In this document: positions 1-49,904 of the stretch, in pieces
How the letters are laid out: the number at the start of each line of letters is the position of its first letter
Numbering within the stretch: position 1 is the stretch's first letter
Assembly (NCBI RefSeq): GCF_006345805.1
Contig: NW_021834299.1
Span: 1 to 49,904 of the forward strand
Origin: Octopus sinensis
Taxonomy: Eukaryota
Direction: 5' to 3'
DNA length: 49,904 nt
The notes under the pieces: model-generated
Database searches by the model: none
Seen by the model: only the letters and a program-made list of their open reading frames with translations
What the model was told of the DNA's origin: nothing
Translations under genes and position numbers: made by a program

Positions 1-32
1 GCGTGCCTAACGATTCTGCCAGCTCGCTGCTT
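1..32 (-). mobile_element. 5' end of tRNA-derived SINE (family A), cut by window edge
   Basis: Reverse complement aagcagcgagctggcagaatcgttaggcacgc matches the head of the copy at 462. Confidence 0.7.
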
Positions 33-57
33 TAATGTACAAGTGTACAAATGTAAT

Positions 58-430
58 AATAAGAGCACTCAGAGAATGAAAACATCCGCCAAGGCAACAC
101 CAGCATCCTCTCGACGATTAGCCAGAGATGGTTTTCAAAATGAGAATATCTGAAATAAACTCAACTGCTCTCACAAACAAGAATACTAAAATTGAACCTG
201 ACCACTTTCAAAAATTAAGTAAAAAAACTGGAAAAATAATCCAGAATCCTTGTCCGGTACCATATCAATCCCTAAATTTAATCAGTTCGTGCCAGTCACA
301 AGGCCAAACATCGTTGAAAGTTTCATTTGAATCCATCCAGTGGTTCTTGAGATATCTTGTCCACGGACAAACAAACAAACAAACGCGACTGAAAACAATA
401 CTTCTGCCTTCGCTAAGGTGGAGATAATAA
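58..430 (-). mobile_element. Non-autonomous Helentron-type element (HINE/DINE-1-like)
   Basis: Minus strand: imperfect palindrome ctccaccttagcgaaggcagaag (401-423), a (GTTT)n tract, a subterminal partner ccttggcgga (85-94), a 3' hairpin cattc-tct-gagtg and T-rich flanks. This is the standard HINE/DINE-1 layout. Confidence 0.6.
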
Positions 431-461
431 TTATTATCATTATTTCCGTATTTTTCTTTTT

Positions 462-670
462 AAGGCGGAGCGCTAGCAGAATCGTTAGCACGCAGGGCAA
501 AATGTTTAGCGGCATTTCGTCCGTCTTTACGTTCTGAGTTCAAATTCCGCCGAGATCGATTTTGCCTTTCATCTGTTCGGGATCGATTAAATAAATGCAA
601 TCAACTTGCCCCACACCAACCTCTCCTTCCCCCAAATTTCAGGCCTGGTGCATATAACAGAAATGATTAT
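462..670 (+). mobile_element. SINE family A
   Basis: Pol III-like A box region (agcagaatcgttagc) and B box (gagttcaaatt); body shared with 38416-38590. Confidence 0.8.
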
Positions 671-901
671 ACCTGTGTCTGTTTTGATATTTCAAGTCCG
701 CATTTGTATTTGCACTCCGCAAGCAAATTTCGTCCCCCAGTTTGCGCATAAAGAGCTGAAAGAAATACCGCAAAGTGTTTTTTTATCTGATGCGCTATCG
801 ATTCTGCTAGCTCGCCGTTCGTTGTTGTTGCCGTTGTTGTCGTTGTCGTCGTCGTTGTCCTTATTATTGTTGTTGTTGACATCGTCGTTGTCACTGCAGT
901 T

Positions 902-1630
902 GTGGCAAGGAGGCCCCCGTCACACTGATGTGAGGCTCAGCCTAAAGGAGCGTCGGCCCAGAAGGAGCCTCAGTTGAAGCATTTAACGATTCGCCGCGGT
1001 TACACATAAGAACATATCTTGATCCGGTCGTGCAAGACACGGGGTATCAGACTGAGGATACGAAGACAGCCGAAAAAGATCCAGACATCTTGTGTGAAAG
1101 AGTTTCATTGGTTCGGACAAGTATCCCAACCGGATACTATGGATACTGGTGTGATTCCCGGGATAATTCACATCTTGTTTGACAGTCAAATGCCCTACAC
1201 TGTTTGGACGTCTTCCTCTGGACGCCTGTAGATTTCAAGGGTCATCAAGATAGAGTGTACACCGTTTCAGGACCTTTTACGGCATAATGGCCCCAACTCA
1301 TTGATCTGAAGCTCCCCTTAAAGGATCAGCTCCTTAGGAGGAATTTCAGCGGGAGAATTTATCGATCCACTGCGGTTCGACAAGAGCATATATCGATTAA
1401 CTTGTGGAAGACTTTGTTTATCGAGTTAAGCATACGGAGTCTGCCTTGGCAGATCGAAACACCTGGTGTGGAAGAGTTTCATTCGTTCGGGCAAGTGATT
1501 TGACTCCAAAGATAATTCACTTTGTGTTTGGCAGTCAAACGACGTACACGACTTTGACTTCTTCCTTCAGATGCCTGGAGAGTTCTGGGGTCATTAAGGG
1601 AAAATGCGCACCATTTCGGGGCCTTCTTCT
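902..1630 (+). pseudogene. Two diverged tandem ~375-bp units with a relic coding signature; product unknown
   Basis: 905-1280 aligns with 1282-1630, e.g. KEFHWFGQV vs EEFHSFGQV and PGIIHILFDSQ vs PKIIHFVFGSQ. Many differences are synonymous. Stops and frameshifts are present. Confidence 0.45.
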
Positions 1631-1775
1631 CGACAGCTTTACTCGCTGCTCACCGCCCCCCCCACCCACAACCACCACTAGTCACACCTCAGTGAAAAGA
1701 CAGAATAGTCACGGATACAATGGCTTTGGTCGTTGTCTTCTCTATCAGAACTGCCTCGTGGATGACTATCGTGTC

Positions 1776-1958
1776 ACGACGAGGGTTCCAGTTGATCCGA
1801 TCAACGGAACAGCCTGCTCGTGAAATTAACGTGCAAGTGGCTGAGCACTCCACAGACACGTGTACTCTTAACGTAGTTCTCGGGGAGATTCAGCGTGACA
1901 CAGACTGTGACAAGCCTGGCCCCTTTTCACAAAGGCTGGCCTGTTTGAAATACAGGTA
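1776..1958 (-). mobile_element. SINE family D, 3' part
   Basis: Reverse complement matches the 3' half of 18347-18680 (ctcagccacttg...ccgttgatcggatcaactggaaccctcgtcgt). Confidence 0.8.
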
Positions 1959-1964
1959 TATCAG

Positions 1965-2088
1965 AAACAGGAAGAAAAAATGAGAGGAAGTTGTGGTGAA
2001 AGAGTACAGCAGTGTTTGCTGAGAATCGAAACTGCAATCCTGTGACCGCGAGTCCGCTGCCCTAACCACTGGGCCATTTCTCCTCCAC
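1965..2088 (-). mobile_element. SINE family C, internally deleted head
   Basis: tggcccagtggttagggcagcgg A box and gtttcgatt B box; matches 15238-15527. Confidence 0.8.
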
Positions 2089-2379
2089 AGTTGACTATAA
2101 CCAGTAGCTGGCGGTGTCACACAACTTCCCAAATAAGCTACTTTGTGTTTGGTGTAAATTATGATTTCTCGGCGGAAGCTTTATGCTTATCATGATGCTG
2201 TGCTTCGGTCATTCTTGAACAAAAAACATTTGTTATTAACAACATCTAATGGAAAGGTATGTCATATTGAAATATGTCCCAGAGAGGAAAGTAGGAAATA
2301 TGTCTCGTTTGGACCGTTAATGCACATTATGGTATATTGGAAGGAAACGGTTGGACATACGGACATATGAACAAACTTT

Positions 2380-3510
<1,131 letters not shown>

Positions 3511-4449
3511 CTCTATCCATCTAGTAGATTTAATATTTTGTATGACGTTACAGTTTAAAATGACTACTTCACCAATACTTGAAGCTCTATGCTGAGTTGA
3601 TTTATCAGATGAAGTGTATTTCAGTACTAACGTTTGTTCCCCTACATACTCGGCAGCCAACTTCCGGTTGCTGTTGAACCTTCGGCTGAGTCACGCTAGA
3701 ACTTCACTTCATGCTGACGTTCACTTCCGACCAGTTAGTTTGGTACTGTTTTGTATAATAACGGTCACAATAATAGAGCGTCTACCAGCAGTCGTTCAAA
3801 CATAGGTTGCATCATGTGAACAGAACTGACGCAAAGCAATGAACTTCCACTATCATTCGACGATAACAGTCCTTTTTGGAAAATATGGCTGTATCATCAC
3901 GAAGATGACAGCTTCTAGATTGTTACCACGTCAGTGAAACTTTGCGTAGTGTAAGACTATGTCACAAGCTGCGGCGTAGCACATGTGAAGAAATTCTAAT
4001 TACGAATTAAGAACAACTGTAGCAATGGAAGCATTATCAGTCGAACATACATAGTGCATATGTTTGTTTTTTTATACACCAAATTTGCTACTGCTCGACG
4101 CCGAGTGTTAAAGAACTCCTAAATGTTACAGAGCAAGCGAGGGGCTATGCTTCAGCACACCAGCAAATAGACTTCACTCTATTTGCACGTAAGTCATAGA
4201 CCAGCGATTCACTTCGTTTCCAGATCATCCGAGTACATGGTATTTATAAGCCACAATAATGGCAAAATATTTGACAGAATACAACTCTCGGTGATTCCGA
4301 GGTGAGTTGGTTGCCTGGTCTGTGACATTCATGTACTCCTTAACATTCAAGAGTCGTTTGGGAAGCTTTACCCGGATGCTATCCCGCAGCAAATTTGGCA
4401 TATAAACAAAGCACATATACTATCTATGTGTGACCGATAATGTTTACAC

Positions 4450-5375
4450 ATGCACATATAGGAGCGTCGTGAGTACAATCGTCCTGTAGGCGCTGACTTT
4501 TGTGCTGATCTTAAGATGCTTGTTGTTCCACACACGCTGGCACAGTCTGTCAAATGTTTTCTTTGCCTTTGCGAGTCTGTTGTCAACTTCTTTGTTGATA
4601 ATCGCATCTGATGAGATGGTACGCCCAAGATAAGTGAACTGCTGTACTGACTTCAGTTCTGTTTCGGCAATGGTGATGTGGGGTGGATTGTACTCTTTCT
4701 CAGGAGTTGGTTGGTGTAGGACTTCAGTCTTTTTCAAGCTTACTTCCAGCTCGAAGGTCTGGGCGGCCTCTGCAAAACGGGATGTAATGCGCTGCAGGGC
4801 TCTTTCTGTGTGTGCAACAAATGCGGCATCATCTGCAAAGAGAAGGTCCTGAATCAGTTGCACTTGGATCTTGGTTTTTATCCTGAAGACGCCGGAGGTT
4901 GAAAAAACTGCCATCCAGACGGTACCTGATGTAGACGCCGTCTTCAGCGTTGAGGTCTACAGTGGCCTTTTTGAGTATCATGCCGAAGAGAGTTGGTGCC
5001 AGAACACGGCCCTGATTCACGTCGTTGTTGATGGGGAATGACTGATAGATCGCTATTCAGGCGGACTTGTCATCGCTGGTCTTCGTGACGCTGCATGATC
5101 ATGGTTAGGAATTTTAGGGGATAGCGGAGTCGGTTCAGGATCTGCCACAGACCTTTTCTGCTCACAGTGTCGAACTGTTTCGTCAGATCGACAAATGTTA
5201 CATTAAGTGGTTTGTTTTGCTTCCAGCACTTTTCTTGGATCTGCCTAAGAACAAAAACCATATCTGGTGTGCTCCTGTTGTCTCTGAAACCACATGGCTT
5301 TCTGGAAGATGATTTTCGGCTAGAACTTTTCCTACAGTGGAAAGCAGGGTGACCCCACTCCCCGCCGGAAGTTTG
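4450..5375 (-). mobile_element. RTE-clade (BovB-like) LINE reverse transcriptase fragment, frameshifted
   Basis: Motifs [56 protein letters not shown] and QFTYLGRTIS. Confidence 0.95.
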
Positions 5376-5570
5376 AGAAGTCTGACTTTTCTTCTTTGTT
5401 TTCGTACAGTGTAATGAGGACATAATGATGACATACTGATGACAGCACACATATGTGTTGACATATACACACACACACATATACAAATATACACATATAC
5501 ATGCATACATACATATATACATACATATATGTATATATATGTGCATGCACACGCACGCACAGATAGAAAC

Positions 5571-5661
<91 letters not shown>

Positions 5662-5671
5662 CACAGACAGA

Positions 5672-5702
<31 letters not shown>

Positions 5703-5728
5703 GTCAGATAGATAGATCGATAGATCGG

Positions 5729-5797
<69 letters not shown>

Positions 5798-6901
5798 GCT
5801 CATGTATACACGTAAATATATATACATATATATATGCACATACTAAGTAATTAAGGGTTTAGCAACGATTTGCCTCACCACACACCGAATTTAGAAATAG
5901 CAGTCAAATACATATGCACTGACACACAGACACAGAAACACACATAGATGCACACACACAGACACATATATATAGACATGTATACACACATATAGATACA
6001 TATATTTAACATACACACATATATATACGTACATGATGTGTGAGTGTGTGTATATGTATGTATGCATATATGTATGTGTGTATATATATGTATGTATGTA
6101 TGCATGCATGTATGTATGTATGTATGTATGTATGTATGTATGTATGTATGTATGTATGTATGTATGTGTGTATGTATGCATGAATGCATACATACATATA
6201 TCCTTACATATACTTATAAATGTATATATGTGTATATAAAATAAAGAAATGTGAGAGGAAATGGGATGAAGAACACCTACGCACCGATACACATACCGCA
6301 ACACTTGCACGCGCGCGATCGTGTTTGAGTGTGTGTGTGTGTGTGTGTGTGTGTAGGATTGTGTGTGAGTGTGTGTGTGTGTGAGAGTGTGTATGTGTAT
6401 GCGTGTGTGTCTGTGTGTGCGTGCGTGTGTGTGTGACTACATAATCTCGCAGAAACAAGAATGGAAAACCGGTCTCAATATGGAACGCACACAATAATGA
6501 ATCTGTGAAGCTATAAATCTTAAGGGCAGCGAAGCGAAACAGAAAGAAGGATGGAGAATGGAAGTGCTGAAGGAAGAATAAACTAGAAAAACTATTTAGA
6601 AGTTTGATTGGCATAGAAGTATGGGAATGAAACGAAAAAATGCGGTGTCGGGTGGCTGTAAAAATCTTATACATCAATCTGATTGGATTCGATGAAGCAT
6701 CTCAGAGATAAGGTGCGAAAAACTTCATGGATTTTAGTGAACGAACAGAAATCAATACATTGGTTTATTGATTGGTCACATGACTCGCTCTCTTTATCTT
6801 TATCTATTTGCTTATCTGTCTATCTACCCGTGCATCTACCCGTGCATCTAGCTATCTATTTATTTATCTAGTTATCAATCTATCTAGCTTGTTATACTTA
6901 T

Positions 6902-6971
<70 letters not shown>

Positions 6972-7027
6972 GGATAGATAGATAGATAGGTAGGTAGGTA
7001 GGTAGGTAGGTAGAAAGAAAGAAAGAT

Positions 7028-7097
<70 letters not shown>

Positions 7098-7476
7098 TAG
7101 ATATGTAGGTAGGTAGGTAGATACATACATATATAGGTATAAATATATATATCTATATATATATATATATAATATATAATATATATATATATATATGTAT
7201 AGGTATATAAATATATATATATCATATATATGCATGTATAAATTTTATATGCATGTGTGTACATATACGTTTCTGTGTATATTTATATATATTGATACAT
7301 ACATTTTTATATGCATGTGTATGTATATTGATATACATACATACGTATGTGTGTGCGCACGCGATGTGTGCCAACTCACAAAAAACTCTCGGCCTTAATT
7401 CAGTCTACTAAATACTAATAAAAAATATACATTTACTCATATATTGAGTTCTAGCTTTCCTATTTGCATCTTCATA

Positions 7477-7525
<49 letters not shown>

Positions 7526-7774
7526 GTAAATTGAAAAATCTTCTTTCTTTTCTTTCTACTATTCATTTATACCTATTGATCTGTATATCCATCTGTCCGC
7601 CAGTATATCTTCGTATATCTCCCTGTATAAAAGCCCAAGTCAAGCGTCACACGTTTGGCTGTTAGCTCCATACATTTTCTGCCATAATACCAAAATGTGA
7701 GAGGAAAGAGAAATTAGTACCTGTGCTGAAAGAGGTTATAAAAACAAAAAGATTTTTTTAGAGTGCTACATTAG

Positions 7775-7806
<32 letters not shown>

Positions 7807-7934
7807 TCTGACGTATGTATGTTCGTATGTGCGCACAAACATACATACATACATACATACATACATACATACATACATACATACATACATACATACATAC
7901 ATACATACATACATACATGCAAAGATACATCAGG

Positions 7935-8345
7935 ATAATTAAAAAGAAAATATCTACAGACGAAATTGACCATATTGAGACCGATATGTCAAAGAAACAT
8001 TATTGGAACTTATAAAAATTAAAGCAGAACCGGCCAGATATTGTTGCATGGGACCACAAGGAAAAGAAATATTCTGTTATGGAAATTAGCTGCATTCTGG
8101 ATAACAGTGTAGTTAGAAGCCTACAGGAAAAAGAGAATATCTATGGATCATCGATAAAGAGTTTCAAGTAGAATGCCTAATGCTCTATACTTATTATTAT
8201 CGGAGCTACAGGATACATACGTCTGGAGCAAAGTTTAACTAAACGTGAGTTCTTGGCAAGGTGGGGTGAACACAAATCCTTAAGCCATACACTACAAATG
8301 TTCACAATATTTGGGAAAAAAGAATTTGTAAAACCTTAGTTTTGA
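7935..8345 (+). mobile_element. Decayed 3' end of a restriction-like-endonuclease non-LTR retrotransposon (R4/Dong-like)
   Basis: 8022 onward translates KQNRPDIVAWDHKEKKYSVMEISCILDNSVVRSLQEKENIY, then ILIIIGATGYI. This is the RPD...E/D...EK..Y...IIGA.G signature. Confidence 0.75.
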
Positions 8346-8445
8346 CGAAAAACTGATCGTAACAAAACAAGATCCTTTCCTTCACAACCTTGCTACCAAG
8401 GAGGTGGCCGACAGAAATTAACTTTAAATTTAAAAGAGCAAGAAA

Positions 8446-8506
<61 letters not shown>

Positions 8507-9136
8507 TACATAGACATACATACATAGAAACAAAGATATATAGACACAGACATACGTTCAAACATACATACATACATACATACATACATACATACATACA
8601 TACATACATACATACATACATACATACATACGTACATACATACATACGTACACGATCACCATAAATGCACAGGACATAATCACACTGCCACCATCACCGC
8701 TATTACCATCTCCAACACCAACACTCTCCGCCACCTACGGTCTACCGTCAACTGTTTCCACCACCAACAACAACAACAACAAAACCAATATGAACAACAA
8801 CAACAACAAAGCCAACATGAATAGCAACAACAACAATCAAACTACCAAATCGATTTTTATACAACACAAGAGATTTAAGACATGGTTCTCAACACAATTC
8901 TGTCAACACTGGACGAAAACTATTTTTTCGCCGCGATAAATATTTAATATACATTCATACATATGTGTGTGAGTGGTTGTGTGTGTGTGTTGTGTGTGTG
9001 TGTGTGTACGTGTATGTATATATATATATATTATATTAGTATATTAATATATATATATATATATATATAATATATATATATGTATGTATATATATACATA
9101 ATGGTATATATATATCTATAATATATCTTATAAAAT

Positions 9137-10850
9137 TATTAGAGACAAAACCACTATTTTGCAAAACAAACAAGGAAAGACTTAATCAATACATAAAATT
9201 TTAATAAATAGTCAAAAAAACCGCCACTACAATTGTTTCTTGTCTTGATCGACAATCTTCAGGTGGACTTCCAATCTAAAATATCAATATTTTAAAATAT
9301 AAAAATAATAATTTTAAAATAATTAAAGTATGAATGAAAAAATATAAATTATAATCCATATATAACCTATATATAATCCATATATAATCAATATATAACA
9401 ATATATAAACTAATATAAACTAAAATAAACCTATCAACAATTAAATATAAAATATAAATAATAAATATAAAATATAAAACAAACAAAAAAATAATAATAT
9501 ATAATAATAAACTATATATACACCCATACACATATACCTAATTATATATAACCATATCTAACTACATACACTAAATCACACACCTATATATATATCCCTA
9601 TACATACACATAAAACGTCTAGGCAACTATAAATAAATAAATAGCTAAATACTTCAACACAGTACTTATTCATACTCCCACACACACACACATACAACCC
9701 ACATTCACGCTCTAGAAAACGGACATCACTTAAATTATGAACGGAGAAATGGAATAATGGAATTAAAAATTATATTCACTTGGTAAAACGAACACTACTT
9801 AAAAATTATGAATGAAACAATGCAATAAAACAACAGACATCGCAAATAGACACAAATTACTACGAATTCCCTAACAAACCTACCATGATAACCCAAAACC
9901 ATAAAAACATATAATGAAAAAATCTCCCTTTACTAAACTCTATAACATACCTATATAGCATCCCCCTAACCTAAACATTCACACACAAATACACACACGT
10001 GACGTAACCACACACCCACGACATATACAAATACCCACCCACTTACACATACCTATACATACATATAAACCTCAACATATACTCCAAAACCCACTCAACC
10101 CCACACAGACAAATAAACACAAAAATATGAATGGATTCTTTTATAAAACTACCATGATAAGCTAAAACTCACAAAACATAAATGATAAAACCTCCCTTTA
10201 CTAAACACTATAACATACTTATATAGCAATCCCTTTAACCTAACATTCACACACATACACACACGTAAAACCACACCCCATAACAAATACAAACACCCAC
10301 CCCACTCACACACACCCACAAGTACATATAAGCCTCAACATATACACCAAACAAAATTACTTTACCAAGGAACTTAACATATGTATAAAAAGTATAACCG
10401 CTCTGGAAACGAACATCTTTTAAAATAATGAATGGAGAAATGGAATAAATGGAATTAAAAATAATATTCACGTGGCAAAACGAACACCACTCAAAATTAT
10501 GAATGAAACAATGTAATAAAAACAACCAACATCGAAAATAGACAAATTACCACGAATTCCCTAAAAAAACCATGATAAACCAAAACTCTTAAAAACATAT
10601 AACGATAAAATCTCCCTTGCTAAACTCTATAACAAACCTATATAGCAATCCCCCTAACCTAAACATTCACACACAATACACACACGTAAACCACAGACCC
10701 CGACTTATACACATACCTATACTAACTTATAAACCTCATATACACCAAAAACCACTCCCTCCCCACACAGACAAATTAACACATACATCCCAAAACCTAA
10801 ATAACAAACCCATATACACATTCACACACAAACACAAAGTTGTCTACTCC
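9137..10850 (-). mobile_element. PLE-like non-coding 3' region / pseudo-LTR with internal duplications, abutting (TA)n
   Basis: HHR near the left end; strong strand skew (plus strand G-poor); 9721-10120 repeated at 10411-10790; the terminal ~50 bp recurs at 44711-44765 inside (TA)n. Confidence 0.55.
9224..9266 (-). ncRNA. Minimal type I hammerhead ribozyme
   Basis: Minus strand reads ccac CTGAAGA ttgtc gatcaa gacaa GAAAC aatt GTA gtgg: complete core, 4-bp stem I, 5-bp stem II, palindromic stem III (acaattgt), GUA cleavage triplet. Confidence 0.85.
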
Positions 10851-10859
10851 TTATGCAGA

Positions 10860-11880
10860 GTTTGGCCATCTCCTGTACCTACACCTTAGAACCATCATGG
10901 CATCTGTTGTGGCTCTTCAAACCAGACAATGTTCTGAAAGACACCCACATAGATTGCACATCCGATTTGAACTACCAAGAGCAGCAGATAATTTCTGATC
11001 TTTGTGGATCTTAAAATGTCTTTTGAAGCCTCCGTTAGATTTGCCTTCAAAGGTGTGCACAGACATATAGGCAGAATAGTTGGTGGAGGTTCGTTTTCCA
11101 TGGGTTCGCAAATGAGATTTGAACCTAGCAAAAGAAAGGCATGGTCTGTCACAAACTGTGCACACAAAAGGGTCATTGTCATTCACCTTTTCGATTGTAA
11201 CATTCTTCCTTAAATCTCTTTTGAGTCTTACATGCGTTATCCTGGCCTCTTCAAACGCTTTCACTCCACTCCACACTTTTGTTCGCCATTCAGCTCGATC
11301 CGAAGCAAGGGTTTCTATGTCTTCTGGATCCATTCCAAGTGACTTCATTGTAGTCCTTATACCGTCCTTAAACCTTTTTTTTAGGTTTACACCGATAGTG
11401 TTTCCCCTCTGCAAGCTCACTATAAAACAGCTGTTTCTGCATGCGTTAATCCGCCATTCGAACAATATGGCCACACCATCTCATTTGGTTCATCAAAATC
11501 ATAGCTGTAATTGAGGTGACACCTGCAGGTGCAAAGACATCCGTGTTTGGAGTAAAAGAACTCCAGTTAATGTTTAAAATGCATTGAAGGCATTTTGGTG
11601 GAATTGTTCTAACAATTTAAAATGCTTTTCATAACAAATCCATGTTTCACAAGAATACAATAGGGATGGTAAGACAAATGATTTGTAAAGAATCAGCTTT
11701 GTATTGTTATTTATAAGTCGCTGGCACCAAACGCGTGACTCCAAGCCACTAAATGCTTTTGCTGCCCTTTGAATTCGCAGATGTATTTCTGTATCTAGAT
11801 TTCCATCATTTTGTACAGAGCTTCCAAGGTAGATGAACGAATCGACAACCTCAAGTGACTTTACCCTTAACAAAAATTTT
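10860..11880 (-). mobile_element. RTE-clade LINE 3' fragment with C2H2-like C-terminus
   Basis: SFIYLGSSV, LPSLLYSCETW, KKRFKDGIRTTMK, LASDRAEWR and CTVCDRPCLSFARFKSHLRTH. Confidence 0.9.
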
Positions 11881-11888
11881 ATATATAT

Positions 11889-12220
11889 AGGCGCAGGCGT
11901 GGCTGTGGAGTAAGTAGCTTGCTTCCCAAACACATGGTTCCAGGTTCATTCCTATGGCGTGGCAGCTTGGGCAAGTGTCTTCTACTATAGCCCCGGGCCA
12001 ACCAAAGCCTTTTGAGTGGATTCGGAGACTGAAAGAAGCCTGTCGTATATGTGTGTATGTGTGTGTGTTTGTGTCTGGTTTTATCCTCCTACCATCACTT
12101 GACAACCGATGTTGGTATGCTTACGTCACCGTAACATAGCAGTTGGTCAAAAGAGACCTATAGACTAAGTGCTCCAGCATGGCCGCAAACAAATGACTGA
12201 AACTAATAAAAGAATAAAGA
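11889..12220 (+). mobile_element. SINE family B
   Basis: ggcgcaggcgtggctgtggagtaag head, ggttc B box, internal (TG)n and tail atgactgaaac; matches 30284-30740. Confidence 0.85.
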
Positions 12221-12520
12221 CATATATATATATATCAACATATGTGTATACATATATATATATTATATATATATATATATATTATATATATATATATATT
12301 TTAGTCAATTTAGGGTAGCAAAAAAATTCAATAGAAATTTATCGCAACCAGCGGCCTGGTGAAAAAGAGAAAATAGTCATCGACTAAATATATAAATATA
12401 ACGATTTAGGAGTGACCCCAACAGGTCACTCGTCCACCAGAAAGAGCAGCCATAACTCACACCGCCAAGTATTATTAATTCAGAAATTAGGTGAAAATTT
12501 AAAAACTTTACCCTAATTCA

Positions 12521-12621
12521 TCTTTTAGACGTTGCAACGTTTCTGTGTCATTAATGATTAAATTAGCTTAATTAAATTAAATTAAGCCAATCTACCATAG
12601 GTTACACTTCATCAGTAAAGA
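12521..12621 (-). ncRNA. Type I hammerhead ribozyme, unit 1
   Basis: Reverse complement of the motif described for 14916-15016. Confidence 0.8.
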
Positions 12622-12991
12622 CCTGGGAGAGACAAATATACACTAGGCGTCTGTATCGAAGCCTACGGGATATCTGACTTAAAATTTTCAAGACTGACGT
12701 ATTCTCGCGCCAACTTATCAACAGTAAATATAAACTGCCGCTTCAATCTCAGAATATTCAGAAAATTATCAATTAGTCAATTTAGGGTAGCAAAAAAATT
12801 CAATAGAATTTATCGCAACCAGCGGCCTGGTGAAAAAGAGAAATATTCATCGACTAAATATATAAATATAACGATTTAGGAGTGACCCCAACAGGTCACT
12901 CGTCCACCAGAAAGAGCAGCCATAACTCACACCGCCAAGTATTATTAATTCAGAAATTAGGTGAAAATTTAAAAACATTTACCCTAATTCA

Positions 12992-13091
12992 TCTTTTAGA
13001 CGTTGCAACGTTTCTGTGTCATTAATGATTAAATTAGCTTAATTAAATTAATTAAGCCAATCTACCATAGGTTACACTTCATCAGTAAAGA
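12992..13091 (-). ncRNA. Type I hammerhead ribozyme, unit 2
   Basis: Same motif as unit 1. Confidence 0.8.
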
Positions 13092-13465
13092 CCTGGGAGA
13101 GACAAATATACACGAGGCGTCTGTATCGAAGCCTACGGGATATCTGACTTAAAATTTTCAAGACTGACGTATTCGCGCCAACTTATCAACAGTAAATATA
13201 AACTGCCGCTTCAATCTCAGAATTATTCAGAAAATTATCAATTAGTCAATTTAGGGTAGCAAAAAAATTCAATAGAAATTTATCGCAAAACCAACGGCCT
13301 GGTGAAAAAGAGAAAATAGTCATCGACTAAATATATAAATATAACGATTAGGAGTGACCCCAACAGGTCACTCGTCCACCAGAGAGCAGCCATAACTCAC
13401 ACGCCAAGTATTATTAATTCAGAAATTAGGTGAAAATGAAATTTAAAAACATTTACCCTAATTCA

Positions 13466-13568
13466 TCTTTTAGACGTTGCAACGTTTCTCTGTGTCATTA
13501 ATGATTAAATTAGCTTAATTAAATTAAATTAAGCCAATCTACCAGTTACACTTCATCAGCAGTAAAGA
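13466..13568 (-). ncRNA. Type I hammerhead ribozyme, unit 3 (3-nt duplication between stem I and core)
   Basis: Same motif, but reads tctttaCTGctgatga and has other small indels. Confidence 0.65.
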
Positions 13569-13937
13569 CCTGGGAGAGACAAATATACACGAGGCGTCTG
13601 TATCGAAGCCTACGGGATATCTGACTTAAAATTTTCAAGACTGACGTATTCGCGCCAAACTTATCAACAGTAATATAAACTGCGCTTCAATCTCAGAATT
13701 ATTCAGAAAATTATCAATTAGTCAATTTAGGGTAGCAAAAAATTCAATAGAAATTTATCGCAACCAGCGGCCTGGTGAAAAAGAGAAAATAGTCATCGAC
13801 TAAATATATAAATATAACGATTTAGGAGTGACCCCAACAGGTCACTCGTCCACCAGAAAGAGCAGCCATAACTCACACCGCCAAGTATTATTAATTCAGA
13901 AATTAGGTGAAAATTTAAAAACATTTACCCTAATTCA

Positions 13938-14038
13938 TCTTTTAGACGTTGCAACGTTTCTGTGTCATTAATGATTAAATTAGCTTAATTAAATTAAATT
14001 AAGCCAATCTACCATAGGTTACACTTCATCAGTAAAGA
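13938..14038 (-). ncRNA. Type I hammerhead ribozyme, unit 4
   Basis: Same motif as unit 1. Confidence 0.8.
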
Positions 14039-14408
14039 CCTGGGAGAGACAAATATACACGAGGCGTCTGTATCGAAGCCTACGGGATATCTGACTTAAA
14101 ATTTTCAAGACTGACGTATTCGCGCCAAACTTATCAACAGTAAATATAAACTGCCGCTTCAATCTCAGAATTATTCAGAAAATTATCAATTAGTCAATTT
14201 AGGGTAGCAAAAAATTCAATAGAAATTTATCGCAACCAGCGGCCTGGTGAAAAAGAGAAAATAGTCATCGACAAATATATAAATATAACGATTTAGGAGT
14301 GACCCCAACAGGTCACTCGTCCACCAGAAAGAGCAGCCATAACTCACACCGCCAAGTATTATTAATTCAGAAATTAGGTGAAAATTTAAAAACATTTACC
14401 CTAATTCA

Positions 14409-14508
14409 TCTTTTAGACGTTGCAACGTTTCTGTGTCATTAATGATTAAATTAGCTTAATTAAATTAAATTAAGCCAATCTACCATAGTTACACTTCATC
14501 AGTAAAGA
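14409..14508 (-). ncRNA. Type I hammerhead ribozyme, unit 5
   Basis: Same motif as unit 1. Confidence 0.8.
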
Positions 14509-14915
14509 CCTGGGAGAGACAAATATACACGAGGCGTCTGTATCGAAGCCTACGGGATATCTGACTTAAAATTTTCAAGACTGACGTATTCGCGCCAAAC
14601 TTATCAACAGTAAATATAAACTGCCGCTTCAATCTCAGAATTATTCAGAAAATTATCAATTAGTCAATTAGGGTAGCAAAAAAATTCAATAGAAAAAAAT
14701 TTTCACCAGGCCGCTGGTTGCGATAAATTTCTATTGAATTTTTTTGCTACCCTAAATTGACTAATTGATAATTTTCTGAATAATTCTGAGATTGAAGCGG
14801 CAGTTTTATATTACTGTTGATAAGTTTGGCGCGAATACGTCAGTCTTGAAAATTTTAAGTCAGATATCCCGTAGGCTTCGATACAGACGCCTCGTGTATA
14901 TTTGTCTCTCCCAGG

Positions 14916-15016
14916 TCTTTACTGATGAAGTGTAACCTATGGTAGATTGGCTTAATTTAATTTAATTAAGCTAATTTAATCATTAATGACACAGAAACGT
15001 TGCAACGTCTAAAAGA
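14916..15016 (+). ncRNA. Type I hammerhead ribozyme in the inverted copy
   Basis: tcttta CTGATGA a gtgt...(long AU-rich hairpin ttggcttaatt/aattaagctaa)...acac a GAA acgttgcaacgt C taaaaga. Core boxes intact, stem III is a perfect 12-nt palindrome, predicted GUC cleavage after 15009. Confidence 0.82.
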
Positions 15017-15137
15017 TGAATTAGGGTAAATGTTTTTAAATTTTCACCTAATTTCTGAATTAATAATACTTGGCGGTGTGAGTTTATGGCTGCTCTTTCT
15101 GGTGGACGAGTGACCTGTTGGGGTCACTCCTAAATCG

Positions 15138-15195
<58 letters not shown>

Positions 15196-15199
15196 CGCA

Positions 15200-15237
<38 letters not shown>

Positions 15238-15527
15238 TCACCGTGATCACCGTGACCGACCAGGCTATCATGTGTTGCTACACATCGCTGGTCACAATGC
15301 GCTTCGCATTGTTTTAGCCTTTAAATGACGCCACCCCGCTGGCCAACAGAAGAAAGAGTGAGAGAAAGTTGTGGCGAAAGAGTACAGCAGGGATCGCCAC
15401 CATCCCCTGCCGGAGCGTCGTGGAGCTTTAGGTGTTTTCGCTCAATAACACTCACAACGCCCGGTCTGGGAATCGAAACCGCGATCCTACGACCGCTGCC
15501 CTAACCACTGGGCTATTGCGCCTCCAC
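15238..15527 (-). mobile_element. SINE family C, near full length
   Basis: tRNA-like head (agcccagtggttagggcag; ggtttcgattccc) and 3' tail gtcacggtgatcacggtga followed by (TA)n. Confidence 0.9.
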
Positions 15528-15558
15528 ATATATATATATACATGCATATATATGCGTA

Positions 15559-15607
<49 letters not shown>

Positions 15608-15617
15608 GTATGTATAC

Positions 15618-15693
<76 letters not shown>

Positions 15694-16081
15694 GAGAGAG
15701 AGAGCTAAATAGATACATACATACATGCATATGTACATACATACATATATATAAATGTGTGTGTGTGTGCGTGTGTGTGTGTGTATGTGTGTGTGCAAGC
15801 ATGTCACATCAGCATGAAGCTACAATAATAGTGTGCTCGAAAACCATAAGTAGCGCACATACAAAACACCATTTTCTTTTCTGTCGATCCCTCGTTTTTT
15901 ATCGTCGTTCTTGTTGTTGTTATTGCTCTCACTGTATTTATAGTGGGATCTTTATATATATATATATATATATATTTCTTTCGTCTCTTGCAAGATAATA
16001 TGCCATCTGCATTTTTCCATTAGGTCACGCAAGACATTGTGTCGTCTGCTAGGTGTCACTTTCTTGCCTTTTTCTCTCGCC

Positions 16082-16130
<49 letters not shown>

Positions 16131-16471
16131 CCGATTTCTATGCTCCCTACTTAACCTCTCCCGTCAACCCCCATATATATATATATATATATATGTTTGT
16201 GTATGTGTGTGTGTGTGTATGTGTGTGTGTGTGTGTATGTATACATACATACATATATATATATATATACATACACACACACACACATCACACACACACA
16301 TATATAGATACGACCATCATTAGCAAGATAGTGCCGTTATTATTTACACGTGCTAATTACGTTGTCTGCAAGCGTATGTAAATTCTTTCGCCAAACAACT
16401 GCGTTAATGAACATTATACGTAATACGGACATCTGGCAACATATCCATGTACCAATATACTTGTGTGTGAA

Positions 16472-16511
<40 letters not shown>

Positions 16512-17324
16512 GTGTGTGTGTGTGTGTGTGTGTGTTATAAATGAGCTACTGTTTTCTGTAAAAGTGAAGACTATGTAAGCGATATTTGGGGTCACCCTAA
16601 TATGTACTGAAACTCGATAAAGCCATCTTTGTGTGGATGAGTGTTACAGAGAATAAAAAAACTTGTTGTTTAGCCTCTGTGTCGGATTTGCACTTTTGCC
16701 GTCACAGCGGGATTAAAATTCGCTTTTCAACCAAGCGCTTATGGATTCAGCCCCATTGCGCGACACGCAGTGGGACGTTAAGCTAGTGTCTTATACTGTA
16801 GCCCCCAGCCGACAAATGTTGTTTGATTAAATTTACAACACGGAAACTGTATGAAAACCCATCGTATTGTATCTATCTATCTATTTATCTCGCTATCTAT
16901 TCATCTATCTCCCGCTCTCTATATACTGCGTTCGAAAATATCACTTTCTTTTCTGTATCGTATGCTGCACATTCGACGCTTCTGAGAAACAAATGTAAAT
17001 TTGGTTATATACACATGTAATTGAGTGATGTGTGTGAGTGTGTGTATATGTGTGTGTCTGTGTGTGTATGTATGTATGTATGTATGTATGTATGTATGTA
17101 TGTATGTATAGTTGGTTTGTCTCAGATCTGAAGGCGATAGATTTGTGTACCGGTTCCCTATATTTTCAGTGAATGAATCGAACGATTGATAAGACTGAAC
17201 CTTGAACACACCCAAACGCATATCTGAAACAGCTGTAAAGCCTATAATAAATAAATGAATAAATGTATGTAACTTGTTCTTGTTTATTATGTGTATGCAT
17301 GTTTATATGTATGTGTGGCCTTGT

Positions 17325-17490
17325 GTTTGTCCTCCACCACTGCTTGACAACAGCGTGTTGGTTTGTTTACATCCCGTAAGCTAGCGTTTTAGCAAAAGAG
17401 ACTTAAAGAATAATTACCAGAATATTAAAAAAGTTCTGATCCTAGCATGGTCATAAACCAATGGCTGAAACCGGTACAAGATTTAAGACA
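17325..17490 (+). mobile_element. SINE family B, 3' half, diverged
   Basis: cttgacaa...gttggtttgtttacatcccgtaa...gcatgg...atggctgaaac. Confidence 0.65.
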
Positions 17491-17612
17491 AAAGTCACCA
17501 GCACTTGAAGATGTTCATCAAATTTGGTTTATCAATGAAATCGGAGAGGGTTTCTGTGTATTATAAATACCTATAAACTACAAGTGTTTGCATAGACAAT
17601 AATGTGAGGGCG

Positions 17613-17653
17613 ATCTCTGATGACGCACAAATAAAGCTTGAAACTAGTTAGAT
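17613..17653 (+). ncRNA. Degenerate minimal hammerhead motif
   Basis: atct CTGATGA cgc acaaataaa gctt GAAAC ta GTT agat: stem I atct/agat, palindromic stem III actagt, weak stem II. Confidence 0.55.
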
Positions 17654-17667
17654 ATATCAGTTTTATT

Positions 17668-18000
17668 GGCATAGCTCAGTGGTTAGAGCATCGCGCTCAC
17701 AATCACAAGGTAGTGATTTCGATTCTCGGACACGGATTATGTGTTGTGTTCTCGAGCAAGACACTTTATTTCACGTTGCTCCAGTTCACTCAGCGGCAGA
17801 AATGAGTTGTGGCATGACTGGTGCCAAGCTGTAACAGATTTTGCCTTTCCCTTGGATAACACCAGTGACATGGAGAGAGGGGACCGGTATGAATGGGTGA
17901 CTGCTGGTCTTCCATAAACAAACTTACATGGACTTGTGCATCAAGGAGTAACTTTCTAGGTGCAATCCCATGGTCATTCATGACCGTATGGGGTCTTTGT
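17668..18000 (+). mobile_element. SINE family E
   Basis: tagctcagtggttagagc A box and ttcgattc B box; body matches the reverse complement of 49100-49460. Confidence 0.85.
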
Positions 18001-18346
18001 CTATTTTACTGGTGCACAGTGAAAGAAAACATCAGTGGTTCAAATCCGGTGCTTGCTGTTCACAGCTGTTTAATTTTATGCTTATTGAAAACGCGTAAAA
18101 TCTAAACTTACCTTACTGTTCTAAACGCACGCGCGCGCACCACACACACACACACACACACACGAACACACACATGCACTTGCACACGTATTTGTGTCCG
18201 AAGGACGTGTAAACATTTCTTGCCATATACGTGTGTGTGTGTTTGTGTGTGTGTATATGTGTGTGTGTCTGCGAGCGTGAGTATATGTATATATTAATAT
18301 ATGTGTGCATGTGTGTATGTGGTAATATTTGTGTGTATGTGTGTGT

Positions 18347-18680
18347 GAAGGCGCCTGGCTTAGTAGGCTATTAGGCTCACGATCATAAGGTTGTGATTTC
18401 GATTCCCAGTGGTACATTGTCCTAGAGTACGTTGTCCTAGTGTACGTTGTCCTTGAGCAAGACACTTTATTTCATGCTGCTCCAGTCCACTCAGCTGGCA
18501 AAAATGAGTAATACAAAGGGACCAGCCTTATCACATTCTATGGCACTCTGAATCTTCCTGAGAGCTGCATTAAAAATACGCTTATCCATGGAGTACTCAG
18601 CCACTTGAACATCAACCTCGCGCGCTGGCTATTCCGTTGATCAGATCAACTGAAAGACTCGTCGTCGTAACCGACGGGGA
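18347..18680 (+). mobile_element. SINE family D, near full length
   Basis: tggcttagtaggcta A box, ttcgattccc B box, ccttgagcaagacact core. Confidence 0.85.
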
Positions 18681-18699
18681 TCCAGAATATGTGTACATG

Positions 18700-19985
18700 T
18701 GCCCTTCTCCTCCTCTTCTCTCTCTTCCTCCCTCTTTTCTTCTCCCTCTCTCTTTCCATCTATCTCCCTCTTTCCTGCTCTCTTCTCATTTCTCTGTGTC
18801 TCTCACCCTCTCTCCCTCTCCCTCATTTTTTATCTCTCGCTCGCTTTCTCTCATCTTCTCTTTCTCCCGCTCTCTATTTCTCCTCCTCTCTGTCTTTCTC
18901 TTTCATTTTCCCTCTCCCTCTCTCTCCCTCTCTTTTCTCTTTCTCTGTCTCTATGTGTGTCTCTCTCTCTCAGTTTTCCTCCACCACTACCACCACCACC
19001 ACTACTTCCACCACCATTACCACTAATACCACCACCACCACCGCTACATTATAACCACTACCATTACCACCACTACCACCACCACCTCCACCATCATTAC
19101 CACCACTATCATCACCACCACCACCACAACTACCGCCATTATCACCACCACCATCTCTGCCATGAACGTCGCCACTACCATCACAACTAACACTAGAATC
19201 TCCGCCACACCGTTAGCACCACCACGACCACTACCTCCACCACCTCACAGTTTTAACTCCACTCCACCTCACAACCACCACCACCCGTCTACGCAATGGT
19301 TGTCATAATAATTAAAGTAATTAATTCTACAAAGTATCAATACCGGTGCCGTCTACCCATTCAACCACGACCACCACCACCGCCAGTTGTCAGGGTGTGA
19401 ATAAGAAACCACTTGAAACCAGTGGTACGCAGTAAGGAGCCTCTTCATGTCATATTTATTGCGTCATCTGGCTAGTGCTGTCGTCATCATCGTCGTCCTT
19501 GTTGCTGCTGCTGTTGTTGTTGTTGTTGTTGTTGCTACTGCTACTGCTGTTGCTTCAGTTGCTGTTATTGTTGCCGTTGTTGTTGTTGCTGTTGTTGTTG
19601 TTGTTGAGTTGTTATTGTTGATGTTGTTGCTGTTGATGTTGTTGCTGTTACTGTTGTTGATACTATTGTTGCTGTTGTTGTTGTCGCTGTTTTGCTGTTG
19701 CTGTTTTGTTGTTGTTGTTGTTGTTGTTGATGATGATGATGATGTTCTTTACGCTGTTTGTGATCTTCTGAATGATGATGTTGCTGTTGAGTTTTAGTGT
19801 AGTTTGGCTATTATTTCTAGCAGGTCGACCTACCATGTATTACTCTCTCTAAATCCTGAAGGAATGTTTTAATTTTAGCTCTTTTTATTGTTTTAGTTGC
19901 TAAAGTTTTTGTTGCTGTTGTTGTAATTGCTGCTGCTGCTACCGCTGCTGCTGCTGCTGCTGGCAGTAGCGGTGGCTGCGGCGGC
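18700..19985. repeat. (CT)-rich, (CAC)n and (GTT/GCT)n low-complexity tracts
   Basis: Directly visible. Confidence 0.9.
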
Positions 19986-20158
19986 TAAATCACATATATG
20001 TTTTCCAGACATCCTAGAGAGTTTGATTATCTTCATGAAGTATTAGGAGTGAGTTCTATGAAATGTACAGTCAAATTATAAGCAGACTTAAAATGCTTTC
20101 TAATGATGCACAGATAATCAAACTCTCTAGGATGTCTGGAAAACATATGTGATTTAGC
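19984..20158. repeat. ~48-bp near-perfect inverted repeat with a 79-bp spacer
   Basis: 19984-20032 is the reverse complement of 20112-20158 apart from one TA insertion. Confidence 0.9.
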
Positions 20159-20441
20159 TGATGAACACTGGACATTTGTATTTGCTGCGATATTTGCAGC
20201 TTCAAATAAAATTGCTCTTAGTATGAAACAATTGTACTGAACTACTAATCCATTCTTGTTGCTTTTTTCTTGGTTATAATCACCCCACATTATTTTATGG
20301 TTAATACCATAAAGAATTCAGGTGCATCTAAGTTAAGTACCATATTCATTTGAATTCACTTGAATCTTAATGCTTTTTGCTGAATTTTATATATATGTAT
20401 ATATATATATATATATACACACGCATAATATATATATATAT

Positions 20442-20550
<109 letters not shown>

Positions 20551-21152
20551 ATATACAGATATATGTATGAATATCTACATATCTACATATTGTTCCATTT
20601 TCTTGTTCCATGTAGACGTATAGCGGCGTAGTACAGTTTTGGACTCCTGTATGTAAGTACATATATATATATATCTTTCTCTTAGCCCCTTTCACACTTT
20701 CTTCGTTCTTTCCACTTTTCTTTTTCTCCCTCTCCTTCTCTCACATTTCTTGGCCTTCCCTTCATTCTCACTTTTACCTCACTCGTCCCTTTCCTTTATT
20801 TTTTCTCTCTTTCTCGTCCTTCCCTAATTCTTCAATCTCTCTGCCCCTACCGCTCTTCTCTCCTTCCAAGTGACCGGTGTTCCGCCAAGCCTGACCTTTC
20901 TTTCTTGGTTCGACTACCATCCTCGTAGCATCTCTTATATTCCTTCCCATGACTTTTATCTCTTATGTCCCTGCCGTAAGGCTTCACTTCCACACACGGC
21001 AGCTTAATTTAATTCGTCCTTAATCGAAAGACACCTGTTGTTAATGTCCTGTTGTTTGTATTTGCAATTGTGTACCTTTTCTCCATTCTTTTCATCCTTG
21101 TTTTCGTATATATTCGCTTACTTTCTTCCCAGGAATCTAGTGTCCTTAGTTT

Positions 21153-21188
<36 letters not shown>

Positions 21189-21205
21189 TATTAAATCCAT
21201 ATATA

Positions 21206-21300
21206 TCTTATTAAATCCAAAATTGAATAAGGATTAAATTTTTGTACTTTTAGTTATCTAAAAAGAATAAGGGAATACATACATACACACACATATACAC

Positions 21301-21346
<46 letters not shown>

Positions 21347-21433
21347 ATGTGTGTGTGTATGTATTCCCGTATTCTTTTTAAATAACTAAAAGTACAAAAA
21401 TTTAATCCTTATTTAATTTGGGATTTCATAAGA
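21206..21433. repeat. Palindrome with ~75-bp unique arms around a (CA)n/(TG)n centre
   Basis: aataaggattaaatttttgtacttttagttat pairs with ataactaaaagtacaaaaatttaatccttatt. Confidence 0.9.
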
Positions 21434-21865
21434 TTTAGAATGTTACCTCACATGCCACCTTAATGGGCATACTTTAAGAAGAGGAGATATTTATTTATTA
21501 AATGGTGTTGTAGTAAACCATTACAAGCGTACTTTGCAATGAATATCTTCTGTAAGAAATGAAACCGGTTGAAATTATGTATTTGAAATGTACTTGTTAT
21601 TATAGACTTTAAAAAGTGTAATAAGGTATTTTGAAACTATTTTAATGTTTATTGGAATCCGTTATCTTGAAATGATTTGATTGAAGTAATGTATTTTGGA
21701 TATGATGTATTTCGGAATATGCAATAAAGTCTTTTGAAATAATTTGATTGTGATAATATATTTTTCAATGCATATGATTGATTTTAAAATGATTTGACTG
21801 TAATAATACACTTTGGATTTAACTCATTGCAATATAAGAGGATAAACGCATTTTCTTATTATTAC

Positions 21866-21911
<46 letters not shown>

Positions 21912-22149
21912 TACACACAAGCACACACATACGCACATACATACATCTACACATATATATGATATATTTTTTAGAGAAAGAGAGAGAGAATGTGTGTGTG
22001 TGCGTATGTGTGTGTGTTTAAATGTTTTGCATAAAACCAAAACAATGCAAGTTGTAAAAACCTAATAATACAGATCAACGGTTAATACTATTACCTTGTA
22101 TTTCAATTTTTCAGGGAAATTTACTGAGAATTGTTGATAGCTGATACCA

Positions 22150-24110
22150 CCGCTCAGTGGTGTGAATGCATAATGAGTTGCTTTGCGTTGCCATACCATT
22201 CAGCTGCATGCGATTCAAAACTGTTAATAATTCGTGGGCTGCACTTGTTAATTAAAATTGCTTCTTTTATTCTCAAGTTCCCAATGTTTCTTTCTCTAGC
22301 TTCAATAGAAACATGTGGCATTTCCGTAGGTGTTTTCTTTTTTAGCGAAAGAAGCATTAGCATAGAGGTGTTCTTTAACTCGTACGTGAACTTGTCTGAT
22401 GGTTCTTCCGATGTTGAATTGATTACATTTACTACACGTAATTTCGTACACTACGTAGGGCTGTACACGTATATTTTCATCTTTAATCGGGCAGTTGGAC
22501 AATATACATAAGTACTGTCTATTCTTGGTCTGTTTTTAATTAGGACCCTCCTCAGAGAAGATCCGGAGTCTGCCCGTCGTATATTCAATCCTTCCTTATA
22601 GATCACACGGCAGATTGCAGCATCTGTTTTGTTTTTTTATTAAAATGTGGTAGTTTAAAAAACACTTTATCATTGTTTTGTGGCTTTTGTTAGGTGGTCT
22701 GGTTATGTTCTGGTGTTTAGCGAAAGAATATGGAACACCATTCTCCATCAGGATTTTTCTGAATTGTATGATGTTGGTGTTTGTTTTCTTCCCTGTTTCA
22801 TCGACTGCGTATCCTGTGAATTTTATTTCTAATGTAAGCTATCTTAGCTCTCATGGGGTGGGGGTGAATTGTAAGATACAAATAGGCTCCGTATTCTTCT
22901 TTTCTGTAAGACCTAGTGGAGATGGATGCGTTCTGTGTCACTTTGAATTCAAAATCAAGCAAAGATAAGAAACCAGTGTTATGGGGGTGTTCACTTCAAA
23001 TTTTATATGTTCATTGATATTGGTGAACATAGTGTATATTTTAACAACCTCCTCGCAAGCTGATCTTAATATGAAGACATCATCCAAATATCCAGCGAAA
23101 AAGACACAAGAGTGACAGCTGTTTAGTGCCCTGCGTTCTAACCAGTTCATATATGGAATGGTCAGTAAGCCTGATAGGCTTGACCCCTCGACATTCCAGA
23201 AATTTGTTGTAAACTTTTATATCCTGGTGTTGGATAAATAAATTAACGAAGCAGGAGGGGCGAAAGTATTCACACGACGCACAACTATTATTGTTACACG
23301 AAGTTAAACGATCTCTGCTAACGGCTCACAGTAAACTGCTTCCTTTCAATTGCTCGCGATTCTTTATTATATAGCAATGTGTCAGTCTACTTTTCGTCAC
23401 ATGGGTGGTCGGAATCCTTCCACAATATAAACCGACCTCTCGAACTTGAAGATGTTACCCATTATAATAGTATATCATAGCCCCTGATATCTTATTCCTG
23501 GATATAAAGGGTTGTGATCCTGAAGCAATTAAGGTTGTGAGAGGAGGCAATGTTCTAAATTCTCATGCCATTATGGAAAAGCAGAGTTATATCACACGAA
23601 CATATGAGGACAGTTGTGAATACGGGTTTCTCGCTCAATAGCCGTCTTCAGTAAAACAATTTCTCGAACCAATCTCCTGTGCCTAAGGGATCTAGACTCG
23701 TACAAAACAAAACCAAAGTCTAAGCTGAAAGAGTAGTAATTGTTTTTTTTTATAATATCGAAGGGTTGAGATCTTTGTTGATGGCTTCGCTAGAGCTTTC
23801 AGCGTGTTTTGGAAAGGATTTAAGCAGTGGGTTGAGAATATTACATACAAGCCAAGAGAATTTATAGAAACGTCCGTTAATACTAGAGAAAATGGATCAA
23901 ATTTTTCAATTTAGTCCTGGTTTATATGTTTTTTGAGATGATAGGTGCGAAGTAGGCTGTTCCTTGTGATGAAATTGCACTTAATCTTGCCCAAGAGCCC
24001 TTTCTATTCACAGATGTTCATCCAACAAACGGTTGTGGTTATACTAACCTGGCTAAGTGTGATGTCATTGGTTTTTCATATAATGTAATGTTGTTTAAGT
24101 GCTCGAATGC
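22150..24110 (-). mobile_element. Decayed Penelope-like element (RT + GIY-YIG), interrupted at ~23150-23720
   Basis: VVYEITCSKCNQFNIGRTIRQVHVRVKEH (GIY-YIG), EAILINKCSPRIIN, GYLDDVFIL (YxDD) and KTYKPGLN...FSSINGRFYKFSWLVCNILNPLL (RT N-terminal motifs). Confidence 0.85.
23555..23713 (-). repeat. Dispersed ~160-bp repeat, copy 1, containing a degenerate HHR (23614-23659)
   Basis: Matches 25445-25602. Minus strand reads ttgtttta CTGAAGA cggct attg agcg a GAAAC cc GTA ttcacaa. Confidence 0.65.
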
Positions 24111-24162
24111 AAGTTCATCGCAAACATACACACACACACACGCACACAAACATATATATATA

Positions 24163-24437
24163 TCACGTGATCTCGTGACCGACCAGGCTATCAGATGTTG
24201 TTACACATCGCTGGTCTCAATGCATTTTTACATTGTTTTAGCCTTCAAGTGACGCCACCCGACTGACTAGGCGAAAGCAGGCCAACATTCCCCACTTAAT
24301 CGAAAAGGGGGGAAATGGAACAATGTGAAATGAAGTGTTTTGCTCAAGAACACTACGTGCTGCCCAGTCAGGGAATTGAACCCACGATTCACCGAGCGTG
24401 AATGCAACAGCCTAACAACCAGGCCACGCGTCTTCAC
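24163..24437 (-). mobile_element. SINE with family C-type tail
   Basis: tggcctggttgttagg A box, ggttcaattccc B box, tail gatagcctggtcggtcacg. Confidence 0.8.
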
Positions 24438-24779
24438 ATACATACACCACCACTCTCTCATAATACATATGGTAACTAACGTAGCTACACTTTAGCCCCA
24501 AATCAACCATGATTAAGAAGACCTATGCTCAAAGCCAGTCTAGCTCTAACTCTACAGACTTAGCATAAGTTCACATTATATCTTAGTTCACATCATAACA
24601 TGGACTGGTTTCCTTGTCGTCTTGTAATGTCATAGCATGGCAGCATGTCTGATAAATTATTTAATTTAAAGAAAAATGATAAAAAGGGAAATAACTCAGT
24701 GTGGCCAATGGCATGTAATTTCAACAATATACATAACAATCGCATTACAGAGGGAGAGCGCTAAGCAGTGACAAGTGAC

Positions 24780-25288
24780 ATTACAATGTTCTTAACAGTT
24801 TGAATATGCTTGGGGCACGTTTGAACTGGGGAACAAGCTACTCGCTGCGTTTTGTCACTGAAAATATATCTTGCATGTTGACAAATGGTGTGTATACACC
24901 TAGATCAGCTCGCAGCGCCACCTATCCAGACTGTGAGATGCTAGTATTTCGGAGTAGTTATCTCTTCCTCGATCACAGACACCAAGCAGGCGGCGCTACA
25001 AGTTGAATGAAGAGACTGACTCTGTTATGCTATTCCAGTCACCACACGGTAACTTGTAGCACTGTGCGGCGGCTCACCGCAAGTAAATTACGGACGGGGA
25101 GCACTAAGAAGTCATAAGTAAAATTGTAGGTAACTACTCCGAAATGCTTGCATCTCACGGTTGGTGTAGGTGGCGCTGCGAGCTGATCTAGGTGTATACG
25201 CACCATTTGTCAACAAAATGCAGTGAGTAGCTTCTACCCCAATTCGGACGTGCATCAAGTATATTTGCACTGATAATAACACTGAAAT
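24780..25288. mobile_element. Foldback MITE-like element with ~160-185-bp inverted arms
   Basis: 24780-24963 pairs with 25128-25288 (ttgacaaatggtg.gtatacacctagatcagctcgcagcgccaccta); inner pair gctacaagtt/aacttgtagc. Confidence 0.8.
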
Positions 25289-25444
25289 AATAATTACAGG
25301 TATATCAAATACGATACAACATGAATTTTTGATGTATTAGAATTATCTCTGCCTTCAGAGGATACATCGTAAATACCAAATTGCAATTAAGATCAGTTCC
25401 ACAGTTGAAACAGGTGAGATAAGCTCAAGATTCAAGAATGTCTC

Positions 25445-25602
25445 CTAAATTTTCATGCCATTATGCAAAAGCAGTGTCATATTATATGGAGATATGAGGA
25501 CAGTTGTGGATACGGGTTTCTCGCGCAATAACAGTCTTCAGTAAAACAATTTCCCGAACCAATCTCCTGTGCCTAGGGACCTAGACTCGTACAAAACAAA
25601 AC
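25445..25602 (-). repeat. Dispersed ~160-bp repeat, copy 2, with a degenerate HHR (25504-25549)
   Basis: Matches 23555-23713. Confidence 0.6.
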
Positions 25603-25753
25603 TAAATCAAGTTTATGGCGTCGGTGACGTCAACTGATATTTCTATACCGATAACTGAGTGAACAGTGCAGTAAATGTTGATTACAAAAAAAAAACAGGA
25701 AATATCCTGAAGCAAAATGATGTATATATGTATGTGCATGTATATATATATAC

Positions 25754-25802
<49 letters not shown>

Positions 25803-25820
25803 GATATATATATATATGTG

Positions 25821-25858
<38 letters not shown>

Positions 25859-26008
25859 GTATATACATACGTATGTATACATATATATATATATATACAT
25901 CTATATATATATATGTGGATATGTCTAGATAATATATATGTGTATATATATACATACATACATACATACATAATATATATGTGTATATATATACATACAT
26001 ACATACTT

Positions 26009-26047
<39 letters not shown>

Positions 26048-26052
26048 GTATG

Positions 26053-26109
<57 letters not shown>

Positions 26110-26133
26110 GTATATATATGTATATTATATATG

Positions 26134-26201
<68 letters not shown>

Positions 26202-26759
26202 CATACATACATATATACATATTTATACATGTATACATATGTATATTATGTATGTGTGTGTGCGCGCGCACATGGCAGTCTGTATCTGTGTTTCTGTACC
26301 ACGGTCTACACAGACAGTTGTCGTGCTGCACGTATATATTTTTTTCTGTCGATGGTGCGGTGTGGTTGGTGATGGTAGGCGGGTGGCTGGTTAGGTGAGG
26401 AGAAAAACAGTAGAAATGAACCATGCAGATCACTGCATCTACCTTAATTGTGGCTTCTTCCAGACGAATTGCTGTCATCAAGATTACCGACTTACACTAA
26501 AATTTCATCGAGAACATTTGGCGAAGAAAATAAAATGAATGTCTATGGCTAAGCATTAATCTATTGCTATATGTGTGTGTATGTATGTATATACATATAT
26601 AAAGTTAATGTATATATATATATATATATATCCGTTTACTTCCAGAAAGTTTTGACAAGAACATTCTTGCGTTTCACAAAATGTTGGCTGTGAAAATTTG
26701 ACGCTGAAAAAATAATGAGTGTTTATTGTTGAGCAGAAGTCTATAAGTGCACGTATCGA

Positions 26760-26864
<105 letters not shown>

Positions 26865-27106
26865 ATATGTATGTATGTATGTATAGATATGCATCTATGT
26901 ATATGCAGATATATATATGTACGTATGTATGTAGATACGTATATGTATATATATATATATGTGTGTGCATGTATGTATGTATGTATGTATGTATATATGT
27001 GTGTGTGCAAGTGTGTGTGAACGCATATGCATATATACACAATGACAGAAAGAGAGAGAGAGAACATGTTTTATCTTTTTGAAACTAATCTATAATATAC
27101 ACTCAC

Positions 27107-27206
<100 letters not shown>

Positions 27207-27332
27207 GCACGCACACACTCACACATATCTAAATATATACATATGTACATATATAATATATTCCTAAGCAGAAAATTAAATCACGTATGTGTGTGCATGT
27301 GTGTGTGTGTCTGTAATAAATATATATACACG

Positions 27333-27381
<49 letters not shown>

Positions 27382-28139
27382 TATATATATATATATATGT
27401 GTGTATGTTTATACAAATGTACGAGTGTATGTATGTATGTATGTATGTATGTATGTATGTATGTATGTATGTAGTGTGTATGTATGTATGTATGTATGTA
27501 TGTATCTATGTATGTATGTATACACCCGTTTACTTTTCATGTCTGCCTTCGATTATCTGTATTATATTAATATATTGTCTGGAACAGAAAACGAAGCAGC
27601 AGCAGAAATATTGTTTTCTATTTTATACACAGAAACTCACACACACACACACATACACACAAACACTCACACACACATACCCATAACCGCAAATACTTGC
27701 ACACATAAATACATTCACACGTATAATACATTCAATGTGACACACATGCCTATGCATATATATATATATACACATACAAACGCACAAATTTAAAAGCATA
27801 CAGCTCATACACACACACACACACATACACCAATCTTATCACGGTTTTCTCTTTGGGTACACATATACACACAAACGCGTGTGTGTAGAATTCTCCTTAT
27901 ACGCGGATGGACAATATAAAAAATAGTATTACCACGTGCACGCATGCGCGCTCACACACGCATGCACACACATACAGATAGGCACATCCACACACACATC
28001 CACATACACACACACACACACGTGTGTGTGCGCGCTCACGCATCCCATAGAAACGTCAGCCTCGACAAACAACAGTTTCAGCAACAACACCAACAACAAC
28101 AACGATCAATACTTCACTGTCGACGTCGCCGTGTCGTTA

Positions 28140-28386
28140 TTGTCATCATCATCATCATCACCACCATCATCATCACCACCATCATCATCATCACCACCAC
28201 CATCATCATTATCATCATTATCATCATCATTATCATCATCTTTATCATCATCATCATATCATCATCATCATCATCATCATCACCACCACCACCACCACCA
28301 TCTTCATCATTATCATCATCACCATCGTCATTATCAGCAGCAGCAGCATCAACCCCATCATCATCATCATTATCATCATCATCATC

Positions 28387-28424
<38 letters not shown>

Positions 28425-28521
28425 CATCACCATCATCATCATCATTGCCTTCATTTCCTTATCGTCATCAGCATCAGAAACGTCTCCACCACCAGCACAA
28501 CCAATACTGTCATCATCATCG

Positions 28522-28560
<39 letters not shown>

Positions 28561-28807
28561 CCAGCGCCGCCACCACCACCGCCACCACTATCATCATCAT
28601 CGTCGTCATCATCATCATTATCCTCATCGCCCTCATTATCATCATTACCATTATTATCGCCACCATCACCAACACCACCATCATCATCATCATCATCATC
28701 ATCACGAAGCGACAATAGCAATAAATCAGTGTTAAGTTCACTTTATCCAAAATGTTGTCTGGACTTGATGTGATCTCTTCTATCATGAGTAGTAGTAGTA
28801 GTAGTAA

Positions 28808-28868
<61 letters not shown>
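28140..28868. repeat. (CAT/CAC)n and (TAG)n trinucleotide tracts
   Basis: Directly visible; source of the poly-His/Ser/Ile/Asp/Met pseudo-ORFs. Confidence 0.95.
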
Positions 28869-28869
<1 letters not shown>

Positions 28870-29029
28870 CCTTTTATGATTCATGGTTTGTGTAAATACG
28901 TCTAGCATTTCCGAGGAGTTGATAAATTCGGTTTGCAATCTTGAAGTCCTGGTTTCTATCCCAGAGCGTGGTATCTAACACAAGTGTATTTTATCATAAC
29001 TCTTGGTCGACCGATGCTTTGTATGTAAA

Positions 29030-29200
29030 ATTCACAATACGGGATTTGCTATACAGAATTCACTATACGAAATTCGTCGTGTGGAATTCGTTATACGGAG
29101 TTTGCTATACGGAATTCGCTCTATGGAAGTCACTATACGGAAATCGTAGTGCGGAGTTTGTTATATGAAATTTGTTATTTGGAATTCTTTATACCGAAGT
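29030..29200. repeat. Degenerate 14-bp minisatellite (ctatacggaattcg), ~12 units
   Basis: Recurrent tatac(g/a)gaattc variants at 14-bp spacing. Confidence 0.8.
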
Positions 29201-29547
29201 TGTCTTTTTGAAAAGAAACTGAGGGAAATTCGTCGGACGATTGTCCCTGTGATACAATTGTCTGTGGCGTACTCTGCCATTTACACGTTAAATTAATAAG
29301 TCGGACGTTCAGTAGAACCAGCAACTGAATTCTCATCGTTAAAACCGACGGAAGACCCAGGATCATCATCATCGTCGTCATGATCATCACCAAATACATC
29401 GCAAATATTCTTTTCGAAAACTTTTAGGCGAAGGTATGGCAGCTTTTCAGCCATGTGGTTTCTTGTTCATACTCACTGCACTATAGCCCCGGGCTAAACA
29501 ATTTCTTGTGAATGGGGCGGTTATACGGAAACAATGCGGAAGACTTC

Positions 29548-29621
<74 letters not shown>

Positions 29622-30018
29622 TATATATTACGGAGGTGTACTTGCATAGCAAGTGACCTGATCTGATATCGTGTGCTGGAATGAAAACAATTGTAGCGTG
29701 GAAGGTGTTTTAAGCCATTTAAGAAACACACAAAAACCGTTAGATTTACTTCAACATTTAAATTTAATTTACCAATATATATATATATATATATATTCCT
29801 GTGTCAGTAACCCATGTATATTTTGGTTCATTTGTTTCTATATATTTCTATGTATTCACATCCTTGTTTACGCAGTTACCAGCTTTTTCTACTAGTTAAT
29901 GTGCATCACTCATACATGTGTGTGGAATCATCCAATGCAATTGAATAAATAGACATACTTGAATGTTTACTGCCTGGTGTCTGTTGATTTTATATCCTCT
30001 TCGTTTTCATATTTGCCC

Positions 30019-30077
<59 letters not shown>

Positions 30078-30283
30078 TATATACACATTCACACACACAT
30101 ACACACACACACACACACGTTAATGTCGAGTAGGTTAGAATGAGTGCTCAACACTGCTTTAGTGGGGAAATATTTTTATTTGTGAATTAACAAGGCAACC
30201 AATGGTTTCACGTCGAAGAGATCTCCACAATTATTCAAGCGAACCACTGGGGAATGTTAGCACTAATTTTCATTTATAGATAT

Positions 30284-30740
30284 AGGCGCAGGAGTGGCTG
30301 TGTGGTATGTAGCTTGCTTCCCAACCACATGGTTTCGGGTTCACTCCCACTGCGTAGCACCGTGAGCAAGTGTCTTCTACTATAGCCTCGGCCGACCAAA
30401 GCCTTGTGAGTGGATTTGGTAGACGGAAACTGAAAGAAGCCCGTCGTATGTATATGTGTGTGCGTTTGTGTGTGTGTGTGTCTGTGTGTGTCTGTGTGTG
30501 TCTGTGTCTATGTTTGTCCCCCATCATCACTTGACAACCGATGTTGGTGTGTTTACGTCCCCGAAATTTAGTGGTTCGGCATAAGAGACCGATAGAATAA
30601 GTACTAGGCTTACAAAGAATAGGTCTTGGGGTCGATATGTTTTAGTAAAGGTGGTAGTAAAGCATGGCCGCAGTCAAAAGGTGGTAGTAAAGCGTGGCCG
30701 CAGTCAAATGACTGAAACGAATAAAAGAATAAAAGAAAAG
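30284..30740 (+). mobile_element. SINE family B, full length, with a 30-bp tandem duplication in the tail
   Basis: Matches 11889-12220; aaggtggtagtaaagc.tggccgcagtcaa occurs twice. Confidence 0.9.
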
Positions 30741-31004
30741 AATATATACATACATACATATATATATTTAGTGGGTGGCCCAAGAGTAGCTTTACAGTTA
30801 TTCAAGTATCTCTTTCGCATTCATATCTTAACAGTTTAGACCTTAATCATAAAAAATATAAAACTATTATTCTCTACTAATTTAGTTAATTACGTCAAGC
30901 TCGCTTTTCATTTTGTAAGATAGAAATTTAAATGCAATAAAATGTTTGTTTTAAAAGAAATTTAAAGTGCCTACGTGATAACTTTTGGGCCACCCTGTAT
31001 ATAT

Positions 31005-31095
<91 letters not shown>

Positions 31096-31148
31096 ATTGC
31101 TAGCCACTACGCATTCTTTATTTTCTCTCCTTGTTTCTTTCTGTGTTC

Positions 31149-31184
31149 CTTTCTGTGGAAGAGCGTAGGCTCGAAACGTTAAAG
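31149..31184 (+). ncRNA. Variant ultra-minimal hammerhead-like motif
   Basis: cttt CTGTGGA a gagc gtag gctc GAAAC GTT aaag: stems I and II are perfect, but core A6 is substituted and stem III is reduced to acgt. Confidence 0.45.
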
Positions 31185-31272
31185 ACTTTTCCACTTCCCG
31201 AGCGTTATAATAATACATCTGTTTATTGTCTACACCACCTGTCTACGTCTTTTGTCTTCCTATATATACATA

Positions 31273-31308
<36 letters not shown>

Positions 31309-31326
31309 TGTATGTATTTATGTATA

Positions 31327-31520
31327 CTTGTTTCAGTCATTTGACTGCGGTCATGCTGGAGCAGCGCCTTAAATGGTGGTAGTCGAAGAAATCGACGCCA
31401 GTGTTTATTCTTTGTAAGGCCGGGACTTATTCTGTTGGTCTATTTTGCCGAACCGCCAGCTAACGGGGACATAAACACACCAACATTGGTTCAAGCGGTG
31501 GCGAGGGGACAAACACAGAC
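31327..31520 (-). mobile_element. SINE family B, 3' half
   Basis: Reverse complement of the tail gctccagcatgaccgcagtcaaatgactgaaacaag. Confidence 0.8.
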
Positions 31521-31553
31521 ACACACAAATATGTATGTGTATATAGATAGATT

Positions 31554-31637
<84 letters not shown>

Positions 31638-31685
31638 CATACATACATACATACAAACATACATACATACATACATACATACATA

Positions 31686-33249
31686 CAGTTGCGGACACAA
31701 GTAGGTATAAGTTTTTATCAAAGTTGTTTTATATTCTATAATTTTCACAGACAATACATACAATATTAATTGTTATTGTCTGAGATTTTGGTGTAATTTG
31801 AGAGGATAATACAAAAGTTATGGATGATTTAGGGATTTACTGCAAAACCCATGGCGGCCAAAATGATCAGAACGGTACTTTTACTCCGTGTTTTAGTATA
31901 TTTAACCGGTGAACTCTAATGATTTGAATTTGTTTACCTGACGGTTCGTTTACTAAACATTAGTAAGAGTATCTGCAGTGTACTTTGTTAATATAATGCC
32001 ACTTACTCCGTTACCAATTCGTCAGCAGATTATTAAGCTTCGAAAGAAGGATAATTTAAGTATTGGGTCTATTGCAAAGATTGTTAACAAGTCAAAAAGT
32101 GTTGTTCACGGTATTCTTAAGGTCTTCATGATTGTGGTTCATGTGAAGCAAGACAGTCTACAGGTAGGCCAAGAAAAACGACTAAGAGAGAAGATCGTGC
32201 TATGGTAAAGTTGGTTAAAAAGGACAGATTTAAAACTGCTGCTGCTGTTTCTCGGGAAATGAGCATTGTACTGAAGAAAACTTTATTTCGAAAAACTGTC
32301 TCATCATTTAGTTGAACATTACCTACAAGCAAGAGCACCTGCAGTGAAGCCACTGATCAGCTCCAAGAATAAAAAGTGTCGTCTTACCTTTGCAACCGAA
32401 AATGGGTTGTACTCTCAAAAAAAATGGCAAACGGTGCATTTCCGTGATGAATCTAAGTTTATGTTATATGGCTCAGATGGGAAAGTAGGTGAAAAATTGT
32501 CGCCTAAATGCCTTAAGACTAGTGTTAAATTCGGTGGAGGAAGTGTCATGGTTTGGGGGATGATATCTGGAGATGGTGTGAGCCCTTTGGTGAGATTACA
32601 TGGAAAGGTAAATGCAGGAGTTTATAAACAACTTGTAAAAGATCCTGTCTTGCCTGTGCTGAGAAATTCAACTAAGCGATCACCCATATTCAGGCAGGAC
32701 AATGCCCCATGTCACAAGGCTAAGGTGGTCATGAACTTTCTCAAGGCTGAAAAGATTATTGTTATGGATTGGCCTGCTCAAATCCCAGATCTTAATCCTA
32801 TTGAAAATGTGTGGAATGTTCTAGGAGAACGTTCGAAAGCCAGAAATCCTAAAACAACCGAGCAATTATGGAATGCCCTTCAGGAGGAATGGAATAAGAT
32901 CACCCAGCAAGAAATTGAAAGTTTAATTTCCTCATGCAGTCGAAGATGTCAAAATTTGATTTAAGCTAAAGGGCTTCACACTAAATATTAAATAATTCCA
33001 GTATTCTCTGTCATTTTTGATTATTTTGTTATTTTTTTCAACCGTTCTGATCATTTTGGCCGCCATGGGTTTTGCTAAATCATCCATAACTTTTGTATTA
33101 TCCTCTCAAATTACACCAAAATCTCAGACAATAATAATTAATATCGTATTTATTGTCTGTGAAAATTATAGAATATAAAACAACTTTGATAAAAACTTAT
33201 ACCTACTTTTCTGACGAAAAAAATGCCGTTCTGAACATTTTGGCCGCAA

Positions 33250-33252
<3 letters not shown>
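31686..33252 (+). mobile_element. Tc1-family DNA transposon, full length, IR/DR-type TIRs, TA target duplication
   Basis: TA|cagttgcgg...ccgcaactg|TA; TIRs at 31686-31876 and 33041-33252; internal direct repeat gcggccaaaatg(a/t)tcagaacgg. Confidence 0.95.
31996..32991 (+). pseudogene. Tc1 DD34E transposase pseudogene
   Basis: HTH N-terminus, FRDESKF, GGGSVMVWG, QDNAPCH-34aa-PDLNPIENVW and C-terminal KGLHTKY; frameshifts and a premature TAA at 32962. Confidence 0.95.
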
Positions 33253-33328
<76 letters not shown>

Positions 33329-33339
33329 TATATATATAT

Positions 33340-33382
<43 letters not shown>

Positions 33383-33385
<3 letters not shown>

Positions 33386-33512
33386 GCCTGCTCGCTTAGC
33401 CAGCGGGGTGGCGTCATTTGAAGGCTAAAACAATGCGAAGCGCATTGTGACCAGCGACGTGTAGCAACATTTAATAGCCTGGTCGGTCACGTGATCACGT
33501 GATCACGTGATA
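33383..33512 (+). mobile_element. SINE family C, 3' tail
   Basis: gccagcggggtggcgtcatttgaaggctaaaacaatgcg...gtcacgtgatcacgtga. Confidence 0.85.
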
Positions 33513-33551
33513 TGTATGTATTTGTATACATGTGCGTGTGTGAGTGTATAT

Positions 33552-33710
33552 ACGATGGGCTTCTTCCCGTTTCCGTCTACCAAAACCACTCACAAGTCTT
33601 TGGTCGGCCCGAGGCTATGGTAGAAAACACTTGCTCAAGGTGCTACACAGTGGGACTGAAACCGGAACTATGTGGTTGAGAAGCAAGCTTCTTACCACAC
33701 CGCTACGCCT

Positions 33711-33715
<5 letters not shown>
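33552..33715 (-). mobile_element. SINE family B, 5' half
   Basis: Reverse complement of gcgcaggcgtagcggtgtggtaagaagcttgc...ggttccggtttcagtccc. Confidence 0.85.
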
Positions 33716-33766
<51 letters not shown>

Positions 33767-33770
<4 letters not shown>

Positions 33771-35897
33771 AACTTTACCCGCTGGATTTTTCTCAGAAAA
33801 ATATACCTATCCCTGCACGGAAACAATATCTCAAAGGTCTTATAGAGAAAACGGAAGAGTTTATTAGAAGACTGAGATGGAAAGCCTTCTTCTTTGATAA
33901 TAAACAGAAAATAGAAGGAAACAAATATGGATTTAAATCTCCCAGAAACCCGCCACCGATTCCGGAATTAGAAGCCTTCGAGAAAGACCTTTTCGAGCTT
34001 ATTAGGAAAATTAAATTCCGCAAATATACCAACCAATTGCAGACAAATATGAGAGAAAAAATTAAGGAGATTAACGACTCGAATAAGATCTTCGTTAATT
34101 CTGACAAGACAAGGAACTTATATGCACTTGATAAGGACGTTTATAAACGCCTGATTTCGAATAGTGTCACGGACACATACAAAAAAGACAACACGAATAT
34201 ATACAAAGAGGTGAACTTAGAAGCAAGAGGAATAGCTAACGATCTTAAGATTAGCGATAGGATTGAATACCTTTCACCACGACCAGCTTTTATTACTCTG
34301 AAAGACCATAAAGCCAATTTTAGTAGAAACCCCAAATGTAGATTGATAAATCCGGCTAAAACTGAGATAGGAATTATTAGCAAAAAATTTTGGACCGTAT
34401 TTAGTTAAGTTAGATAGTGAAGTAGACTTGAGAATTTGGAAGAATAGTAAGTCAGTTATAGAGTGGTTTAAAGGTATTAGCTATAAGAATAATTGTAGTT
34501 TCACACAATTCGACATTATTGACTTTTACCCGTCAATATCTAGGACGTTGCCTAAGGGCATTGGACTTCGCCAAGCAGTATGTCAACATCGATAGCTCGG
34601 AAATTGATATTATTATGCATGCGAGGAAATCGCTTCTTTTTTTCGAGGATTCCACCTGGATTAAGAAGACTGAGGATTCTCTTTTCGATGTACCGATGGG
34701 GGCATACGACGGGGCTGAGTTATGTATGCTCATAGGAGCCTTTATTCTCCATAATCTAAAAATAGAATTCCCATTTATAGATGCAGGTTTATATAGGGAT
34801 GACGGCCTTATAGCCACGCATAATCTAAACGGCCATGAATCAGATAGACTTAGGAAGGACATCATAGCTTTCTTTCAAAGGATGGGCTTACGGGTTACGA
34901 TAGATGCTAACCTGAATAGTGTAGATTTTTTAGACGTAAATTTTAATGTAGGATCGGATAGATTTAAACCTTTCCGTAAGCCCAATGAAAAGCTATCGTA
35001 TATTAGCAAAGATTCGAACCATCCACCAGTTATCCTTAGGAACTTAGTCAGCAATGTAGGTAGAAGAATATCTTCAATTTCTTCGGACGAGGCAGCATTC
35101 CATAATGCTGCACCTTATTACGATAGCGCATTAGAGAATAGTGGATTCTCTGAGAAGATCCAGTTCAACCAGCTTAATGCTGATAATAATGCTGCACGAA
35201 GAACTAGAACCAGGAAAGTTTTGTGGTTCAACCCGGCTTTCAATTTGGCCGTAAAGACTAATATAGGTAAGGAATTTTTGAGATTAGTCTCTAAGCATTT
35301 TAAGCAGGGTCATAAATTCTATAGGATATTTAACAGAAGAACCCTGAAGGTTAGCTATTCTTGTTGCAGAAATTTCGCCTCTTACATTAGCCAACATAAT
35401 AGGAAGCTAATTGAGATTAGACATGGTGCCGAGACCATTAAGAAATGTAATTTCAAAAACGAAAGCTCCTGTCCGTTAGAAGGGAAATGTCTGGTGAAAG
35501 GAGTAGTTTATAGAGCCAAGGTGCAAGTGGAAGGCTCATCGGAATACAAGACATACACAGGGGCTTCAGAAAATCATTAAAAACAAGATTTTATTCTCAT
35601 AAAAATTCATTTAAATACCCAGAGAATAGGAAGAAAACCAGCCTAGCAAAATATGTCTGGGAACTAAAAGAAAAGGAAGCCCCACCTTTCAACGTGACAT
35701 GGAGCATTCTGGACAGGGCGGCACCATACAGGCATGGAGCTTACAAAAATAATTTCAAGTGCAAGCTTTGTTTATTAGAAAAAATGTACATCTTATTCAA
35801 AGACAATAATTCTTTGAATCAAAGAAGCGAGCTAATGAACTTATGTAGGCACGCGGCTAAATTTAAAATGTCGAATATAAATATACCATATGGATAG
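33767..35897 (+). mobile_element. Penelope-like retroelement ORF (RT + C-terminal GIY-YIG), Naiad-type, split by four frameshifts
   Basis: SQKNIPIP...LIEKTEEFIRRLRWKAFFF, SDKTRNLY, FITLKDHK...CRLINPAK, FDIIDFYPSIS, FDVPMGAYDGAELC, GLYRDDGL, DFLDVNF, WFNPAF, GVVYRAKV...YTGASE and CKLCLLEK...LNQRSELMNLCRH. Starts directly after (TA)n. Confidence 0.93.
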
Positions 35898-36812
35898 AGT
35901 ATATATTTTGTATTTTTGATTTTGATTTTGACTCTTGAACGATGAGCGCTACGATGGATCTTGTTTCCAAGGAATGCGGATCTTAATCCGTATAGCAAAG
36001 TCTTATGTTTCTACATATATATTAGGAAAAACCTCCAACTTTTGTTTTCATGTTATTGTATTATATAGGATTACCTTGATTATTTATATTACCTTAATTA
36101 TTTATAAATGACCCAAAATAGGATGTTATTTTATTTTATATGTCTTTCGTATATATTTTTATTAATGCACCCATTTTTCTTTTTAAAAAAAGCAATGTTT
36201 TTTTTTAAAAAAAAAGCAATGTTGTCAAAATTAGAATGTTGATATAAGTATGTGCATAGCAAAGCATATGTATTTGTAAGCATGCGTATCTGTGTATGTG
36301 TAAGTGAAAGTATGTTTGTGCTTAAGCACACATATACACGACTGTATCCATTCAAACTTATGTATGTATACTGGTCTCCATATATGCCATAATGCCGTTA
36401 CACTGCTTGTATACATAATTTTTTCTTATTTCGTTTTTTTCCCCACACCTCCTTCGTTCCTTTTCTCTCTCTCCCTTTCTTTCGTTCCTCCCTTACTCAG
36501 TATATGAGAATCGCTACATAGATCTTTTAACTTGCGTGCGAGATGGTTTTGCGTGAATATATGTACACATGCTTTTATGTGTATATTTAGATTTATATTC
36601 ATACGTCTGTATATGTATGGCGTTTGCACGCATAATTTTGTGTATGTTGATATATATATGTAGATTTTAATATAATATGTATTGTTGCAGTGTAATATTT
36701 ATAACAGGTTTAATTTCTATGCATTAATTTGCACTTTCTTCATTAACGTCAATATGTATTTTATTCAATGTAAGGTTTTTTCCTCGGATTTTATAATTTA
36801 TAAGTTTTTATA

Positions 36813-36849
<37 letters not shown>

Positions 36850-36981
36850 CCTTTTTGTTTATCGCTCGAAGATTGACCGTTTTTTCTAAAGGGCCAATCA
36901 AACAAGTCCATTTCTTTTTAAAGGTGTAGCGTTTGTAAGAGTATAGATTGAATTGATATATCAGTTCCATTCTAGCAAAAA

Positions 36982-37019
36982 CTGTCTGATGAACGGCAAC
37001 GAGAAACTCAGAGTAACAG
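36982..37019 (+). ncRNA. Minimal type I hammerhead ribozyme in a ~210-bp (TA)n-flanked insert (36849-37060)
   Basis: ctgt CTGATGA a cg gcaa cg a GAAAC tc a ga GTA acag: intact core, GNRA-capped 2-bp stem II, pseudo-palindromic stem III actc-a-gagt. Confidence 0.8.
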
Positions 37020-37055
37020 ATTTGGTTGAATTTTCTGCTGCTAAAATAAAAAAAG

Positions 37056-37096
<41 letters not shown>

Positions 37097-37127
37097 GTTA
37101 TATATATATATATAAAATATTATGTTA

Positions 37128-37197
37128 CAGTTACTCAATAGTCAAGAGTTTCAGATGCCGAAGTGGAAATCCACAACACCATCTCTTCGGTTATCTG
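37128..37197 (-). ncRNA. Hammerhead-like motif, degenerate
   Basis: Minus strand reads cagataa CCGAAGA gatg...gtgga tt tccac...catc t GAAAC tc ttgactatt ga GTA actg; U4C substitution and poor stem I. Confidence 0.45.
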
Positions 37198-37659
37198 GCT
37201 ATCTGAAAAACGTTATGAAAAATACCGTTATATAAAGGGAAATTACTGTGTTATAATTCCGCTACTTATATAAATTAAAATTAAAAGTTCATAGTAAACA
37301 CGTAAACATGGCTACTCATACGCTCACATGTGCGCTCGCGGACCAACGTGCGTACTTATACGTCACTATGAAAACGTACACATCTTCACTCGCATTTTTC
37401 GCGAAATGTATACGCATATATATACAAACTCATGCACACACACGCGTACCGCAAAAGTTCATACATACGTCTATATACGCACAAGCACAAGAAAAAACAA
37501 ATTTCCTCTATTTACATAATATTGAGGTCTCTTTCTTTCTTTTTTGTTATCTTACCGTTTTTACCAATTATATATATACCAATATATATATATATACACA
37601 CACACATATATATATACGTGTAGGTGCTCGCGTGTATATGTGTTTGTGCCCGTGTTTCT

Positions 37660-37862
37660 CCCCCACCACCGATTGACAACCGTGGTTTGTGTGTTTACAT
37701 CACCGTGTCTTAGCGGTTCGGCAAAATTACCCGATAGAAGGCTTAGAATACCAGGCTTAGGAAGAAATTTCAAAACTAAGTACTGGCATCGATTCCTTCT
37801 TGAAGATGGTGCCCCAGCACGGCCGCAATCAAATGGCTGAAACAAGTAAAAGATAAAAGATA
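37660..37862 (+). mobile_element. SINE family B, 3' half
   Basis: ttgacaaccg...ttagcggttcggcaaaa...ggccgcaatcaaatggctgaaacaagtaaaag. Confidence 0.8.
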
Positions 37863-37929
37863 TCGTTTCTCGGGAGTGATGCCGGATGTCTTTGTAATTT
37901 CAAGCAGCTTCTTGCATCCTGCTTCGTTG

Positions 37930-39135
37930 TGGCCGCGGCAGCGGAGGCGGCGGCGGCGGCGGCGCCTCGGCGGTGGTAGTGGTGGTGGTGGTGGTGGTGG
38001 TGGTGGTAGTGATGGTGGTGGTGGTGGTGGTGGTGGTGGTGGTGGTTGTTAGGCGGCGGCGGTGGTGGTGGTTATAGTGTTGTAGTTTTTGCTATTGCTC
38101 TTGCTGTTGTTGTTGTTGGTTGTGGTGGTGGTGGTAGTGGTGGTGACGATGATGATGATGATGATGAAGATGGTGGTGGTAGTGGTGGTGGTGTTGATGG
38201 TGTTAGTGGTGGTGGTGGTGGTGGTGGTGGTGGTAATGATAATGGGGATGATGATGATGACGATGATGAATATGGTGGTGGTTGTGCTGCTGATGGTGTT
38301 AGTTGTGGTAGTGGTAATGATGATGATGATGAGGAGGAGGAGGAGAAGGAAGATGTTGATGATGATGATGATGATGATGGAGGTGGTGGTAATAGCTGTG
38401 ATGACAATGATATATAGCGGTATTTCGTCTGCCGTTACGTTCTGAGTTCAAAATAAGCCAAGGTCGACTTTGCCTTTCATCCTTTCGGGGTCAACTAAAT
38501 AAGTACCAGTTACGCGCTCGGGTCGATGTAATCGACTTAATCCCTTTGTCTGTCCCTTCATTGTTTATCCTCCTGTGAGCAATAAAGAAATAGATATATG
38601 TGATGGTGATGGTGGCGGTGATGGTGATGGTGGCGGTGATGGTGATGGTGGCGGTGATGGTGATGGTGCTACAGTAATAAAACACATGAAGCCGTTCGCC
38701 ACACCTAGTTTGGTAAAGAGACGAGAGATGGCTGTCAAAGTGTGGACAGCGTGGGTGGTGCGATCGGGTGGGAGTATGAGGTGAAGAGAAGTTATGCCGA
38801 AGAGTCGTCGTCGTCGTCATCACCATCATCATCATCATCATCACAAGCTTAACTCTTGTCGTCATCGTAATTCTCATTATTACCATCATCATTATCATTA
38901 CCGTCTTCATAATCATTATCACTATCATCATCATTATTATCAATCTTCGTCACCAGCGCCATCATCGCCACTTCCATCATCATCATCATCGTAATCATCA
39001 TCATCCTTATCATCATCATCGTCATCATCATCATCCTTATCATCATCATCATCATCATCATTACCATCAACATCATCCTCTTCACTATCGTTTTGATCAT
39101 CAATGTCATCAACAACAACAGCAGCAGCAGCAGCA
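37930..39135. repeat. (GGT/GAT)n and (CAT)n tracts, including an 18-bp repeat at 38601-38668
   Basis: Directly visible. Confidence 0.9.
38416..38590 (+). mobile_element. SINE family A, 5'-truncated
   Basis: agcggtatttcgtctgccgttacgttctgagttcaaa...gactttgcctttcatcctttcggggtc. Confidence 0.8.
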
Positions 39136-40639
39136 GTAGTCTTGCTACTATATTTAGTAACCACAATAAAAAAAATTATTGACGACAATCAATAAAATAT
39201 GACATCAAGAGAAATGAAAATTATATTTTTAAAAAAATAAGAACAAAAGTTATGAAAAGAAAAACGGGGCAAAAACAGTAAAAAAGAAAACATCCAGAAG
39301 ACATTTTCATCATAAAACAACCGAAATAAAATAGCATTGTCAACATCAATAACAACAACAACAGCAACAATAACAACAACGAATCAAATATGGCGTCGAA
39401 ATTAAAAACTCCAGTAACAACAACAGAAGCAGAAGCAAAATCAAAAACAGAATACAAAAAGAACACTAGAAACAACTACAAGCAAGAAGAAGAAGAAGAA
39501 GATTGAGATGAAGTCCACAACAATAACAAAATCTACAACAAAATCCGCAAGCTCGCTTTTGGGGTTCGATCTCATTGCGCATCACTTTGGGCGAATGTGT
39601 CCTCTGTTGTAGCCACGACTAGGCCAGCGTCTTGTGAGTGGACGGAAACTGTATGGAATCCTGTCGTGTTTATATAGGTAGTACGTACGTATATGCATAC
39701 ATGCATGCATGAATACATACATACATGCATGTATACATACATATATACATGCATTCATACATACATACGTAAATATATACATACATACATGCATGCATGC
39801 ATGCATACATATATAAACACATACACACATGCATACGTACATACCTACATACATGCATTCATACATACATACATAAATATATACATACATGCGTGCATAC
39901 ATACATACATATATAAACACATATACACATACATACGTACATACCTACATACATCCATTCATATATACGTACATAAATATATACATACATGCATACATAC
40001 ATGCATGCATACATACATATATAAACAAACATACACACATATATACATACATACATACAAATATACATACATAGTACATACCTACATGCATGCATTCATA
40101 CATACATCAATATAGACATACGCACTTAATATACATATATGTGTGTATGTGTGTGTATGTATATAAATATATATATAAAGAGAGTATATATTTATGAGTG
40201 TGCATGTATATGTGTGTGTGTGTGTGTGTGTGTCTATGTATGTGTGTAAGGAGAGGAGAGAAAAGAAAAAGGAAGAAGAAATTGGAAGAAAGAAGAGTGA
40301 TAATGTGGACGAGTGATCCACATAATCTCCACTGATAGCCGAGTCCGTAAAAGGAGCTTACTATGGATTTGGCTATCACTGGCAATTGAGGATCGCTAGT
40401 TATTCTCCAAATCATCCCTCTTTTTCCTTCCAACTATATGTTTTCGCTTTCTTCTTCTTCTTCTTCTTCTTCTTCTTCTTCTTCTTCTTCTTCTTCTTCT
40501 TCTTCTCTTCTTCTTCTTCTTCTTCTTCTTCTTCTTCTTCTTTATTTCAGGATGTTTTGCCAATAGAGAAAGAACCGGTTTCTAACCTAGATCCAAGGCT
40601 CCTTCATTGGAATTTCAACATCGTATGTATGCATGCTGC

Positions 40640-40960
40640 ATTTTATGTGTGTGGTTTGTGGGCTGAGATATTTGAGTCGTGCAGGCCTGGTGAGCCATCA
40701 AAATTCTCATAAAAATCGACCCATGATAAATAATGATGTGGCTGTTAAAATTCATAGCAGAACAGGTGTAAAATGTGGAAAGGTGTGCCTCTCAGTTGGA
40801 GGTCTAAAAAAGACATGTTAACAGAGTGCATGTGGTGGCACCTGTTTCTCCTGCCAGCTGGCACACTTGTCTACTATGTAATAAAATGTGTAAAAGCTTG
40901 ACCGGGCTTAAATGTCATATAAGGGCATCACATGGCCACAATCATGAATCATTTCAGTAA
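40640..40960 (+). mobile_element. RTE-type C-terminal C2H2-like tail fragment
   Basis: CVVCGLRYLSRAGLVSHQNSH, CGKVCLSVGGLKK and CLLCNKMCKSLTGLKCHIRASH; similar to the tail at 10917-11180. Confidence 0.6.
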
Positions 40961-41059
40961 GTCTTCTTGGCAATGGCTTTTCTCGTGTAACGAGGATGCA
41001 GCTGTGATGGATGTGTGTAATTCAAATAACAAAATACCTTTTGTTTAGCTCTCCAGCAA

Positions 41060-41460
41060 TGTCCCGCAAAATGCAAACGCCTTTTCCTTATAAAGGCGAA
41101 AACAGGCTGGAAATTTCCATACAGCTGTTTCTTACTAGGATGAATTCTTCAGTATATGTTTGAGACTGCTCTTAACATTCGGATGTAAGTTCCATCTAGC
41201 GTGGATTCCAGTTTTTTGGTAAGCATCCAGGCTGTTGTTCCTTATAAAAGACTGACTCTACTGTTGCTCTGAAAAAATCCCTAAGGTTGTCTAACGGGGT
41301 TGATTTCCAGTCAATATCCTGTTTGTTAAGGGTCGACCATGCTTTGGCTGTCCGAGTTTTTACATCCTTTTCAATGATCAGTTTTCTTTCCCTTAGGAAT
41401 TACGAATGTTTGCTTCTCATTGACTCATTCAACTGAGTTCTTCTGCTCCATCCCTATCGC
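41060..41460 (-). mobile_element. Decayed RTE/RTE-X-like LINE fragment (post-RT region)
   Basis: KDVKTRTAKAWSTLNK...WKS...FFRATVESV...AWMLTKKLESTLDGTYIRMLRAVSNI. Confidence 0.7.
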
Positions 41461-41928
41461 ATTAAACATAAAAGAATAATTCACTGGATGGTGTAATCTT
41501 AAGTACACTGAGTCTAAAATACAAATGAAGATGCGATAGGGATAATCATGGTTCAAACGCCTTTGATCACAGCTTTATCATCAATGAGAAGACTGGGCGC
41601 CGAACAAAGCAATGACAATCTTAAACAGAGCATTCCACCCCTGCTGTATTTCGACATAAATACCAGTCCTTCCCTTGGTTTCATTAAATCGCCAATACCT
41701 CAATCCCAACATTGGTACGAGCCAGGTACTGTGCTTCCTTTAATCGTTAACCCACGCATGTCTGCTTCAGCTCCTATGCGAATACCAGTCATTTACTGAG
41801 CTTGAGTCAACTGCCAGCAACAATCACTTCAGCTCCATTTTTTTCAGACAATACAAAGTTATGTCATCTTGAGCCACTAATAAAATGCATTAACGATATT
41901 ACATCCCATGCGTCGACTTTGATTTCAG

Positions 41929-42400
41929 ACATACTGTCACTAGAGCCGATCTCGCTGTTTCGACAGTGAACAGCCATTTTGTTTTTTTGTTGTTGTTTTT
42001 TTCTACATCGGCCATTTTAATCCTTGGTAAACGCTTAAAGCCACTCACTGACGTTATCATGTGTGGCAAACAGCAACCAATTTGTTTCCTATATACGTTA
42101 GTTTTGGCCACCATTGTTGTTGCTATTGCTCTTCTCGTTGCTTTGCTAGGTCTTGTTGTTGTTATTCATATTCTTGTTCATGTTAATGTCGTTCTCCTTC
42201 TTTTTCTTCTTCTTCTTCTTCTTCTTCTTCTTCTTCTTGTACTTCTTGCTTATGCTGTCGGCCGTTTTATCGAAGTAAACGCTTCTACACTGTGATATCC
42301 TGATATCTCGACACAGCGAGACATCTGATTGGCTGTCAGATATGTCATTTTGTCACCGTAATGCATCGGACGTTGCGACATCACGTGCTTGGTTGCGTTA
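41929..42400 (-). promoter_or_regulatory. Candidate promoter and first exon of a minus-strand gene
   Basis: E-box CACGTG (42382), NF-Y-type cagCCAATcag (42325-42335), two aaaATGGC YY1/Kozak-like motifs (ATG at 42015 and 41977) and donor-like ACA|GTATGT (41934); locally CpG-richer unique sequence. Confidence 0.35.
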
Positions 42401-42580
42401 GCTTTATTCGTTTATTTATTTGTTTGTTTATTTATTTATCTTATTTTTATTTCTGTATTTTTTGACAGGGGACATTTTTACCGTAGGCAATATTTCCATT
42501 GCTGTAGAGGAAACTACATATATACACTTTGATATATATGTATATGTGTGCGACTGAGTGCATATGCATACATACATACA

Positions 42581-42614
<34 letters not shown>

Positions 42615-42874
42615 CATATATACATATATACATATATATATATAGTTATATATATATATATATATTATATATATATATAATATATATATATTGGTGTATG
42701 CATGTATATCATTTGTTTACATATATACAAATATTTATATGAATATATACGTATGTATATATATAATAATATATACGCATAAATGCATATGTACATGTAC
42801 CTACATGCACACACACACTCACTCAAGTAGGTGTATATACTCAGGTATTGGAAAGATGTGTGCATATGTATATG

Positions 42875-42931
<57 letters not shown>

Positions 42932-43033
42932 TATAATGGTAATATAATTCCACACACATGACTATGAATGAATGTGTGTGTTGTGTGCATATATATATAT
43001 ATATATATACATATATTTTATATACACACATAT

Positions 43034-43082
<49 letters not shown>

Positions 43083-43138
43083 TAACAGACATATACATTA
43101 ATAACACACACAGGATCGACTCACTAACACACATATAC

Positions 43139-43190
<52 letters not shown>

Positions 43191-43289
43191 AAATCATGAC
43201 TTTGTTTTAGGCATTGCGACTATATAGGCATGTCTACTTGAATTTTATCTGTGTGGGTGTGTCTGTCTGTGTGTATGTGTCCGTGTGTG

Positions 43290-43362
<73 letters not shown>

Positions 43363-43873
43363 TGTGTATGCGACCGTCCGTCCGTGTGTTTTGTGTGTGT
43401 GCTGTAACATGATAAAAGGAAAGACTGGCTAAGTGACTAGCGCGCTGTTTTGCTGGCTAGCTGTCTCTCCGGCGTGGTGTTTGTATGGATGGACGGAAGT
43501 ATGGAAACAAGCAGGGGAAGAGCGCTTGATAATTTTTCGTTCTATATGCAGATCTACATAAGCTTCGAGTTTGAATGCATCAGAACAGCACCTGTCTCTT
43601 TATGCAGTGACATTCAAACTGAAGTTGTAGGACGACAGCACAGAAGTATGGCGACATCACACACACACACAAACACACACAGACACACACACACACACAC
43701 ACACAGAGTCACACAGAGTCACACGAACATATGTATATATACATACACATACACAGACATGTATTTATATACACACAGTATGCGTAATGGGAATATATAT
43801 ATGTATATATATATATATGTATATATTATATCTATATATACATATATATATATACACGCACTTTATATACATA

Positions 43874-43931
<58 letters not shown>

Positions 43932-44226
43932 CACATATACACATGTATATATGTATATCTATATATACAAATATACAAATATGTATATATCTATATATAT
44001 ATATGTATGTATGTGCATGTAATTATGTGTATATGTATGTGTATAATATATATATTGATATATATATATATATATATATCTATATGATATATATATATAT
44101 AATATATATATATACAATATACATACATGTGTATTAAGCGTTTCTTCTGTGGACAATATAAACAACCATTTTTAACGACAATAACATCCATAATAAATCA
44201 TCACCATCATCGCACATCAGCATCCC

Positions 44227-44275
<49 letters not shown>

Positions 44276-44553
44276 TTCATCTTGATCATCGTCATCGCCA
44301 CTATCATCAGCTACATTGTGGCCATTACCACAATTATCGTCGCAGTGGTGGTGTTGTTGGTGGTGATGGTGATAGTAATGGTGGTGGTGGTGGTGGTTGT
44401 AGTGCTGCTGGTGTTGTTGCTGGTTGTCAATGTCGTTGTCATCATCATCATCATCATCAACATCGTAATTGTCGTCGTCGTACCAGTCTACATTGTAAAC
44501 GTTGTCGTCAACGTTTTTGTGATTATTTTTATCATCATTATTATTATTATTAT

Positions 44554-44585
<32 letters not shown>

Positions 44586-44682
44586 TCATTCATATAAATA
44601 TCCTCATTATTATTCGTATGCGATATTATATTTGTAATTGTGTGTTTGTACATCTAATCAGATCTGTGTATATATATATGTA

Positions 44683-44878
<196 letters not shown>

Positions 44879-45976
44879 CATATACATACATATATATATA
44901 TATTACATATACATATAATTCGTACATTTATTGTGTATCTATGCATATAGACACGCACACATGCCCATACGGATATATACATACGTGACAAACACATGTA
45001 TATGCTTCATATATAAATATGTATGTGTATATATGCATCTGTTTTAACACATGCTTCATTATGTATTTATGTTTATCTGTATTTATTTATGTGTGTGTGT
45101 GTGTGTATGTGTGTGAATGTGTGTGTTTGCGTGTGTAATCTTCCACTAATTATAAGATAGCTATAGACCATGTGGTAATGTTAAACCGAATAGAACGTTA
45201 AACCCTACACAAAAATGACCCACCGTTCAGGTGCCAGACTATAGTGTTAAGCAAGGCTGTGTTTTTGCTCGTTAGAAGCTAGAATTAAGCCGTGCTGTGT
45301 GTTAGTTTTACTGCACAAATGTAATCCCCCGTTGCCAGGATTCTGCTCACTGTCTGGAAATATTTGAAGATATTATACGAAATATTGCCAAGCAGCATTA
45401 TATACTTTTGACTACATTTATCATAGAGACAGAAAGAGAACAAAAACAAACAGACGTGAGGCAGACCCGAAGTGGAGTGTGTATGCCATTGATGAAGTCG
45501 CGAATGGCGTCGAAATGGCTTTGATAAATTAAATTGATTGATTGATTGACCGAATGATTAATCAAACACTTGATGTATTAATTGATTAAACAGTTAACTT
45601 ATTGTCAGGTAAAGAAGTGAACTATAACCTGTGTGTGTAAATTCTTGGTATACTAACCCTCCCGAAGTAATTTGTTTCACCTCACGAGTTTACATCAAGT
45701 ATCTTGCAAAACAAATGCAAAAATGAAATATTGTGAGGCGTTGTTGTAGAATGCTAGCGAGTATATCAGCGGTACTGATAAATTTAAAATCGGGGAAATG
45801 GAGGGAAAATTCGGCTTCGGCGAGATATTGTAACAAAAAAAAAACATTTAAGGGTTACCGATCCAATAATATCAAATGTAAATATTTATGGTTAGGTATG
45901 TTTCCATCTCAATTTTGGAACACACTGCAGAAAATCTCATATTTGCAATAATATATAGTTTGTTTTATTTCATCAG

Positions 45977-46091
45977 AGATGTTCTTCCCGGTACTGTTGC
46001 TAAACAGTCGACAGAATCGCCGACAAAGGCATCACGTTTGCACGATGGGACTAACACACCGCACGGTTCAATAACATCGCCAAAACCCTGA
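45977..46091 (+). CDS. Possible terminal coding exon (DVLPGTVAKQSTESPTKASRLHDGTNTPHGSITSPKP*); gene unknown
   Basis: Polypyrimidine tract plus acceptor tttgttttatttcatcag, followed by a GC-richer unique open frame. No homology recognised. Confidence 0.25.
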
Positions 46092-46095
46092 GTGA

Positions 46096-46441
46096 TTTTA
46101 GCGATCAAGTTAACATATTTTAGTGGTCAAGTTAACATTTTAGTGGTGAAGTTAACATGTTCTAGTGATCAAGTTAACATGTTTTAGTGATCAAGTTAAC
46201 ATGTTCTAGTGATCAAGTTAACATTTTAGCGATCAAGTTAACATATTTTAGTGGTCAAGTTAACATTTTAGTGGTGAAGTTAACATGTTCTAGTGATCAA
46301 GTTAACATGTTTTAGTGATCAAGTTAACATGTTCTAGTGATCAAGTTAACATATTCTAGCGATCAAGTTAACATATTTTAGTGATCACGTTAACATGCTT
46401 TAGCGATCAAGTGAACATGTTTTAGTGATCAAGTTAACATA
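46096..46441. repeat. 20-22-bp minisatellite (tttagtgatcaagttaacatg), 16 units, with a 128-bp higher-order duplication
   Basis: The six-unit variant pattern starting at 46101 recurs at 46229. Confidence 0.95.
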
Positions 46442-46809
46442 TTATTCCTCTTTCATAACACTGAAATGTCCTTATAGTTAGTTAAGTAGGCAATAGCCCT
46501 GTCTGGTTAAATACTTCTACCTGGACATTAGGTACCACATGGTGCTTGACTGACCTAATGCACTGTTTGGTTTAATGCTACCATATGGCACATGTAGACT
46601 GAATAACTTTGGAACTGGGCTTAACATACTGCCAGAGTTAACACCCCTACGTGATCTTTAGCGGTCTTTTGATGACTGGAAAAGTTGACGCAACACTAGG
46701 TTCAGGACCATCGCCCTTGTATTTAGAATTACTTGGACTTAGGTGGTCTCACGTTAGGTGAGGCAAGAGGTAGTCAAAGTTCTCCAGTAGGATCAGTCAG
46801 CAGCCACAT

Positions 46810-47220
46810 TTAATGCGTCATTCCACTGAAGTTCACCATCCAAAGATCTCTGTCGATCATCCCTCGGCAGTTTATCTCGGGTTATCCTCTGCACCATTGC
46901 CCTGGGTTCCACTTAAGGACTTTGTTAACGAGTCTGTTTATCGGGAATCTTACATGTCACAGCCAACTCAGTCGGCGTTTGCATATAATGATGGACGCTA
47001 GGCGTTAATCTGCTCCACTTCTGACCTCCTTCTTGTTGATAAACTCGTTCCATTTGATGCTAATATTTTCTAGGCTTAGCTGCTGTCAAAAACGACCAAT
47101 TTCTTTTCTTAGTTGGTTTTCCGGTGCCACGTTTCGAATTTAAGCGTTTACTCTATTGCAGGCGTTCTGACTGCATCACGGTTCCAAACCTATCAATGTA
47201 TTTTTCCACCATAGAGTGGA
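46810..47220 (-). mobile_element. Highly decayed RTE LINE 3' region
   Basis: IKWNEFINKKEVR...CKRRLSWL*HVRFPINRLVNKVLKWNPG...IDRDL. Confidence 0.6.
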
Positions 47221-47695
47221 ACAGTACCATCACCCACCACCTATCACCACCAATTTCACCAGTTTTATAAAGTTTAAAAATCTCATGAGCACTGTCTCTT
47301 CTTCAGCTTGGTTTAATTTAAATGTCACGTGATGCATAATGTTGGATGCATAGAATTTGTTTACATTCTAGAATAGCTTACCACTACTTCGTCTCGGTAT
47401 TCTTGGGAATAAAAGGAAGATGAAAACTGATACTGTGTTAAATAAAAATGAAACTAGCTGATATGATCCTCATCGCAACCTGTTGAAAAGCGTCCTCGTT
47501 GAACCCAATTATCTAAATACAATTTGGTATGATTTCGCCTGGGTATTCCTTTTTAGATTCGATTTTTTTTTAATATTACAACAGCGGAAATACTTTAGCA
47601 ATCAATATAAAGTGTGTCACGTGATTATGAGCTGCTTTTCGATATGGATGGGTGGATGAATGGATCGACTGATAGATAGATAGATAGATAGATAG

Positions 47696-47775
<80 letters not shown>

Positions 47776-47859
47776 GTTGGTTTTAATTATAAAACAACTT
47801 AACTTTGAAATTAAGAATTTCTAACCACTAAGCAACGCGCCATCCCTACATACATTCTA

Positions 47860-49037
47860 TCAGGTCATCCCATAAGTTCTGTCCGAATTTTCAATAAAGA
47901 TAACAAGTGATCAAATGTTATATGTAATTGAAATTTAATCATCAATGTACTTTCCCTGATTATCTATGACTTACTTCCAGCTATTTACAAGCTTTTTAAT
48001 CCCATCAATGTAAAACTCTTTTGGTTTCAAAGCGAAGAACTCTGAAATGTTAGTTACGACCTCCTCCTGATTTGCGAAAAATTATGTCCCCCAGATGATT
48101 CCGTAAACTACGAAACAAATGTCCTGATGATACGTCATTCCTTTTCGATTCACTAAAGCGGGCTTTTTTCTTCAAAACTTGGTTCAAATGCTCTAATTGT
48201 TGACAGTAGACTTGAGCATTGATTGTTGTATTAGGTGGTAACATTTCAAAATGAATTACTCCTTTGAAATCCCACCAGATAGAGAGAAGAACCTTTTTCC
48301 TATGAAGTTCCTTTCTCGGTTGTGGTTGAGCTTTTTCCTTTTTACCAAGCCACTGTTTACGACGTTTAACATTTCAATAAAAGATCCATTTTTCGTCACC
48401 AGTCACAAGTCTATCAATGATGGGTGAAATGAGTTCGCGAGAATGGAGAGAAGAGCAGATGGCAACTCGGGATTTGCGGTTGCTTTCGAACAATTCATGA
48501 GGCACCTATTTTCCAAGTCTAGCAACCTTTCCAAAATGTTAAAGATGACGATGACCAGTTGTATGGTTTAAACTAAGCTTTATTGCCAATTCTTCAACTG
48601 ATAATGCAGGATTTTCTTTAAGTAATGCCTCAAGGAGCTTATCATCAAACTCAACTGGACGTCCTGTTCGATCTTCACCTTCAAGGCTGAAATCTTCACT
48701 TCTAAATTTTGCACACCATCTTCTGCAAGTTCTTTCATTCAAGCATTCTTTCCCATAAACTGAGTGTATGTTTCGAGTCGTTTCGGCTGCAGAGTTTCCT
48801 TTTTTGTACTCATAAAGCATTATGTGCCTTAAATGCTCTTTGGGTATATCCATGTTAGAAAGGGTTTTAATCAAAGAAATTTTAATTCAATTATTCTGTA
48901 AAATAATATTTAATTAGTTTAAATATACACAAATGCATAAAAATAATTTTTAATTCCATTAAACATTCTAAAATACTATTAAATTTCATTCAATTTTAAA
49001 AGAGGCAAAATCGGACAGACCTTATGGGATGACCTCA
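47860..49037 (-). mobile_element. Mariner-family transposon, internally deleted
   Basis: ~30-bp TIRs TA|tcaggtcatcccataagttctgtccga and tcggacagaccttatgggatgacctca|TG. Confidence 0.93.
47935..48853 (-). pseudogene. Mariner transposase pseudogene
   Basis: HLRHIMLYEYKKGNSAAET, DRTGRP, (W>*)VPHEL, VTGDEKWIFY and HLFRSLRNHL; the HDNARPH-YSPDLAPSD segment is deleted. Confidence 0.92.
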
Positions 49038-49099
49038 TGTGTGTGTGTGTGTGTGTGTGAGTGTGTGTGTGTGTACATATGCATATATGGGTACTGGGC

Positions 49100-49460
49100 G
49101 TCACCAACGGTAAGTAACAGGAAATACGAAAACAAATGAGGGGTACAAGTCTGGGCGAAAAGTCACCACACTGGCGAACGCACAACCACCTAGGGTTGTT
49201 TTATGGAAGACCAACAGTCGCTCATGCATACCAACCTCTCCTCTCCACGCCACTATGTTATCCAAGGGAAAGGCATAGAGACCGATACAGCTTAGTACCA
49301 GTGATGACATTGCAACTCATTTCTACAGCTGAGTAAACTGGAGCAATGTGAAAATTATGTGTCTTGCTCAAGAACACAACACGCAGCCCGGTCCGGAAAT
49401 CGAAATTACAACTTCACAATCGTAAGTTCGATGCTCTAACCACTGAGCCTGCGCCTTCAC
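49100..49460 (-). mobile_element. SINE family E
   Basis: ggctcagtggttagagc A box and ttcgatttcc B box; matches 17668-18000. Confidence 0.85.
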
Positions 49461-49463
49461 TAT

Positions 49464-49658
<195 letters not shown>

Positions 49659-49904
49659 ATATATACATATAGGTAGGTTTTATATATATATATAAAGGAA
49701 ACTATTGCTAATGTCATGCACACGTAGACACAAATAAATCACAAGAACACGAAATCTCCGGCACACATTTGTAAATTTGCTCACACACACGCCACACACA
49801 TATATATACATACACACATTTGCGCATGCACACATGCTTATTTTAAACCGCACACATACACGCACACACACACGCCGACACGCACACACACACACACACA
49901 CACA

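Follow-up and report, generated by a model that had tools for sequence, protein, structure and literature searches.

A stretch of Octopus sinensis DNA raises the question of how a tandem array of non-coding units, each with a hammerhead ribozyme motif, came to be inserted between (TA)n tracts, and which enzyme and which RNA template would have made it. The whole stretch analysed, referred to here as the window, is 49,904 nucleotides long and is a small unplaced contig. The original prediction, made from its letters, placed five near-identical head-to-tail units of about 472 bp at 12301..14694, directly between (TA)n tracts, and read them as a candidate retrozyme. Both TRF (12301-14695, period 470, 5.1 copies) and alignment recover these five units, which start at 12301, 12773, 13242, 13718 and 14190 and are followed by 36 nt of a sixth. 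The units are 95-100% identical, unit 3 being the noisiest, and differ mostly by 1-base indels that look like long-read error. The left boundary of the predicted array holds; at the right, however, an inverted sixth copy (14700 to ~15142) precedes the (TA)n tract, giving the order (TA)n - 5.07 units - inverted 0.94 unit - (TA)n for the whole insertion. Its parts are as follows, with phase denoting position within the unit and phase 1 set at 12301:

12222..12300, no strand: left (TA)n target tract (TRF 12222-12299, period 2, and sequence)
12301..14695, minus strand: long arm, 472-bp unit repeated head to tail 5.07 times (TRF and alignment)
12301..12396, minus strand: 'tail' of ~96 nt, delimited by the A end (phase 1-3) and the B end (phase ~96-98)
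14696..14699, no strand: arm junction, phase 36 joined via four A's to phase 64
14700..~15142, plus strand: short inverted arm, 0.94 unit (alignment and sequence)
15143..15238, no strand: right (TA)n target tract (TRF 15139-15238, period 2)

The ribozyme and RNA sense of the long arm is the minus strand, and its RNA 3' end at 12301 (phase 1) is termed end type A; the RNA sense of the inverted arm is plus, and its RNA 3' end at ~15142 (phase ~97) is termed end type B. The tail is contained in the A end and missing from the B end, and can be read as the interval separating two reverse-transcription start sites. As the flanks on both sides are (TA)n, a target-site duplication, which in retrozymes exceeds 4 bp where one exists, is unreadable there. 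Arrays are bordered by (TA)n rather than LTRs, and the unit, with a GC content of 34.7%, encodes no protein; coding capacity was rejected, the longest stop-free frame being 55 aa, in keeping with the predicted lack of an open reading frame.

Each unit carries on the minus strand the motif CUGAUGA...GAAAC-GUUGCAAC-GUC, in the order helix I - CUGAUGA - helix II - GAAA - helix III - GUC - helix I', which is type I topology. The predicted cleavage site falls at phase 228/227, distant from the array ends, as had been noted beforehand. The motifs were located as follows:

12520..12622, minus strand: type I hammerhead motif, unit 1 (descriptor; predicted cleavage after 12528)
12991..13092, minus strand: type I hammerhead motif, unit 2 (descriptor; predicted cleavage after 12999)
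13465..13569, minus strand: hammerhead motif, unit 3, disturbed (alignment; missed by the descriptor)
13937..14039, minus strand: type I hammerhead motif, unit 4 (descriptor; predicted cleavage after 13945)
14408..14509, minus strand: type I hammerhead motif, unit 5 (descriptor; predicted cleavage after 14416)
14915..15017, plus strand: type I hammerhead motif, inverted arm (descriptor; predicted cleavage after 15009)

A minus-strand type I hammerhead had been claimed for every unit; the motif is present in intact form in units 1, 2, 4 and 5, but in unit 3 it is disturbed by small insertions adjoining CUGAUGA and GAAA that may be read error. With the inverted arm included, five of the six window copies are intact. 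In unit 4, helix I consists of 4 bp plus an extension, and helix II is 67 nt long and AU-rich, with an A.A at its base. Helix III is a 4-bp stem inside the 12-nt palindrome ACGUUGCAACGU; this helix can either fold on itself or pair across adjacent units. A palindromic helix III and action as a dimer are both known for hammerheads of animals and of Penelope-like elements (PLEs) (PMC4209133).

Support for the fold comes from several directions. None of 5000 dinucleotide shuffles of the unit satisfied the hammerhead descriptor. The search with Rfam hammerhead models, proposed earlier as a check, returned no hammerhead at the gathering score over the window, nor at E<=10 on one unit (701 bases), where the matches were of snoRNA type and due to chance; the miss is probably explained by the 67-nt helix II. 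Sister families that are 72-83% identical are recognized by 194 matches to a variant helix III word (control 0). In an alignment that joins the window copy to 21 copies from sister families, pairing holds in 94.3% of cells and six pairs change on both sides, a pairing level matched by 0 of 500 shuffles and cut to 22-46% by sliding the partners, for a structure supplied by the analyst and in a set of related sequences, which may beat such a shuffle without structure. From the same 22-copy alignment RNAalifold recovered the upper part of helix II and helix III; it missed helix I and the lowest part of helix II, which entered the pair count through the supplied structure. The predicted type I hammerhead fold is therefore supported by covariation in the sister families.

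Activity of the predicted hammerhead is plausible. In the sister copies the base of helix II is paired in 21 of 21 (G-C in 14, A-U in 7), and among the 22 aligned copies the A.A is found in the window's family only. Folded as a circle, the unit gives a z of -4.8 (0 of 40 shuffles), and on this circular monomer the active hammerhead fold lies 7.7 kcal/mol above the best circle fold. Given this folding cost and the A.A at the base of helix II, the ribozyme is possibly weak. The axolotl HHR_Amex2, which has a U.U mismatch at the base of helix II, cleaves weakly as a monomer and well as a dimer (PMC7229834), and eight of nine predicted dimers of Xenopus retrozymes showed no cleavage in vitro (10.64898/2026.07.22.740005). 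On expression, 4 of 22 runs were covered, all of them as assembled contigs, material that is blind to RNA ends, strand, level and circularity; a 520-nt contig in run X1, which is RNA only by guess, wraps round the unit, as a tandem would equally do.

The window insertion belongs to a young genome-wide family. A 25-nt word from the ribozyme core has 571 exact matches in the genome (control 0), and a search of the genome with the unit yielded 232 matches from the best-scoring 39 of 919 candidates. The set of 36 loci used below is composed of the window and 38 other scored loci, minus three that repeat the flanks of locus L039; as these are the best scorers, long and young arrays are over-represented, and singletons and indels in the set are partly read error. 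Units across the 36 loci are 93-100% identical, and there are up to ~10 units per arm. On the largest chromosome the young family has ~2.5 ribozyme cores per locus (56 matches in 22 clusters, counted by eye), and the sister families, with the same two ends and inversions, mostly have 1-2 units.

Two opposed arms with RNA 3' ends pointing outward are present at 28 of the 36 loci, and a single arm at the other eight. The outer ends lie at phase 1-3 (type A) or ~96-98 (type B) and always abut (TA)n, and no locus lacks an A or B end in (TA)n. At the two-armed loci, one A end is combined with one B end in 25 of 28 cases and one end is irregular in three; A+A or B+B never occurs (0/28). In a genome-wide pattern search, strict matches numbered 79 for B ends and, counting distinct ones, 56 for A ends, and the face-to-face pairs of ends within 12 kb, 91-6754 bp apart, are A+B in 34 of 34 cases (nominal p 2e-11), about 30 of which are independent, as one locus is present on four contigs and one A end is paired with two B ends. 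The inner ends (60, read by hand) are scattered across the unit, a uniform distribution not being rejected (p 0.12), and 2 of the 60 lie within 5 nt of the cleavage site against 1.4 expected. The joins between arms carry a few bases of overlap or filler. The suggestion that start phases might vary between loci was thus not borne out, since the outer ends keep to two phases and variation is confined to the inner ends.

Outer ends fixed at two phases, combined with inner ends that vary, tie the family to PLE enzymes. EN+ PLEs are described as leaving an inverted 5'-truncated copy, a one-sided tail and a bias to (TA)n (PMC8557442). In the present family, an inverted 5'-truncated copy joined at its 5' end, a PLE trait, is found in 28 of 36 loci; a one-ended tail of ~96 nt, marking two fixed start sites, is seen in 25 of 28 two-armed loci and 34 of 34 genome-wide pairs; and the target is microsatellite or AT-rich, the A and B ends abutting (TA)n at all 36 loci. 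A purified PLE enzyme of the anole, for which a dimer is predicted, cuts the two strands of its target and extends each of them; synthesis starts at two internal positions, and the stretch between these is the tail. The ribozyme of this PLE was dispensable in vitro, where uncleaved RNA served as template (PMC11167929). The genome itself holds no fewer than five PLE families that are rich in near-identical copies and have open frames of 727-900 aa. In the four PLE families whose ends were read the layout matches, the tails measuring ~37, ~45, 70 and ~150 nt, the last estimated from separate loci and not from paired arms. No PLE ORF (RT + GIY-YIG) is contiguous with the unit at any of the 36 family loci or 30 sister-family loci, and the PLE pieces near loci L056 and L058 were inserted separately, each behind a (TA)n tract of its own. 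The unit is thus never an attached PLE pseudo-LTR in these loci, which favours its earlier reading as a retrozyme, and mobilisation of PLE type is very likely for the 472-base family.

Evidence on the template is drawn from substitutions, which were scored away from indels in 198 unit pieces aligned to one reference. At sites covered by at least three units, 57 variants are fixed locus-wide, 5 are intermediate and 92 are single; when locus labels were shuffled 300 times, 2.0 were fixed on average (maximum 9) and at least 59 were intermediate. Between opposed arms, agreement is complete at all 52 non-majority sites compared (24 loci), and the distance between units is 0.25% within loci versus 1.06% between loci. 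There are 23 haplotypes among the 36 loci; 13 loci have a private fixed variant, 11 have one haplotype in common, and in the window all six copies carry a base otherwise seen only at L039. The five intermediate variants are scattered over both arms. The cleavage site is clean: among ~188 units, no position from phase 223 to phase 230 shows more than one indel.

As variants are fixed array-wide and both arms agree, each array appears to stem from one monomer. Copying of a linear multimer would pass on new mutations as 1-in-n variants, and arrays would only shorten; repeated array-wide fixation thus implies that nearly every step passes through a bottleneck of one unit and then re-expands. A ligated circle provides both, and clonality is what is expected if a circular RNA is reverse-transcribed in rolling-circle fashion. 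Rolling-circle copying, a guess in the original prediction, is in this way backed independently, and a circular monomer is considered likely to have been the template.

A sequence of events can be proposed on this basis. Read-through transcripts of an array would self-cleave once per unit, and the 472-nt monomer would be ligated into a circle, as in known retrozymes. Judging from the end signature, a helper enzyme would cut both (TA)n strands and prime one cDNA per strand, at phase 1 and at phase ~97. The clonality of the arrays suggests that both cDNAs would go round a single shared monomer, the number of turns varying and the stop phases being random. The two cDNA ends would then be joined head to head through a few bases of overlap or filler, resulting in the structure seen at the loci, (TA)n-arm-inverted arm-(TA)n; where one arm was very short or lost, a plain tandem array would remain. 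Taken jointly, it is probable that the insertion was made by a borrowed PLE reverse transcriptase-endonuclease and by rolling copying of a single circular RNA monomer. In the full scheme, a single 472-nt circle made by the ribozyme would serve as template for a dimeric PLE enzyme that starts a cDNA on each cut strand; the two starts would lie at fixed positions separated by 96 nt, and two opposed multimers would result. This scheme is put forward with confidence only a little better than even.

Other templates have to be weighed against the circle. The RNA copied could instead have been linear, a multimer transcribed from some existing array and never cleaved, with the weak ribozyme as a passenger; arrays would then be uniform because their sources, few in number, already were, or because short insertions were later expanded at the DNA level by unequal exchange. 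In vitro, PLE reverse transcription starts internally on unprocessed RNA and needs no ribozyme cleavage (PMC11167929), and the A.A at the base of helix II, the haplotype common to 11 of 36 loci and the five intermediate variants inside arrays all suit such a template, with which the random inner ends are equally compatible. A linear multimer is nevertheless unlikely in view of the 23 haplotypes in 36 loci that are fixed array-wide, in both arms and in arrays of up to 17 units; if later expansion at the DNA level is invoked, the older sister families speak against it by being shorter (1-2 units), although they have possibly collapsed. A cleaved linear monomer would likewise produce the one-monomer bottleneck if the reverse transcriptase jumped repeatedly from the 5' end of this RNA to a 3' end, no circle being needed. 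Template jumping is known for non-LTR enzymes. However, no indel or substitution scar is visible at phases 223-230 in ~188 units, arm ends have not accumulated at the cleavage site, and jumps between different monomers would mix haplotypes inside arrays; this route is accordingly rated as improbable.

The two remaining explanations dispense with an RNA-templated insertion of this kind. The tandem organisation would also be accounted for by local amplification at the DNA level, either of a common satellite or of a pseudo-LTR array that had been orphaned, with a ribozyme-like sequence as a relic; one passage of 10.64898/2026.07.22.740005 gives preference to such a route for PLE termini. The end statistics largely refute this, since the loci are dispersed, with unrelated flanks, fixed A and B outer ends and inverted arms; in addition, insertions down to ~90 bp have the same ends, no ORF is attached, and the structure is kept by compensatory change, so that amplification of this type is very improbable. 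Finally, the array and its inversion could be suspected of being a long-read assembly artefact, from fold-back or duplicated reads, given the small unplaced contig, 1-base indels that are typical of read error and one other locus that is present on four contigs. A fold-back cannot yield unequal fixed outer phases with unrelated flanks, and is excluded on these grounds. Short-read contigs from other runs cross the tandem junction (X1, X15) or capture a sister family with its A and B arms, both short, in opposed orientation (X6). With dozens of loci, different flanks, stereotyped ends and these bridging contigs, the artefact that the original prediction had named as a possible refutation is scarcely credible; the number of units per array is still uncertain and may be off. 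The reading that is retained as probable is that of rolling copying from a single circular monomer by a PLE enzyme.

Compared with the metazoan non-LTR retrozymes described in PMC7229834 and 10.64898/2026.07.22.740005, the 472-base family is alike in its tandem units, which are non-coding, poor in GC and a few hundred bases long, in having one type I hammerhead per unit, in ranging from dimers to multimers and in the presence of autonomous PLEs alongside. Cleavage and circular RNA have been shown for those retrozymes; for the 472-base family both are predicted. Helix II is 67 nt long in comparison with ~4 bp in known retrozymes, and the 472-bp unit is slightly above the 150-450 bp given in PMC7229834 but within the 51-972 bp of 10.64898/2026.07.22.740005. 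The inverted arm, the two fixed start sites, the (TA)n targeting and the clonality are features of the 472-base family that were not found for retrozymes in the available text of these two sources, in which cephalopods are absent from the sampling. In 10.64898/2026.07.22.740005 it is argued that retrozymes and non-autonomous PLEs are the same, the grounds being their co-occurrence and a pLTR phylogeny, with vertebrates, three insects and a coral as the animals studied. By criteria that sequence can test, the 472-base family is a metazoan non-LTR retrozyme with a predicted ribozyme, and equally a non-autonomous PLE.

The likeness to EN+ PLEs (Penelope/Poseidon, Neptune, Hydra and Naiad; PMC8557442, PMC11167929) includes the inverted 5'-truncated copy, the one-ended tail and the (TA)n bias, as well as a hammerhead upstream of two start sites and the extension of both target strands. 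The 472-base family differs in having no RT/GIY-YIG ORF and in that both arms are multimers of the whole unit; its tail is ~96 nt in contrast to 30-40 nt in the described EN+ PLEs, the other PLEs of this genome spanning ~37-150 nt. It also has no autonomous partner with recognisable 3' homology among the five families sampled. Chlamys MRC1 of Chlamydomonas (PMC8557442) offers a further parallel, with protein-free PLE derivatives in multicopy head-to-tail arrays; non-autonomous Chlamys elements are generally without canonical hammerheads and have a 3' end like that of their autonomous partner, unlike the 472-base family with its hammerhead motif. Cervera & de la Pena 2014 (PMC4209133) tentatively modelled hammerhead cleavage, ligation to a circle and reverse transcription of more than one unit as the origin of head-to-tail tandems, and one population-level prediction of that circular-template model, a bottleneck of one monomer per insertion, is borne out in the 472-base family. 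The retrozyme class is already described. Genomic evidence for the mechanism was not found in print, in a literature search that covered neither supplements, Repbase nor Dfam and had thin coverage of subscription journals; the same search found no description of the 472-base family, no inverted or tail ends on an animal retrozyme, and no array clonality.

PLEs have been called a 'strong candidate' enzyme for moving animal retrozymes (PMC7229834), a link that so far comes from co-occurrence and phylogeny (10.64898/2026.07.22.740005), and the origin of the tandem and inverted structures of PLEs is stated to be open (PMC8557442, PMC11167929). The 472-base family displays the PLE footprint on a retrozyme, with each insertion, in both arms, traced through one monomer. 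As the family is young, with at least tens of resolved loci, and several intact PLE families are present, both questions become experimentally accessible, and a ten-year-old circular-template model becomes directly testable. The array-clonality test may also be transferred to other retrozyme or PLE data sets. If rolling copying of one circle is true, the family would provide the first direct population evidence of circular templates in PLE-type insertion, and would offer a currently active 472-nt substrate together with a short list of intact candidate helpers.

The helper was sought by blastn and with a DNA profile made from the unit together with 15 pieces of sister families. Against 92 PLE loci, against 20 longer PLE loci and the window's own PLE region, and against seven Hydra-2 pieces, the only significant matches were to copies of the repeat itself that are unrelated neighbours of the PLE copies (L099, L178). 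Comparison of the unit with the 3' ends of five PLE families, a sample drawn from thousands of candidates and containing no Naiad, Poseidon or Nematis, likewise found no significant similarity, the pairwise alignments being borderline against shuffles and unspecific. The best terminal match, 20 of 24 positions between the most conserved terminal block of the unit and one Hydra-clade tail, was reached by 17 of 1000 shuffles, and the figures for two other Hydra-clade copies are 189/1000 and 399/1000; the match is no better than a chance-looking AT-rich match (4/1000 shuffles) to a copy of the sampled family that we take to be of the Neptune clade. Pfam recognised RVT_1 in the Neptune-like ORF and no domain in the Hydra-like PLE pieces of the window. 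A third Hydra-like PLE family is old and decayed. The Hydra-clade family, named by motifs listed in PMC8557442, also has a long helix II and a palindromic helix III, which together with the common terminal motif make it the favoured one among the candidate helpers, as a lead only and as judged by sequence likeness. The A.A at the base of helix II is likewise seen in a Hydra-like PLE family of the Octopus sinensis genome.

Apart from the array of 472-bp units, the window holds a Penelope-like element (PLE) and fragments that resemble other repeats:

33767-37050, plus strand: PLE with Hydra-clade motifs, frameshifted and 5'-truncated
4444-5850, 10917-11945, 32275-32964 and 48050-48886 (from the ORF list): RTE-type LINE-like and Tc1/mariner transposase-like fragments

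The PLE carries the RWK, DKT, CxxC and CxH motifs, by which it is predicted to be a member of the Hydra clade. Its family is young: amino acid identity is 93-99% among 150 scored copies, with open frames of 727 aa. Insertions of this family lie in (TA)n and have inverted arms with a tail of 70 nt, and the base of helix II in its hammerhead is A.A, as it is in the 472-bp unit. Across the genome, where each PLE query returned 8,800-13,800 first-look candidates, at least five PLE families combine long open frames with many near-identical copies (L099-L128, L159-L170 and L199-L204), indicating that this genome is unusually rich in PLEs and has undergone several recent bursts. At least two of these families are Hydra-like, and at least three are presumptively Neptune-like.

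Hammerheads also occur in non-coding sequence unrelated to the 472-bp unit:

~19990-20390: second hammerhead-bearing non-coding element, CUGAUGA at 20158

This element has a long helix II, a palindromic helix III and (TA)n at its end, and its relatives form an inverted pair at another locus (L056:1700-2600). Further hammerhead types are found at L042:1647 and L042:2524; several families of hammerhead-bearing non-coding elements seem to be present in the genome. The sister families of the unit (L069-L098) are older than its own family; they are 72-83% identical to it with a period of ~478-489 bp, one of their words has 194 exact matches, and CCGAUGA replaces CUGAUGA in the core of about half.

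The unit itself contains a candidate intron:

13771-13931, minus strand (RNA sense): in every unit, the interval from phase ~214 to phase ~55

G|GUAAAU lies a short distance past the cleavage site, and ~160 nt beyond it come a pyrimidine tract and YAG; both signals are conserved in sister families of 75% identity, and the B end (the outer end at phase ~96-98) falls within the interval. PLEs are known to retain introns, and an intron here is possible, with no spliced joint seen in four sets of assembled contigs (RNA origin is guessed for one, X1).

At one locus, identical flanks recur on four different small contigs (L039, L040, L049 and L050) with two different unit numbers; haplotigs are therefore duplicated in the assembly and array lengths are uncertain. 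Very small insertions were located by their genomic coordinates:

C4:65189453-65189544, C2:34318419-34318518 and C7:9034201-9034302 (genome-wide coordinates, G000): miniature insertions of ~90-100 bp

Each consists of one short A arm and one short B arm and nothing else, and as read from these coordinates they would be abortive two-strand priming events. As for the LINE-like and transposase-like fragments, their labels are presumptive, following motifs.

What the first reader, a model, noticed from the sequence alone, without database searches (positions are those of the whole stretch)
14916..15016. Unusual hammerhead architecture: 12-nt palindromic stem III and a long AU-rich stem II
Seen: stem III is acgttgcaacgt, fully self-complementary. 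Stem II is ~65 nt with an internal hairpin (ttggcttaatt/aattaagctaa) and an extra A on each side of the core. Stem I (tcttta/taaaaga) has a bulge. Known: minimal PLE and retrozyme HHRs with palindromic stem III cleave efficiently as dimers. Inference: adjacent units could pair through this palindrome, coupling cleavage to multimer transcription.
Basis: partly seen in the sequence, partly recalled or inferred. Interest (0 to 1): 0.7.

Follow-up and report, generated by a model that had tools for sequence, protein, structure and literature searches.

The report
Long-armed hammerhead in a rolling-circle retrozyme
A young jumping repeat in this animal genome carries a hammerhead ribozyme motif with an extra-long arm and a mirror-image stem that is predicted to let neighbouring copies cut as a pair, which is a known design, and its genomic copies look as if each insertion was likely copied round and round from one circular RNA; cutting itself is untested.

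Summary
The motif is real: a type I hammerhead at 14916-15016, in the inverted arm of a 471-nt tandem repeat inserted in (TA)n, with at least 488 copies in the genome. The 12-nt palindrome is kept in three subfamilies by two compensatory double changes. Those pairs form in both a monomer hairpin and a dimer duplex, and the four central bases never vary, so covariation does not decide between them. Folding favours the dimer, which is published biology for Penelope-like (PLE) and retrozyme hammerheads. One correction: the 'extra A on each side' is an A-A mismatch at pair 10.1-11.1, paired in relatives. Long stem II arms occur in five other hammerhead motifs here. The stronger result is genomic: arrays are internally uniform (162 variant calls in all units, 74 in one unit, 0 intermediate), and 27 of 29 two-armed insertions start one arm at each of two fixed sites. 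This fits PLE-driven copying of a one-unit, probably circular RNA. No autonomous partner was found. The scan's index held no look-alike by sequence; the 8 hammerhead notes shown for this genome concern permuted motifs.

The parts
14916..15016 (+). Type I hammerhead motif of the finding; predicted cut between 15009 and 15010
14916..14921 (+). Stem I 5' strand; pairs with 15010-15016 (one bulged A, a derived state of this subfamily)
14922..14928 (+). Core box C3-A9
14929..14993 (+). Stem II region: A-A mismatch at 10.1/11.1 (14929, 14993), 4-bp proximal helix (14930-14933 with 14989-14992), 5x5 internal loop, 19-bp AU-rich distal helix (14939-14957 with 14964-14983)
14997..15008 (+). 12-nt palindromic stem III strand including A15.1 and U16.1; 3 Watson-Crick pairs plus tetraloop as monomer, 10-12 bp as inter-unit duplex
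14908..15026 (+). Likely outer extension of stem I (about 14909-14914 with 15021-15026) beyond an invariant 4-nt bulge at 15017-15020; one mismatch in this subfamily
14700..15143 (+). Inverted, 5'-truncated arm of the insertion; 3' end at start site 1 (about 130-141 nt after the cut site), running into (TA)n
12301..14695 (-). Tandem arm, 5.1 units of about 471 nt; 3' end at start site 2 (226 nt after the cut site), running into (TA)n
14411..14507 (-). Hammerhead copy in the array
13940..14037 (-). Hammerhead copy in the array
13466..13566 (-). Hammerhead copy with small indels beside both core boxes (damage or assembly error)
12994..13090 (-). Hammerhead copy in the array
12523..12620 (-). Hammerhead copy in the array
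12222..12300 (.). (TA)n target, left flank
15139..15238 (.). (TA)n target, right flank

Best explanation
This is a type I hammerhead motif inside a young, non-coding 471-nt tandem repeat (a non-LTR retrozyme) that is likely mobilised by Penelope-like enzymes, and it is predicted to cut mainly when two neighbouring units pair through the palindrome, releasing one-unit RNA that would be circularised and reverse-transcribed round and round. Shown: the motif, its covarying helices, the tandem plus inverted layout, (TA)n targets, two fixed 3' start sites, scattered 5' ends and uniform arrays. Inferred steps: (1) read-through transcription of an array; (2) the palindromes of units n and n+1 form a 12-bp duplex, giving a nested double hammerhead in which each core cuts the other's site, while a lone unit mostly folds into an inactive rod where the 3' half of the palindrome pairs with the core; (3) the monomer is ligated by a host ligase, and the circle, having one palindrome only, is stable; (4) a PLE RT-endonuclease nicks both strands of (TA)n and primes two cDNAs, one at each start site on the same template; both run through the cut site for up to 8 units and are joined head to head. 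The long stem II arm is most likely a tolerated extension of loop II that keeps the canonical short proximal helix.
For: Palindrome kept: 96 of 100 listed copies and 88 of 100 in relatives; stem III 100% paired with 2 of 4 pairs changed on both sides; the two changes sit on separate branches of a tree built from flanks only. Folding: duplex probability 0.96-0.98; double hammerhead costs 8.9, 3.8 and 8.7 kcal/mol above the ensemble against 22.9, 16.1 and 20.7 for two monomer hammerheads; a lone active fold costs 3.1-8.2, and 6.4-7.1 in the circle. Other families: 5 of 6 unrelated motif families have palindromic stem III with different centres. Insertion anatomy in 42 loci, 72 arm segments: 37 3' ends at 133-143 and 32 at 223-248 nt after the cut; 27 of 29 two-armed insertions have one arm of each class and none has two of a kind; 5' ends are compatible with uniform (KS p 0.62). 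This matches the two internal RT start sites and two-strand priming shown for an anole PLE (PMC11167929) and the inverted-arm, tail and (TA)n features of PLEs (PMC8557442). One-unit template: in 34 loci with 3 or more covering units, 162 variant calls are in all units, 74 in one unit, 0 intermediate; 17 locus-private variants are fixed in their array, 14 across both arms, including one in this window's array.
Against: No cleavage, ligation or circle was observed; only assembled contigs of runs guessed to be RNA were available. The covarying pairs do not separate hairpin from duplex and the centre is invariant. Any repeated 12-nt palindrome gives a high duplex probability at equilibrium, so one search is partly trivial, ignores tertiary contacts and Mg2+, and ignores that the first unit folds before the second is made. 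Even the double hammerhead is 8.9 kcal/mol above the ensemble in this subfamily. This youngest subfamily has lost the 10.1-11.1 pair and gained a stem I bulge, which should weaken catalysis. An anole PLE hammerhead needed protein to cut and was dispensable for insertion in vitro (PMC11167929); 8 of 9 Xenopus retrozyme dimers did not cut (10.64898/2026.07.22.740005). 5' ends show at most a weak excess at the cut site (7 of 72 within 11 nt, p 0.05, several being joints inside the palindrome). No autonomous PLE sharing this repeat was found.
Confidence: 0.6

Rival explanations
1. The ribozyme cuts as a monomer during transcription. Stem III is an ordinary 3-bp hairpin with a tetraloop; the perfect palindrome is a relic of shorter dimer-type ancestors or is kept by template-switch correction at the DNA or cDNA level. 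The circle-based copying still holds.
For: Both compensatory changes fall in pairs that the hairpin forms. The local active fold is only 3-4 kcal/mol above the ensemble in subfamilies A and B, within reach of tertiary stabilisation. Invertebrate retrozyme hammerheads with a two-pair helix III cleave efficiently as monomers (PMC7229834 passages; PMC7761336 passages). The palindrome acts at the DNA level too: arm joints fall in it in L093, L113 and L115.
Against: The isolated hairpin is marginal (-0.9 to +0.8 kcal/mol with four pairs) against -13.9 to -17.5 for the duplex. Tetraloops in unrelated families are self-complementary with different sequences, which a hairpin would not need. An efficient monomer would reopen the circle.
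Confidence: 0.22
2. The hammerhead of this subfamily is slow, protein-dependent or decaying and is not what makes the template. Uniform arrays come from repeated re-priming on one RNA, from another circularisation route, or from tandem expansion and conversion after insertion.
For: A-A at 10.1-11.1 and the stem I bulge are derived in the most recent subfamily. All long arms read through intact cut sites. Published PLE hammerheads are weak in vitro (PMC4209133; PMC11167929). Contigs with clustered A-to-G changes over the motif suggest that fold-back transcripts are edited and silenced.
Against: The 15 core positions other than position 4, and stems I-III, are held across subfamilies 72-88% identical. 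Expansion after insertion does not readily explain private variants fixed across both inverted arms with no intermediate case. A U-U mismatch at the base of helix II is reported in an axolotl hammerhead that still cuts (PMC7229834).
Confidence: 0.18

Closest known systems
Metazoan non-LTR retrozymes with type I hammerheads (PMC7229834; PMC7761336; 10.64898/2026.07.22.740005)
   Same: Non-coding, low-GC tandem units of a few hundred bases, one type I hammerhead per unit, dispersed arrays; proposed cut, circle and PLE-driven copying cycle; a mismatch at the base of helix II has a precedent (axolotl HHR_Amex2).
   Different: 65-nt stem II with an internal loop and long distal helix; 12-nt palindrome rather than 1-2 pairs with a 2-4-nt loop; clear PLE insertion marks (inverted arm, two start sites, (TA)n); circles and cutting not shown here.
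Minimal and small PLE pLTR hammerheads that cut as dimers (PMC4209133; Lunse et al. 2017, not held, known here only through PMC6765202 and PMC7761336)
   Same: Type I topology, palindromic positions 15.2-16.2 and loop 3, tandem context that allows a double hammerhead.
   Different: Stem III is long enough for a 3-bp hairpin, so it is not a minimal motif; helix II region is far longer than the 6-8 bp described; no ORF in the element.
Poseidon PLE of Anolis (PAc; PMC11167929)
   Same: Two internal reverse-transcription start sites downstream of the hammerhead cut, extension on both target strands, AT-rich targets, tail between the two sites.
   Different: PAc is autonomous; its tail is about 30-40 nt against about 90 nt here; here the two sites are used one per arm in 27 of 29 two-armed insertions.
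Neptune and Naiad PLEs (PMC8557442)
   Same: (TA)n targets, tandem and inverted 5'-truncated copies, tail at one end.
   Different: No coding sequence; the two intact RT-GIY-YIG families examined in this genome share no repeat sequence with this element, so the partner clade is not established.

Membership tests
Type I hammerhead ribozyme | Core boxes CUGANGA, GAAA and UH in type I order | tested here: met
Type I hammerhead ribozyme | Three helices around the core, supported by covariation | tested here: met
   93.9% of cells paired, 7 pairs with two-sided change, 0-1 in slid controls; stem I itself shows no two-sided change
Type I hammerhead ribozyme | Base pair 10.1-11.1 closing helix II | tested here: not met
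   A-A in this subfamily; paired in 18 of 21 aligned copies
Type I hammerhead ribozyme | Match to an Rfam hammerhead model | tested here: not met
   0 matches at gathering score in the window; no hammerhead among 5 matches up to E 10
Type I hammerhead ribozyme | Loop I - loop II tertiary contact | tested here: inconclusive
   internal loops lie 6 bp (stem I) and 4-5 bp (stem II) from the core and the stem I bulge is invariant, but no contact could be assigned
Type I hammerhead ribozyme | Site-specific self-cleavage | not testable with these tools
   needs in vitro transcription or end-mapped reads
Non-LTR retrozyme | Tandem units of a few hundred bases with a type I hammerhead in consecutive units | tested here: met
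Non-LTR retrozyme | Non-coding, GC under 50% | tested here: met
   about 34% GC; only one stop-to-stop frame of 80 aa or more (86 aa) in the array
Non-LTR retrozyme | Expressed as linear and circular monomer RNA | not testable with these tools
   only contigs of runs guessed to be RNA; the genomic one-unit signature is indirect
PLE-mobilised element | Inverted 5'-truncated arm, two fixed 3' ends (tail), microsatellite target | tested here: met
PLE-mobilised element | Sequence shared with the pLTR of an autonomous PLE | tested here: inconclusive
   no meaningful match in 29 GIY-YIG loci; only 150 of 5029 candidates were scored
Obligate-dimer minimal PLE hammerhead | Helix III absent or 1-2 bp | tested here: not met
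   3 Watson-Crick pairs plus A15.1-U16.1 and a tetraloop
Obligate-dimer minimal PLE hammerhead | Palindromic stem III strand in tandem context | tested here: met

The most novel reading that the evidence does not exclude
A widespread, descriptor-missed class of long-armed type I hammerheads acts as a unit counter: silent in a lone unit or circle, cutting only in two-unit transcripts, so that each excised circle is handed to a dimeric PLE enzyme that primes both target ends at two different sites and rolls round the same circle. The copies then give a direct genomic record of circular-template retrotransposition by PLE machinery, a step so far proposed but, in the papers I could search, not read from insertion haplotypes.
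Probability: 0.4. Interest if true: 0.6.

Novelty: new variant of a known kind. Interest (0 to 1): 0.42.

Why it matters
The ribozyme architecture alone is a modest variant: dimer cutting through a palindromic stem III has been the working model for PLE and amphibian hammerheads for years. Two points have value for specialists. First, hammerheads with 50-75-nt stem II arms are missed by Rfam here and fall outside the short-spacer descriptor used in one PLE survey (PMC8557442), so animal hammerheads are probably undercounted. Second, it is an open question which enzyme moves animal retrozymes and whether circles are the template. This family shows PLE insertion marks and a one-unit-template signature together, and gives a simple testable system: one construct series separates monomer from dimer cutting, and haplotype uniformity can be scored in any long-read assembly.

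Tried and rejected
Rfam: no hammerhead model matches. 'Extra A on each side of the core' as a new core variant: rejected, it is the 10.1-11.1 position. Splice acceptor just upstream of stem I, as in Drosophila virilis Penelope: the AG of this subfamily is absent in subfamilies B and C, rejected. C/D-box or kink-turn reading of the core: no continuing helix, only weak chance Rfam hits, rejected. 5' ends piling up at the cut site as a footprint of cutting: not found beyond a weak excess. Autonomous partner: BLAST of the unit against 29 GIY-YIG loci gave only AT-rich chance matches; a pattern for a short-stem-II ancestor gave 1 match against 3 control matches. A covariance model was built but could not be applied genome-wide, so distant relatives with other palindrome centres may be missed. 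Sequencing runs: no RNA holder listed on record; contigs cannot show ends or circles. Lunse et al. 2017 was not held, so its motif catalogue and supplements could contain long palindromes or long stems II that I did not see. No supplements of any paper were read; those of PMC4209133, PMC7229834 and PMC8557442 and of the 2026 preprint may list similar motifs. The 13 single-unit variant calls seen in more than one locus were checked as a sign of linear mixed templates; they are scattered over 10 sites and look recurrent. The tree used 31 of 45 picked loci (the rest lacked upstream flank) and is midpoint-rooted, so direction of change is tentative.

Full report
Observation. The stretch 14916-15016 holds a complete type I hammerhead layout: stem I 5' strand, core CTGATGA, 65 nt, GAA, a perfect 12-nt palindrome that includes A15.1 and U16.1, C17, and the stem I 3' strand with a bulged A. 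The predicted cut is between 15009 and 15010. The stretch folds better than 199 of 200 shuffles (z -3.1). Rfam finds no hammerhead in the window or at relaxed threshold around the motif.

Setting. The motif lies in a 452-nt inverted arm (14700 to about 15143, + strand) abutting 5.1 tandem units of about 471 nt on the - strand (12301-14695), flanked by (TA)n on both sides. The array is about 34% GC and has no substantial ORF. The genome is a 2.7-Gb animal assembly. A pattern on the flanks of stem III finds 488 exact matches; of the 100 listed, 93 carry this palindrome, 3 carry a different perfect palindrome and 4 are broken. A second pattern finds 151 matches in related subfamilies; 88 of the 100 listed are perfect palindromes of three kinds. 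These relatives are 72-88% identical to the window's unit.

Structure from relatives. On 21 aligned copies, 93.9% of cells pair under the proposed structure, 7 of 39 pairs change on both sides, against 0-1 in slid controls (the structure came from these sequences, so the paired percentage is favoured). Stem III is paired in all cells, with two-sided changes at palindrome positions 3/10 and 4/9; the central four bases do not vary between subfamilies. A tree of flanks only (31 of 45 picked loci, midpoint root) nests this subfamily inside the others; the mismatch and the stem I bulge appear together, before the last palindrome change (L089 has the mismatch with the older palindrome). Stem II is a 4-5-bp proximal helix, an internal loop and a long AU-rich helix in all subfamilies. 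Five other motifs in the DNA read here have 51-61-nt stem II regions with 8-nt palindromes: window 20153-20241, two in L082, one each in L084 and L045; the window and L045 motifs share downstream sequence and may be one family. The long arm is thus a recurring design in this genome.

Monomer or dimer. In two-unit transcripts of three subfamilies the palindromes pair with each other with probability 0.96-0.98. The nested double hammerhead lies 8.9, 3.8 and 8.7 kcal/mol above the ensemble, two separate hammerheads 22.9, 16.1 and 20.7. A lone unit reaches the active fold at a cost of 3.1-8.2 kcal/mol; its best fold pairs the 3' half of the palindrome with the core. These numbers favour the dimer but follow largely from the palindrome itself and omit tertiary contacts and folding order. 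With a filter that leaves the loop free, 5 of 6 unrelated motif families are palindromic with different centres, against 0.33 hits and no palindromes per shuffled replicate. Against an obligate dimer: the covarying pairs are shared with the hairpin, and invertebrate retrozyme hammerheads with a two-pair helix III are reported to cut as monomers (PMC7229834, abstract, section 14 and passages; PMC7761336, passages). Dimer cutting through a palindromic stem III is the published model (PMC4209133, parts 1-2 of 4; PMC6765202, passages).

How the element moves. In 42 loci (the first-listed arrays on three contigs plus the window; 72 arm segments), 37 3' ends fall 133-143 nt and 32 fall 223-248 nt after the cut site, nearly all running into (TA)n; the other three are one end at 101 and two artefacts. 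By my count, 29 loci have two head-to-head arms; 27 have one arm of each class, one has an end at 101, one is cut by an assembly gap, and none has two of a kind. 5' ends are scattered (KS p 0.62). Arms run through intact cut sites for up to 8 units. This matches PLE behaviour: inverted 5'-truncated copies, a tail and (TA)n targets (PMC8557442, passages), and two internal start sites with extension on both target strands (PMC11167929, parts 1-2 of 4).

One-unit template. Across 53 loci (240 unit pieces), loci differ in haplotype but each array is uniform. In the 34 loci with three or more covering units, non-majority alleles are in all units (162 calls) or in one unit (74), never in between; 17 variants are private to one locus and fixed in it, 14 across both arms, including position 259 in this window's array. 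The single-unit calls seen in more than one locus are scattered and look recurrent, and no unit reverts to the majority allele. A new variant can reach all units of both arms in one step only if one unit was copied repeatedly. A circle is the simplest such template, as proposed for retrozymes (PMC7229834 discussion; PMC7761336). This is indirect: it does not locate the circle's junction, and re-priming, conversion or assembly polishing are not fully excluded, although polishing would not favour locus-private alleles.

Partner. The genome holds intact RT-GIY-YIG elements of at least two families, 781 and 775 aa, with a Cys motif before the endonuclease as described for Neptune-type PLEs. Neither shares sequence with this unit; only 150 of 5029 candidates were scored.

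Expression. Runs guessed to be RNA hold contigs of this family. In run X1 the differences are skewed (A>G at 39 places, T>C at 15; one 293-nt contig with 49 changes), and one loose end in X5 is A-to-G converted over the GAAA box, while run X15 shows no such skew. This hints at transcription and A-to-I hyper-editing of fold-back RNA. It rests on few low-depth contigs, the two clearest from one study.

Literature. Searches found the dimer model, the retrozyme cycle and a 2026 preprint deriving animal retrozymes from PLE pLTRs (10.64898/2026.07.22.740005, parts 1-3 of 5). In the parts read I saw no hammerhead with a 50-75-nt stem II in such elements and no haplotype test of circular templates. 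Lunse et al. 2017 was not held and no supplements were read. Hammerhead numbering is recalled convention.

Verdict. Observation confirmed with one correction; interpretation plausible but neither proven nor new. The element is a new long-armed variant of non-LTR retrozyme with good genomic evidence for PLE-type, one-unit-template copying. Interest 0.42.

Noticed in passing
window 20153-20241 (+): Unrelated type I hammerhead motif with a 60-nt stem II and an 8-nt palindromic stem III; downstream sequence resembles the motif in L045.
   Followed up: partly
window 9223-9267 (-), element about 9130-10850: Short-stem-II hammerhead with an 8-nt palindrome near the (TA)n-anchored end of a different AT-rich repeat element.
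   Followed up: no
window 17612-17654 (+) and 36981-37020 (+): Two more hammerhead-like motifs; the second has an odd-length near-palindrome and a relative in L065.
   Followed up: no
window 10917-11870 (-): Broken LINE-type reverse transcriptase remnant; the 186-aa frame has a weak zinc-finger match.
   Followed up: partly
L031, L036, L037, L039, L043, L145 and others: Core position 4 is C in many relatives and changes together with base 11.1 (C with C, U with U) in two lineages of the flank tree; both are CpG sites, so parallel deamination may explain it.
   Followed up: partly
L081:174-3874 (+) and 3' UTR; L086: Intact young PLE family with a 479-aa upstream ORF overlapping the 781-aa RT-GIY-YIG ORF; its 3' end seems to carry a hammerhead with the U3-A8 core variant.
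   Followed up: partly
L093, L113, L115, L130 arm junctions: Head-to-head joints fall inside the stem III palindrome or the stem II hairpin, suggesting that self-complementary stretches help join the two cDNAs.
   Followed up: no
window 15084-15128 (+) and equivalent in all subfamilies: A hairpin just upstream of start site 1 keeps its pairing with different sequences in subfamilies A, B and C (folds); a candidate binding site for the reverse transcriptase.
   Followed up: no
runs X1 and X5 laid on window 13780-15150: Clustered A-to-G and T-to-C changes in single contigs, one over the catalytic core, as expected from hyper-editing of fold-back RNA.
   Followed up: partly
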